Assembly (NCBI GenBank): GCA_010015585.1
Contig: ML975153.1
DNA length: 64,000 nucleotides
Strand: one strand, 5' to 3'
DNA from: Eremomyces bilateralis CBS 781.70
Taxonomy: Eukaryota
The notes beneath the pieces are model-generated. The model saw nothing but the letters and a program-made list of their open reading frames with translations, searched no databases and was not told the DNA's origin. The position numbers and the translations under genes were made by a program. Below, piece by piece: positions 1-64,000 of this stretch. Positions within the stretch are counted from its first letter, which is position 1. The number at the start of each line of letters is the position of its first letter.

Positions 1-612
1 TTGCCTGCGCCTCCTCCGACGGCAATGTCTCCGTCCTAGAATTCAAAGACAACACCTGGGCCCACACAATATTCCAGGCGCATTCCCTCGGCGTGAACGC
101 CGTCAGCTGGGCACCCAGCGTCGGCCCCGCCGGTGTCGCGAGCGCCATGCCATCGGCGAACGGATCAGCCACGCGTCGGTTCGTCACTGGTGGGAGCGAC
201 TGCCTGGTGAAGATCTGGGAGTATAACGCGGCGGCGTCCCGCTACGAGAACACCACCACCCTCACTGGGCACCAGGACTGGGTGCGCGATGTCGCCTGGG
301 CGCCGACGATCCTCGCGAAGAGCTATATCGCGTCGGCCTCGCAGGATAAGACGGTGCGGATCTGGAGTTCGTCGACCGCATCCGGAGGTATGTCACCGCC
401 GTCGCCGCTCGTGCGCGCCTGCTGAGGAGTGTCGCTAACCGTTTGTAGGAGAATGGCAGCCGGAAGTCCTCACGTTCGAGACCGTGGCATGGCGGGTGAG
501 CTGGAGCTTGAGTGGCAATGTTCTCGCTGTTAGCACCGGCGATAACCGGGTTAGCCTCTGGAAGGAACGGCTAAAGGGCGGTTGGGAATGTGTGAAGACG
601 ATCGAGGAATGA
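1..612 (+). CDS. SEC13: COPII coat/nucleoporin WD40 protein Sec13, 3' part (5' end outside the window); intron 388-448
   Basis: WD40 repeats [15 protein letters not shown] and [13 protein letters not shown]...[13 protein letters not shown]. Intron GTATGT...CTAAC...TAG, then last exon [40 protein letters not shown] (TGA 610-612), the typical Sec13 C-terminus. Confidence 0.95.
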
Positions 613-1234
613 TTGCCGTCGAACTGTTTGAATCCTTGAATTAATAAAGCTATCCGTGACGGTCTGCTCCCTGAGAGCTCAAGGATCACTGGCTTTACGG
701 ATGGCGGATCTCCATCCCAACGGTATTTGATGATCGCAAGTCGTTTGAAGTAGCAGGCGTACCTGCATACAGAGGCGTCCATGAAAACGGTTTGGATTGG
801 AGGCAAGGGAATATTGATGGGGCGAGTGCGGCGCTGCGTAAACTCAAGACTTTCACGGAATGAAACGCTGAAACCCCGTTGATCTGAATCATGGACTGAA
901 TTGTCCTTGTCGAATATATTTAACCGCCTCACTTACTAAATCACTTTTTGGCTGCCGTGGATAATCGCCCTCTCCATATCCCCCTCAAATGCACGCCACC
1001 TGCCTCCCCTCAAGACCTTGCCAACTTGCCAAAGGTCCAATTCCCTCTACCTCCGGGCCCTCGACTGATATGACCGAAAACGATAGCCATAGAAAATTTC
1101 AAATAAAACGCCTTTATGAACCCCTCCGTCAGGGTGCCATGTAGATTGAAATGCATGAACTGCGTGCGTAATGTCATGACCTTCGCAGAGCTAAATGCTG
1201 CGTAAAAGGTCTGTTGAGATCCGGCGAGCGTCGC

Positions 1235-3141
1235 CTACACATCGACGAAACCATCACGCTCGCGATCGTTTTGCCAGGACCAGTCATCCTGAGCATCATC
1301 CACTTCCCACATGATGAACGGCCCGCAGTACATCTAAAGATGGGGGTTCAAGTCAGCATGAGCCTGGTAAAGTGAACGGCAATACGAATGATACGAACAA
1401 AGTTCTCCGGCTCCTGGGGCTGATAGCTCCACCAACGGCCGACGATGATCTTCGACCCGGGCAAAACCACCCCTTCGTACGCCCAAAGGGCGTCTTCGAA
1501 GGGATTGCCATCCTCAAAATATTTCATCATAGTAATTCGCTGGAAACCGGGAACGCCATTCTGGGAAGGTAACGGATTGAGAAAGCCTTGAGAGAAGAAG
1601 TCCCTGGTGGTGGTGTTAGTATGAACTTAATTGCCGATGGAGAGGTGGTCCCCAGGACATCGATCGAGGGCGGGGAACTCACTCGTCATCGTAGCCAGTG
1701 CCGATGAAGCGACGAGAAGCCTCTCGCATGCTCTTCGTCTCCAATTCGGGGATTCCGCCACGGTGCTGGGCTCGGGTGCGGCGGGGACTCGGCTCGCGCA
1801 AGGAGTGCAGGATTTGTTCGAACCCTTCCGGCCAATCGGTCGCAAAGCTCTCCGGGAAGTCGATCACCAATTTCTATTCTTCAGTCAGTTCAGATAAATG
1901 AATCTCGGAATGACTGTGCTGTTACCTGGATCGATTTGTCCCCCTTGTCAAGGTTGCGGTCATCGAAGAGAGACCCAGAGTCGGGTCCCGCGCTACGGAT
2001 ATCGAGCACGTCATGGCGATCGAGGTAAGCTATTTTCTGGTGTTAGATCACTCATCAATGTGATCGACTGAGATGTGCACATACAATAGGTTCCATTCCA
2101 GCGTCGACCAATTGGACGAGCACCATTGACGAGATCCGAGTCGGGACCTCGCGGGCGTTGCCGGGAATCCAGCGAGGTGTAGGTGGCCCACATCGTCCCC
2201 AGATATGGAAGCAAGAAGTGAGATCTGAAGAAGTTGATGACGTGCAGAACCCAGGGGAGATTGACCTCCATGTTGTTGTATCCACCGAAAATGGGACACA
2301 TTCGGTCATCCGCGTAGGCCATGTACTGCGACATTTCGGGATTATGAATCTCCATCTCTAGAGTTGGATCGAGCATATGATGTGCAAAGAGCAATATGAT
2401 CGCGGCTTGAGATCGAGCCTGACTTTTACCAGCCCTGTAGCTAACCAAGCCCGCATATTCCTTGCTACAAGGGTTCGTGAAAGGGCGACGGTAGTTGCTG
2501 AAGACATGCTTCAGAAGATCGGTCCTGCGCATGAACTTCTCCACAAGGGCGGCATTCTTCGACTGCTTCTGTTTGCCATGATCAGTAGATCCTGAAAAGG
2601 CTTCTACAGAGGATGAAGATTAGTGTCCGAGGAGTGAGTGAGCAACAACAAGCAATGCCGAAATCAAGGACTTGAAACGATTCGCTCAAAAAACAAACTG
2701 CTACTGTCAAAGCTGATCAGTAACCAAACGCTGCCAACTATGTCACATACCAGTGACCATGGCGCGAAGAGTGTACAGGATATGTCGCTCATCATCGCTG
2801 ATGGTGGAATAGCCGAAACTGTCATCCGGTGCGGCGAGGTCACGCTGACGACGTTGATAATCCACCTTGTACGTGGAGGTCTCCATGGGCATATTGGGAG
2901 GATCGAAGGTGTCGTGCCAGCGGCTCCTCCAGAACGAAGTGTCTTCCATGGCCTCGAGGAGTCCTCCGCAGACGCCTCTAAGGCTGCAGAGGTCCTTGTC
3001 ATCGAGGTTGCTTGCGATCAAGTGCTTGATCTGGTTGCGAGTTAGTCAGTGACCTCAAGTGCTATCCGGAAGTCGACTTACCTCGAGGGGCACTCCAACC
3101 AAAGTGGCACCACCACCAGGGGAGTGCCGTGAACCAGTCAT
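1235..3141 (-). CDS. F-box domain protein, multi-exon
   Basis: ATG at 3141, exon MTGSRHSPGGGATLVGVPLE, GTAAGT intron, then IKHLIASNLDDKDLCSLRGVC...FWRSRW (F-box pattern). Further exons lie in ORFs 2011-2544, 1679-1870 and 1348-1530 (WAYEGVVLPGSKIIVGRWW). Final exon YCGPFIMWEVDD...DV* (TAG 1235-1237). Confidence 0.75.
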
Positions 3142-3882
3142 GATGGTTGTTGTTCAGATGCTTTGCTTTGATAATGGTAGCAGATGTACCAGATGTCGTT
3201 GTATATTTTTGCGGACCTGAGGAAATGAGGTGAGGAACTGAGATTGAGGATCGGAGGTGGAAAGTAAACGAAGATCGGGAAAGGAAGATGTTTTTATAGG
3301 CAACAGAGAGTTGGCGAAGGAGGCAGAGATCTCATAAATCTAATCTTCTCAATAATGAATGGCTCAATGGGACAATAGTTGTAGAGGATAAGCATGTGTA
3401 AATAGCATAGTATATCATCAATAGAAGGCCAATCACGATGGTTGCTATTGATCGATTCCTATTGAAAGTGAAAGTGAGCGGATGAACAACAGGTTATTAT
3501 CATCGAAGGCCGTAGAGAAGGTGATCATGTGTAGGCTCATCGGTGCAGAGTGAAGTGAGTGAAGTGAATATGCCAAGCGCTTAGTCCTCTGGTGAACATC
3601 TCCCAACATACCGAACAGTCAAAACGGGTGACCTGGTTGACTGAATGCAATGGAAGTGAGCCTGGAGGTGAATGTCAACGGTTTGTCAAAGTTAGACAAT
3701 GTCCTTAACCTGTGTACCAACCAATCTCACATGCAGGCCGCACAACAATTGAAAATCTTTCGACCTCGTGGGTGAGATCCACTACGTCTGGTATTGGCAT
3801 GTGAGTATGTACAATCTCGTGGACATTGATAAGACCGAACGTGAAACTGGCACGAATCTTGAGTGAGTGTGAGATCCCCTTC

Positions 3883-5679
3883 CTATGCGACAAACATGCA
3901 GTACGCCGCAAGGCCAGCAAAGGCATTGTTAGCGCAAGGTGCGTATCGACCGACAAGACCTGCTTGCGTTGAAGTACTGCCCGCCCCTCCAGCCGTTGAA
4001 CTTCTCTGGGTCACTGTTGTCGACGGTCCCACCGGTGCACCATCACGGCGAGTGACGACTATAATATCGCCGGTCGAGTCGCTCGACACGAAAAGGCGAC
4101 CCTTTGGATCGAATGCCAACCCCACGGGTCGAAAACAGCCATTGGGGCACTGATCCATGGCCGAATTGGCCATGATATCGATGGCAGCAGTGCGGGAATC
4201 CGATGGTTCCGTTGGTTGGCCCGAAGCCGCGTTGAAGCGAACAACGGAGAGTTTGTATCCAATTGGCTGATCGCGGTTCCTTGGGGAATGTTAGCGAAAA
4301 CGGAACGGCGATAGAGGCGAGCCAAAGAAGACATACCAACTACCGTGGAACGTAACCCACGCATTGGAACCACTGGGGTCGAACTTGATATCAAGCGGAG
4401 CCATATGCGCGGCAAATGTGATCCGAGGAGCCACTCGCTGCGCACAAGCTGCATCGTCAATTCTCCCGCCGGCATCTCCCATGGCAAATTGACTGCCAAC
4501 TTTGAGGCCCGTATTTCTGGGAATTTCTGAGGGAGTCCACGCAGCAAAGCAGTCAGGGTAGCCATGGTTGCCTCCTAGGAGTTGAGAAGCGGATCCGCTC
4601 AGGGAGCCGTGATAGTTCAACTCCTCCCCAGGGTTGTCATCGTGAATATCGCGGCCGTCCCGCTTGATGTTGTCAACCGAGTTCTCAACACTCCAGATTC
4701 CCCCGTCGACGGGATGTTCGGTGACACCGACGGAGTTCCGGAGGCCCCATCCCACAACCAACCCGTCTCGAGAATAGTTGTATGGGGATGTCGTATTTTT
4801 GATATTGAAAACCTTTATCATGCTGATCCCATTGGAGGGGTCCGAAGCTTCGGAATCAATATTTGGCCCACTTCCACGACTGACGAACAGCATGCCGTCC
4901 TCGTGCCTCGAAAGCCAGATTGTCCGGGTGGAGTGTCCCGTGTTTGCCATCCCGGTGACTAGCGTGCGAGCTTGCGATGTGGTTTTCTTGGCTGTAGCAT
5001 CGTAGGACCATGAAAATGCGGAGGCGGCGCTGGAAGCATACAAAGTTGACCCGTCGGCCGAAATGTCAATGCCATGATTCAGCTGCGGTTGTTTTGTTAG
5101 TGGACACAGCAATGCTGTCTACGAGTTCGGATCACCGGAGAGAATACGCGGCAAAAGATGAGATCATGAGATACCCCCTTTCGCAGATCCTCCAAAAATA
5201 GGAAACAAACCAAACATTTCGGGTCAGGCATCGGTATGCGGAGCATCTTAACAGTGGCATCGGAAAGCAAAGTCTCAAAAACAAAGACTCAAATAATCGA
5301 CGAGATGTAAAATCAATCGACACGCGCGAAGAACCAAATTCAAAAATCAAAATAGACAAGACAATAAACTCATTCGACGAAGGAAGAAACCACTCACATT
5401 TCGATCGCTCACCACCTCCGTCGTCGACACCGCACTCAAACAGCCTGCGCCGTCCTCTCTAAAGGTGACGGCGTAGATTCCCCGTCCGGTGTCCGCGACG
5501 AGAAGGTTTCCCGCCGTGTCGAAGACAATGCCCCTCGGTCGTCGAAACCCGTTGGCGATAAGGAGAGATTGGTAGTCGGGTGCCATCGACGGCGCGGGAT
5601 AGCTAGCCGTGAGCGCGCTGCGGCATTGCGCGAACGCGTGGCTCGCGAGAGTGACGGTGAGAATGAGTGAGGACAGCAT
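3883..5679 (-). CDS. Secreted soluble quinoprotein (PQQ) glucose/sorbosone dehydrogenase-like beta-propeller (AA12-like), possible GPI-type tail
   Basis: Signal peptide MLSSLILTVTLASHAFA. Motifs PRGIVFD, LNHGI, GHSTRT, VSRGS, GLRNSVG, ENSVD, NPGEELN, HGYPDC, AHMAPLDIKF, VTFHGSW, CFRPVGLAFD. Ser/Thr-rich then hydrophobic C-terminus. Introns near 5084-5397 and 4274-4336. Confidence 0.85.
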
Positions 5680-7784
5680 CGTGCAAATTCGCGAGATGAA
5701 CGAGGGTTCTGATGAAAGAAATAGGTTGTAGGTGATTGGAAATGGTTTGCGACGACAGAGAAGAAAGGCGAGCTTGGAGTAACTTAGTTCTGTTCACGTA
5801 TCACAGCCGATGATAGCAGTTCTTGCTGTCGTCCGAAGAAAGCGCACAGCACCTTGTATATGGAACTTGTCAGGAGCAGCGGAAGGGAGCCGAACTTGCT
5901 TCGAGATAGGGATCTGACGCCGATTTGCACCTTCAAGTACTCTCTGTCCCTCGGATTTCCGGGCGTGATCTCTTTAGATCGAACGGTCCTTGAATCGATC
6001 GCAGGTCATCGTCATCCAACCAGATGCGACAGCGAAACCCGACGATGATTTGATTGTCGCGGAGATGATCGCCCTTGCCCTTTCCGGTCCGATATCAAAT
6101 CAAGATGCCGCTCCAAGAGAATCAGAGTACGGCAATATGAGCGATACTTTGATTTAGGGCACGTTCTGGTCAATCTCCGTCGGGTGCAGTGTCTGGGAAA
6201 ACTACGGAAGCTGGGGTCAGGCGTTCGGGATCGTAGATCGTGCGAGCATACGGCGGACTTGAAGACCTGGAATAGGGACGTCTAGATGATCTTCAAGACA
6301 TTTGCTCTATAACTCCAGCGCGGATTTCTCGACGATCCGTTTGCGTTTCCGTGCAAGAAGCTGAAGTCCCTAGAGCGGAGGAGACCCAATCCCCAGGTAG
6401 ATGAGCGAACGTCATGAAGGTCATGGATTCCATCTCCAAGATTCCAACACGTGGAGCTTCCATCTCGCAACGATGGAGATGATTGGTCCCTGCGTGTCGT
6501 ATCATCTCAGAGTTCATGAAACTGCTGATAAATAGTCAATTGAAACAAGGTTGAAAGGCGGGACATTTCCGTGAGGAGTGATGTCAAGCTTGGGATTGGT
6601 GGTTGGATCGGCTGGGACAACCACCAGATGCGGCAAAAAGATTCGACTTTGGCTCACTCGGTCCGTAGATGAAGAGCAGGTGGATAGCAGCACGCTAAAT
6701 ATATTATTCCCTATAATCCGTCCATTTGCGACATGCCTCATAATAATAATGAAGAGCTCCGTTCATGTCGTCTGGTTCGTCTACGGGTTTTCATCTGTTT
6801 TTACCAACACGTGCTCAAGCACCGATATATCCCGCTCCAAGCTCTCAAGACTCCAGCGTCCCAAGCCATTGCAAGGCCAAACGAGACGCGTCAATCAGCG
6901 GTCTAGAGCTGGAGGTTCCGGTAAAACAACGCAACATGGGATCTCGACACAAAAAGGTAACATGCCCACGAAAAGATACCTGCACGCTGACATGAATCAA
7001 CCACACTATTGGTAGCAACACAACAAACAAAACAACAAAACCTGCTATTTCTTTTGGACGAATCGCAATGAATTGTTATCAAAAGCGCCCGGCAAGCCTC
7101 CCGAGTATTTTTCCGCCTGTCGCTGCAAAACCCTACCGTACACTTCGCTGCCGACCGTGGGGTGCTCTCGAGAGAGAAAAGGAAAAAGGAGTTGGATAGT
7201 CAAGGGGCTCATGATTCATGGGCGATCGGGACGAGAGTTCCCGCTGGGGATGAAGTGACGAGGCTCGTCAGTTGTGGCACCCGAGGCCGAAATCGCGATG
7301 GGAAAGGATGTGGTGGAGAAGTCGAAAAGTGAATTGTCAAACGACCCAGACGAAAGACCCTGGGTGTTCCCGTGTTTTGTAGTCCATAGGCGGATGACAG
7401 TGAAATCGACCATCGTCCTGAAGCCCAGGTCCCAGCTAAGTCAAATCGCTTAGCCATGCGCGGCCCAATGGGACCATAACGATCCCGTATAATCATCCGG
7501 AGAACAGTGGCCGAATGGTTCGCCATGACTCCGGTATCCCGTTCCAGCTGACCCATCAGATAAAGAAAGAAACGTGTGGGTAGTCCGACTGAGGAAACCA
7601 TTAGAGTAGGAGGCCATCGATGTATGACGCCATCAAGGAATGACCCAGGTTTCCACGTGCAGGCATCGCTCGACGACACGGAGCACATTCGCTCACTTTC
7701 GTCGATCGTCTCGCCCATACACGTACCCCTCGTCCACCACCACGCATCAATTCACTCCACTCATTCGCATCCCGCTCGTCCACA

Positions 7785-10700
7785 TCATATAACAGTCATC
7801 AGTTTCATCTGACCGGTCAACTCATCAACGCCTGCACCACTCCTCGCCCCCCCTTCTTCCGGCACCACTCCCCCGTTGTTCGCCCGCGTCCGGCGATTTC
7901 TCCTCGAGGACGGCGATCCCGTCGCCGATCCGATGCCCGAGGGCGTGGTGGAGCCGGCGCGCTTGGTGGGTGAGCCGAACAGGTCACTCTTGGTATTGCC
8001 GGGATCGAACACCCCTGTGGTAGAAATCGTGTCGGTGGTGATGTCCCACTGCCCGAGTATTCCGTCGTCAGTACCGTTCACGCCGTTGGCCTTGCCACCG
8101 TGGCCGCTCGCGTCATATTGAAGCAAACCCAGAGCTGGACTTGAAAGACCCTCGACATCACGTAGGAGTGTTCGGACTTTGCGGACCAGGCCGTTGACAT
8201 ACGGCACGATGTGCTTCAGTGTCGCCGTGTCGAACGGCACTTTCTTCTCTTTCGAGGTCCGCGAGAATGTGATCGGCTCCGACACCGTGCTCGGCCGCTT
8301 CTGGAGTGCTTCGATGACGGAACGCGCGATGGCTTCGGAGTCTTTGCGAGGTCGGGTGGTCACGGTGGTCGGGGTGGTGCGGCTCGAAGCGTGCTGACCA
8401 GATGGGGTGCGCGGGATACCGAAGCTTTGGGTAGGGGGAGACGTGGCGGCGGGTTCGGAGAATATGTCGCTGTTGGTGGGGAGAACTGATTTGCGGCGGG
8501 ACCGAGGGGAAGATTGGGGGACCGAGGTGGGCCCGTCAAAGCGAGCACTGGTGGAGCGCCTGGTGCGTCGATTCTTATTTACTGGTGCCGGAGTCGTAAG
8601 CCCAGCTTCTTCTTCGAAAGCATCAGCATCAAATCCGGGAGACGAAGGAGGTGTCACTCGAGGAGCGGTGTCTTCTTCGGCTTCTTGGTCGGCCAGATCA
8701 ATCATGGCATCCACCTCTTTCCAAACTGCCGCGCCCACCCCGTCCAAGACTCCAAGTTGTGCTGCACGGATTTTGAGATCCTTAAGCTCTTCAATTATAA
8801 TCCCCCATTCCTTCAAGAGACCAATGTTGGCAAGGACGTTCAATTGCTGGTCGCGGATATTCTGAGGAACCACAACCGCCATGCCACTATCCACCCGTTT
8901 CTCCTCGCCTCCGGTGGAACTCTGGCCGGCTTCATGATTCGGATTTGTGAAATCGAAATCATCATCCCAATCTTCCGTGACACCTTTGCTGCCGACGCCC
9001 CAAGTTCCGAACTTATTCATGACAACGGTGTCTCGCTTGCCGGCGGGGTCGGGGACCACGGGAACACTCTGACTTCGAGCGTGCAGAGCGCTGGGAGCTC
9101 TTCTGCCAATGGATCGACTTCCTCGAGAATCGGTGTCCTTCTTTCCGTGAACGGTCTGCGGTCTCGGTGGAGTGCGGTTACCCGGGCTCTTGTCCGTGTG
9201 TGGGTGCTCCGACCAGTCGAACAAGTTACTTCGACTGTCCCGCTCACGCTCTGTAAGCTGTGAGTAACGGTGATTGGGGGTGATGGCGGGCGGACTCGAG
9301 CTCGACCCGGTTGCAACAAGGTGTGGACTACTTCGACGGATGGAAAGTGGAGTGGCGACTTGCTCGACTTGATCGAAATTGAGGCTCAGGTCTTCCAGTG
9401 AGATGTTGGGAGAATCATTGCTCGGTTCACCCATTGACCAGCGGCTCTCATCATCCTGGTCTTGGAAGTTGTCGTATTCCAAGGAACCGAGATTGAGTGA
9501 CTTTGCAGCCTCAGGTGGAGACGAGGGGATGCGTAAAGGTTGGTTTTGCAATTTGCTGCGAACACGAACGGTTGTGGGCGATCCGCCTTCAGCAAGATCG
9601 GATGCGATGGCCATTTCGTCATTTGTCGACACACTTTCTTCCTCTTCGGTGATACTGTCTGGACCAACCAATTCCATCTCTTGATCGGTTCCCATGCCCT
9701 TCGGAAGCATATCTCGCAGGAAATTGGATCTTGGTTTGGCCATCACGGTGGAGGACGGTGGCATATCAAAGATTTGGTCGATGGATGGACCTCTCGCACC
9801 GGACGTGCTGCGAGTCCCTCGAGTTCTAATGGAATCGAACACCGTTTCACTTGCTAGATCTGTCTCCTCCTCTTCCGCTGGTGTCACACCCCGTAGTTCG
9901 CTGTCCGATCCGACGAGTGTTGAGGTGCGTTCTGATTGGGGTATGGAATTTCGAACGAGCCGATGTCCAGGCACCTGTGTGGATGGAGAGAGTGGAAAAT
10001 GGTCGAGGTCGGTTGATGTTGTACCGGTTTGATAGGGTGGTGGTGATGAATGGTTGTGTGTGAGGCCGTGCACGGAATGTGAAAGCGGTTTCTGCGAGGG
10101 GTTTGCCACATGATTGGATTGAGATGAGCTCATGTCGTTTATCGAAGCACTGTTGCTGGAAGAGGTGTAAATCTCCCGCTTGAAGATGGTTGGGTCCGTG
10201 GTGTCCCTCTTCTTGATGGGCCGCCCGGAGTCAGGATCAGAAGAGGATGTCTCCTGGGTGCTGGGGAGCGGGGCAGATATGGCTCTGCTTTCGCTGCGGC
10301 GGGTGAGTCGGCTGCGACCAAGATATTTGGAGGAACGTGGTTTCCGGAACGATGAGCTGCTGGGAAGGAATTTGTCGAGGGAGAAGGAACGGCGTCTGTG
10401 TTGGTAGGCGGACGTATCTTCAGGTGGAGGGAAGTCTCGTTGGGAGTCGGTAGTGCCTGAAGGATGATATGAACCCCGCGAACCATCAAAGGACTCTGAA
10501 GGAGAGGGACGGCCAAACCCCAAACCCAAAGGAGTTATCGGTCGGCTTCCACCAAAATCACTATCGTCTGCCAGACTTAGCGACTCATCCACCTCGATGG
10601 ACGACGCCATCACGGATTTTGCCAGGATCAAAGTGGGCCGAAATCGATCGTCCGGAAAGATCTTCCGAGCGCTTCTCTCGCCGCCGAACCGCTTCTTCGA

Positions 10701-11761
10701 CACCGTGTTATCCTTGGAGACCTTCGCGGTGAAATATTGCTGGTACAACGGTTCGGGAGGGGATTCCACGACGGGAACCGGAATCTGGACATCGCGAGCC
10801 CGATCCATGGAGACACCTCTTGATTGCGAGTGCATCTGCAATGTGGCGGACCGCTGATGGCTGGTAGCAGGCCGTCTGAGGGTGGGGCGCCGCGATTGGA
10901 TGTGTTCCTGCATCTGTCCTTTCGACAAACGAAACGAAGACGATCGCTTGACCAGCTTATTCGGGGGGAGCGGAGGGGGAGGGCACTGGCCGATGATCGG
11001 AGCGGTAGAGCCGCTGTGGGAGAAAGCAGCGGACCCATTCGAGAAGGAAATCGGAGGGGATTCGGTGGCGGGACTCCCTAAGGGACTGGAGTGGTTGGAG
11101 GAAAGCGTTGATAGTCGTTTGATCCAGGAAGACTTCGATCGGAGCGTCACACTGGGATCCCTCTGAGCTACGTCGTGTCGAAAACCGAAGTCCGAATGTT
11201 CGTCAATATCCATCACGTCCCCCCCAGTTGTAAGTCGTCGACCATTGCGAGACCGTAGCACGTCGCCGCTGGCTCGACCGGTGAACTGAGAAGGTCGATT
11301 CTCGAGCGGGGTGGAGGGGACGCTCAATGTTGTGGAATATCGAGGCATGGATTCGCTTGGGCGTACGGTGGGAAACGGCTCGGAGGAATACTTCCTCTTC
11401 TGGAGGTTCGGTTGGGAGGACTGGTCATCGGGGCGACCTATGGCATATCCAACGGCAGACACACCCACGATGGTAGCAGTAGCGCAGACCTGGACAATAC
11501 AAGCACCGTCAGCCCATGAGTCTATCTAAAAGCAATACATTGGAAGCAGAGCACAGGACAATGGATTGGGAGGTTATTAAGACGAGACAGCGGGACGAGC
11601 TTCGTGCATATCTGGTCGCTCGTGAATGGACGAGATGAACTGGAAAGCATACGATTGGGTAGAAAGCACACGCGTCGAAGAAGCAAGAGGCAAGAGAGCA
11701 ACAGAAATCGGCAGATGGGAAGCGGAACAGAGGCATGACCTACCGTGGGTATTGTCTTCAT
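7785..11761 (-). CDS. Large Ser/Pro-rich, mostly disordered protein of unknown function (about 1240 aa)
   Basis: 1227-codon ORF 7785-11468 that lacks an early ATG and is preceded by an acceptor (CTGAC...TCCAG, about 11490). A short upstream exon MKTIPT (ATG 11761, donor GTAGGT) splices in frame, but the true start is uncertain. It contains a WDDDFDF motif and a helical segment IRDQQLNVLANIGLLKEWGIIIEELKDLK. Confidence 0.75.
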
Positions 11762-12299
11762 GCTTTCTCAAGGCCCGGCACCCCTAGGAGCGGCGAAGGC
11801 GGAGAGATGAAGAATAGGAGATTCGTGACGGTCGTGACGAGGAACTCATCGCATCGTAAGGATGATGGGCGTCTTTGCAACCCTCATGTAGGTAGGGCAG
11901 ACAGCTGGAACTAGAAGGGCTGCCGGCACGTATTCCCTCCAATCGGTGATCGATTCAGGATTCGAAGAGGTGCCCGAGAGGCCAATACGGTGGAAGCAAT
12001 GGGTTATGGGATACGCAGTGTGCGTCACGGAGAAGCTGGCGAACTGGGGTTTCAAGGCTGAGAGCGACAGTCAGGAAGAGGCAGAGGGAAAGAGAGATGG
12101 TGGTGGAAGCGAATGTCAAGCGTCAAATCAAGACACAAGGCAAGAATGAAGAAAAGGCAGCGAGCAGCGCACGTCTCTTGGAAATTCCGTCACGAAGACA
12201 GAAATAGGGATTGGGATTCGGACAGCTGGGAGGGCTTAGTTAGGACATTTGGGAGGGAGTTTGAAGATTTGGGACTGGTCGAAGTGGTGGTGGTAGTGC

Positions 12300-12390
12300 G
12301 GTATGGATTGGGATGGATTTGGGATGGATTGGTATGGGTTGTAGCCTGTAGGATGGATTGGGATGGGATTGGGATGGGATTTGATGGGCG
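12300..12390. repeat. Degenerate GGAT(T/G) low-complexity repeat
   Basis: Repeated ggatt/gggat units (ggattgggatggatttgggatggattgg...gggatgggattgggatgggattt). Confidence 0.7.
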
Positions 12391-15300
12391 ACGATGGTAT
12401 TACCGAGTTTAGGGAAGAGTTGGGTACGGAGTAATGGCCCATTAATGGGGTGTTTGGTACCTGAGTTAAATGGTAGCGGGGCTTTAATTTTGTGTTCCCC
12501 TGTGGTGCACAGTGCAGTATGCAGTAGGTAGTGTAGCAGTAGGACTAACTATCAGTACGGTATTTACATAGTAGTTAGTCGTTGTAAAGCAAGTCGTATT
12601 ACTCCTTGTAGGAGAGGGATTTGTTATGACTTGTTGATATTTGTTGACATTTGTTGTTGTTATTGTTTTGGGGGGATGTGGACACTGGGGCGTAGGCACT
12701 GGGGCCCATGAACATTGCGGGCTCTCAGGGGGTTTTAGCGTGTCACCAAGTCAAGCACTCACCACCCAGTGGGCACCCACCCAGACGGCAGCACGCAAAA
12801 GGGGAAGCGTTTATCGTCAGCCCTGCTTGTATTCCCTACTACCTCCATCCACAATCCACTTGAACCAGGCTTGCAGGTCGGTCGAAGAATGTCAACACCG
12901 CCGCTAAGTTATGGAAACCGACCAGTTCGTCGGCTTCGTCCTAAGCATCAGATCGGACGATCCGTTCAGTTTTTGCCGTTCAGCCCTTTTCTAATGTCTT
13001 TCCTTAATCCTACCACGCGGATCGATTTTCCGATCCGCACTGCTAGAGTCAGGCACGGGAGATCCGAGGATGATTTCAGGTGCGTTCGAATTTAGATGCT
13101 AATGGCATGCACCAATGGGACCCGTCGGAGAAGTACTGCGGAGGTTTAGTGGATGACCCGCCCATCTCTCACGTCTCACGGCCAGGAGAAAGATCAGAAC
13201 GGCGCCTGCGATTGTTTCGTCCCATCCTCGTGAACCCCTGCTGGCTGGACGACGAAGAATTTCCGTCATATCTAAAAGACTGAAAAGGGTCGTAAATCGC
13301 TTTATTTCTTCCTCTGTGCTACACGCCACGGTCACGCCTCTCCTAACACCAACCGCTCAAAACACCCTCACCCGCATTTCGTCTAGTCGTCCGCCAGATA
13401 CGCTCGTTCGCAGGGGAGCCATGAGCAGCGGAAGGCAAGGCGGACCTGGAACCAATATATAGCGACACGGTTCTCCTGGGGAAGCAGGTGGATTATTCTG
13501 AGACTCGCCTACATCCATGACAATCGGCCTTTCCTATCCAACCCCCCTGGCCATGCGCAGCAATGAGCAAGCGAAATCCAGGGCTTACCTTGTTGTCCAT
13601 GTCCACCATGAGAGATTTTTTATACTTATCCGTGCCGCCCTCATGTCAGCAGCCCGATAGATTGGTCCCATCCGCACCGCTGTTCCTGATAGCTGCGACA
13701 AGGTCTCGCGGCTCCCTGAGCCTTTTGCCGCCGCGATCAGCTCGGAAACCTGGGCTCTGGCAGTTATCGAATCGTGCTGGAAAGCCGAAGCTGGAACCCT
13801 CTGGGCTTCAAAGATGGTCGCACAACCTGACCGATACTAGTCTGTGGAAGTCTGAGAAAACCCGGGTTCCGTCACGTCAAGCTCGACCAAAAGCGCCAAC
13901 CTCCAAGTTTCCAATGTCGATGCTGCATTGGATTCGGTTCGAGCGGCTTGTCATAGGATACTAGGCTCGGTGCCATACTCAGTTCGTAACGCGCCTTTAT
14001 GTACGAAAGTATGAGTTGCTGCGATGGTTGGATATAACGATGCGAGCCTGCATGTCGACACATGAACGCCCGCTCCCGCTTAACTTAGTCCTCCCAAATC
14101 GAGGCAGTCGATCAGACGATCGAGAAGTGGGGTTCTCCTTCTAGTGATTTCTAGTGATTTTGCTGGGAAAACTGGGAAATGCTCCAAATTCCGATGCAAG
14201 TCAACGTCATATACTAGTCTTACACAGGAAAGATGTCCATCCGGCGACTTTCCAAACTTAACTTCCAGGCGCATCATGTATCTATACCTACCGGCGTAGA
14301 ACCAGGACTTTTTAGAAGCCGTTCGAAGGGACCTATCACCTCAGCACGATGGCGTCTGTTGTACCTACATACTACATATGTACCACGCACTGTAGCAAGC
14401 CCTGCAAGACGGGATGGAAGTGGATCCACGATCGGACGAACTAACACCCAGAGGTCCGGTGGTCCCAGACTTCCATCGTCTCGGACTTGATCTCGGTCTC
14501 GTTTCTAAGTTTGAAGATCGTCAAGTGGTTCTCTGGATGTAGCGGAGCCCTTATCTATTTTGTGCGGCCAAGCCGTGATCCTGCATTTCGCCAGCAATGG
14601 ATATGAATTACTAATGTGCGGGCAGTCGAGCTGGCACGAACCGGTAAGAGAAGATATTAGATGATGACACAAAAAGCTACCAAAAGGCGCCTAATCAACA
14701 CCGCCCAATCAATACGGATTCCTACGATTGAGCTGCAAGCGATGATCCTCGCTAAGATGCATGCATATGAGATCCGTCCGGGATGCGATGGCTATGGACA
14801 GATTGGCAGGCAAGTGGTTTTTCTCAGCTCGTCGGTCGCAATGTTGCATGCAAGGCCGCCGATATTGGATGGCACTTTTTGGTGCCGTGATCCGTTGGAC
14901 CTCTCCATTCCAGAAGAATATTAGCGACGTCGCTGGCCCATTTTCATATCGATCACCTCATCGTTGTATATATTGAGAGCATTCGGCCCCTCTGTTCCTG
15001 TCCCAGGCTCATCGCCGTACCTGCATATAAATCTCTGTGTTATGACTCCGAGACGACGTGGATCGTCAGCACCCCTCGAATGCTGTCGATGGCCTGGTCA
15101 GATGCCCCGACTTCCTGAGACAATCCCGAAGTGGTCGCACGGGATGACAATTGAACGCATCCGAAGAGGGGAAACGCAGCAGAAGGTGGTGAATGGGCTC
15201 CAGAACGGCCGACGTCAGCCAACGGTTCGGCAGTGCAGCAAGGCGAAACACAACCCCAACCCGGCGCTTGTCTCACCAGGAGGAGGCGCTTGACTTTACC

Positions 15301-17347
15301 TCCCTACCTTTACATGACACTAACTGTAGGCGTATAGGTCAATGTTGAATTAGAGAGTCAGCAATTGGAAAGCGAGTAAGAAGCACGCTGTATGGAACGT
15401 TAAGAAATATTACTCGAATATTTCCTGGTTCAGTTATGGCAATAGAATATGTCCCCCTCACAAGAAAAGCCAGGCTTCCGGATCGTTTTCCAATCCAGCT
15501 CGCCCTCTGTAGATCACATTCGCACAACACGGTTGACGGTACGGACGGATGCATGGCATTTGCCAGTCATCAAGTAATATCAACGAGCAGGGATTGACGC
15601 TTCGGTTGGTTTTGCGCCTTTGCGGAGCAGTGAGGAGATTGACCGGATGAGGCAGGGCAAGTTACACCACGCACAGGGACGGCGACAAAGCCTCCAGCAC
15701 CTTTCTCCATGACAGGCGACAGCTGCTTTTGTGTTTCCGACGCCTGCGTTTCCTAAAACCGTCAACGGTTTTTCCAAAGGCGCCGGTTTGTTTGCTGTGG
15801 GCGGAACGGGACAGGAATCGTCGTCCCGATGGGTGCTCCACTGCTCCTTGCTCGGGTTCAGCTCCGACGAAACGGCGAAGTCTCCAATCGTGATGGATCC
15901 GAACTAAAGGAAAGATCGTGATGATGTCCGCACGCGGCACCCTAGCAGAGTAGCATGGAACCGTTCAACGGCGTCTCTACCAGTGGTTAAGTTTCAGGCT
16001 TTTAGCATTTTGAGTTTGGAACGAAGATCAGTGCTTCGATCTGGTGTTTCGGCGGATCATAAACGAGAAATGAGAAATCAGACCGGTCCGTTGCATATTT
16101 GAATCGGTAGTCATTACGCCGTAGCACTTCGGTTCCCATTGGGCGTTAGTACTTAGTACGGAGCGAATGTGAATTGTGACTTGTGTGAGTTGCGAGCCCA
16201 ATTTTCAATTCTAGGGCCGGAATGGGGCTTCGAAAAGCTTCCAGAAGCCTAAATAACGATAGGTAGAGATCGTGAGCTGTGGGCTTGTGGGATGCGGCAC
16301 TTTTTGCTTGATTGCTCCTCTTTTCCCCGCGTCGTCGATGAAACAAACCAGATCCAATCACTGATCACACCATCGATCGGCTGTGTAGTCTTGACTTGAG
16401 AGTTGAGTCCAGACTCCAGGCTCGCTGGACAGTGCACTTCAGCAACACTCAACAGTCAACACTCAGCAGGAGCCAGTTCATCAGCACTTCAATGTCTCAC
16501 TCAGGCAGAGACCCGAATGGTACATTCCCGTGATGCTGTGCTGCCTTGAGTTTCGTTGACGGCGTAAGGAACAAGTCAACAACAGAGAACAGGATCATCG
16601 ACAGTCTGAGCCAAAAATATACGCGACGATGGGTCAAGACTCAAGACCTTGCCCTATCGGTGTCCAGTGGGTCGTCTGCCATTTTTGCAGGCGTAATACG
16701 GAGTACATAATATTATTACCTCGTGGCTAGAGTCACCCAACCCGTGGATCTGCAGGGTAATTACCGTTTACCATTTGCCAAACACAACTCAATACCAAGT
16801 GATACCGACCGATTAACAGGAGATCGACGTGGATCGTGAGACATGAAGTATGTGGACTGTAGACTGTGGACTGTCAAGGGAAGGATGAGATTTTGAGAGC
16901 AGAGATTGCAACTCGCAAGTGTGTTATGTTCGTATTTGTGGACACCGGACTCATGGATGATTTGCTCAACAGTCAACAGCGTGAATTGAGAACGGAGAAA
17001 TTGATGAGAGTCAACCGCGGCGGGTGGTTGACAGTCGACAAGGATCTGGGCGCCAAAGACGCCAAAGACGCTAGAACGCGTCCAAAACCTTCAAAGAAAG
17101 AAGGCATGCGCGTGGGTTGCCGCTCTTTCCCTGTTTTGGGCTATGTTGTTGATGGAAGCTCACTGGAAAGAGCGCGTCATCCCCGGGATCATCCCGGTTT
17201 CCCGTTGTCCCGTTTTTCGCCCCAATCTTGGGTAGGAATCGCCAACCATTTTCCCGGTGGCTTGGAAGCTTGGATCGCTCCCGCCAATTATCGTTGCTAC
17301 TTCACGAGATGGTAGAGGAGAAGACGACCCGATCCGTGTGATGCTGT

Positions 17348-17409
17348 CACGTGATTCTCGAAGTCACGTGGAGACATATTGCTCCTCTGTAGTACTAGCG
17401 CCAGCCAAT
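17348..17409. promoter_or_regulatory. Two CACGTG E-boxes plus a CCAAT box upstream of GCN20
   Basis: GTCACGTG cores at 17348-17353 and 17365-17370, CCAAT at 17405-17409, followed by an AT-rich TATA-like stretch at about 17430-17450. Confidence 0.5.
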
Positions 17410-17811
17410 CACAACGCTCCTCCGCCTTCATAAGAATTATAATTTATAGAAGGCAAAACTGTTGAACGTCAGGAGAAATCTATCTCAACCACAAGGGAAT
17501 CTGTGAACCGCTCACTGCATATTCAGTGACATCTCCTATCCGACGGTGGTACAATATTTCATTGTCCTCGTCCTGTCTTACGGAAGTACCCTCTGGCCAT
17601 CCTGTCTGTGAGCAACCCTAGCGGAGTTTGCTACTAGCCAGGGTCACCATTGGACAACATCACGGGTGGAAATTTCAATATCTGTGCTCGACGCAAGGGG
17701 AAATCACAAGAAAAAGGGTTAACGACCGAACGAGATTTACTGCTCTTAAACGGTGACACTTAGACCATAAGACACGGTACCGATTAGAGCACCGTCCCCG
17801 AATCAGGAACC

Positions 17812-20232
17812 ATGGAGGCCGAAATTCAGGCCCAGATCCCCAACATTGACCCCATCCTCTCGGAATATTCGGTCGGCTACCTCCACCACGCCTCCACTGC
17901 GTTCATTTCCGAATCCGACCTCTCCGGCGAGTCTCCCTTGGATTCCGCCGCGGCGGACGTCACCGCCCTGCTGCTCTCCGCCTCCGGAGACCTGACCCAT
18001 CAAAATGAGACGGCCATCGCTCAGCTCGTGCAGAAACTCGCCGCCAGCCTCGCCGCCGAGAACGATGCCGACGGCGAAGGTGGACGACGTATCGCTCCTT
18101 CGGCGCGGAAGCTCGAGCAGGCCATCCATGTGGGCTCCCAGCGCAATATCTCATCGACGCTGGGGCTCGCTGGGGGGAACGTGGATCTGGAGTCGGCGGG
18201 GAGCCGGAAGGTCGAGTCACGGGTGGATCGCAAGAAACTCGAGAAGGCCGAACGGAAGATCCGCGCCAAGCAAGATCGGAAGGTCATGAAGAATGTCGAG
18301 TACGAGGCGTCGCGGCTACTGAACCAGCCAAGCGAAACCCAGACGTACGAGGAGTTCTTCATGGCGGTGAACCCGCTACAGCTAGGCTCGGAGAACAGCA
18401 CTAAGAGCAAGGATATCAAGATCGATGGCATCGACATCACTATCGGAGGCCTGCGGATCTTGACCGATGCCAATCTCGGCCTGGCATACGGAAGACGATA
18501 CGGTCTGGTTGGTCAGAACGGTATCGGTAAGAGTACGTTGCTTCGCGCCCTCAGCCGGCGAGAAGTTTCGATCCCAACCCATATCTCCATCTTGCATGTT
18601 GAACAAGAAATCACCGGTGACGATACGCCTGCTCTGCAGGCTGTCCTTGACGCTGATGTTTGGCGGAAGCATCTGCTGCGGGAACAGGACAAGATCTCCA
18701 CAGAGCTGTCGCAGCTTGAAGCGGAGCGGTCGACTATGGCTGATACCTCGGCGGACGCTGAAAAGCTGGATGCGCGCCGAGAAGGGCTCGATATCACCTT
18801 GGCAGATATTCACTCCAAGTTAGCTGAGATGGAGTCAGACAAGGCGGAGCCGAGAGCGGCCAGTATCCTTGCTGGTCTCGGTTTCTCCCAAGAGCGACAG
18901 CAATTCGCAACGAAGACCTTTTCAGGAGGTTGGAGAATGCGTTTGGCCCTTGCACGAGCGTTGTTCTGCGAGCCCGACCTTTTGCTCCTTGACGGTAAGT
19001 GCTAAGACGTCGCTGGATACTGCTTGATGATTTACTAATGCGGAATAGAACCGTCCAACATGTTGGATGTCCCATCGATCACGTTCCTGTCAAACTACCT
19101 GCAAGACTACCCATCCACAGTGCTTGTGGTCTCTCACGACCGCGCATTCCTCAATGAAGTTGCGACAGATATTATCCATCAGCACTCAGAGCGGCTGGAT
19201 TACTACAAAGGGGCTAATTTCGGTATGACATCCACATCTAGAAGCTGGAGACCTTGCTAACAGGCGCTTAGATTCGTTCTACGCCACCAAGGAAGAACGT
19301 CGGAAGACGGCAAAGAGGGAGTATGAGAGCCAAATGGCTGTACGAGCCCATCTTCAAGGTCAGCAATCTTCAATCCTTAATAATAATCACCCACCCCTAA
19401 TGTGTCCCCAGCCTTTATCGACAAGTTCCGCTACAACGCCGCAAAATCGTCCGAAGCCCAATCGCGCATCAAAAAGCTGGAGCGCATGCCCGTCCTTCAA
19501 GCGCCCGAGAATGAGTACACCGTCCATTTCCGCTTCCCCGAAGTGGAGAAGCTGTCCCCACCCATCATCCAGATGAGCAACGTCAGCTTCGGTTACACAC
19601 CCGACAACATTCTCCTCAGCAACGTCGACCTCGACGTTCAACTCGACTCCCGCATCGGCATCGTCGGTCCCAACGGCGCCGGTAAGACCACCGCCCTCAA
19701 ACTCCTGATCGGCGCCCTCGCCCCGTCCAAAGGCATCATTTCCCAGAACCCTCGCCTCCGCATCGGCTTCTTCGCCCAACATCATGTCGACGCCCTCGAC
19801 CTCACCACCTCGCCGGTCGGCTTCATGTCCGCCAAGTACCCCGGCAAGACCGACGAAGAGTACCGCCGCCACCTCGGTGCCTTCGGCCTCACCGGCATGA
19901 CTGGCCTCCAGAAGATGGAGTTCCTCTCTGGGGGTCAGAAGTCCCGTGTCGCGTTCGCCTGCCTCTCGCTGCAAAATCCGCACATCCTCGTGCTCGACGA
20001 GCCGAGTAATCATTTGGATATCGAGGCGATGGATGCGCTGTCGACCGCGCTGCGGAATTTCCAGGGTGGCGTGCTCATGGTTAGCCACGACGTGACGATG
20101 TTGCGGAATGTGTGCACGGCGCTGTGGGTGTGTGATAAGGGGACGATTGAACATTTCGATGGGACGGTGGAGGATTATAAGAAAAGGATTACTGCGGACG
20201 CAGACGCGGCGGGTGTGGTGCGAAAGCATTAA
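17812..20232 (+). CDS. GCN20: ABC-F family translation regulator Gcn20 (two ABC domains, no TM segments), 4 exons
   Basis: [112 protein letters not shown]. Gcn20-type N-terminal extension. Introns at about 18995-19048, 19223-19271 and 19359-19411. Confidence 0.93.
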
Positions 20233-20842
20233 CCGTCTTGGATAGATTTCAGCTGTGGGCACTGCACCGCTGGCGTACGCTCCATCCCATATAAGGGAGA
20301 AAGATACCTATAGACCTACCTAACTAAATGGAATATGGTACACACCAATCCTCTATCTTGAGAATAGAGTAGGCTTAAACAACGCAAAGATCTGGTGTTT
20401 TCGAGGCCATGGACGCAGGATGCTCCTAACTCCCATTACCTGACATCGATGTCAAAGTAGCCAAGTTCCAGTGCCATACGATTTGACTGCGTGATACCCA
20501 CAACGTGCCGAGGTACCAATTTCTGCAAACATAGGTTTATGTAGATGGAAATCCAATGAATCATCACGCATTACCGTCAATGATCATAAACCATCACACA
20601 CAAAGGCTACATGGTCAAGAAACCCCAAGAAATGGGGACACCAACAAGAGCCATGTCCGACCCCGTATCCTACCCCATGCGTAACATGCGTAACCTACTG
20701 TCGTCTCGCCGCCCACCCCCCGAATCGAACCCAACCCCAGCGTCTCCTATCAGTCTTCTGTTTCGTGGCATCTGCAGATCCATACGCGGCGATCCGGCGA
20801 TTCGTCTACTATGGTTGTGTACTCGAATGGCTGCCCCGGTTT

Positions 20843-22642
20843 CTAGCATCGGGATCTTTGCGTGGGTGGGTTCTCGGATCTTGCTCTGTGGTAGCCTACG
20901 GAGACAGAAAGAGTTAGGTCTGAAGGTTGGGTAAGAGAAGGAGTGATGGTGGCGGGGAAATAGGATGTGATTTGGGAGGGGCGGGGGAGGTTGTCCGTCT
21001 CTTCTTTAGTCGTTTCGGCTGCAGGTGAGATGGTGATCATTGGGGATACGAGAGTCTTGGGGAATTTTTTTTGAGCGGAGAAATTGGAGAGACCGAAGGA
21101 GGCATCATGGGGGAGAGGCCGGATAGGGGGTACGGATTCGATGACTTGGAAATAACGTTTACACAAAATCCTGGAGTGGCTCGATGAAAGTGGTAGAGTA
21201 AGATCTGGCATATTGGCCGGACTCAATCTCGTGTTGGGTTGAGGCTAAAGGCTCTATGCAAGGCTCTATGTTCCTTCGTGGCGGAACTCCAACACCAGGT
21301 TCTTGCCTACGATCTCGAGCGGTTCGAAAAGACAGTTGGGCAGCTCGTTTGCCCTTAGTTTCCTTTCCTCGTTGTCGTATATGATATGGATCGAGTAGAC
21401 CTACCACTGGCCACTGGCCGAAATCCATAATCATTCTTTTGATCATCTGCTGGCAATTTTATCCCTGGCACCCCTCGATGTTCATCGGTGGAGGATTGAC
21501 AGGGTTGTTGGCAAATTCAGGCAGCTGGGGTTTGATCTTCGTACGCCTTTGTTCCTTGCGACCCTTGCTGAAGTCGATTTGATCAGTCCGATATTGAACA
21601 GAGCATACTCAGATTTCCTGTGGGGTCCAAGAGGCAAGGGGTGAGTGAGGAGAACTGTCTCCAAGATAAAGGGATCAGTAGCTGTATACCCTATTTGAAC
21701 AGTTTTCTCTTGGTATAACCAAAGAATGATCGGAGAGAAGTTGAAAGACATCTTCTTCGTAGGACCTGGATTTTCCGCTTAGACGATGCATAAAAAAGCA
21801 TTATACTCCGACGGTTCTTTTTGATTGATGATCAATCCCTTCACGCAACCAGCTTGTTGTCGATGCACGTTTGATCGGCCCGGTTCCCGTCTCATGTCCC
21901 TTGCTACTCCAGTTGCTCATCAATGTTTGGAGCGAGAGCAAATGAGCTCGGCCGTTTAGTGTTCGGGCTGGGTGGGACTGTATTCAAGCTCTTTGAGAGA
22001 TTTGATACTCTCTTTGTGACGTTCTCATGCTCTTGGGAATGTCCTGTTCTTGTTCTTCGGGCGCGTGGCTCCCAGTCAATTCTCGGAGTTTCTGTGTCAG
22101 TCAGTGTTTATCCCGGCGTGATAAGGCTAAATACCTACCTCCTAATTCCAGCCTTTCTGAGCCAGATCCAGTGTTGCAAGCATTACATGGAACGTATTCT
22201 TGTACGATTAATACTTGCTCTTCTGAGGTATTGAATTCTCGGCTCTTGGAATATCTGTTTGATCTGCGATCCGAGATTGAACAGTATCAGGGGATCGATT
22301 TTGTAGTTTGCCTCTTCCTGAATCGCATCGACCGCATTCAACTTCTCATCTAACATATCCAAGCATCAGTTAGCAGTATCTTGCGTCGCGACCGAGCGTC
22401 GAAGATAGAACGACAAAGATTCGACTTGCTCGAGCGTGTCGCCGAGGATTTCGAGCACCGCGCAAAAGCATAAGATCTCATTGCCCATGCGTCTAGGCTC
22501 CTTGCCAGTTTCCCCAAGGCCGGAGGCCAGTATATATAGGATCAGTGAGAGAAACATATCGTGCTTCGAACCCTATCCTCATGTCGACGGACAAGGCTGT
22601 ATTTGAAGCCTTGAACAGTCATCCCAGTGGATTCGCAGCCAT
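20843..22642 (-). pseudogene. Degenerate gene with an N-terminal HeLo-like (fungal STAND N-terminal type) domain
   Basis: Fragments in shifting frames: MAANPLG* / LSLILYILASGLGETGKEPRRMGNEILCFCAVLEILGDTLEQ / (acceptor 22350) IKQIFQEPRIQYLRRASI / frameshift / SYKNTFHVMLATLDLAQK, then a clean GTAGGT...CTGAC...CAG intron at about 22089-22137. Stops and frameshifts are present; the 3' limit is uncertain. Confidence 0.5.
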
Positions 22643-23578
22643 GACAGAGACAGGAGCGACTATCCGCACGAGACCACACTCCTTTCCTTCTCACGTAGTT
22701 ATACTCAAACAGCGAGGGTTTCCATGAGTGGCGTTGAAGCTATCGAAGCCTTGCAGGTATCGCCGCGGTCTGACATTCAGCCAGCCATCCTTCTCTCGAA
22801 GCTTATACTCCACGTAACCAGATCGGAGTCAATATACGCCAGCAAAGGATCTCATTTGCCAACTATTTCCAATATATACTATCAAGTCAATCATTCCAGT
22901 CATATTGAACACCATCACACTTTATCTCAAGGTGGTCGATTACCTCTTACCCTTCAGCACTCCTACAACCGACCTATGATTGCATAGATGTGCAGATCAC
23001 CGAAGGTTCATTCCACTTATCAATGACAAGCCAGTGATATTTCCAATATTTCCCAGCACCCCATTAGCAATTCATTGTTCCTACCTCCAGAACTATGCTC
23101 TGGGCTCCTCCCCTGGAGAACGAGGTGAGGTTAAAGGCCACGCTAACCTTTTTGGGATTCACTGACTAGGGTGGACTTGTCGCCTGAGCGCCTTGACGCC
23201 TGATGCTTGATGCAGATGCTGATGGACAACATCTCGTGCTTTCCACAACAGACGCCTCAGTCAGTCACCTTCTGGCGCTGGTCTGGATGCTTGTTCTGTT
23301 TTCCGGCTCCTTCATTGCCTCGACTTCACCTCGGACGCCTCTGTCACAACCCAACTATCGACCTCACCTCAGAATATATCATGCGTCTCTTCATATAATT
23401 GCTTGCTACAGCTGGACGACTTTCAATTCCCTGCCTTTTCGCTCCAAGCACTTCATGCCGACGACTTAGCGCCTTGCACTGTTTATCGACCGTCCGCCCT
23501 CCTTTCCCGAATCCCCTCGTCCTACTCTCACCTGTGAATTCTCAATATCGAAATAGACCCCTGGCAACAATCGCCACC

Positions 23579-25342
23579 TTGTCGGACCCACGAGATCCCG
23601 CCCGCGGTGCTGCCGCTCCATCTTCTCCATCGCGATCCCGACCCCTATCACCATCCACATCCCCACCGCCCTCCTCTCCCTCCCCAACCGCACCGTCGAC
23701 ATCCCTCGACATCCCCACGCAAAGCCCTCCCCCGTTCTCCTCCCTCTATTTCCCCCCCGACGATTCGGACACCGACTCAAGCGACGCGCCGAACCCCCCT
23801 GCCGCCTCCGCGTTCGTTCCCGCGCCCCCAGCCTTCTTCCATCCCGCCCCGCCGTTCGAGGAATCGTCCTCCTCCGCGGTTGCCGCTTCCGCCGCGAGCG
23901 TCGTTGCCGAGACCAAGGCCGCGCTTCCACCGGACACCAAGGACGCGGTTGGCAAAGACCTTGACGACGGAGAGCCGCCGCCACCGTACAGCGAGGGAGA
24001 TAGTCCGATCGAATCGTTTACATACGTCATGGCGACTGCGGGTGGGCCAGCGAGTATAATCACGCAGGTGCAGCAGCAGTCGGCTGGAGCGCCGTTGAAT
24101 ACGTTGGGAGGTTTGTATCACTGCGGTTGAAGTTGGGCTAGGGCTGACGGACTCGGTGCATTTAGGTTCTGATGAGACGATTACGCTGGATTTGAGGTAC
24201 GCAGGAATGGACCGTGGTGACCGAGGCCGTGACTGATTGTCCGTAGAGGAACGCGGTTCACATTGTCCCGAGATGAATTACTAACGTTACCGGAATTTGT
24301 CCTTCTCTCCTTGTTCCCCAACGGGCTCCTTCCCGACGGCCACATGAACTCGTACCACGATGGAGACGTCTACCCCGTCGATGTTAGTTTCACCGCTCTT
24401 TCCCCCGAGCCGTCCGCTGCCAGCAACCCCAGCCGGCAACCGGGCGGCCTTCTAATCCCTAACGGGCTGCGGCGCCATCTGGCCGACCCGTCTTTGTATC
24501 TATCTGACATGTCTTATTCCTCCCAGTACGATCCCAGTTCCCTGCAGTATATGCTAGATTTCTTCCGGCACGTGGCACAAACTATTCCCGTCTCGGCGCC
24601 TGATGCGAACGAGCAGTCGCAGGGCCCGAATGAGGCCGTGCCTATCGAGCCAATGCAGGGTTCCGCGAGGGACATGCTGCAGGATCGCGCCGGCATCATC
24701 GTGCTGCAGGAGAATCTCGACTTCTACGCCATCCCTCCGAATCGAGACATCGAGCAGACCGAGATGATCGAGGTCAAGCGCGCCGCCGGGCGTGCGTTGT
24801 TGAGGCAAGACGGCATCTTCTCCGGCTTACGAAAAAGCGAGGAGCCGGGTTCTACGGAACAGCATTTGATCGAGATGTTGACCGCTGGGTTTGTCTTACT
24901 TCTTTCTTTCGTTGCTTTGTTGGCCCCTCATCTTCACCAACACGTTCATCTAATCCGAGGCTTCTCACGTGCTGACCCGACATCACAGCGGTTTCAACCA
25001 CGAAGACCGATGGGGCCACCGGGCCGGCGAACCCAACAAAGCGGTCGTCAGCAGCATCGCGCTCGCGCGTCTGCGCACCGACATCCGCGGCAACGACCTC
25101 GCAGGCACCAACGCGGTCAACATGGCGCAGAAGCTGCTCCTGTTCTGGCGGAAGCCGGCGCGACGATGCTGGTGGGAGGGGGTCGAGCTGGACGACGTCG
25201 AAGGTGTGGACGGCCCGCTGAAGGTGTGGATCCGGAGGGTATGGACGCTGGAGATGGTAAGTGGCGATGCCCAGCGACGTGCGGTCGAAACTCTCAATAG
25301 ACGGTATTAACGATGTGGCAGAGCGTTATCGGGTTGCGATAG
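23579..25342 (+). CDS. WHI2: Whi2 stress/growth regulator (Psr phosphatase partner, BTB-like); first AUG at 24029, probable upstream non-AUG extension
   Basis: Spliced product MATAGGPASIITQVQQ...ITLDLRGTRFTLSRDELLTLPEFVLLSLFPNGL...YDPSSLQYMLDFF...IIVLQENLDFY...KLLLFWRKPARRCWW...KVWIRRVWTLEMSVIGLR* (TAG 25340-25342), with five GT-AG introns. The start at 23579 is inferred (see findings). Confidence 0.85.
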
Positions 25343-28300
25343 GCGGAGCGACCGCGTGCGATTTGAGGAGCGTGGTGATTTTTCTGTCGTTCGACGGAGC
25401 GGCGCGGCTGAGATGCATCCATCTGCGGTTTATAACATTGCATCTCTTTTCCCATCCGTGAGCGGCCTCCTTACTTATTACGAAACGATCGTTTGCTGTC
25501 CTTTCGCCCTTCTGGTGTGGTTCGCTTGTGGTTTGCAGCGCGGATCTTGCTGTCCGACCTTCCGCATTTGCACGACCTGCCGTGACGTCGCCTACGGTTC
25601 GATACGCAAATCTAATCTGAGCATTTTTTGCGATCCCGGAGCGCTAACCGGGACTCTTGTGGAGGGATTCGACTCGCCGATGTCAAATCGGGCTTTCTCT
25701 CTCTTCTTTTCCTTTCTCTTCTATGTCAAAAAGCAACGGCTACAGCGCCACAGACCATCTAGTCTAAATTTCATCAGATAGAGTCCGTATCTACGCTTTC
25801 ACGGTTGTGGCACCAGGGGTTGCCCGCCTTTGCGTTGCTATGTCGTCTGATACTTGATATCTACTTGATACACGGGGAATGGCAGCGTGTATAAACGTTT
25901 GAAGTCCTCTACAATTGTTCGAACACACGACTGGTACCTGGAATATCGTCCCTGGAGAACCGATATCACCCAGACAGCGTAGTAGATGAAGTGGTTGATA
26001 TCAGGGTCCATTCCGGTTACGCCAGATACCTTCATATATTGTCCGGCGATCATTCCTTTCTCTATGCCGTCGCATTGCTAAATATTCCAATCAAACCAGT
26101 TGAAAGACCAATTGTCCCGTCAATATCTGAACTTCGAGGCTCAACACGGCCAATAGTGAAGGTATCCCCTTGGCTCGGTGGCTAACACTCCCAAGATATG
26201 TCGCATTCGACCATTTACAACGAGGGTATCTAGGAGTTGAGTGTTGAGTATTGACGGCTCCGACTTCCCCCAGGGTCCAACGCAGCGGGGGCGACCGCGT
26301 ACGATAGAGGGGATCAGGAGCGTACGAAGATAACTCGGACTTAGACTCGGTCATGTGACTAAACCACCTATACCCAAATACGTACCGACCGGAATTCCCG
26401 GAGCAGTTTCCGGGCAGGCTATCATTCGATGAAGTGTTGAAGTCAGGATGGCGTTAGAGATGATGAGTAGACGGAGGGCGCGGAATGTCGGACGGGAATC
26501 TCCATGGGTCGATGGGTCGATGCGATTTTGTGAGAGAGTGTTGGGGGGGGGGACTAATTTAGGGGGAGCCAATATTCATTTCTATCAAGAGGTTTCTTTA
26601 AAATATAATAATTCATTCAAATTCTATCCTAGACTCGGTGGTTCGAATGATACCAACTGAATCATTATTCGAGTTCGTTCAGCAGCACGAAGCTGAGTAG
26701 GCACCAAGGCATTCAAGGGTTCTGTTCCATAGATGTCACGTGGATTTGGGGGAGTTATGCTGAGTCAGCGCCCTTGACCAGTTGACCTCATCACCTCTGC
26801 TCTCAAAGCTCAAGGGACAAAGCTCAATTCCAATCTGGAGGGTCGCCAAGGGTCCACGAGGAATGACATCATCGGCCGCACTGCCGGAGTTAGAGCCCAG
26901 AGCGGGTCTTCTTAGTTTCACTCCAAGACGTGAGTCAGTTCCTGGGGAGTAGAAGTCCAATGATAACTCTCGGTAGGTAACTACGACTTAAAGTTACGGA
27001 TACTGCACCCTTGATTGATCGACCTCTCCACTGGACTATCACACGAGCACGAACTACTGCATAGTAAGTGCAGGCGACATGGCACACCTAGGTGCTATCC
27101 CCAGGTCATATCGTCATAGTTCATCCATCGTGTATTCATGTCGATCGATAGGGACGAAAGTCCACTTCATGATTCACCCAACCCTACTGTCGAAAATCAT
27201 CCCGCTGTCGAGGTTTCTGGCTACATATCCTCTGATCCATGATAGTCGTTGTTGAGTATGTCGTATCTCGCGTGCAGGATTCTCCGCGGAAACGAATGAA
27301 ACTACGCTTGCTGGAAGGCAAAGGGTTCTTCCCCATGTGGCAACTAGGTATCGTGGGCTTCCGACCGGCGCAATGGGACTCCTCAGTAAATCACCCACTC
27401 ATGCCCTGATGAAGGCTGAAATAGCAACGGACAGATCTCCGGTAGGAAAAAGGGTAAGGGTCATTGACATCGATTGGGGTCCGACTGCGACAGGCTGCAT
27501 GCCCCCCCGCCACCCCCTCATTCGGTGAGCTGCCCAAACGAGGAAATAGGAGGGGTCCGCAAGAAAGTTCACCTCAGTAGCCGTCAATTGGATCATCAAG
27601 AGAGCGATGTCGACCCAAGGGAACATTGGGATCATCGTCACGGCCTGAATTGGGGACACGGAAGTTTGGCATGCAGGGGATTAATAGCGCGTCTCAGGAA
27701 ATCAGGGTTCAGATTCCATTATTGCGGACCGTTTGGGAAACGTTACGGGCTGGACAAGCAGGATTATGACGCCAGAGCATCGCAAACTCGCAATTGAATG
27801 GAAAAATGGATGGCCCATGGAATCGATAGTTTGCATGCGCCGGCCAGGATGTCCTTGCAGCGCCAGTGCATCGCGAGCGCAGAAGTGGGAACGAACTTCA
27901 ACGGTCAGCCGCCGAATTTCGATACAGCGAGGAAACGGGCATTTTCGAGATCGCCATCCGAAACCTCGATCGCGGGTGGATGGCCGTTGGAGGGGAATCT
28001 CAAGGAATCCTGTTCGCTCGGCGGGCGCTCCATGAGTCCATGCCGGTCCTCCCCTTGCCGTTGCAAGGCGGTGGGTCCGATTGGTTGACGGTCGGGGTTG
28101 AGCTACCGCTGATGTCATGGTGGTTTGGGACTTGGGGAGGGGTGCGACCTGCAAGGTTGCGAAGTGTGAGGAGACGGTAAGTGGCACTAACTGCTGGCGA
28201 TGACGTCGACGGTTGAGTTTGATCATGGATGGGGATGAATTACAGTGCTATGTCTGGACTGGAAGTACTGTATACAAGTACTGTGTTACTGTGTACGGGA

Positions 28301-29891
28301 CTCCCAAGTTCTGCTCCGGAGTGCTCAATGAGAAGAGTATCAAGCAGGCTTAGCTCGGCTACACAATGGAAGTGAGTACAATCCCCATCAGATAGTTAAG
28401 TTAAGGGTTACCAATTACCATATTAAAATTTTGGAGTGAGTTCATCTGGTAGATAGGATTTGCACTGTTGCAGTGGGACTGTGGGAGTGAAGGAATCATT
28501 CCTCCTTGTACGCTTTATAAGTTATAACCTCAGGGTTTATTTTACCAGGGGAAATATGGGTTCATGGGGTGATAGAAATATTGTTATATACTAAAACCGC
28601 CTATGATACCCTCTCATGGTAAATATTACTGATTCGTTCATAATTACAAGATCTATAGAATCAATGGAAAAATCCGTATTACACTAACAATAGTCAATGA
28701 CAAATTGATAATCCATTATCCATTAATATTATCTCGGCTGCCAATTGCTACGTATGGTCTATGACCCTCAATGACAAGCTCTGGGGGGAGGGGGGCTGAC
28801 GCCAAAGCTGTTGGAAACTTGGAAGCGATCGAGATCGAGTTTTCGTCCCGATTATGGTGATCCCATTTGACCATGTCCCGCCCCAATTCCCATGCTTGAT
28901 GCTTGTACAGCAGCCGACACTAGCGATGCAGCCTGGACCTTTCGAAAGCATGATGTCGCCCTGCTTTTTAGTTTGGCCTCTTCCCTTGGCTTCCGAGCAA
29001 TTGGAGGCCGTTTCGTTCCCTCGACTTCCGCTGCGCCCCATTTAATTCCAATCGTCGAACCCTGGATCTGCTGGGACGCTGGGACGCTGGGCCGAAAGGT
29101 ACAAACCCTTCGTCTCTCCCCCCACTCCTCCGACTCCCCTCCATCATCATTACCCTTCTATTGTCGACCCCTCGGACTTTCGCTCTTCATCCTGTCTGGA
29201 ATCCACAGTGATCTTGTTCACCCTTTGGTTCTTCCCCTCGTTCTACCCTCGTTTCCCCCATCCATTTTGTTCCATACCCGCGACCACTCTCAGCTGTAAC
29301 CAGTACATCACCACTCCCCCTCATCCCCCGGTTCACTAGAAGTATTATTCCCTTTCGACCCTCAAAACGTCCCCTCCACCTATTCCTACAGCCTTCGGGG
29401 TCCCATCGTGAGCTCATTCTTGCATGGAAACAAACGCTTCGATCGGGTCCAGCTCTCGAACTCGCGGGTCTCTCCACCGTCGACCCTCTCGTACCCCTTC
29501 AGCTTCAAAGTCTGCTGAACCACTGTGGAGACCAGATCGAGCTGGATCATCCCACTGATTTTGCAAGACCGTATCAATTGGGACATAAAGCATCCACTTG
29601 GCCAGGTCGAATTTTCTCACATCGATACATTTTCTTCTGGTCCATGAAGTCTAGGCACGAGACGTCGGCTTCCCGCTTCCCCTCCTCTTATTGCATATAT
29701 ACTCCCTTGCCTTCCCCAGTCACCATCGTGCAAGGTTGAATTTCCATTGAACAAATCCATGGTGAATCCACGGTGAAGATTCGAAACATAAGACCCTCCG
29801 AAGAGTCGAAAGAGCCTCCTACACCCAGGGACCTCCTTCGTCTTCCCCCCGTGCTTCCTCCCGCTACTTTCACCTTCGCTTTCCATTCATC

Positions 29892-31382
29892 ATGGATGGC
29901 CGAAATAGCGCAGGCCGCCGAATTTCGCTGTTGAACGACACCAATTCACCGCCGTCAGCCGCCACACGCGGTCCTCCCTCCCGCTCGGCTCTACACACTC
30001 TCAACAAGGTCACCCGCCCTCCCATCTCCAACTTCCTTTCCTGCCACAACTCGTCCATCGCATCCGTCACCACCAAACTCTCGGAGTGTCGCATCCCCTC
30101 GCTGCCCTCGCGTTCCCGCACCTGCAGCTTCTCCTCCTCCTCCGACACGCCGCAGCTCGTGCGCTGCGACTCGTCCGATTCGGCCGCGATGCAGTCCCCG
30201 TCGCCCATCACCCCCAATTCGAGCACCTTCGACGACCTTCAACCGCAGGATCCCGCCGGCATCGCGAACAACCTTCCTCTCTTCCCCACCAGCTCAAACC
30301 TCTACGGCGTACCGAAGGACGGGCAGTCGACGTATCCGCCGTTGAACGCGCAGCCGAGCCCGTACACATTCGGCTACCAACCATCACAACCTCCGGTGCA
30401 GCAAATGTACAAGACGGGATTATCGCCGCCGGACGCCAATGGCACCGTCGCGCAAATCGACGATTCCCTCCCCGACGATCCCATCATTTCTGCCGAAACA
30501 CCCCAATCCGACGTCGGCGCGACATCCCGGCGCAGCAGCGCCCAAAAGTCGAAGAAAAACACCTACCCATGCCCGCTCGCCAAACAATTCAATTGCAACG
30601 ACTACTTCACGACGTCCGGCCACGCGGCGCGCCACTCCAAGAAACACACGGGGAAGAAGGACGCCGTGTGCCCGCAATGCCACAAGGCGTTCACGCGCAA
30701 GGACAACATGGAGCAACACCGCCGCACGCACAAGGAGGGTCGCGGCTCAGTGGCCTCCGCGGCCAAGACGAGCCTCGCGCCCACCGATTCCGGCGTGAAG
30801 AAAGGCCGCCCGTCGACGACAGCCACGCGACGGAGCAAGGCCAACTCCCTCCTTGCAATCTCGCCGCCCGCTACACAATCTCTCCTCGGGACCGGCGCGT
30901 CTGGTTCTAGCTTTCCTCTGGGTTCGACCCTTCCTTCCGATCCGTCGCAGATGTCGTCTAGCTACCCCTACAACACGCCGCTCGATTCTGGGCTCCCGAT
31001 GCCTTCGCTTGGCGCCCCGCAGCCCTATCCCACCAACTTCCTCGGACGATTACCGTACACGGGTGTCTCTGGGGCGTCTGGGCAAGGATTGCCGCCGGTC
31101 AGGGCAGCGCCGGGGGTGACCTCCGGGCTCGAGACGCTGGCGATCGCCGCAGCGAGCGATGGCACGCTGGAACAACAGGCATTGCAAGCTTCAATGCAAG
31201 CTCCGTTGCAAGCTCCGTTGCAAAATCAATTGCAGGGTCAATTGCAGGGTCAATTGCAGGGTCAATTGCAGGGTCAATTGCAGGGTTCGTTTCCCAGCCA
31301 ATTGCAAGGCCAATTGCAGAATCAATTGCAACCTCCGTTGCAGAGCCAATTGCAAGGTCCAGTATCCGACCCATTGCAATAA
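29892..31382 (+). CDS. Two-finger C2H2 transcription factor, Nrg1-like
   Basis: 496-aa ORF with YPCPLAKQFNCNDYFTTSGHAARHSKKHTGKKDAVCPQCHKAFTRKDNMEQHRRTH. The FTTSGH.ARH and R.DN..QH.RTH residues resemble Nrg1/Nrg2. Also an LETLAIAA motif and a Q-rich tail. Confidence 0.88.
   Translation: MDGRNSAGRRISLLNDTNSPPSAATRGPPSRSALHTLNKVTRPPISNFLSCHNSSIASVTTKLSECRIPSLPSRSRTCSFSSSSDTPQLVRCDSSDSAAMQSPSPITPNSSTFDDLQPQDPAGIANNLPLFPTSSNLYGVPKDGQSTYPPLNAQPSPYTFGYQPSQPPVQQMYKTGLSPPDANGTVAQIDDSLPDDPIISAETPQSDVGATSRRSSAQKSKKNTYPCPLAKQFNCNDYFTTSGHAARHSKKHTGKKDAVCPQCHKAFTRKDNMEQHRRTHKEGRGSVASAAKTSLAPTDSGVKKGRPSTTATRRSKANSLLAISPPATQSLLGTGASGSSFPLGSTLPSDPSQMSSSYPYNTPLDSGLPMPSLGAPQPYPTNFLGRLPYTGVSGASGQGLPPVRAAPGVTSGLETLAIAAASDGTLEQQALQASMQAPLQAPLQNQLQGQLQGQLQGQLQGQLQGSFPSQLQGQLQNQLQPPLQSQLQGPVSDPLQ
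31182..31379 (+). repeat. Coding 12-bp minisatellite (CAATTGCAGGGT and variants) encoding (LQxQ/LQxP)n
   Basis: Perfect CAATTGCAGGGT units at about 31227-31285 flanked by diverged units (TTGCAAGCTCCG, TTGCAGAATCAA). Translates as LQGQLQGQLQGQ. Confidence 0.9.
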
Positions 31383-31575
31383 AATCCAATAAGCCTGGAC
31401 ACGAAATAGTCCGATTCTTCCTTCCGCTCGCGCCTCGCCGTCGCGGAAGGCTCTCGCATCCTACAAAATCCTTAGCGCGTATCGGCGGTGGAGACCCGAC
31501 AAACCGCGTCTCCCAACCGAACCATCTGAGGGTGAAAGACCCTGTATTCATACCGAAATCCACGAGTGCGGTGAC

Positions 31576-31731
31576 CTCATCGCTCAGCTCCCGGATTTTT
31601 CTCTCTTTTTGATCAACAATAGATCCAAGTCACGTGAGTGCCACGTGGTACACGTGAACATGCCGCATGTGCCACAGGCGGCGCTTTGGATTATCCAATC
31701 AGCGAAGTCGAATTTTGACTTCATCTCATCG
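31576..31731. promoter_or_regulatory. Orphan promoter-like cluster: PAC motifs, three E-boxes, CCAAT, RRPE-like AATTTT
   Basis: CTCATCGC at 31576-31583; CACGTG at 31631, 31642 and 31651; CCAAT at 31695; AATTTT at 31711; ATCTCATCG at 31723-31731. It lies between two convergent gene 3' ends. Confidence 0.55.
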
Positions 31732-32037
31732 TCGCCTTGACAGGTCTGTTGGTCCTTTCAGGACAGCGAGGAGGGGGCAATGAACCCTTCCGCCCTCTCC
31801 CTTTCTTCCACCCGACTGAAGCAGAAGGGCCGGTGGTCGACCTACGGACTTCGGGGTCCACGCCGCATGACATTGTTTGGAATCACCTATTTCGCATCAC
31901 CTCTCTTCGCACAGGGTTTCTCCGTCGGATTTTCGAAGAGATGGCGATTGTATGAGACCATGAAATAGACGGATTCGGCCGTCATGGCTCGCCTGATGAT
32001 CTGGGCGCGTGGGAGCGCGGACGGAGCGGTTTTTTTC
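31720..32037 (+). ncRNA. Candidate structured ncRNA (snoRNA-like), family not identified
   Basis: Lies downstream of the promoter-like cluster. Possible intron 31744-31824; hairpins at 31846-31859, 31902-31941 and 31958-31987; CTGATGA at 31993-31999; T7 run at 32030-32036; no convincing ORF. Confidence 0.3.
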
Positions 32038-32441
32038 CTTCCTGGATTTCTCGTTATCGTTTGGGGAAATGGGTGGCTCGGGGTGAGCCCGGAGCATACA
32101 TACGGGATGGACTTTAGGCGTTTACAGGTGGGGGGGGGGGACGGGATTGACAAGCAAAAGCGCCAATGTATCCATACATAGGTTGAGGGACGGGAATAAT
32201 GGGTGATTGGAGACGACATTGTTAGACGTGTTCATATCATAATCAAACGATTCCCTTGTAATTTGATCGTGCAATTTTCGCAGATGATTTGGTCGTTTAC
32301 CAAACCGACGTATATAGTGCAACTGATGCATGTTCGGATCAGTCCATTCCGGAAGTCATACCAATATCATACATTTGAGATAGAGCCATGTATCTGCTCA
32401 TAACGAGCGACTCGCTCAAAACGTCGCCACGTCAATCCTGA

Positions 32442-33447
32442 TCACACCTTCCGCTTCCGTTTCTTGAAAACCACTGCACCCTCTTCTGTCTTCCGCACAG
32501 TAGTCTCCTCCGCCTTGACAATCGTCTCCGCCCGCCCCTCAACATCCCTCCCATCCTTCGCAGCCACCGACTCCTTTTCCTCCTCCGCCTCGATCTGTCG
32601 GTCCACTTCCTCTTTCACCACCTTCTTCTCTCCCTCTCCCTCCTCCTCCACCTGCGTCCCCCCAACCGATCCCGCCAATAACGCCTCCAACTCTCTCCCC
32701 CCATCCACCCCCGACCCCCCAGGCCACCTCCTCAACGTGCTCCCCCAATTCTTTGTCCCCACCTTCCCCACCTCCTCCTCCTCATCCCCTCCTCTTTCCT
32801 CCACCTTCCGTTTCCTTCTCCGCTCCACCCCTCCACTCGACCTCTCCCCTTCCTCTCCTTCCCTCNNNNNNNNNNNNNNNNNNNNNNNNNNNNNNNNNNN
32901 NNNNNNNNNNNNNNNNNNNNNNNNNNNNNNNNNNNNNNNNNNNNNNNNNNNNNNNNNNNNNNNNNNNNNNNNNNNNNNNNNNNNNNNNNNNNNNNNNNNN
33001 CCACTCCCCCGCCATCGCCATCTCCCCCCGAAACTCCTCCGGCACTGCCACCCCCATCTCCGCCAACTGCGCCATCTGCCGCTTCCTCTCCTCCGTCGTC
33101 GCCTGCCGTGGCCTCTCCCTATCCCTCTCCGTTCGCCCAATCACTCCTTCCGCCTTCGAGCTAGACGGCGCCCCCCCGGAGACCAGGGCATCGAGCCGTG
33201 CGACCTCGGACTTGGCGCGGTCCTTCTCGCGCGCGTCGCGCTCATGCGTGCGGTGGAGGGATTTGAGGGAGCGTTGGATGCCGGATTGGTGGCGGCCGGT
33301 GGCTTCGTGGTTGCGCCGGGCGAAGGGGGTGTCGCGGACGTAGACGCTACAGAATTTGCACCAGTAGTTGGGCTGTAGGGAGGTTAGAGATCCTGGGTAG
33401 AGAGGGTTTGGAGGGGGACTTACGGTGGATTTCCAGTGTTCGGACAT
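32442..33447 (-). CDS. U1/matrin-type zinc-finger protein (WBP4/FBP21-like spliceosomal factor); spans an assembly gap
   Basis: MSEHWKST|intron|PNYWCKFCSVYVRDTPFARRNHEATGRHQSGIQRSL...QLAEMGVAVPEEFRGEMAMAGEW, with a C-terminal VVFKKRKRKV NLS-like end. Confidence 0.85.
32866..33000. other. Assembly gap (135 N)
   Basis: Run of N inside a very C-rich (+ strand) coding segment. Confidence 1.
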
Positions 33448-33815
33448 CGTGAGGTGGAGATGGGTAGTGGGGATAGGACGTGGGTTTGGTGAGGGAAATG
33501 TGGAAGGTATTGGAGATGGGAGGCAAGGAACGATGGTCTTCACTACACCAAGGAATTATGCGATGTCCTTCCTTTGCAGCATTTTGTGTATGAAAATCTC
33601 GTGTGATAAATAATAACCCCATTCTACGAAGATGCCGATGGATGATCATTATCAACTCATAATAGGTGACGCACGGGCCATTCGAAAATGTGTCGATATC
33701 ACAACTTCGTAACTCTTAACTTCAAATGCTTCCACGAGACCACGACACCTTAAGCTTCCATCAAATCTCCTCAGGTCCACCACTTCACCCTCCTTTCGCT
33801 CCCAATCTCTCCAAG

Positions 33816-35152
33816 ATGGCACCAGCTGCTCCCCGCGCGGCTGGCGTCGCCGTCCGCACCGCCCTCCAATCCCCCCGATCTCGCGCCCTCCCCTCCCTCC
33901 CCCGATCCCTTCCCGCCTCCCTCGCTCTCGCCCGATCCTTCACCCAACTCACCAACCAAAATGCTCCCGCCAACTCCTCGATCTTTGGGCTGCCCAGTGG
34001 CCCCGGCGGAAGCAGCGGTGGCGGCGCCCCGCCGGCGTCGTATTTCCAGAAACCGACGCTGCCGGCGAACACGATCGTGCGGTTCGTGCCGCAGCAGACA
34101 GCGTGGATCGTGGAGCGGATGGGGAAGTTCAACAAGATCTTGGAGCCCGGGTTGGCGATCTTGGTGCCGTTTTTGGATCGGATCGCGTACGTCAAGAGCT
34201 TGAAGGAGGCGGCGATTGAGATCCCGAGTCAGAGTGCGATCACGGCGGACAACGTGACATTGGAGTTGGATGGGGTGTTGTATACGCGGGTGTTCGACGC
34301 ATACAAAGCAAGGTAGATAATATACGGTGATATCCTTTTCGAAGACCGCCGAGCTAACATCCAACCAGTTACGGAGTCGAAGACGCCGAATACGCCATCT
34401 CCCAGCTCGCGCAAACCACCATGCGCAGCGAAATCGGCCAACTCACCCTCGACCACGTCCTCAAAGAGCGCGCTAACCTCAACGCCAACATCACCGCCGC
34501 CATCAACGAAGCCGCCCAGGACTGGGGCGTCGTGTGCCTCCGCTACGAGATCCGCGACATCCACGCGCCCGGCCCCGTCGTCGAGGCCATGCACCGCCAG
34601 GTGACCGCGGAGCGCAGCAAGCGCGCCGAGATCCTCGACTCCGAGGGCCAGCGGCAGAGCGCGATCAACATCGCCGAGGGCCGGAAGCAGAGCGTGATTC
34701 TCGCGTCGGAGGCCCTGCGGGCCGAGCAGATCAACCGCGCGAGCGGTGAGGCGGAGGCGATCCAGGTGCGGGCACGGGCGACGGCGGCGGGGATCGAGGC
34801 GGTGTCCGGGGCGATTCGGGACGGGGGGGAGGATGCGGGGAAGGCGATGGGGTTGAGCGTGGCGGAGAAGTATGTGGATGCGTGGGGGAAGCTGGCGAAG
34901 GAGGGGACGGCGGTAGTGGTGCCGGGCAATGTGGGAGATATGGGCGGGATGATTGCGAGCGCTATGGCCGTGTATGGGAAGATCAGCGACGGGCAGTCGA
35001 AGGGGGTGGCGGCGAGGTTGGTGGAGGGCGGCGAGAAGGAGACAGGGGCGGAACGGAGCGAGCAGAGACAGACGGAAGGTAACGCAGGTCAGAAGCGCGA
35101 AGTGGCACAGGATGTGTTGGATACGTTCGACGAGGCGACGCAGAACCGGTAG
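33816..35152 (+). CDS. Stomatin-like (SLP-2/SPFH, band 7) protein, probably mitochondrial; one intron at about 34312-34368
   Basis: Arg/Ala/Ser-rich presequence-like N-terminus; IVRFVPQQTAWIVERMGKFNKILEPGLAILVPFLDRIAYVKSLKE, AQTTMRSEIGQL, CLRYEIRDI, AERSKRAEILDSEGQRQSAINIAEG. Confidence 0.92.
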
Positions 35153-36277
35153 GAGGCGTACGGACGATCGTGATTCATTCCGCTCTTCCTCGACTTCGCA
35201 TTCCATCGGAACAGCATTGGGCATTGGTGTTGGTCGGCGTTGTGTTGTTCCACTCCTGTCTACACTGTACTGATCAGGTCACTTGTACTACATACCTTCT
35301 CAAACACTGGACTTGTCAAGACCACTTGTACATTACCCAAACGCGGAGCATAGCTACAATTCGAATCAACACTCTCAAGAGTCGGTTTCATCTCGCCCGA
35401 TTGCACCGAGCGACCACCTCATCAAGGGAACCAAGATTTTTGAAAACTTCTTTTTTCTGCCATCCATTCGTGAGTTAAAAGCTAACTACACATCAACAAG
35501 CAGCAACTGCCTGGAAACAAAACACCGTCCTTAATGCTTTTTTGTTAAAAGAAATCTATCAAGAGTCGAGGTATTTGGAGCCCCCGCGGCCATCCTGCCG
35601 CAAAAGAAGTTCCCGCACCTTCGGAAACCCTCCCGTTCCCATGGTGCCGTGGATGTTGTGGGAGCGGGTCCTCGGCCGTGTACATACAAGCCAGTGGGTA
35701 GTAGTCTGCGTGCGTAACGAAACAGGGACGATGGACGGAGCGCAAGAGGTAATGGTTGAATGGGCGCGGGCGCATGCGCATGCGCGGGAAATGAGAACAG
35801 AACGCCGTGATGTAAGTTTTCGACCGTGCTGGAATGCCGGAATGCAGCAATGGACGTGGTGCGGTGTGGGGTCAAAGGAAAAGGGAGACAAGATGTGCGA
35901 CGGTACAGGGGACGCTCGTTGCTCTCAAACAATCGGCAAAACGCCGCGAGGAGCACCGTCGGAAAACATGAGGGGCGCGCTGGCTGAGCTGCCTCGCAGC
36001 AGGGCATCCGAGGGAATGCATGGTGCATGCTGGAAGAACAATACCGAGCAATGGGGTCCCGCCCAATCCTTGTCCTCGCACGGTATCAAGAGAATGTAAT
36101 CGTACATATACAGGTTCGACTGCGCGTCGGTGCAGCCACACGGTCGGCGTTCCATACACGAGCGCAAAAGTCGCTAGCGGAGGCACCAAGACATTAAACG
36201 GAACGAGCAGGATCTCCGCGATCCATCCCGCGACGTGACGAGCAAGGGGAATGCGTGGGGTGAGAGCGCCGCCCACA

Positions 36278-39200
36278 TCACTGGTCGAGCAGCGTTCGCA
36301 GCTCCTCGTCGACGAAGCGGTTGATCTGCTTGCGGTTGACGAGGTTCACCGCGCCGTTCCTCCACGCCGAACGGAGCCGCTTGAACGCGGGATGGCCTTC
36401 GTCGGCCGATTCGTTCTTGGCTAGATCGACGAAGTCGTGCGCGACCCGCTCGCGGATCGGCGAGGCGTTGGCGACCGCCTCGGCGTAGAAGTTGATCAGA
36501 TTGCCCATCCCGACCTTGCATGCGCGCTGGCTATGATCTTCGAATGCCAGCCGACGGAACTCTTCGTACATGGAGGTGTTGAAGTTGCGGATCAAAAAGT
36601 GTGACCAAAACTGGTAAAGGACGTCCATGTCATGCGGACATCCGCTCGGCGACGCGTTGCGCTGGTCCAAGGCTTTGGCGCGCAGATCGTTGTATCGTTC
36701 ATGCGTCGCGTCATCGGGCATCGCGTTGACGGGACTGTCGCGGTCACGGACCCAAAAGATGTTCGATGGCGGTGACGTTGCCCCACCTGTTGAAGCCCGG
36801 CCATCGATTTCGGATTTCAAACTTGCCAGTCCCCTGGACTTGGATTAGTATCGCGCCGAACCAGGGAGGTTTGGGAGGTGGGTGTTCTAAACGTACGTTG
36901 GTTTTGAATCGAACCCTTGGGAAGGGGTACGGGCGGGGGAGGGAGATTTGGCAGTCGTGTCATTGGCGGAGGTTTCGAGGGACCCATTCGGTAGCTTGGC
37001 GGAAGCAGACGCGTCACTGTCCTTCGCCGGCTCACCTTGGCGTACAATGACGCTGAGCCGCTCAATTTCCTCGTTGGCGAAAGAGTCGGATTCCGGAGCG
37101 GTCCGGCCGGCATCCCCAGCGTCGTTGGGAGCGCTCGTGCTCGGAGATATAGTGCCGTTCACATGGTTGATCTGTGCCGGTGGGCTAACAACGGGAGACT
37201 GCTCGTCTTGTGCGAAGTTTGAGGCCATCCGTGGACTGGCCGGCATATACCCGTTCGGGTTCATGGTCGGAACAAAAGGAGATTGCTGCGATGGCATCGC
37301 GGCCGGCATGGACATAACATGCGGAGTGTATCGCATGTTATATTGAGACTCGATCCCTTGAGGTTGAGGAGGTGGGGGAACGTGGACGGCCGAGTCGTCC
37401 GGCCCATCATTCTTGGCGGCTGGATCCCGCTCGTCCATGGCGAGAACCCATTGCTCCCATCCATGCCTCGGCCTCAAAATGTCCTTCCCTTCAGCCGCGA
37501 GTCGATACTCGATGGTCCTTGACTGGAAGCACGCGAGTTTGATCAGCTCCATGTCACTCGTCAGGCTCTTCAGTCGGTTGAAGTCTGCAATGACAGTGAG
37601 AGGGACGTATCCCCGCGAATCCATGTGCTTGCGCAGAAACATGTCCTTGCAGAGGTTATCCACCGAGAAGTAATATTCCAACTGTAAAGAGACCGAGGTA
37701 AACACGGCCATCTGCTCGAAGTAGGGAGACGCCCCGTAGGGAACCGCGCTCATGGGTTGCATATGCGGGTACTCATAGCTTCCGTATTGGAGGGGAGAAA
37801 CGGCAGACATCGGTTGGGAAATCGATGCTCGCTGGTGAGTATCTGGAACATAGACCGATTGCGCGCGGCCGTTTGCGCCGCGATAGCCACGGGGAAGTTG
37901 CTGCGCGTAATAAGGGGTATGATCCGGGGTGTACGTGGGTGATCGAGGCATGGTGAACGGGGTCGAGGTCTGAATCGAAGGAAGGATGCCATTTGCATAT
38001 TGGTTGGCCTGGTGCAGTTGATTCGGAAGGAAAGGAACCGATCCATGGCGACCTCCACGGCCGCCGCGAGAACGGCCTTCTCTCAAGGAGTGTGAATGGT
38101 AGGGCTCACCACGGCCCCTACCGAACCCCCGTGGCTGGAACGAGGGTTCGGATGCGTCATCCGGCTTGGGCACTGCTTCTGCAAAGCGGTTATGGTTAGC
38201 CTTCTGGGACTGAATTATGGATTGGGGATGAATCATACTTTCTGTAGTGGATCCAGCCGATGGGCGGTCCTGACCAGGGCGCGAAGGTAGCTCTCGGCTT
38301 GATGACGCCTCATCTTGCCATGAATCTCCCGCACCAGCACCGTCGGTTCTCCGGCTTTGTCGAGGGCGCGCGGCCGGCTGGTGCCGTGCGGACGGATTGC
38401 CTGAGTCCTGCGCGTCGGCCGACGCCAAACCCGCGTCCTTCTCGGCAGCGTGTTTCGATACACCCGGGCCACGAATGTCCCTTGATGGGCCTTTGTAGCC
38501 GTCGGAGCGCCCGTCCTTCGGTGCGGCTCCCTCGCTACTCGCCCTCCGCTCCTTTCCGGGGGAAAAGCTTCGGCCGGGCCGTCCGCGCCGGAAGCCTTCG
38601 CCGTTGGGGGCGCCATTCGGAGCACTCGCTTTGTCGGCGCTCAGAGGGCCGTTGGATGCATATGCGCCGCCACGGTGGGATGCATCTCTTCCACCTCGCG
38701 CACCCCCACGACCACCACGCCGCGATCCACTACTAGGTAGCGGAGTATTGAACACTACGGTCGGGATAAAATCGAGCTTGTTCCATTCATTCTTTCCGGA
38801 CTTCAAAGGCTTCTCATCCTTCTCCGATGTGACGGTCGAGCGCTTCTTCTTATCATCATCGCGTGCGGTTTCCGGAGTGGGCCACGAGATCTGATCTTGG
38901 ACGGGGGGTACTGGTGCACTTGACGACACACCGTCCCGCTCATTCAGCCTCGACGTCGCAAATTGGCCCTTCGTCCGGCCTCCTTCGTTGTCGGAACGCA
39001 TATCTCGTCGTGCCCTGTTATCGTCACGTCGGCCTTGGTAGCCGCCTTTCGGGCCTCTGAAAGTGGGTTCGGAGTCCTCCAGCGGACCGGCCTGCTGTCT
39101 GGACTTTCGGGAAGTGTCCGGCTTTTGATGATCCATAGTTGATTCCGGAGTCGCTTTCGACGGCGATGATTCCTTTGCAGGCTGTGTCAAAGCTCGTGCG

Positions 39201-39748
39201 TGTGCCCGTTGCTGCCAGATGTTGACGCTGGGGATGGGTGCATCCTGCAAAGCGATCAACGACGGGCTTAATGACTCCTTCGAGTCACGCTTTCTGGCCT
39301 CCTGCGTTGTTTCTGCATGACGGTCGTCGTCCTCGTTGATGCTCGCAGAATTCTCATCTCTCGTGTCGTGGATCTTCGCGTCTTCGAAGGAGCCGCTATC
39401 CGCATTGTCCCCTTTGATAGATGGCGATTCTGAATCGTGGGCACCGTTCGTGGCCGGGCTCGAAGCATCCTCGCCTTTGTCCAGAGTAGGGGTGTGATCA
39501 GCCAGCGAGGACGGCGCGGTGCTGTCCTTCCCTGCTTCCGATGACTCGGTGTTCACGTCCAAGGCATCGTCACGCTCGCTTGGGGTTTGGCTTCGCGGTT
39601 TGAGAGCCGGGGTCGATGTTGATGATGCCTTTGCGGTTTGAGCCGCTGCGGCTAGTGATGCTGCCTTCCCACGCGCAGCTTGGGCATATGAGAACGGAAC
39701 CGAAGCGGAAGCCGTCTCGACCAGGGATTTCTGCGTCTCCGCAGCCAT
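36278..39748 (-). CDS. La-related RNA-binding protein, LARP1/Sro9-Slf1 type (La motif plus C-terminal DM15-like region)
   Basis: La motif QLEYYFSVDNLCKDMFLRKHMDSRGYVPLTVIADFNRLKSLT; RGG tracts; C-terminal DMDVLYQFWSHFLIRNFNTSMYEEFRRLAFED. ATG at 39748; introns at 38179-38238 and about 36841-36892. Confidence 0.9.
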
Positions 39749-42576
39749 GATGTTTTGAGTGAAAGTACGCAAAGACCGCCGATGCAACGCAATTAAGCTC
39801 CTCTCAACTAGAGGCGCTCAGGCGGAACTCCCAAGACCACGCTCCAACGGAGAATGCGACGATGTCGTCGCAGTCGGATCCAGGAGCAACTTCCGCCCTC
39901 ACTGCACCAACTCCACTAGCCGAAAAGCGACAATGCCACTTTTCGGCTGTGTCTAGCAGATGGTCCGGGAAAGGGTGTGTCGGGTGCGTAGGCGTTTTTT
40001 CGAATCGCGAGAGCGGAGGATCACGCGCTCGACTCGCGGGTTGGGTCGATGTGGAATCGTGGAGAAGCGTGGTCTCCAAAGAAGTCGGGTACGAGCTGTG
40101 GAAGCCGGTGGGCAAGGGCCACCAGGATGATACCGATGGGTTCGAGAGCGACGAGTTAGCCGTCCGAGAGGAGGCTAAACGATGTCCAAAGAACCGGATA
40201 TGGCGATGGACGTCGAGCTATCCGTTGACGGGAATCACAATCAACTGGATGGCCGAGTATATCGCCGAGGTCTGTCGAGGAACTTGGATGGTGGTCAGTG
40301 GCCGGAAGATTCTGGCGGAATGAAATACGGAAGGGATAGTAATGATCGGTAATTCGATGGTTTCTTGTTAAGAAAAAAATGCGTAGCAACATCCGGTGGT
40401 CGAGCAGTGCGTGGAAGACGTCTCGTGCAAATTCGTCCACCCCAGAGGAGCATCACCGCATCGGACCAACGAGGAAGCGAATCAAGCAAACAAGAAAACT
40501 CACTTTTTCCGAATCTCAAGTGCGATGAGAGAAGCAATAAAGATTGCGCGGGCGGATCCGTTGCAAGGTGAAGGAATTCTGCAGGAGCAGGCAGCGGGAG
40601 GAAAAAAAAGGGAAGCTTCCGAGGGAGCTTTCTCCAACTGCAGGTGAATATCACTGCTCCGTTCTGGGTAACGAAGGAAAGGCAGGAGTGATGGGAGAGA
40701 TGGAATGGAAGCAGGGTTGACGGAAGACCGAGAGGGAGTGAGAGAGAAGAGGAGAAGGGGGACTGGAGATGGAGGTTGCAATGTACGGGATGGATGGAGT
40801 ATGGGAGAGAGAGAGAGAGTAGTACGGGTAGGAGAGAGTATGAGAGTAATGAGTATGTGGGAAATTTGGTCGACGCTGCTCGGTTCGGAGCCCAGGGCCG
40901 CTGTACGGTAACAGCCGAAGAAGAATCGGATCAGGCAACCACTCTCCACTGCAATGGAGCTAAGGCAGCAATCTAAGGGAAAGGGAAAAGTGAAGGACGG
41001 CGATGTTTCGAGGATGTGTGACGACTGACGAGGAGAGAGGAAGCCGAAGAGAGAAACCGAAGCAGGTCACTCAGTTGTTGGTGGAGTAGGAAAGGAATTT
41101 TGTAAGGGCGGGAAACGGACAGAGGGAAGAAAAGTTGAAATCAGGCGCACACTTCAAGACACACACTTCAAGACACACACATCACACACTTGGAGAATCG
41201 AGATACACACCAAGCATTCACTTCCAGTAGTGGACAAATCAGATGCCGCAAATACCGACTTATGGAGCATCCGGGCGGAATATCGTTCTCCATATTCACT
41301 GCTTAAGCGGCATCACAGGCATCCCAGGCATCACAATTACACCGGAGCACAACGGTAAGACGGCACCTCTTCTCCGCCATCGTATTCTGTTGCTAACTGC
41401 TCACTGCTAAACTGCTCATTGCTAACTGCTACTTCGTAACAGCCAACAGTTTTCCATATCCAGTGTTCTTATTATCATCCGTAAGTAGTAAATATCCCCT
41501 AGCAAAATTGACCCCCGGAAATTGCTCAAGTCATGAACAAAGTCACTCATCTAAGAGTATTAATCCTCGCGGGAGTTCAGACCCCAGTGGTACCCTACCT
41601 ATTTACCGGTAAGTACTATATATAATAATCCTATTACCCGATGGGTGATTCGGCGTACACCAAAATATTTCGGTCCTTGGGCATCTCGTCGTCTCCTCGT
41701 GACAATGGTATGGTAACTTACGTATACTACGATGCTTTGCTCCTCCTCACAATTTCCATATAGAATCTGCGACCGATATATAACACCTAAGTCCTGTCAA
41801 CGTATGTATGTATTAAATGTCGCTCGACAGGTATCCTCTCGGCTGTCAGATGCTTTCTCGGCGCCGATTAGCATCCCCAATATATATGACCTGTTCCTTC
41901 CCCTCCGAGCCACCCGACAGCCACGAGACGGTTTAAATGCAAATGCCTCGTCCGGTGGTATCCCGATATAGATCCGTCATCTATCCCTCCGCTATAATTA
42001 CTTCCTTCCTCCTGGACAACTTTTCTATCCTAAGAGCGGTGGACTCTCACAGTGCTTGCCCTTTCCGACAAGGCGGGCTCTTGGCGCCATGCATCCAAGT
42101 CAAAAAGACAAAAGCCTCACAGCTCAATTCACGCCTTCGATAGCAACCAAACCATTTCATTAGGTCATAGAATGAGCAATTCAATCCTCTCATATCATAG
42201 ATCAAGTCTCCGTCATAAGCCCATGCTTTCGAATTGCGTTGAATTATCCCGCGGCTCCAGGGCACGCTGCTATCTGGGGTGCGGAGCCTGTAATCAAACA
42301 TGAACGGCCCCTCCAAATTAATAATAAGGGCGCCTCCATATATCCGACATCAGCATGTCGACCGATCGCTCAATTCCAGCGCTCTGCCATTTTGAGAGGG
42401 GTGTCTATGCATCCCGGCGTGGTTATCCATGTCTCGTTCATCCTGCCTAGCGACGCCTATTACGTCCCTTCGTTCCACTTCGCAGTGGTCCTGCACAGTA
42501 CAACTGTATCTATCAAAATGCAGAGGTTTCCTGCCCACGCCTTTCCTCCCGTCATTAGAGGACCGCAGCCGTCTCC

Positions 42577-44404
42577 TCAAGTCCAAAGCACCTTTCGGCA
42601 TTTCTCCGCTCCACAGCGACACGGAACCACCGTCCCATTGTCATCAGGCGTCCACACCTCCACGTCGTCGACCTGCGAAGTCAACACCCCAGTCCCGGCT
42701 TCGTTATCTTCCTCGTCCTTATCCAGATAGTCGAACGAGAGCTCTTCGTTGGCGGGGATGTCTCGCCGGGCGAAGAACGCCAGGTCGTAGACTTTCTGGT
42801 CGTATTTATTGTACGACACCGTGTATTGCAGGACGTTCGGGTCGCACGAGTGGTTCATAAACCGCGTAGGCCCTCCCTTGTGCTCCCCATCCACGACGTA
42901 CGGCGCTTCCTCTCGCTCGCGAAGCTCGTCCTCGAACTTATCCAGCGCGTAAAGGTAAGACTCCTTTCCTTTGCCACTCCGTGCTTCACGACGGTCCGCC
43001 TCTTCGTCCGTGATGATTTCGCCGCGATACGTGTCGATAAACTGACCTTTACGGATCGCGAGCGGGCACCGGAGTCCCCAGCCGCGGTCCTTCGTCTTGA
43101 AGATCTCGAGCGGAAGCTGGCGTCCATGTTGGACCATGCGATTGTTGCAACCCGGGCCGCAATTGCAACGGTGGTTGCATTCGTAAATGGGGTGGCGACC
43201 ACGGAGATAAAACTCCACCAGACACCCATCCCTCTGGGCCACGCTCGTGTGATACGGAAACCGTTTTGGCAGTCCCGCCGTATCCCCGGGATTAGACCTA
43301 TATCGTACCCATTGTTCTTCGTTGAGCCGACCTTCTTGCACCGCCGCGAACTCTAGGCATTCGCAAATGGACAGCTGGCACCCAATATTCTTGCCCATAT
43401 TGGGCCGACATTCTTTCTGGCAGCCGACGATCGTCTCCGGGTCCACTCGGGTGAGCCCTTCCCGAAGGACGCACGCTTCGATGAATTCAAACCGCAAGGG
43501 AATGTCGCTTGCGTCATGGATGTTTTGATACGTGATCTCCGGACCCGGCAACGCCTTCAGTCGCTTAAGGATATGAGTGCGGATCTTGTGGGAAGCATGC
43601 CGCGTTGACGAGGTTGCCGCGACGGCCATCATCTCGGCTGTGGGAATCCGTTCGGCACATGGAAGTCTCAAAGACTGGTTCACTAGTCAGGACTGTATTA
43701 CACGGCTTTAGAAAGAGCGCTCACCGATCGAACTCGTATGTGGTCCCCATCGGGATAAACCGTGCAGTTGTAGGACTCGCCTAAACTCAGCGCCTGGGCT
43801 TTCGCAGAGATGGACTCCGAACTGGAGCTCTGTACACTAGGTGATCGACTCTGGGGGTCATGCTCATAGAGGTGAGCCCGTTGTTCTGCATGCGGGCTTT
43901 TTCGTTTTAGATTACTGGTTTTGGAATGTATCCTGATAATAGTGAGTCATTGATATACCAATGAGGAAATGAAACGTGAGACCAACCGTTCTCGTCGAGC
44001 CTTAAGGTAGTCTTGCAGTAAGGCCAGGCAAAGTGTGAGCTCGGGAAGATAATGCCATGAGTAAGCATTCGGGGCAACGATCCGTTTCCATTTCACAAGA
44101 TACTGCTCTTCGCCCTGTATTATGGCGGTCAGTAAGATAAGTAGACCTGAAAGGGTAAACAGGTCAGACTTACATCGAGTATCCGGTTACAAACGAGGGA
44201 GTCAACCTAAACGAACATCAATAGCCAATCAGTGATAAGGAACCTGAAACATAATGTGATGAGTGCAGGGGCGCCACATCAGTTTCGATACGGTATATTT
44301 CGATGCAAACCGCAAACAGAAATTGCATGTATTAGGGGGCTTACCTCGCGCTGTGCCACCTTTGCAGAGCCAAACCGGGGGACCACCACCATAACCTCCT
44401 TCAT
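42577..44404 (-). CDS. dim-5: Histone H3K9 methyltransferase, Clr4/DIM-5/SUV39 family, with a degenerate N-terminal chromodomain; exons 44404-44345, 44206-44174, 44114-43987, 43932-43725, 43674-42577
   Basis: Cys-rich pre-SET, IYECNHRCNCGPGCNNRMVQ, RGWGLRC, GQFIDTYRGEII, TRFMNHSCDPN, ELSFDY, post-SET CRCGAEKCRKVLW. Four upstream exons join in frame through GT-AG introns. Confidence 0.92.
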
Positions 44405-45101
44405 CGCCCGCGGTTTGGCTGATGATCTGCATATGGTTCGTAAGCTATCTATCATAATAATAATATCTGAACCGGTTGCAGGTACCCAAATTGATTGGTA
44501 CCCCTGGTCGTGCTGAATGTCAACGCGTCAAGGATAGTTGACCACCGCCGCTATAAGACGCGTCTGCAACCCCCGGAATCAGTCTTCTGCTAGGCAAATC
44601 CGACTAGTAAGCTAGCGAAGATTTACTCTTCCCTGGTTTTAAGGTTGTTAGGAAACGCGGGGTTGAGAGGTAAAGGAACTGGTAAAGCGTAAGTTTAAAG
44701 TAGAGATTCGGTAAGTGAAGGTTGTTTGGCATAAGTAAATGGAATTGTGGCTCGTGCATGCGTACGGATATCACATGACCCGTTTACGTACGCGCCTTCC
44801 TAATAAGGAAGTATCTTAACCTATAAGCCACTTAATAGATATGGCGGTAGGTGTCACGGATTGATACTGATGATGTGAAATCAAGGTAGTAACGTAACAA
44901 GTTAGATTCATCTATGAAGAGGGGAGAATCTACGTCTACGTCAACAGGAGGTTGTAAAGTCTACAAGTGATGAAGTGGTAAGTCCCGTGACCCAAATCTG
45001 GTGACTTGTGCATGGTGGAAGTCCACTCCATCACAGTAGGATCCTATACCCTCCGTAATCCTAATTCCTATGATCCTATCGCAGGATCTGGTGTAAGATC
45101 G

Positions 45102-45291
45102 TGTTATGGGTTGAAACCCTTGGTTGACTAAGGCTGAGAGCCTAAGCCTGATTAGGTTAAAGGTTGATTCAGAGTTCAAACCTCTTCGATGTAAACGAGA
45201 AGGCTTCCCCTTCTTGTTCTCTTCTTTAGCTTAATCTAGAATACCTTTGGCTACGTGTATGTTGTGTGCATCCAGCTACCGTGCCGTAACA
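45102..45291. mobile_element. Solo LTR (190 bp), copy 1
   Basis: TGTTA...TAACA inverted termini; flanks GATCG/GATCC (4 of 5 match as a TSD); near-identical to 57999-58499 once the nested insert is removed. Confidence 0.85.
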
Positions 45292-45314
45292 GATCCTACG
45301 AAAACCAGAAACCC

Positions 45315-45488
45315 TGAGATGGTTTGACCACGGAGATCGCGATAACCACTTCCATTTATTGCAAAGCTAAAGAAGAAAAGCTATCTACTATGCGTGCGCG
45401 ATGTTCAAGACCTTGACAGTTGACCTAGTCACGTGACTATCATTCAGGTAACAGGCCACAGGCCTGGAACCATAACAAACCCGTCTGA
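45315..45488 (+). repeat. About 175-bp diverged direct repeat, copy A (contains the palindrome TAGTCACGTGACTA)
   Basis: Shares CATTTATTGCAAAGCTAAAGAA, CTATCTACTATGCGTGC, CCTAGTCACGTGACTAT and ACAGGCCACAGGCCT with 45756-45930. Confidence 0.85.
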
Positions 45489-45755
45489 TATGTCATGTGT
45501 ACAGTAGCTGAATAAGGTAATTCTGGCTAATTTTCCTTTAGTTTACGAAACCGACGGTATAAATTTACCAGTGTCGAGCATTAGAATTCTCCTTCTTATA
45601 TAATATGGTACCATTCAGTTGGCTCTACGCCTCTAATTACCAGAGAGACTGGTTTTCAAATTTTCGTTAGCTCCAAGGGTGTCTGACATGGATTGGGCTG
45701 TGGTACTTCCCGTCCGCATCTTATGCCTGATGCCTCCCCCACAGATAATCAACCG

Positions 45756-45930
45756 TGAGATGGTTCGACTGCAAAGGTTGCAAGAACCGACTTTCATTTA
45801 TTGCAAAGCTAAAGAACATGAACTATCTACTATGCGTGCACGATGTTCATGAGGTTGACAGCTTACCTAGTCACGTGACTATATCTTCAGGGGACAGGCC
45901 ACAGGCCTTGAGCCATTACAGCCCATCGAT
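45756..45930 (+). repeat. About 175-bp diverged direct repeat, copy B
   Basis: Colinear with 45315-45488; palindrome at 45868-45881. Confidence 0.85.
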
Positions 45931-46442
45931 CAATTAATTCCATCCTTCAACACCATACATCGTCCTGACGCCTTTCTGCTATGTCAGCATCAGCAGTATT
46001 ATTATCTTCCAGATGAGACTATTTACTTGTTCCGACTCCAGGGTCCTTCCTGTTTGCGCTTTCGCCTGTGTCCAGTAAGACGGGTTGCCAAATCAGGTAT
46101 AAACCGTAGGATTGGCCTATATCATTTCATAAGGGGTCTAAAACAAGGCCTTAGGGTGTTCACTGTGTTTGTTGACTGTTCAGAGTGAATCAGTGTAATA
46201 ATCATGATGAAGACGGTGGATTGGTGGACACGCAGACCGCAGCTTGAGTCGGATGTTGGCATGAGTCATGCATGTCCATCCTTTTTATGTTTCTGACTCA
46301 GTCGCAAAGATTTTTGGCATCGGACATCTTCAACTGACAGCGGAAACCTTTGCTACACACTGAGACTATCCGAACGCAAGCGACCAATTTAAACCTCCTA
46401 ATAATAAGAAACCTCTGGTTGTGTGTACCAATCAGATCCGAA

Positions 46443-47295
46443 ATGGCCTCTTCAACGCAGAATGCTCCCTTTCTCAAGGAGCTTGCATCTAGCAGTAGGT
46501 CTGCCCGGCGACATGGAAAAGAACTGCGCTCACCGAACCCACAGACAAGAAGAGTCGAGACGGTGCCCTGGAAAGTCTCCGTAGATTTTTACGTAGCCGT
46601 GCGGAAATCGATGAGATCGAGTTTCAGAAGCTATGGAAAGGCCTTTTCTTCTGTGCGTACCGAATTGAAAACCCGACATGGCTCGAAAATTATACTAACA
46701 GATTTCAGGCATGTGGATGAGCGACCGCGCGAAAGCACAGCAAACTCTCGCGAATGACTTGGCCGAGCTGGTGAATGTTGTCCCAGCGGAAAAACGATTG
46801 GTGTTTCTACGCGCGTTTTGGAAGACGATGGCACATCACTGGACTAGTATCGATGCATTGCGGTATGGAGCGAAATTCGCACGTGCGTCTTCTACGGGAA
46901 CTAACTGTATTCGCAGCATGAATAAATTCCTTCTGTTGGTGAGAAGGTACCTCCATGCGACATTTCAACAGATGTCCATGGGATCATGGGGACAGGAAAC
47001 GCTTATTGATGCTCATTTGTCCCTCCTGGAGGAAATCCCTTTGAATCCATCCGACCCGAAGGTCCCCGATGGCATGCGATATCATGTGATTGACATTTAT
47101 GTCGATGAGCTAGACCGTATCGATGAAAGTCGAGATGGGTCGATGCCGCTTCCGGTGGTGCTACGGCCACTAGAGACGCTCAAAGCCAAGACTAGGAACA
47201 AGACGGTCCGGAAGCGAACCAGCGAGGCCCTTGCCGACGAACGCCTGCAAAATTGGCAGAGCGTGGAAGGCGATGAATCCGAATCCGGCGACTGA
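46443..47295 (+). CDS. RRP1: Ribosome biogenesis protein Rrp1/Nop52, 4 exons
   Basis: PFLKELASS, KLWKGLFFC|MWMSDRAKAQQTLANDLAEL, FLRAFWKTMAHHWTSIDALR|MNKFLLLVRRYL, KVPDGMRYHVIDIYVDEL. Confidence 0.9.
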
Positions 47296-47335
47296 GCGCA
47301 AACAACGTTCCCACCATCCATCCCCACGACAGGAC

Positions 47336-48465
<1,130 letters not shown>

Positions 48466-49088
48466 GACTCCTTCCAAGCAAAAACCCGAACGCCAACCAG
48501 GAAATTCAGTGCGTTGAAGGGCTCTGATATAGGTGGAGGATCGGATTCTTCTCGGTTATTTGAAGGGGAACGTTGCAATATGGTCGATAAATCAATGCGC
48601 GACTCATTCACAACGGAGAAATCTCATTCCCAGAAAAGGATTGACGTTGGGATTCCGTCACTCTGATTGGTCCAAATGGCTATGATAGCTGTCGCCTCTC
48701 CACCTCCCCAATCGCTGAGTCGCTCGCTCTTCCGGTTCGAGTCGCAGGAATCCCGTGAACCACTGCGCTAACCAGACCACTGCCGTTACATGCATGCAAA
48801 ATAAACATTCGAATCGCCAAGGACATCCCTCATGGCCATGTGAAACCCGTATACAAGTGACTTCCTCAGTCCTCTTAAACCCCGTTACCAATCCCATAGA
48901 CACAACAAAACAATGCCAGTGTCTAATGGACGTGCTACCATCAACCCGACCCCAAAACTTGCCTCCAATAGAGGCGTCCCTCCGGCGTTAAATCGTACAA
49001 GAACGAAGAAGGACCTCCCGCTAAACGTCAGAGGCTGGACAATTCGCGATACGCGACCGTGTCGTCCGAACCGCCTCCGTCTATGCCA

Positions 49089-50248
49089 TCATCGAAATTC
49101 ATACGCTGGTTGAAACCACCCATGCTCTTCGACCGGCTTCAATTCCAATTGCTGGTATCTGTGACGCGCGTTAGCATGTGCACCCATTCCGCAGAGACGG
49201 CGAATTAAAACGAACTTTTCGCTCTTGGAGTGGAAGTAGATCCCGCTGATGGTTCCCGTCACCTGGTTGAAGCAGATGTAATAAAACCCCTCGAAGCTCG
49301 CCCCGGTGAGGGTCTGGATGCGATGGTCGGGGACGAGGAAATGTTCCTTCCACCGCATGAACAGGTGTTCGCGCTGGGCGAAGTTCTTGTAGCTGAAGTC
49401 CGCGCGTTTGGCGGCCTTTGCCAGCGGTTTCCACGCGGGGAAGCGGCCCCAGTGCTGCATGTCCGTCTTCTCCGAGGAGCCCCAGGTTTCGTTCTTGGTG
49501 AGGAAGGTGTGTTTCGTGCCGATGATTTCGGCGTCGAAGTACGTGGTCAGCATCGGGTGGTCATCCGTCAAACCTGATGAGTGTCAATATATCGACAGGC
49601 GTCCCGGATAGGGTGGGACCAACCTTGTATTCGTAGATATCCGCAGAGAAACGAGTCGGCGATGTCAACGTGTATGATCTCAACCTGGACGTCGTACTGC
49701 TGTCGATCCGACTGTTGCGCGCCGTGGAACTTGGCGCCCGGACGAAGATATGACGACGTCGTGTTGGGAACGAACTCCAAGCCAGAATGTCAGCGTTCAT
49801 AGGGGTGGACGCGGCATGGCAGTCATACCTTTGTCTTCGGAGAAGGGGGGCTTCGTATTGAAGGTATGGGTTCCTTGATATCGAAGGACGAGTCGGATTT
49901 CTCCTTGGCCTCGGACTGTCGTTTCTGCTCGAGCTCGTGCATCAGACGATAAGCCTCTTGCAAGCGCATCTCCTCCCCCTTCAATTCCACATTACGTGGG
50001 CTCTGTAGCAATGCGACCAGCTCGTCGTGGGTGCATGGTGAATCGATGGGCGGTGTGGGCTCTTGGATTGGCCGGGTATATTCCTCGTTGCGATCGATGT
50101 TTGGGGTGGAAGGCGACGATACCTCGTCTAGTGCAATTCCCCGTACGTTCGCATCGCGCGTATCGTCGGGTGGGCAAGAAGGGCGCACCGTGCCGACGAC
50201 GATCGGTTCGAGCGGAGGGGAGAGAGGGACATCACTCGGGGTAGGCAT
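49089..50248 (-). CDS. GID4: GID ubiquitin-ligase substrate receptor Gid4/Vid24, 4 exons (alternative in-frame ATG at 50272)
   Basis: LRPGAKFHGAQQSDRQQYDVQVEI...[78 protein letters not shown]. Confidence 0.92.
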
Positions 50249-51298
50249 AGCGGCGTTGGCGATGGGGCTCATTGGGCCCGCGCTGGCGAAAACATATATA
50301 GAGTAAAGGAACGAATTGGATTGCGATTGAGGAGTCGACGAGGGCAAGTGTTGAGAGAGTCGCAACGGTTCGGAGGATGATGAGGCTCTAATACAGGGTA
50401 CGAGAAAGGTGCCGAACGGAGGGAATTCGGAAAGGTGACGTTGGACAGGGCCGCTAATCGAGAGTTCAAGAGGGCAAGGACCGCGATTCCTGGGGTGCTG
50501 ACTGCTGTCAAACTGACAGATTCGGCTCGGATTGAGGGCCAGGTGCCGGAGAAGTGCGCTAGGGCTGAATGTAGGAGGCTTATGTGGTGTGGACAAGAGG
50601 GAGGGCCTTGTGTACCAAAGGAGAGAATAATATAGTCGAGGGTTGGAGGACGCAGAGGAGGACAAGGACGAGGAGGTGGAGGTGGAGTGATAAGACGAAG
50701 ATGGAGGATTATTCCAGACAAGTGAGGTAAGACTCGACTTTAGGAAGGATTGATCTGGTCTGGTCTGATATCTGATATGATCAGATGGACGCGGTCGAGG
50801 AGAAGAGAGACAGAGGGAGCGTGAGGGTGAGAGTGAGTGATAGTTGCGTGACAGTGAGTGCTGCAGAGGATCGATTCGCTGGCGGCTTACGGTCGGAGTC
50901 GCCAGCCGGCCAGCCGGGCAGGTGGACAATTTGGGCAGTTAGACACGCTACGATATTAATGCGAACTGTGAAGCTGGCATAACCGCCATAGAATCTATTA
51001 AACCGATGATCCTAATGATAATTACCTGCAATGAGTGATTTAAGTCCGGTATTAAGTGGGGGACGCCCGATATAAATCCACCCCGTAAATCCTGACTCCA
51101 TCATCGCAGGCGACGTCACTTTGCTCCTCCACTTTTTAGTCCCACCTATTCCCTAACCCATCCAAGAACTTCCTTTCTGATATTCCGCACGGAATACCTC
51201 CACTCCCCCAGACTCTCCCCGCTGGATAGCGGATAGGTACAGAGAATCAATCCAGGCAAGCCCTTGAAGGGCCATGCTATCCGAAACCCGAATCCACC

Positions 51299-53116
51299 AT
51301 GCCGCTCGATAGCAATGGCGTCAACAAACTCGACTACCCGACCGACTCGCACACTCCCCTCCTCCACCCCAACGGCCACTCACACGGACACAGCAGCACT
51401 GGCGATAGCCAGACCCCTAGCCTTTCCGGTGATTTCTTCGAGCAGGTCGCCGAAGGCATCCAGGAACGCGACCGCGCGGTGTTCAACCGCGAGATGATGC
51501 GGTACGTGAGCTTCGTCTGGGCGGTGCTCAACTGCCTAGGCGCCGGCTCCATCACCAGCTACTCGCTGTACGGCCACCTGTTCCAGGAACGCCTGCGCTA
51601 CTCCCAGCTGCAGGTGAACCTAGTCTCTATCACCGCCGAGATCGCCATGTACCTTCCCGTCTCCGCGTTCGGCTATCTCTGCGATCGCTACGGTCCGCGT
51701 GTGCCGTCGGCGCTCTCGGGGATCTTCTTCGGCGGAGGATATCTGTTGGCTGCGTTCGCCTACCGGAGTGGACCGCCAGCGGAGAGAGGGGGCGAGGGAT
51801 GGCCGTTCTGGACGATGGTGGTGTCGTTCGTCGGGGTTGGGCTGGGGACCAGCTGCATGTATCTCTCGGCCGTGACGACATGCGCGAAGAACTTCGGTCG
51901 GGGGAAACATAAGGGCATCGCGTTGGCCGTGCCCATCGCCGCGTTCGGATTGAGTGGCATGTGCCAGAGCCAAGTCGGGAGCCGATTGCTGTATGAACGA
52001 ACGCCCGACGGAGGCCGTGGAGACGTGGATGTATTCCGCTTCTTCATCTTCCTCGCCGCCGTGCTCTGCGGGCTGGGGATTGTCGGATCGTTCATATTGA
52101 CCGTGGTGGACGAGGAGGAGATGATCGACGAAGCCATCGAAGAATTAGAGCGGAGCGGCCTTCTCGATGAGCATCAGTTCTTCCGGCAGGCGGCCGACCA
52201 GCACGGATACGGCTCCATCCCGCGGTATGATCTGTCGGAGTCGCAGGAGAACATGATCAGCGACACGGCAGACGTGATGCAGACGCGGGCGGAAGAGGAG
52301 CGACGGCGCAAGAATTGGCTGCTGAACGAAGAGACGCGGATGTTCCTCGCTGACAAGACGATGTGGTGGTTTGCGTCGGGATTCTTTCTGATCACCGGCC
52401 CCGGCGAGGCCTTCATCAACAATTTGGGCACCGTCATTCGGTCCTTATATCCTCCATCGGTCCCCACGACAAATCTCCCCACGTCCGCCGCGACGCACGT
52501 CTCCATCGTGGCCATCACGTCGACCATCGCCCGTCTCCTGACGGGTACGCTGACCGATCTCCTCGCCCCACCAACCTCCCACCACCAGCATCGCCAGCGT
52601 CCGACCTCCATGATCTCCTCCATCCACTCCCTACCCTCCCAATCGAACGGTCTCAGCGTCTCACGAATGGCCTTCCTCATCCTCTTCGCCCTCCTCCTCT
52701 CCGCCGGCCAGCTACTCCTCGCCTCAGGCCTGGCTCAGGGTCGTGCCGGCGTGTTCGCCGCCGTCTCCTCCCTCGTCGGCGCGGGCTACGGCGCCGTGTT
52801 CTCCCTCGTCCCCATCGTCACGTCCGTGGTGTGGGGCGTGGAGAACTTCGGCACCAACTGGGGGATCATCGCCATGGTACCCGCGGGTGGCGCGGCGTTG
52901 TGGGGGTTGGTGTACTCGGCGGTGTATCAGGCGGCGGCGTCGAACGGGGCAGCGCAAGGGGGAGTGGAGGCGCAGGATGATGTCATGTGCTATGGAGCGC
53001 GGTGCTACGCGCCGACGTTTTGGGCGATGGCGGTGAGTGTGTGGTTGGCCTGTGGCCTGTGGGCGTGGGCGTGGAAAGGACCTGGAGGATGGAATAAACG
53101 GGGGATCGCGGTGTAG
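51299..53116 (+). CDS. MCH1: MFS transporter, Mch1-like (monocarboxylate transporter homologue), single exon
   Basis: 605-aa ORF with many hydrophobic segments; LGAGSITSYSLYG, GYLCDRYGP, YLSAVTTCAKNF, GPGEAFINNLG, VWGVENFGTNWGI. Confidence 0.85.
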   Translation: MPLDSNGVNKLDYPTDSHTPLLHPNGHSHGHSSTGDSQTPSLSGDFFEQVAEGIQERDRAVFNREMMRYVSFVWAVLNCLGAGSITSYSLYGHLFQERLRYSQLQVNLVSITAEIAMYLPVSAFGYLCDRYGPRVPSALSGIFFGGGYLLAAFAYRSGPPAERGGEGWPFWTMVVSFVGVGLGTSCMYLSAVTTCAKNFGRGKHKGIALAVPIAAFGLSGMCQSQVGSRLLYERTPDGGRGDVDVFRFFIFLAAVLCGLGIVGSFILTVVDEEEMIDEAIEELERSGLLDEHQFFRQAADQHGYGSIPRYDLSESQENMISDTADVMQTRAEEERRRKNWLLNEETRMFLADKTMWWFASGFFLITGPGEAFINNLGTVIRSLYPPSVPTTNLPTSAATHVSIVAITSTIARLLTGTLTDLLAPPTSHHQHRQRPTSMISSIHSLPSQSNGLSVSRMAFLILFALLLSAGQLLLASGLAQGRAGVFAAVSSLVGAGYGAVFSLVPIVTSVVWGVENFGTNWGIIAMVPAGGAALWGLVYSAVYQAAASNGAAQGGVEAQDDVMCYGARCYAPTFWAMAVSVWLACGLWAWAWKGPGGWNKRGIAV

Positions 53117-53262
53117 GCGATCGATTATCAGCATAGAGCCGGTTGCATGCAATAGCGTAGGCGTTTTGATATTGCTTGGAAGCGGGTCATGGCATAGGTC
53201 CGACTAAATTTGTACACAATCAACCGACGCCGCCACGCATTGAATAGATCTCGTATAGCATT

Positions 53263-54513
53263 TTACAATATCGTATACGCTATCCACAATGCGAGCCAGG
53301 TTATAATTCCCCCCAACCGCAGTGCCGGCCAGATCGATCGAGCTGCGGACGCAGTGAACACGACCTCCGGCACACCCTCTTGCTCGGTGCCGTCCACCGC
53401 GCAGACCACCTTGCAAGCCTTCGCTCCCTTCCTAGGTACCAACTGATGGATCTCTGGTGTACTTTCCTCCACGGAACTCAGGCTCCGCTTGGACGAACCA
53501 TAACGGCCTCCCCGTCCCTCACCGGGTCCCTCGACCGGCCCACTCGTATTAAACACCATCTGCACCCATCCAACATGCAACTCCGCCGAACCGCCCACAT
53601 CCATCTCCCCACTCCACTCCCCCCCGTCGCTCCACATGTTCAAAATCAGCCCGCTCGGCTTCCGCGGCACGCTATAGGTGTTCTCCGCCACCTGCTCCCC
53701 ATCCACGTACCACCGACTCACCCCCGGCACCCAATCGATTCGCATCTCCCTCCAATCCCGCCACTCCGGTAACCTCGGCGCCTCGATGCTCGCGCCCGCC
53801 ACCTCGTCCCCCGTCTTATCCAGCGACGGCTGGTTCGTGAACCGCCATGTGCGGTTCGCGTCGCCCGTCAGGATCTCGATGTCCGACTCGTTGGTCTCGT
53901 CGAAGAAGGTGAAGAGGCCGGCGACAGCACCGGGGTCGCCGCGCACGCGGGCGAGGAAGCGCAGGGAGGCGTGGAGGAGGTTCTTCTGGAGGTTTTCGAT
54001 CTCGGCAGCGGATTGGAAGTCATCGAGACGGGACGTGCGGAGGGTGAGCCATGTTGGGGGGATGGAGTTGTCGTCTGATTCGGTTGCGTTTTGGGCTACG
54101 ATCTGAGGTTAGTTGTAGTTTGGGGGAATAGCCGAGGCTGGATACGTACCGATATAGACGTTCGCTGGCGAATTCTGCGTACGGATGGGGAACTCGTCCG
54201 TTGCCTCCTTGGTCCAATCTTGGATATCCCAGTCTGCATTCCAGTCACTGCTGTTCAGGAAGCTTTGGTCCCGCGACAGCTCGTTTCCGGAGGAATCCGC
54301 ATCCGTGAGGAGACGTGGGGCTCGCGTGTACTGGTCTGGAGCGGTCGCAAGGTTTCGAAAATCCCAAAAGCGGTGATATGTGAAGTATGAAGGCTCGGAG
54401 CCGGAGGTGGTAACATAACAGTCACAGGACGCAGAATTGTCCTTCAAGTCTCTTGACGCTGCCAGGGCAGGTTGCAGGAGATGGAACAGCGGAGCGAAAG
54501 CAAATAAAAACAT
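53263..54513 (-). CDS. Glycoside hydrolase family 16 protein, secreted, possibly GPI-anchored; one intron at about 54103-54147
   Basis: Signal peptide; AVAGLFTFFDETNESDIEILT (ExDxE catalytic motif), RIDWVPGVSRWYVDG, LILNMWSDGGEWSG; hydrophobic C-terminus. Confidence 0.88.
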
Positions 54514-55166
54514 TATGGTATTAGAATACAGATATTGTCCGGGGAATAACCAAGTCGCAGAATTATGAAACCATCGCTATACCTGACGTGATGCTAGATT
54601 AAAAATATGCTATACAGAAGAAAATTCGAAGGTGGGTGAAGATAATAATCAAATCACACGCATACGGGTTCCGAAAACGATTTGGAGGTTGATGAGGGAT
54701 AGTTAGTAAAAGTTAGCTAACGGATCCACGCATGATTGAGGCTAAGCACATATTCGATGACACAGCATCATAAAGTAGAATCTTCAAGCCAGGTGAAGTC
54801 GTGGACATTATTGTTTAGGCATTGGCGGAGAAAGACATGAAATAGAAAATATCAAGGGGCGAAGCGGCAGAGGGCCAGACCCTGACCCCCTTTTTTCCCG
54901 TTTTGGATACGCGCCGTCCATAGCCAATCACGTGTCGCGATACAAGACTTCTTCCTATGGCTGTGACGAAAAAAAGGTCCAATGTCTGAATTTCTGTAGG
55001 AGCACCGACGGTATATTAATATCGAACGCGGATTTTCTTAGCATCTGGTTCCCTAATTTCGGTCAAGAGGAAGAACGATGTCCATCTACCATAGACCAAG
55101 TCAAATCGATTCCTTTCTACCGGAGTACCGATATCGAGCCGGAGGGACGAGCTAGGGATTCTGCCA

Positions 55167-56759
55167 TTACAACTTAGGCTCGAACCCATATTCCCTCAAC
55201 TTCTGCCGCACCCTCTCCCTCTGCTGCTCAAACTTGCCCAGGATCGCCTGATTCCTCTTATTCTCATTGCGTCCCATCTGCTGTAGATGCACCTCGTCCG
55301 GCCCGTCCGCAATCCGCACAGTTCGCATGTGCGCCCACATCGACGCTAGCGGCGTATCCTGCGACACGCCCGCTGCGCCGTGGCTCTGCACCGCGCGGTC
55401 GATCACCTGAAGCGCCATGGCCGGCACCATGACCTTCGCGGCGGCGATCTCGCGCTGCGCACCCTTTGCGTCGGTCTCGTCGATCTTGATGGACGCGTTC
55501 AAGACGACGAGCCGCGCAGCGTCGATCTCCATGCGGGACCGGGCGATCCATTCCATGATGACGCCGTGCTGGTTGAGCTGCTTGCCGAAGGTCTTGCGGT
55601 TCGGGTCGTTCACGCGAGCGATCATCAGCTCCAACGCGCGCTCGGCCTTTTTGGTGTTAGTGTTGACTTATATCATATCATTGATGGGATACGTACCGAG
55701 CCGAGAGATCGCATGGCATGATGGATACGGCCGGGACCCAGCCGTCCTTGAATGATCTCGAAGCCACGGCCTTCTCCAAGGACCAGGCTCGACGCCGGGA
55801 CACGAACGTTGTCGAAGGTGATCTCAGCGTGTCCATGAGGCGCATCGTCATAGCCGTAGACGCTCAAGTAGCGTTCGATCTTAACGCCTGGAGTTCCAGC
55901 CGGCACCAGAATGACGGAATGCTGTTCCCAGGCGCTCGCTGCATTCGGGTTGGTCTTCCCAAGCACGATATAAATCTTGCATCGGGGATCGCCCGCTCCG
56001 CTGCTCCACCATTTCTTCGCGAAAGTCAATATCTTTGATCAAGTTGCTCCGCTTGCGGTTTACTTACTTGGCCGTTCAACACGTATTCGTTGCCTTGGCG
56101 TTCCATTTTCAACGAGATATTCTTCGCGTCCGAGCTGGCCACTTTGGGCTCGGTCATGAGGAAGGCCGAGCGGATCGTTCCATCAAGGAGCGGCGCGAGC
56201 CATTGTTTCTTCTGCGCATCCGTCCCATACTTTGCGAGGACCTCCATGTTCCCCGTGTCGGGAGCAGCGCAGTTGACAGCCTATCGAAGTTACTTACAGC
56301 ACCCCTTGATATGTCATGGTCGGCTTACCTCCGATGCGAGCGACGATTTCCCGAGAATCATCGCGATGAGTCCATACTCAAGGTTGGTCAACCCGGCGCC
56401 TTCGGCGTAGTGCGTCTTGCTTAGGAAGATGTTCCACAGCCCGAGCTTCTTCGCCTTGGCCTTGAGGTCGTCGATCACCGGCGGATACACGCCCCATCTC
56501 TGGCCCTGCTTCTCCATCTGGGCTCGCGCTACGGCGTCGGCGGGCATGCCTATATATACTTAGTCGATTGTTTTGCGGGTGCTGGAATTCCCTCGCTACA
56601 AACTGACATTCTTCCTCGACGAACTTTTTGACCTAGGGACTCATTGTCAACTCGGATCGTCCAGTCATTTCAGGTTGAGGACCAACTTACGAGATCAAGT
56701 GTATCCCTCGCCTTCTGGCTCACGCGATCCGCTACAAGTGGTGGAATATCTGCAGACAT
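55167..56759 (-). CDS. Acyl-CoA dehydrogenase (ACAD10/11-like), C-terminal PTS1-like PKL, multi-exon
   Basis: [86 protein letters not shown]; ends FEPKL*. Confidence 0.92.
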
Positions 56760-57726
56760 GGTTGCTGAATGATGTTATACAATCGCTAAACGGCGGACGC
56801 GAGACTATGATTCTGCTATCACCTCGGTGCTGATGCAGGACAATTGGTAAGTGGACGGACCCGAGACTCCATCCTCCTTATATCTCTCCCTAGATGTCCA
56901 AGCTTCGGTTGTTCCCACTCGGTCCCGCCCCCCTCGCTCAAGGGTCGTTAGCTAGATGCGGGGTGCATAATCCCAACCGACATTCCTGGAGACGAGTGAG
57001 ACCGCCCAATAGAGCAAAGCCTCGGTCACCATCCGCGTTGGTGGATGTCATTGGTGGATAGAGGTTTGTAATAACAGGATCGTTTTGAGGTGCGAGCTTA
57101 CAGTAACCTAGTACATACTGGACAAGGGAGTAGGTAGCGCATGGAACAACTGAATCATGATTATTATACTACTAGAATATACGAAATGGGAAGATTAGAG
57201 ACAGTAACTAAAGACAGTGGCGGGAGCCCGAGTAAGAGACCTGCCTTTCCTCCTTAGAGCGTACGAATCAGAACCAAAGGACGGTCCGATTAAACGATGG
57301 TCTCCGAACACGGAGGTAATTACGGCAACGATATAGTTTATCTAGGACACTAGAAGACTAGACCTAGGAATATGACATCCCTCTACCCCTTCTCTCCTAC
57401 ACTATCTCGCCTAGTTATACATTCCCTTCTACTAACTATATGGTCTCAACCCTCCAATCCGACGCTGTGCCCGAGTAAGAGCAGCGTCACTCTGGATCAG
57501 AACCTAGAAGAACAGAGGCATCCAGCAAACTGACCATATTATTCCCTTAACACAGTTATAATATTTCCCTATGTTAGCCGCAGATATAGTAGCTAGAAGA
57601 CCGAAGATAGAAAATGCAGATGCAATGCAATGGGGGCACAAGGCCACAAGGCACCAATGTATGTAATTAGTCAGCTTAGGTAGTTCTCCACATGGGCCTC
57701 GCTGAGAGGCCTGACGGGCGTATGAA

Positions 57727-57752
57727 TCTCTCTCTCTCTCTCTCTCTCTCTC
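57727..57752. repeat. (TC)13 microsatellite
   Basis: Perfect dinucleotide run. Confidence 0.95.
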
Positions 57753-57998
57753 GCTTCTTTTTCCCCCCTTCTTTAGCTTTACAATAGAGTCTACCTCTGG
57801 TATTCGAACACTCTTCGTATCGAACCGTGACATCTTGATCTATTTAATTGCCTACAGCAATCCAATATCACCCAGGACTACCAATCCTTGACAAATAGAG
57901 TAATTTAAATTGTCGTGGGCCTAAACCACGAAGGATTTGGTAAGCTAGTAACGCTGTTAAATTACTAAAGAGGAAAGGAAAAGATCTCTCTTACGATC

Positions 57999-58499
57999 TG
58001 TTATGGGTTGAAACTAGGGTGGGTGTAAGAAACAAATGAAATAAAGAGGAGCCTGTAAATTACCGAATTAATGCAAGAAAGTAGTTTATTTCTTTCCATT
58101 ATTTTCTTATCTAATTAGAAATCTCGTAGAAGCCCTTTGGCAGTTGGATTTCTCGCCCATAAACTTTCATGCCTTAGGCATAAACATACAGTGCGCTAAA
58201 CAAATTGGGTTAGCGTTTTTTGCGAAATTTACATCGTATTCTTTGTTTCTTACATAAATTTGGGGGTTTCTTCGCAACAAATGTTTATTGCATGAAATTT
58301 ACCCACCCTAGTTGAAACCCTTCGTGCTTGGTTGGCTAAGGCTAAGAGCCTAAGCCTGATTAGGTTAAAGGTTGATTCTGAGTCCAACCCTCTTCGATGT
58401 AAACGAGAAGGCTTCCCCTTCTTGTTCTCTTCTTTAGCTTAATCTAGAATATCTTTGGCTACGTGTATGTTGTGTGCATCCAGCTACCGTGCCGTAACA
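57999..58499. mobile_element. Solo LTR, copy 2, interrupted by a nested MITE
   Basis: TGTTA start and TAACA end; perfect 5-bp TSD CGATC (57994-57998 and 58500-58504); matches 45102-45291. Confidence 0.9.
58015..58310. mobile_element. 296-bp non-autonomous hAT-type element (MITE)
   Basis: 10-bp TIRs TAGGGTGGGT/ACCCACCCTA; 8-bp TSD GTTGAAAC (58007-58014 and 58311-58318); LTR copy 1 shows the empty site. Confidence 0.88.
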
Positions 58500-59022
58500 C
58501 GATCTACTATTTATATCTGTGGGCAAACGGTCTACCTATCCTTCCTGCCTTAGGCCGCAAGGCCATAATGATAATACACAGACTGGGCGAAGCCCAAGAC
58601 TGTCACACGCGAAATCCTTTTCTCTTTTATTAGCATCCGAATAGTAGTACGGTAGTCTTATGGATACTAAATTGATCGAACTAGAGCTCTGATATACGTA
58701 TTAAATTCAGTCCTCCTCCTCCCTCGAATACCAATAGAATAATAAGCCTTTTATGACGCTTATGTGAATATAATTCGAGCACTCTTTTTAAAAGACATAC
58801 GAAAACTGTAAACTCTAGCTTCGTTCCTCCAGGCTCTCTTTCAGCGACACCCGCTTGCGGGTTCGCATCTCTTGTTTGAAGGGGAGTGTTAGAAGCAACA
58901 ACCATCATCTAGGTCAGGTGATACATTCCTAATCGGGAATGTTCCTATGTAAATAATCCTAAATCATCATTCCTGAGATAGATGCGAATTAATCAATCAA
59001 TTCATGAAATAACTTCAACAGC

Positions 59023-60011
59023 CTTCCCATCTCCCAAGTCGTCAAGCCTCTCGTCCGGGAAACAAAGCCTGCCAAGCACGTCTCAACCGAAGTCCTCTAC
59101 TACAAAGACCCTGGCGATGGAAGCCCACCGCCTCCTGCCTACGTTGGCCAGCCAAACACCTTCATCCGTCCTCCCCACCCCCAGGACGTCCTTATCACCG
59201 ACGTCTCCGACGACGAGGACAAATACACCCTCGACAGCCACGGCTTTGCTTTTGTGAAGAACCATCCCAGCGCCGAGAAGGACTTCGTCGACGACGCCCA
59301 GATCAAAGCCGTCTACTACCCCGAGACCGAGCAACTCCTGAAGGGACTCGTGGGTTCCCCCCAACCCCTATCTATCCTCAATCCAATCAATCCAAAGCTG
59401 ACCGTCCGTCCCCCAGCACCGGCGCCACTCGCGTTTCTCGCGTTTTTATTTTTGACCACACCATCCGCCGCGCCGTTGCCGACGACCGCGCCGCACCCAG
59501 CCAACCGCGCGGTCCGGGCTTCCCCGTGCACATTGACCAGTCCTATACCGCTTTGGAGAACCGTGTCAAGTACCACCTGCCCGACGAGGCCGAGGCCCTG
59601 CTCCAGAAGCACTTCCAGATCATTAACTAAGTTCCACTCCGTGTGAATATAGGACTATGTTTATGGTTTACTGACTTCTCGCAGGTGTGGCGGCCAATTA
59701 AGACCATCCTGAGGGATCTACTGGGGCTGGCCGATGCGCATTCCGTGCCTAAGTCCGATTTGGTTCCGTCTAAGCTGATTTATCCTGATCGCAAGGGCAA
59801 GACGTATTCGGTGCGGCCCAATCCTGCCCATCGCTGGTACTTTAAGTATGCCCAACGGCCAGATGAGCCGTTGTTTATCAAGTGTTACGATTCGTTGAAT
59901 GATGGCCGCGCGAGACGGGTTCCCCATTCCGCTTTTGTGAATCCCGCTCATGTGAATGAGCCTCCCCGGGAGAGTATCGAGGTGCGAGCGTTGGTGTTTT
60001 ATGATTATTGA
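59023..60011 (+). pseudogene. CmcJ/AsaB-like oxidoreductase (cephem-methoxylase P8-related), apparently disrupted
   Basis: YTLDSHGF, YYPETEQLLK, RVFIFDHTIRR, VHIDQS, QIINVWRPIK, HRWYFKYAQ, IKCYDS, VPHSAF, RESIEVRALVF. No in-frame ATG found, a +1 frame mismatch across intron 59350-59416, and a donor lacking its G (AAC|TAAGTT at 59628). Confidence 0.7.
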
Positions 60012-60195
60012 ACCGTCTAGTCACCCATTAGTAGTCTTTGAACTTTTGGACATCATGTCCCCTTTCCTATACTTTATGAACCTAGGTACCTTCACAGTCC
60101 TATTTCAATCACCCAATCTTATGCATGTGAAGAAGGAATGCTATGAACATGATTGATATTTCTCTACTAATACTATGCAGTAGTTCATCCGACTA

Positions 60196-62188
60196 CTAGT
60201 ACTTATACCTCAAATTACGCCTAAAGACGCGCCCGTTCAGTAGCCAATACTGGATATTCGCTCCGGCAGCACAAAACAGCCCAAACGTCACAAGCGCAAT
60301 AATCACAGCCCAGCCAACGGGATAGTTGGGCGCGTCCTTCTTCTGGAACAGCTGGTAGCCCACGACACCCGACAGATTCGACGACACCATGAAGAGGGCC
60401 ATGGCGATGGCCCGTTGCGCCGCCGTGCCAGCGTTGAGAGCCACCCAGGATGCGTTTACGGGATCTGTGGTACGGCATGATTAGTTCTCAGTCATCGTGT
60501 ATAGGGGTACCGGGGTTCCAAAACTTACGGCCTGGCGCTGAGAAGATGGTTGCGAGCGTCAGGAATGCGAACCGGGCTTGTGAATTTTTGGAATGTACGA
60601 GCATGCGGTTTCCAATGACAATGCCCCAGTAGATCAGAAGACCACCAAAGACGAATGGGCCGCGCACCTTGGTGCGGTCGCTACCACACCAAAAAACATT
60701 AGTTTTCCAGTTTCTCAAACTCTACCAAGAAAGTAGGTACATGGGTAGGGGTACTCACGCTCCCCAAGCCCAAATGATGCAGACAACCATGGAGCACCAG
60801 GAACCAATGGAGACCAGGGCGTTGGCTTGGAGCCGGCCGTAACCAAAGGAGGCGACGATGGTGGGAGAGTAGGAAGTCAGAGCGGCCATGGGCGCTATGG
60901 CCGAGATGGTGAGCACCAGGTGTGGGTAGACTGTCCAGTTTGCCAACTACAAGCATGTCAGTTGGTTCCCGGCGCTTGACTGATTGCAAATTTGTATAGC
61001 GAAACCTACCGCTTTCTTGAGTTCGGACCATTCGATATGCGGCCTCTGTATCGCCTTGGACGGGTCATCGAGCAGGACGCGGTTCACCAGGATGTGTCGC
61101 TCTCGGTCATTGAACACGGTGAAACCGAGCAGGGATACGGGGTCTTTGGTCGACTTAGGGAAGATGGCGAACCACAGGAAGCCGACTAGAACAGTAAAGG
61201 TGCCTTCGATTATGAACAACCATTGCCATCCGGCCAGGCCGGCAACTCCTCGCATGTGCAGGCTGGTCGGGTGGTCAGTGTTTTTGAGTCTTGGCATGGG
61301 GGAAAAGAGGTGGAAAGACTTACATGCCGTATGCGATCAGACCACTAAAGGCGTTTGCAAGCATGTTGCCGAACCAAAACAAGGTGAATCGTTTGGATAA
61401 TTCGCCGCTCTTGTACCAGGATGTGATGGAATAGAGGGCACCGGGAATGAAACCGGATTCAGTCAGACTGGTTGGTCAACCAGTTAGTGGTCGTACGATG
61501 GGCACGCATACGAGTGCGTGTGTGTGTGGGGAGGTGGCTGCGTACCCTAGGAGGATGCGGGTTACGAGGAAGGCCCCGAATCCCTTCTGGAAGGCCTGGA
61601 AGGTGGCTACAAAGCCCCATGCGACGATTTGGCTGCCAATCCACAGGGTCGGACCGACTTTGTAGAGGATCATGTTGCTGGGAATCTATGGTCGACTGGG
61701 TCAGGTTGTTGTTGATGGGTCGGGTGAAATGGCACTTGGTACCTCGAGCACTACAGCACAAGCAGCCATGAGTTGCTGGCCCAGATTGAACTGGTTTTGG
61801 GTGATGTCAACATCTTTGAGGAAGAAATCCGTCAGTGCATTGCCGCTGGGTGGTGGCAAGAGAAAATTAGTATAATGGCTTGAGGTCATGGAGGATGGAC
61901 AACCTGAGTACCTAAGTCCACGGGTAGGTACCTACTCACATATTTCCTCTGTCAATCTGGAGACATGCGAAACATAGGGCCAGAAGAGGTATCAAGAGGA
62001 GGTCAGTCCTGATGACGAGTTAGGATCGTACGGGTGCAGAGACGGCACAGAGAGACTTACTTCCGTAATACCTTGCGCTCCTCCTCGTCGGACCAGTCCT
62101 TTACAATCTCGTTGTGTTCGGGGTCTGACAGATGGCTGCCATCGCTGCTGGTCTTGGCTTGGACGGTGGTCTCAGCCTTGTCGGCCAT
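60196..62188 (-). CDS. MFS transporter, Dal5/allantoate permease (ACS) family; candidate sulfonate/sulfate (AstA/Soa1-like) permease; many introns
   Basis: DWSDEEERKVLRK|TDLLLIPLL, LQIDRGN, LEIPSNMIL, ESGFIPGALYSITSWYKSGE, GLAGWQWLFIIEG, SNLSGVVG, KKDAPNYPVG. Confidence 0.85.
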
Positions 62189-62446
62189 CTTCTCACTGGA
62201 ATGAGGAGAAGCCATGGTGCTGCTGAATGTGTTTGGCGAAGAAGGAAAAAAGGAAAAAAAGTTGCGATGCTCCCCTATGGACAGTAACGACAGTACTTTG
62301 GCGGTCTTATCCGAAATAATTCTGGGAGCGGGTGGATTTTATAACAGTGGTCGACATTGGCAAGCACACGGTCAGCCTTGCTCAGGAGGTGGTGAAAGGT
62401 AACAACCACAACGGTGGGCGGGGACATGTTAGCGAGGATAACGTGT

Positions 62447-62467
62447 ATGATGCTATTATGGCATCAT
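62447..62467. promoter_or_regulatory. CYS3/MetR-type bZIP site(s) in the divergent MFS-TauD promoter
   Basis: ATGGCATCAT (62458-62467) fits ATGRYRYCAT exactly. Adjacent ATGATGCTAT (62447-62456) has one mismatch, as does ATTGCGCCAT at 62992-63001. Confidence 0.55.
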
Positions 62468-62799
62468 CAGGTCGAAAAAGTCGACAGAGCCAGGAGGTTG
62501 GCTGGCGTAGATGGTATATAGAAGAATGTAGCTAGGTAGCGTACTCGCTTTTGGCATGGACAGGCAGGAAGAGCCATAGCTAGGCGAGAGGCGAGTAAGA
62601 CAGACGGCAGGATGGATGCCGTACTGTGGTTGCAAATTGTAATGCATCTATCAGGTTGGTAACATGTTGGTTGTTCTGCTGCCAGACGCCATGAACCACG
62701 GTGATGTGACTCGAGTCAGGATAATGATAGTTGCCGCTGCATACTAACCTCGATTAGAAATATAAGCGTGTTGGTCTCAGGTCTGTAAAATCATTTCAA

Positions 62800-62860
62800 A
62801 CTAGTTTAGCCAAGTCCCCACTTAAATATAAGTAGCGTGAAAGGGGGTGGCTAAACTAGT
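62800..62860. repeat. 61-bp hairpin with perfect 13-bp arms
   Basis: ACTAGTTTAGCCA (62800-62812) pairs with TGGCTAAACTAGT (62848-62860); inner CCCC/GGGG and ACTTA/TAAGT. Confidence 0.75.
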
Positions 62861-63182
62861 CTAGTCGCCCCCCCTGCGTGAGAGAGGCAGGGCAAGTACG
62901 GTTCATGAGATGGAGTAACTACACCATACGCACCTGCCTCGTCATCTCCTGCTCTGCCTGGGAACGACAGAATGGACCATATCGCGCTCTGATTGCGCCA
63001 TTCAAGCTAGCAATAATCCCATGGCTACGACCCCAAGACGCCAATACCAGGGAGTCAGACATGACCGACGCCGGACCGATGACACTCCATCTTCTACTCA
63101 TATAAGAGTGTCATTGTGACAACCCAGAGCATGAAACGTCCCTGGTTACCAGTCCAGCACCCAGCACCCAAAACCCAGCACC

Positions 63183-64000
63183 ATGTCTCCCGCAGCAGTA
63201 GACATTGCTAAGGCTCTCCCCATCATTCCCAAGGAGCAGACTGAAGATGCTCCCCCAACCGTTCCAGATGTCCCAAAGCCTGTGACTGGCCACAAGGAGC
63301 CCCTGAAGCTCAGCGGCGCCCTCGACCAGTTCCAACAGTTTGATGTAACTCCTGTCATAGGCCGTGAATTTGTCGACGTCGATCTGGCCGAGTGGTTGAA
63401 TGCACCCAACTCTGACGAACTACTCCGCGACCTGGCCATTACAAGTAAGAACTCACCCACCCACTTGGCCTGAATCCGGCATCTAACCAGTTCTTTAGTC
63501 TCCCAGCGTGGCGTCGTCTTCTTCCGCAAGCAGGACAACCTGACGGACGAAATCCAAAAGCGCATCACCCAGCGCCTAGGCGAACTCACCGGAAAGCCTG
63601 CCACATCCACCCTCCACATCCACCCACTCGCCAACTTTGTCAACCCAGAAGACCAACTCATGGCCACCGTCTCCTCGCGCCAGATGGAGAAGATGTTCAA
63701 CAAGTACATGGACTTGGCCCAGACGCAGACGCACCAGTGGCACTCAGACATAGCCTGGGAAGCCCATCCCGCCGAGTATTCCTTCTTGCGCATGAAGGAG
63801 CTACCCGTGACCGGCGGCGACACGCTCTGGGCCTCGGGCTACGAAGTTTATGACCGCGTCTCGCCGCCCTTGCGCGCCTTTTTTGATACGCTGACGGTGC
63901 GCATCTCGCAGCCCCAATTCAAGGAAACGGCCGAGCGCCTCGGCTTCGACCTTGTTAATAGCCCGCGCGGCGCGCCCGAGAATATTGGTGACGAGCACTC
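63183..64000 (+). CDS. TauD/TfdA alpha-ketoglutarate-dependent dioxygenase (Jlp1-like sulfonate dioxygenase), 3' end outside the window
   Basis: PLKLSGALDQFQQFDVTPVIGREF, LRDLAIT|VSQRGVVFFRKQ, LHIHP, WHSDIAWEAHPAEYSFL (HxD iron motif), TGGDTLWASGYEVYDR. Confidence 0.92.

Follow-up and report, generated by a model that had tools for sequence, protein, structure and literature searches.

In the 64,000-nucleotide stretch of Eremomyces bilateralis CBS 781.70 DNA analysed here (contig ML975153.1; 'the window'), the Whi2 gene carries, in frame and immediately upstream of its first AUG, an extension of 150 codons (23579-24028) that is coding, conserved and AUG-free and that is present in spliced RNA to which no upstream exon is joined. 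An earlier note on this DNA had proposed a non-AUG-initiated N-terminal extension of about 150 aa with a PY motif, a proposal now supported by conservation of the extension, by the context of a near-cognate codon, by the absence of ATG and by an RNA contig. We consider it probable that two proteins are made from one frame, a long form started at a TTG codon and a short form reached by leaky scanning; the PY motif of the former may serve in docking to a ubiquitin ligase.

Structure and identity of the Whi2 gene

By the similarity of its core to proteins named Whi2, the gene belongs to the Whi2 family: the core is near-invariant in a full-length alignment with 22 homologues, and the source names of the matches are general stress response protein Whi2, WHI2-like protein P4H10.16c, growth regulation protein and BTB/POZ fold. 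Pfam searches with three core exons and the extension found no family, and those with seven intergenic or 3' ORFs of the window likewise found none, the ABC-F gene alone being confirmed. In S. cerevisiae and, as MoWhi2, in Magnaporthe oryzae, Whi2 has Psr1 as its partner and restrains TORC1 (PMC8295519); Psr1/Psr2 phosphatase binding and TORC1 restraint are known for these yeast and Magnaporthe proteins only.

The Whi2 frame is open from stop to stop at 23399..24130 on the + strand (243 codons; ORF scan), and the + strand ATGs around the 5' part of the gene lie at 23381, 23455 and next at 24029. Both observations from which the extension had been proposed were thus reproduced, namely that the frame is open from 23399 to the first AUG and that 23458-24028 has no ATG in any + frame. 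Translation of the upstream frame also returned the peptide that had been quoted from it, including PPPPY.

A single spliced RNA contig (Table 1) has pieces at 23330-24108, 24245-24382, 24527-24887 and 25321-26871, which meet at GT..AG joints and leave no end loose, and the first of these pieces is covered without a joint. The RNA data are assembled contigs and so carry no information on depth, strand or transcript ends. Under the gene model the long form is predicted to have 449 aa and the short form 299 aa. The AlphaFold model of the long form of a homologue was poor (mean pLDDT 47, pTM 0.30); its residues 1-174 had block-mean pLDDT values of 27-46, with a few single residues reaching 50 and almost no secondary structure, and because the model is poor overall, we take it as no more than a hint that the extension is disordered.

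Table 1. Coordinates of features at the Whi2 locus (window numbering)
Feature	Position	Strand	Basis or remark
Spliced RNA contig carrying Whi2	23330..26871	+	3128 nt; ends are contig ends, mRNA ends unmapped
uORF 1, 5 codons from ATG, then TAA (MRLFI)	23381..23398	+	Inside RNA contig; listed at -648
uORF 2, 4 codons from ATG, then TAG (MPTT), out of frame	23455..23469	+	Listed at -574
Proposed start site, TTG 23579-23581, context gccaccTTGt	23573..23582	+	Context and codon conservation
N-terminal extension	23579..24028	+	150 codons, ATG-free in every frame
Possible 4-bp hairpin GCGG / CCGC	23604..23616	+	25 nt 3' of TTG; weak support
Motif PPPFSSLYFP	23726..23755	+	P110, P111, F113 and S115 invariant in 23 sequences
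Motif ETKAALPPDTK	23909..23941	+	T172, K173 and A174 invariant in 23-sequence alignment
PY-motif block DDGEPPPPYSEG	23963..23998	+	D190 to Y197 invariant; PPPPY at 23975-23989
Conserved internal AUG (gtcATGg), proposed start of 299-aa short form	24029..24031	+	Met in 59/59 loci
Exon 1, remainder 3' of AUG	24029..24110	+	RNA contig and gene model
Exon 2	24166..24196	+	RNA contig and gene model
Exon 3, start of BTB-like core	24247..24382	+	RNA contig, gene model and alignment
Exon 4	24527..24888	+	RNA contig and gene model
Exon 5	24989..25256	+	RNA contig and gene model
Exon 6 with stop codon	25322..25342	+	Protein end is SVIGLR

Conservation of the extension as protein

When translated, the extension matched 210 fungal proteins at E <= 1e-3 (match details cover the best 120 of the 210), 118 clusters at 50% identity and 61 metagenome loci. 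Its best matches place this ascomycete near the Dothideomycetes. Comparison of the window extension with 22 loci gave dN/dS values of 0.15-0.39. Differences at codon positions 1, 2 and 3 number 13420, 10884 and 20881, respectively, the third position being the richest in changes. The frame is maintained in all 59 motif-bearing loci despite many insertions and deletions, and the invariant amino-acid motifs span classes of fungi, with PPPF, TKA and DGEPPPPY unchanged throughout a 23-sequence alignment. In each of the 59 loci the first in-frame Met is the conserved internal Met. A contig end does not intervene in 46 of the 58 distinct loci, and in these one has to go 442-832 nt upstream of the AUG to meet another ATG, whatever the frame. 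In total eight ATGs were seen where shuffles predict 117; the loci are related by descent, so that such counts overstate the number of independent events.

The check that had been suggested for the extension, a search of aligned loci for a conserved near-cognate codon, AUG depletion and dN/dS below 1 upstream of the AUG, thus found all three. A lack of conservation or of ribosome footprints 5' of 24029 had been named as evidence against it; the answer obtained is for conservation alone, and conservation is strong.

A proposed near-cognate start site and its conservation

The in-frame TTG at 23579 does lie in the GCCACC context ascribed to it, and the second near-cognate that had been pointed out, CTG-G at 23561, is also in frame and reads agacccCTGg; further in-frame near-cognates are TTG 23474, GTG 23534 and ATC 23570. 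It is at TTG 23579 that comparison between loci shows both codon and context to be conserved. All 17 aligned loci share CAC at -4 to -2 as well as TG in the proposed start codon. Nucleotide conservation sets in abruptly with the CAC(C) that immediately precedes this codon, and upstream of -6 the loci are not alignable. A pattern survey of 58 distinct loci, eight of them cut by a contig end, found NTG at the homologous site in 38 (TTG 24, GTG 11, CTG 3), with A at -3 in 36 of these and G in two; five further loci (L012, L021, L024, L040 and L043) have TTG by eye. The codon is TTG in all 24 loci of the Thr-Leu-Ser type, whereas two invariant leucines that served as a control use TTG in 0/40 and 0/56 loci. 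Position +4 is T, not G, in 25 of the 38 loci. TTG is generally a weak start codon. One Hortaea model has Met at the start site and its paralogue Val, and a Zasmidium model has Met adjacent to it.

There are exceptions. In L005 a TGA follows nine codons after the TTG, and six Chaetothyriales-like loci keep an ACG-G site instead; among the latter the first site is TTA in L032, and the codon after the ACG site is TTC in L048. A further ACC-ACG-GC site is found near PPPF in several lineages. From codon and context together, we infer that initiation most likely takes place at exactly TTG 23579. We also considered whether the small hairpin 3' of this codon (Table 1) might aid a weak start. Although 83% of cells were paired and an AU to GC change occurred in three sequences, the regional fold was no better than that of shuffles (z = -0.30, not significant), and support for the idea is weak.

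The PY motif

Every one of 61 loci has a PPxY motif, as PPPPY in 60 and PPPAY in one, and the acidic and Ser/Thr residues flanking it are likewise conserved. PPxY is the standard ligand of the WW domains of Nedd4/Rsp5. Docking of PPPPY to the WW domains of an Rsp5/HulA-type ligase is accordingly what the motif would predict, and two other PPxF-like motifs in the extension may liken it to multi-motif Rsp5 adaptors. Against these two points must be set the conserved flanks, which go beyond what a minimal PY motif needs, and the literature searched, in which no report linking Whi2 with a PPxY or PY motif was found. It is quite conceivable, although we would put it at somewhat under an even chance, that the PPPPY block of the long form serves a function other than Rsp5-type WW binding, be it with another WW or SH3 partner, as a sorting signal, as a phosphodegron, or by making Whi2 a turnover substrate instead of an adaptor.

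The internal AUG and probable leaky scanning

The AUG at 24029 has a purine at -3 in all 54 distinct loci compared and G at +4 in 52 of them. Between the start site and this AUG, 23 loci together contain no out-of-frame ATG, whereas 32 would be expected from synonymous-codon shuffles, the lowest of 500 of which had 20. The ATG depletion and the good context of the AUG lend indirect support to leaky scanning as a route to the predicted short form.

A different explanation would be that initiation at the near-cognate codon, or at a set of such codons, is efficient, so that the long form alone matters and the AUG Met is merely internal to it, or that the short form comes from an internal transcription start. 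The Met lies in the invariant block FTYVMA.AGG, for which protein-level reasons could suffice, and conservation of Val and Ala would equally account for the conserved bases around the AUG. The contigs are compatible with internal transcript starts either way: a transcription start downstream of about 23900 had been listed among the findings that would speak against the extension, and although RNA is present 5' of 23900, a second, internal start is allowed by the contigs. We nevertheless regard this explanation as unlikely. Ordinary coding sequence has no need of an avoidance of out-of-frame ATGs such as that seen with the protein held fixed.

No ATG lies between that of uORF 2 and 24029, and 110 nt separate the end of this uORF from the TTG. 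In most related loci, too, a small uORF precedes the proposed start site. Its sequence, frame and distance vary, however, and some nearest upstream ATG must exist, so that conservation of the uORF is not established.

Gene models and RNA

Among the best 120 of the 210 matches, 57 are models in which Whi2 is fused to the upstream ABC-F gene and six are fused to an alcohol dehydrogenase. In a search centred on Eurotiales, dipeptidyl peptidase 3 was the fusion partner in 30 of 120 listed matches, and at least 12 carried a partial flag. We attribute the fused and 'partial' models to the lack of an ATG in the extension. Taken at face value, the fusions would suggest that the extension is translated from an AUG in a spliced upstream exon, as might the position of the ABC-F gene, which in the window lies upstream of Whi2 on the same strand. 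This we consider highly improbable. The ABC-F gene has an RNA contig of its own, ending at 20332, and no spliced AUG exon using the AAATAG acceptor at about 23556, the example that had been given, was seen, the Whi2 contig running through that point unbroken. The fusion partner varies by lineage, as would be expected of an artefact of gene callers that require an ATG, and other Whi2 models are flagged partial rather than fused. In several loci the frame is closed by a stop 4-13 codons before the start site is reached. Two intron-less contigs, L057 and L043, show the site behind ATG-poor leaders, and that of L057, of 216 nt, aligns to genomic L049.

The signal within the window alone

Judged in the window alone, the absence of ATG and the open frame are within chance. 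Base C makes up 251 of the 571 nt at 23458-24028 (44%), and open frames of 135-183 codons run through it in each of the three + frames and in one - frame (135-243 codons for the + frames with the Whi2 frame counted from stop to stop). On the + strand of the window one ATG-free gap is longer than this one of 574 nt, and gaps of 721, 685 and 644 nt occur on the - strand; protein-preserving shuffles of the window sequence predict 1.4-1.7 out-of-frame ATGs from TTG to AUG, and none is seen. The window-only signal is weak because of the high C content and the three open + frames, and the significance of the extension derives from comparison with other fungi rather than from window statistics.

In the published data searched, no proteomic support for the extension was found. 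An A. nidulans phosphoproteome reports sites S103-S111 in AN10545/WHI2 (PMC8399174). A count on a related sequence, with the internal Met as residue 1, most likely puts these sites in the core, within its Ser-rich linker; they fit core numbering and have no bearing on the extension. The available portion of the supplement to that paper gave no match to AN10545 or to the motifs. The base composition and open frames of 23458-24028 and the non-significant ATG depletion within the window would allow this stretch to be an untranslated C-rich leader to a 299-aa protein that is the only one made, but of the explanations weighed here we hold this the least probable, given motifs that are invariant across fungal classes, a frame kept through indels, the third-position excess and low dN/dS, and conservation that begins abruptly at the start-site context.

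Discussion

Our working model, in which one frame yields two proteins, would operate as follows. Scanning ribosomes would encounter one or two tiny uORFs and next TTG 23579 in a strong CACC context, where some would initiate and make the 449-aa long form. The first 150 residues of this form, proline- and serine-rich and without predicted structure, would bear the three conserved motifs PPPFSSLYF, ETKAAL and DDGEPPPPY(S/T)EG. Ribosomes that bypass the TTG would traverse 447 nt without an AUG in any frame before reaching AUG 24029, where the 299-aa core form would be started. Docking of PPPPY to Rsp5/HulA-type WW domains would then couple Whi2 to ubiquitylation in the long form only.

The earlier note further suggested that the ratio of the isoforms may be set by start-codon stringency. 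A fuller version of this idea, which we put forward as a distinctly unlikely one, is that the uORF, the near-cognate start, the 450-nt AUG-free run and the good AUG together form a translational switch. The ratio of Rsp5-coupled long Whi2 to bare short Whi2 would follow ternary-complex supply or start-codon stringency, and ribosomes reinitiating after the uORF, which lies 25-126 nt before the site, would more often pass over the TTG under limiting eIF2. If this were true, the same starvation signal would re-tune a regulator of the amino-acid/TORC1 response, a feedback loop that the yeast model lacks.

Whi2 acts as a conserved restraint on TORC1, is relevant to virulence in plant-pathogenic fungi and has been studied in its AUG-started version. 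Should the long form exist, one third of the protein has been overlooked in most filamentous ascomycetes, and that third would hold those short motifs of Whi2 that vary least, together with a site at which a ubiquitin ligase likely docks. Constructs made from the annotated AUG for tagging, complementation or two-hybrid work would lack it. The extension also explains a systematic annotation error that has left dozens of public models fused to the upstream gene or partial, and it would provide a second widely conserved case, beside cpc-1, for the study of near-cognate initiation in fungi. We found no earlier report of a non-AUG extension of Whi2 in the literature searched. MoWhi2 has a homologous core, and the available portion of the paper describing it makes no mention of an N-terminal extension, a PY motif or a non-AUG start (PMC8295519).

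The closest parallel is the cpc-1 gene (CPC1) of Neurospora crassa, in which an extension started at conserved near-cognates has been proven in vitro and in vivo (Ivanov et al. 2017, PMC5487733). There, too, an AUG-less in-frame extension of about 150-180 codons is found throughout Pezizomycotina and is under purifying selection, short uORFs lie ahead, the conserved near-cognates stand in near-optimal context with A at -3, and automated annotations are inconsistent (PMC5487733). The starts of cpc-1 have been proven to work, whereas that of Whi2 is predicted from sequence; and the near-cognate starts of cpc-1 lie upstream of the inhibitory uORF2, which is bypassed by their use (PMC5487733). In Whi2, by contrast, no long uORF separates the start site from the AUG and the interval lacks AUG whatever the frame, as would be expected of simple leaky scanning.

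ALA1, GRS1 and HFA1 of S. cerevisiae also have non-AUG-started isoforms. The 6-phosphogluconate dehydrogenase of U. maydis has a targeting isoform started in this manner (PMC7214817), and the ArgRS and LeuRS of Cryptococcus have near-cognate starts, cccaccAUU and gccaccACG (PMC7049704). What is proposed for Whi2 resembles these genes in that one mRNA would give a near-cognate-started long form, in strong context, and an AUG-started short form; the difference is that their extensions are short organelle-targeting signals, whereas that of Whi2 is 150 residues long, with motifs of an interaction type and without an evident targeting signal. In this last respect the comparison is rather with the PY adaptors of Rsp5/Nedd4, such as the arrestin-related ones (PMC9282857, PMC2171029). 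Unlike these, Whi2 has neither an arrestin fold nor a membrane anchor and is a candidate by its motif only, but its PPxY, as in such adaptors, is situated in a proline-rich, apparently structure-free segment and is accompanied by extra PPxF-like motifs.

RESULTS

An earlier note proposed that Whi2 carries an N-terminal extension of about 150 residues, initiated at a near-cognate codon, and its reading of the window was accurate. The frame in which Whi2 starts is open from 23399 to 24130 by reading-frame scan; after the + strand ATGs at 23381 and 23455 the next is only at 24029; the TTG at 23579 (gccaccTTGt) and the CTG at 23561 (agacccCTGg) are both in frame; and the quoted peptide (...SPPPFSSLYFP...ETKAALPPDTK...DDGEPPPPYSEGDSPIESFTYVM) is correct. 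The window sequence is by itself little proof, because C makes up 44 % of the ATG-free stretch (251 of 571 bases), all three + frames and one - frame are open there over 135–183 codons, ATG-free gaps of 856, 721, 685 and 644 nt occur elsewhere in the window, and holding the protein fixed gives an expectation of just 1.4–1.7 out-of-frame ATGs from the TTG to the AUG.

Comparison with relatives indicates that the extension is almost certainly coding. Translated 23558–24109 matched 210 fungal proteins (E ≤ 1e-3); the best 120 of the 210, which were listed, include Dothideomycetes, Eurotiomycetes and Lecanoromycetes, and the matches listed in a second search add a Leotiomycete. The extension alone matched 118 clusters (50 % identity clusters), and no Pfam family was found in it. 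Scanning metagenomes yielded 61 related loci. Alignment of 23 sequences shows PPPF.S, TKA and DGEPPPPY.EG..P...F.Y.MA.AGG as invariant blocks and places the Met of 24029 inside the protein, where it never varies. Against 22 of the metagenome loci, differences over the extension at codon positions 1/2/3 number 13420/10884/20881, and dN/dS, which the earlier note proposed to test for values below 1 upstream of the AUG, is 0.15–0.39, with synonymous sites near saturation.

It is very probable that this extension has no AUG start. In all 59 loci with GEPPPPY the open frame has no Met ahead of the conserved one (the two remaining loci of the 61 retain PPPPY or PPPAY). In the 46 of 58 distinct loci with enough upstream contig, the first ATG met on going upstream from the conserved AUG, whatever its frame, is 442–832 nt away. 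Depletion of AUGs was likewise found in the related loci, with 8 ATGs against 117 expected from dinucleotide shuffles. An upstream AUG exon joined at the AAATAG acceptor (23556) had been named as a refutation, and the RNA is unbroken there: a spliced 3128-nt contig from one public run, whose end does not mark the true mRNA 5' end, spans 23330–24108 in one uninterrupted piece; after that it passes over five GT..AG introns, and it stops at 26871, leaving no loose end. The ABC-F gene is on a separate RNA contig, ending at 20332. Among the best 120 of the 210 matches, 57 public models are fused to this upstream gene and 6 to an alcohol dehydrogenase; among the 120 matches listed in a Eurotiales-centred search, dipeptidyl peptidase 3 is the fusion partner in 30, and at least 12 carry a "partial" flag. 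The fusion partner varies with each lineage's neighbouring gene, the expected outcome when gene callers are forced to find an ATG.

Initiation probably occurs at TTG 23579. Conservation of a near-cognate codon, for which the earlier note proposed a test, was observed as NTG at the homologous site in 38 of 58 distinct loci by pattern (TTG 24, GTG 11, CTG 3; A at -3 in 36, G in 2), eight loci being cut by a contig end; beyond the pattern count, TTG is also present in loci L012, L021, L024, L040 and L043. Nucleotide alignment of 17 loci showed CAC at -4 to -2 and the codon's TG to be invariant, and the sequence upstream of CAC to be unalignable. TTG occupies the site in 24/24 loci of the Thr-Leu-Ser (TLS) type, whereas at two invariant leucines in the same loci it occurs in 0/40 and 0/56 (its share of leucine codons overall is 17 %), so it is the triplet itself, rather than the encoded residue, that has been conserved. 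Residue changes at the site are to Val (GTG) and, in one Hortaea werneckii model, to Met, its paralogue having Val; a Zasmidium model has Met immediately adjoining the site. In-frame stops lie merely 4–13 codons upstream in several loci. Two other organisms provide intron-less contigs. In L057 a leader of 216 nt, holding a single 6-codon uORF and a TGA in frame, precedes CACC-TTG; in the transcript-like L043, CACG-TTG follows a 65-nt ATG-free leader. Compared with the intron-bearing L045/L035, contigs of the same organism, L043 has one additional T within a C/T run; this insertion disrupts the frame of the extension and is most probably an error of assembly.

The exact start position may differ among lineages, and more than one start may be used, given three kinds of exception. 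In locus L005 (326–640) a TGA closes the frame nine codons past the TTG, and an ATG lies upstream in frame, so that the old N-terminus reads as a 24-codon uORF; either the start moved downstream in that lineage, where an ACC-ACG-GCG site is present, or the sequence is in error. Six Chaetothyriales-like loci (seven in the list L020, L022, L025, L032, L036, L042, L048) share an invariant second site, CC(A/C)(T/C)C-ACG-G, whose -3 base is A and whose +4 base is G, some 15 codons downstream of the TLS-type site; it is retained in L032, where the first site reads TTA, and the codon after ACG in L048 reads TTC. That this site persists unchanged despite loss of the neighbouring TTG points to ACG as a likely start in this lineage. 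Close to PPPF, an additional ACC-ACG-GC site occurs in some lineages.

Positions of features in the window
Feature	Position	Strand	Basis or remark
ABC-F (GCN20/ABCF3-like) gene	17788-20332	+	two ABC_tran domains, three introns, own RNA contig; upstream of Whi2, same strand; partner in many wrongly fused public models
Low-depth RNA contig	22215-23057		depth 5; one C>T at 22710
uORF	23381-23398	+	window
uORF	23455-23469	+	window
Exon 1	23579-24110	+	spliced RNA contig
4-bp stem	23604-23616		alignment A3 columns 46-58
PPPFSSLYF	23726-23755
PAPPFEE	~23835-23860
Exon 2	24166-24196	+	spliced RNA contig
Exon 3	24247-24382	+	spliced RNA contig
Exon 4	24527-24888	+	spliced RNA contig
Exon 5	24989-25256	+	spliced RNA contig
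Exon 6	25322-25342	+	spliced RNA contig
RNA beyond stop codon	25343-26871		Whi2 RNA contig

Predicted product lengths are 449 aa for a TTG start and 299 aa for an AUG start, and leaky scanning is moderately favoured as the origin of the two forms. Between start site and AUG, 23 loci have no out-of-frame ATGs against 32 expected when synonymous codons are shuffled with each protein held fixed (lowest of 500 shuffles, 20), and around the conserved AUG position -3 is a purine in 54/54 distinct loci and position +4 is G in 52/54, counts that are not independent events in loci related by descent. To our knowledge, ordinary coding sequence does not shun out-of-frame ATGs; their absence fits selection letting scanning ribosomes reach the AUG. 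Alternatively, an internal promoter may supply the short form. A tiny uORF, whose conservation as such is not established, ends 25–126 nt before the start site in most loci. About 25 nt after the site, a GCGG/CCGC stem (ACGG/CCGT in other loci) has 83 % of cells paired, an AU to GC change in three sequences and bases retained where amino acids differ, and is too small as well as too weak to call.

Beyond the stop codon, the RNA contig of Whi2 runs on for another 1.5 kb, either as a very long 3' UTR or as a merged overlapping transcript; ORFs in this part gave no Pfam match. Inside the 3-kb ABC-F/Whi2 gap lies the low-depth contig. No ORF there matched any family, and the contig may represent a transcript of non-coding or upstream type.

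DISCUSSION

PPxY is the standard ligand of the WW domains of Rsp5/Nedd4 ligases, and it is present in 61/61 loci, inside DDGEPPPPY(S/T)EG. The motif has an even chance of binding an Rsp5-type ligase, and docking of the long form to an Rsp5/HulA ligase would be the most likely reading, about evenly balanced with other partners or a role as a degron. A low-confidence model of a homologue gives the extension almost no predicted structure. Two conserved PPxF-type motifs, PPPFSSLYF and PAPPFEE, accompany PPPPY. Rsp5-type ligases have three WW domains, which the three proline motifs would match.

We found no paper linking Whi2 with a non-AUG start, an N-terminal extension, Rsp5/PY motif or PPxY, in a search largely confined to journals without subscription. 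We class the Whi2 extension as a further case of a known phenomenon, the near-cognate-started extension. Other fungal non-AUG extensions add targeting signals (PMC7214817; PMC7049704), and the closest known case is cpc-1 of Pezizomycotina, whose extension is likewise near-cognate-started (PMC5487733).

What the first reader, a model, noticed from the sequence alone, without database searches (positions are those of the whole stretch)
31576..32037. Orphan ribosome-biogenesis-type promoter and hairpin-rich segment between convergent genes: candidate unannotated ncRNA
Seen: between the stops of the C2H2 gene (31382, +) and the U1-ZnF gene (32442, -), where no promoter is needed, there are two PAC-like motifs (CTCATCGC 31576, ATCTCATCG 31723), three CACGTG boxes 9-11 bp apart (31631, 31642, 31651), CCAAT and AATTTT. 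These are followed by a possible intron (GTCTGT 31744...CTGAAGCAG 31824) and three stems: GGAC/GTCC around TTCG, TCTCTTCG/CGAAGAGA, and CCAT..GACGG/CCGTC-ATGG around TTCG. An ANANNA (31955), CTGATGA (31993) and a T7 run follow. Established: PAC/RRPE mark ribosome-biogenesis genes, and fungal snoRNAs often come from short spliced non-coding transcripts. Inference: an independently transcribed snoRNA-like RNA or a micro-ORF gene. I could not match it to U1-U6, U3, U14, RNase P/MRP or SRP by eye.
Basis: partly seen in the sequence, partly recalled or inferred. Interest (0 to 1): 0.7.

Follow-up and report, generated by a model that had tools for sequence, protein, structure and literature searches.

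The report
Conserved 3' UTR element, fungal repressor
This does not look like a separate small RNA gene. It is most likely the long tail of the messenger RNA for a fungal repressor protein, and it holds a 25-letter element kept across many related fungi that probably controls that messenger.

Summary
There is no Rfam match, box C/D and H/ACA layouts are not met, and 31735-32035 folds no better than shuffles (z +0.75). The proposed intron stays unspliced in a probable RNA run, whose contig joins the C2H2 coding end to 32128.

ATAGACG-loop-GCCGTCAnGGCT (31965-31989) recurs on the coding strand 71-237 nt after the stop codon in 29 of 80 orthologous loci of this Nrg1/CSP-1-like repressor, across Dothideomycete lineages. 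Seventeen more loci carry variants. A model built without the window ranks this site first in 64 kb (E about 8e-6), though the motif was first spotted through the window's own sequence.

Best reading: a small 3'-UTR cis-element, probably a protein-bound hairpin (GACG/CGUC) that tunes the repressor's mRNA. Covariation support is weak and the binding factor is unknown.

The triple CACGTG cluster exceeds chance (1 of 600 shuffles) but is not conserved. A species-specific internal or antisense promoter is not excluded. I found no description of the element in Rfam or in the papers searched.

The parts
29892..31382 (+). C2H2 zinc-finger gene, 496 aa, Nrg1/CSP-1-like repressor; no close paralogue in the genome; C-terminal (LQGQ)n extension
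   Evidence: the Nrg1/CSP-1 label rests on one database name (P0066) and on recall of the finger signature
31383..32128 (+). Inferred long 3' UTR of the C2H2 mRNA; 3' end at 32128 or beyond (the contig stops just before a G run)
   Evidence: one contig 31257-32128, unspliced; run X1 is RNA by guess and by two spliced introns; strand not shown
31965..31989 (+).
31631..31656 (.). Three CACGTG boxes, the first in a Cbf1-type GTCACGTG context; species-specific
31695..31699 (+). CCAAT box beside the CACGTG cluster
   Evidence: a similar CACGTG pair + CCAAT sits at 17348, upstream of a gene
31576..31583 (-). PAC-like site 1 (GCGATGAG on -), with GAAAAAT about 12 nt upstream on -
31723..31731 (-). 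PAC-like site 2 (CGATGAGAT on -); overlaps the inverted partial copy
31726..31755 (-). Inverted, shortened look-alike of the conserved element (ACAGAC-CT-GTCAAGGCGACGA); in the sense RNA it can pair with the element
   Evidence: 16.4 bits, E about 0.006; half-motif in 32 of 5000 shuffles; noticed after the fact
31780..31968 (+). 62-codon ORF, judged spurious
32030..32036 (+). T7 run after GCGG; sits where some relatives have GGCGTT plus a T run; not shown to be a terminator
32442..33447 (-).

Best explanation
The segment is the long 3' UTR of an Nrg1/CSP-1-like repressor mRNA. Its conserved part is a roughly 25-nt cis-element: A(U)A-GACG, a loop of variable length, CGUC, then A-n-GGCUACGA. SHOWN: the element is conserved, lies on the coding strand after the stop codon of this one gene, and is unique in this genome in its full form. 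INFERRED: it acts as RNA. A marginal 4-bp hairpin (GACG/CGUC), possibly a tiny pseudoknot with GCC/GGC, presents conserved bases to an RNA-binding protein that sets the half-life or translation of the repressor mRNA. I favour faster decay, because such repressors must be switched off quickly (recalled, not tested). The CACGTG/PAC cluster lies in a lineage-specific expansion of the UTR and is not part of the conserved element.
For: Conservation: 29 of 80 loci with an orthologue score at E<0.01 with model R1, every one on the + strand after the stop. 21 of the 29 built the model and the other 8 are near-duplicates of them. Distance is 71-237 nt, median 149, against 584 nt in the window. Eight more loci have degenerate copies and 9 Cladosporium-like loci have a longer hairpin with the same GACG/CGUY core and a GCUACG tail. 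Held-out score of the window: matrix 30.1 bits against a next best of 14.9; model 24.7 bits, E 7.6e-6, best in 64 kb. Spread: both main branches of the protein tree and the basal rows. RNA-level hints: loop length varies from 5 to 9 nt in 23 well-matching rows, awkward for a fixed-spacing DNA site; the four inner pairs hold in 98.8% of cells, with one change on both sides (C-G to U-A, L052) and one G-U; L066 has GACC/GGUC. Neighbouring words are strand-biased: ATACCC 63 forward against 7 reverse and GGCGTT 46 against 5, in 76 loci. One probable-RNA contig joins the coding end to the element. N. crassa csp-1 has alternative polyadenylation in its 3' UTR (PMC9848017, passages).
Against: Covariation is not significant: 224 of 500 shuffles reach the score for the hairpin plus UA/AU pairs, 41 of 500 for the pseudoknot, 11 of 500 for the version with an outer stem; these were three tries on related sequences. 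In local context the inner stem has probability of 0.2 or less in 16 of 22 sequences. L013 and L015 break inner pairs. 27 of 80 loci with 400 nt or more after the stop show no copy, and 7 are too short to tell. The motif was first found through a 12-mer of the window, so the held-out test is not fully independent. Contigs show neither strand nor a single transcript, and DNA may be in run X1: one contig also spans the divergent promoter at about 33450-33800. The inverted look-alike at 31726-31755 would suit a DNA site. No binding protein or function was tested.
Confidence: 0.62

Rival explanations
1. The conserved element is a DNA site: a composite transcription-factor or 3'-end/termination element downstream of the repressor gene.
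For: Conservation is mostly in primary sequence. The structure is weak. An inverted shortened copy lies 210 nt upstream.
Against: The spacer between the halves varies; changes in the core mostly keep the pairing. The full and loose patterns are below the control count genome-wide (18 against 45; 54 against 92), so there is no sign of a regulon. I could not match it to a known fungal factor's site (recall only).
Confidence: 0.15
2. The CACGTG/CCAAT/PAC cluster is a working promoter inside the UTR. It makes an antisense RNA into the repressor gene, or a short sense RNA that carries the element. This can be true together with the best explanation.
For: Cluster in 1 of 600 shuffled windows. Same architecture as the upstream region at 17348 and as the U3 and MRP promoters. 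Both PAC-like sites read GATGAG on the minus strand, whereas U3's reads on its coding strand, which hints at antisense direction. In Candida albicans Brg1 lowers NRG1 mRNA stability through an antisense transcript (10.1101/2021.01.20.427417, one passage citing another paper).
Against: Not conserved: among 76 orthologous 3' regions 7 have one CACGTG and none has more than one. No full RRPE. No start or strand data.
Confidence: 0.13
3. An independent snoRNA-like RNA of about 31740-32035, perhaps a U13/snR45-like guide pairing with the 18S 3' end.
For: Promoter-like cluster, a CT-rich tract at 31784-31813 like those before U3 and MRP, and a final T run. Short matches to the 18S 3' end by recall. 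Rfam searches found no snR30, snR45 or RNase P RNA in this genome, so such genes are unaccounted for.
Against: No Rfam hit. The only UGAUGA is near the 3' end, with no CUGA after it up to 32140; no ACA follows the last hairpin until 32098. No excess folding. ACCTACGGA and CCTTCCGC occur in 0 of 76 orthologous 3' regions, and about 2 such 9-mer matches are expected by chance for 300 nt against 1.8 kb. No likeness by eye to the N. crassa snoRNAs listed in the two supplements. Caveat: a snoRNA need not stay next to this gene, and no close relative of this fungus was available.
Confidence: 0.07
4. A micro-ORF gene (62 codons, 31780-31968).
For: An open frame follows the promoter-like cluster.
Against: No Pfam match, no homologue among 5.8 billion proteins of 34-109 aa, and only one chance-level tblastn hit (E 0.38) in 80 loci.
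Confidence: 0.03

Closest known systems
Conserved fungal 3'-UTR structures of Gao, Jones and Rivas 2021 (PMC8216456: thioredoxin, RING-finger gene, thioesterase, GLY1, MET13)
   Same: Single-copy, gene-tied, lineage-wide element in a 3' UTR with unknown binding factor.
   Different: Those are 48-170 nt with 4-16 significantly covarying pairs. This one is about 25 nt, conserved mainly in sequence, with no significant covariation. Its gene is not in their table of 17, and 'NRG1' has 0 occurrences in the text (passages and table).
rps0 and rps20 3'-UTR motifs of Li and Breaker 2017 (PMC5640933)
   Same: Small conserved hairpin motifs in fungal 3' UTRs, proposed as protein-binding sites.
   Different: They belong to ribosomal-protein genes. 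None of the motif classes named in what I read concerns a C2H2 repressor (parts 1-2 of 8 and passages; alignments not read).
Candida albicans NRG1 mRNA control by a Brg1-induced antisense RNA
   Same: Post-transcriptional control of the mRNA of the same repressor family.
   Different: That is an antisense transcript, not a conserved UTR element. Seen only as a cited statement. No antisense RNA is shown here.
Box C/D and H/ACA snoRNAs, U3, snR30, snR45
   Same: Promoter-type motifs nearby; isolated box-like words.
   Different: Box order and spacing are not met. U3 and MRP are encoded elsewhere in the genome.

Membership tests
Box C/D snoRNA | Box C (RUGAUGA) near the 5' end and box D (CUGA) near the 3' end | tested here: not met
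   In 31700-32140 the only TGATGA is at 31994; CTGA occurs at 31816 and 31993 only
Box H/ACA snoRNA | Hairpin-H box-hairpin-ACA three bases from the 3' end | tested here: not met
   ANANNA at 31955 follows a hairpin, but the next hairpin is 30 nt and the next ACA is at 32098
U3 snoRNA | Boxes A, B, C, C', D; match to the Fungi_U3 model | tested here: not met
   No hit here; the true U3 is at G000:C1, 150 bits
RNase MRP RNA | Match to RF00030 | tested here: not met
   No hit here; the true gene is at G000:C15
Nuclear RNase P RNA | Match to RF00009 | tested here: inconclusive
   No hit here at E<=10, but the genome search rang nowhere, controls included
snR30/U17 | m1 and m2 motifs in the 3' hairpin followed by ACA | tested here: not met
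   An m2-like AGACCAT is present, but no m1 and no ACA, compared by eye with Nc ACA12; RF01271 has no hit in the genome
snR45/U13 acetylation guides | C/D boxes plus two guides pairing with 18S helix 45 | tested here: inconclusive
   Boxes not met; RF01266 has no hit here. Pairing could not be computed because no rDNA was found in the assembly
Any Rfam 15 family | Score at or above the gathering cut-off | tested here: not met
   0 hits in the window, in 12 long loci, and at E<=1 in 13 shorter loci
Conserved 3'-UTR cis-element | Conserved on the coding strand after the stop codon of orthologous genes | tested here: met
   29 of 80 loci plus the window
Conserved 3'-UTR cis-element | Lies inside the mature mRNA, before the poly(A) site | tested here: inconclusive
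   One contig joins it to the coding end; strand and 3' end unknown. No poly(A) tails at the ends of 29 short loci
Conserved 3'-UTR cis-element | Structure supported by covariation | tested here: inconclusive
   One or two pairs with a change on both sides; not above shuffles with confidence
Conserved 3'-UTR cis-element | Changes mRNA stability, translation or location | not testable with these tools
   Needs a reporter assay
Nrg1/CSP-1 repressors | Orthology to N. crassa CSP-1 (NCU02713) or yeast Nrg1 | tested here: inconclusive
   Two C2H2 fingers; one homologue is named 'transcriptional regulator nrg1'; no close paralogue in the genome. No reference sequence was available for a direct comparison

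The most novel reading that the evidence does not exclude
The element is a minimal RNA switch: GAC pairs with the loop of a GCC/GGC hairpin to form a tiny pseudoknot, and it gates the decay of a master repressor's mRNA across a fungal class. In this species a promoter inside the UTR and an inverted copy add a second layer: an antisense or decoy RNA, or a fold that hides the element.
Probability: 0.1. Interest if true: 0.75.

Novelty: new member of a known kind. Interest (0 to 1): 0.45.

Why it matters
CSP-1/Nrg1 repressors govern development, clock compensation and azole response in fungi (PMC4726075 and PMC9848017, passages). How their mRNA is controlled in filamentous fungi is not described in the papers I found. 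A 25-nt element kept across Dothideomycete lineages gives a precise target for a deletion reporter and for pulling down its binding protein. It is a modest, testable lead, not a new RNA class.

Tried and rejected
Rfam scans of the window and region gave nothing real; no tRNA. Genome searches for RNase P, snR30, snR45 and 5.8S were blank or noise. No second copy of 31383-32060 in the genome. blastn and nhmmer of the whole intergenic stretch against the 80 loci gave one weak hit (E 0.42, L024, upstream of the gene; rejected as chance); the element was found only by shared 12-mers. None of the 80 loci had the zinc-finger neighbour or the stomatin gene. A type II hammerhead was considered by eye, since GAAA, a stem, GUC and CUGAUGA occur in that order; stems I and II do not form and relatives lack CUGAUGA beside the element. 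HDV-like and U3-like readings failed by eye. An outer UAG/CUA stem is broken in 8 of 21 rows at one pair. The run search listed no holder on record as RNA; its one run, X1, is a guess. The hole in cover at 32129-32341 is not used as evidence. Earlier scan findings: nothing relevant. Literature searches for the motif words, the finger peptide and GGCGTT found nothing relevant. The maximum-likelihood tree did not finish; FastTree was used on 95 rows: 67 loci, the window and 27 named proteins, leaving out 13 loci with short or identical proteins. The pair-table script stopped after 25 of 35 rows. The supplement of the fungal snoRNAome paper (PMC5824354) could not be read; its Pezizomycotina families may bear on the snoRNA rival.

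Full report
Setting. The window lies on contig C5 of a 26.9-Mb fungal assembly. The named relatives of the upstream C2H2 protein are almost all Dothideomycetes. The finding sits between the stop of that gene (31382, +) and the stop of a convergent gene (32442, -).

Observation. The three CACGTG boxes exceed chance: 1 of 600 shuffled windows has three within 30 nt. Two PAC-like 7-mers are marginal (535 of 20000), and there is no full RRPE in the window. The proposed RNA is not unusually structured: z +0.75. The proposed intron has a non-consensus donor and is not removed in run X1. That run splices introns at 33372-33424 and 34310-34367, and carries one contig from 31257, inside the C2H2 coding end, to 32128. 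X1 is only guessed to be RNA, and contigs give no strand, start or end.

Known RNAs. Rfam gives no match in the window and only noise in 31000-32800 at E<=10. U3 and RNase MRP are elsewhere in the genome. Searches for RNase P, snR30 and snR45 in the genome were blank or noise. Box C/D and H/ACA layouts fail. I saw no likeness by eye to the N. crassa snoRNAs in PMC2780460 (passages and supplements 1 and 2 read). No rDNA was found in the assembly, so the 18S pairing rests on recall; the 9-mer is absent from 76 of 76 orthologous 3' regions.

Comparative test. No related genomes are held. I fetched 80 metagenome loci, the best of 162 that encode a relative of the zinc-finger domain. None holds the two downstream neighbours, and alignment searches with the intergenic stretch found one chance hit. 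Shared 12-mers then showed GCCGTCATGGCT after the stop codon in 14 loci. It belongs to a longer motif: ATAGACG, 3-7 variable bases, GCCGTCA, one base, GGCTACGA.

How firm the conservation is. A covariance model from 21 loci, without the window, finds 29 of 80 loci at E<0.01, all on the coding strand after the stop. 21 of these built the model and 8 are close kin of them. The element starts 71-237 nt after the stop. In the window it starts at 584 nt, scores 24.7 bits (E 7.6e-6) and is the best site in 64 kb; a weight matrix gives 30.1 bits against 14.9 for the next site. The motif was first seen through the window's own 12-mer, so this test is not fully independent. Of the other 51 loci, 8 have degenerate copies, 9 Cladosporium-like loci have a longer hairpin with the same core and tail, 27 have no copy in 400 nt or more, and 7 are too short. 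Full copies occur in Pleosporales-like, Lepidopterella-like, Saxophila- and Baudoinia-like rows and in basal rows; the window's own place in the tree is unsure (FastTree). In the window's genome only this site fits both the core and the tail pattern, and both patterns are rarer than their reversed controls. The element therefore looks tied to this gene.

Structure. RNAalifold predicts one 4-bp hairpin, GACG/CGUC. It holds in 98.8% of cells, with one change on both sides and one G-U; L066 adds GACC/GGUC and L024 and L025 add G-U pairs. GCC can also pair with GGC, which would allow a 3+3-bp pseudoknot (97.6% of cells paired); L057, L059 and L060 lack the GGC. None of this is significant: 224, 41 and 11 of 500 shuffles reach the covariation score for the three structures tried. 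Alone, the inner stem has probability of 0.2 or less in 16 of 22 sequences. The element is a conserved sequence on a weak scaffold, which points to a protein partner.

Mechanism. Shown: conservation, position, strand and single-gene link. Inferred: it acts in the mRNA, because loop length is free, core changes mostly keep pairing, and its neighbours GGCGTT and ATACCC are strongly strand-biased, with GGCGTT or GGCGTC 29-48 nt after the element's start in 21 of 29 loci. Further inferred: an RNA-binding protein uses it to tune the half-life or translation of a repressor mRNA; I put this reading at about 0.6. The gene is called Nrg1/CSP-1-like from one database name and from recall. CSP-1 is a global repressor orthologous to Nrg1 (PMC4726075, passages), and its 3' UTR shows alternative polyadenylation (PMC9848017, passages).

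The promoter-like cluster. It is non-random and resembles the region at 17348, but no orthologous 3' region has more than one CACGTG. It lies in the roughly 400 nt by which this UTR exceeds its relatives. Its GATGAG sites face the minus strand, so an antisense RNA is possible, as reported for Candida NRG1 (10.1101/2021.01.20.427417, one passage). An inverted partial copy of the element overlaps the second PAC-like site. Both remain unexplained.

Novelty. The element matches no Rfam family. It is not among the 17 structures of PMC8216456 (table and passages), nor among the motif classes I saw in PMC5640933 (parts 1-2 of 8 and passages). Searches for its words found nothing relevant in the 25 of 216 papers listed. 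The library lacks most subscription papers, and the snoRNAome supplement was unreadable (passages seen). PMC1636426 and PMC10512220 were seen as passages only and added nothing.

Verdict. Not an orphan snoRNA. Most likely a long 3' UTR with an apparently undescribed, class-wide 25-nt cis-element of a developmental repressor. Interest 0.45.

Noticed in passing
L007-L086, first 800 nt after the C2H2 stop: ATACCC (often ACATGGATACCC or CATATACCC) occurs forward in 63 of 76 loci against 7 reverse, and GGCGTT in 46 against 5; probably general 3'-UTR or 3'-end signals of these fungi. The window's UTR lacks ATACCC within 800 nt.
   Followed up: partly
L018-L025, L027, L031, about 175-200 nt after the stop: Cladosporium-like loci have a stable long hairpin GCAUG..GACG-GGAGGG-CGUC..CAUGC-UACG with pair-keeping changes; likely a remodelled form of the element.
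   Followed up: partly
window 31726-31755 (-): Inverted, shortened copy of the element, resembling the variant in L066; could pair with the element in the sense RNA.
   Followed up: partly
window 31190-31380 (+): 12-bp tandem repeats encode an (LQGQ)n tail of about 70 residues that the homologues lack.
   Followed up: no
window 29087-29891 (+): The RNA contig suggests a 5' leader of about 800 nt for the C2H2 gene.
   Followed up: no
window 31470-31629 (+): Best-folding part of the intergenic stretch (z -2.5 to -2.7 in 100-nt windows), including a hairpin closed by GAAA(G); not conserved in the loci.
   Followed up: partly
window about 45370-45500 and 45810-45940: Two similar segments about 440 nt apart, each with a perfect GTCACGTGAC.
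   Followed up: no
L002 (G000:C1) and L003 (G000:C15): U3 snoRNA gene with a 5' intron and an RRPE+GATGAG promoter; RNase MRP RNA of about 467 nt with a CACGTG promoter.
   Followed up: partly
G000, whole genome: No nuclear RNase P RNA or snR30 was found with the Rfam models; these essential genes remain to be located.
   Followed up: no
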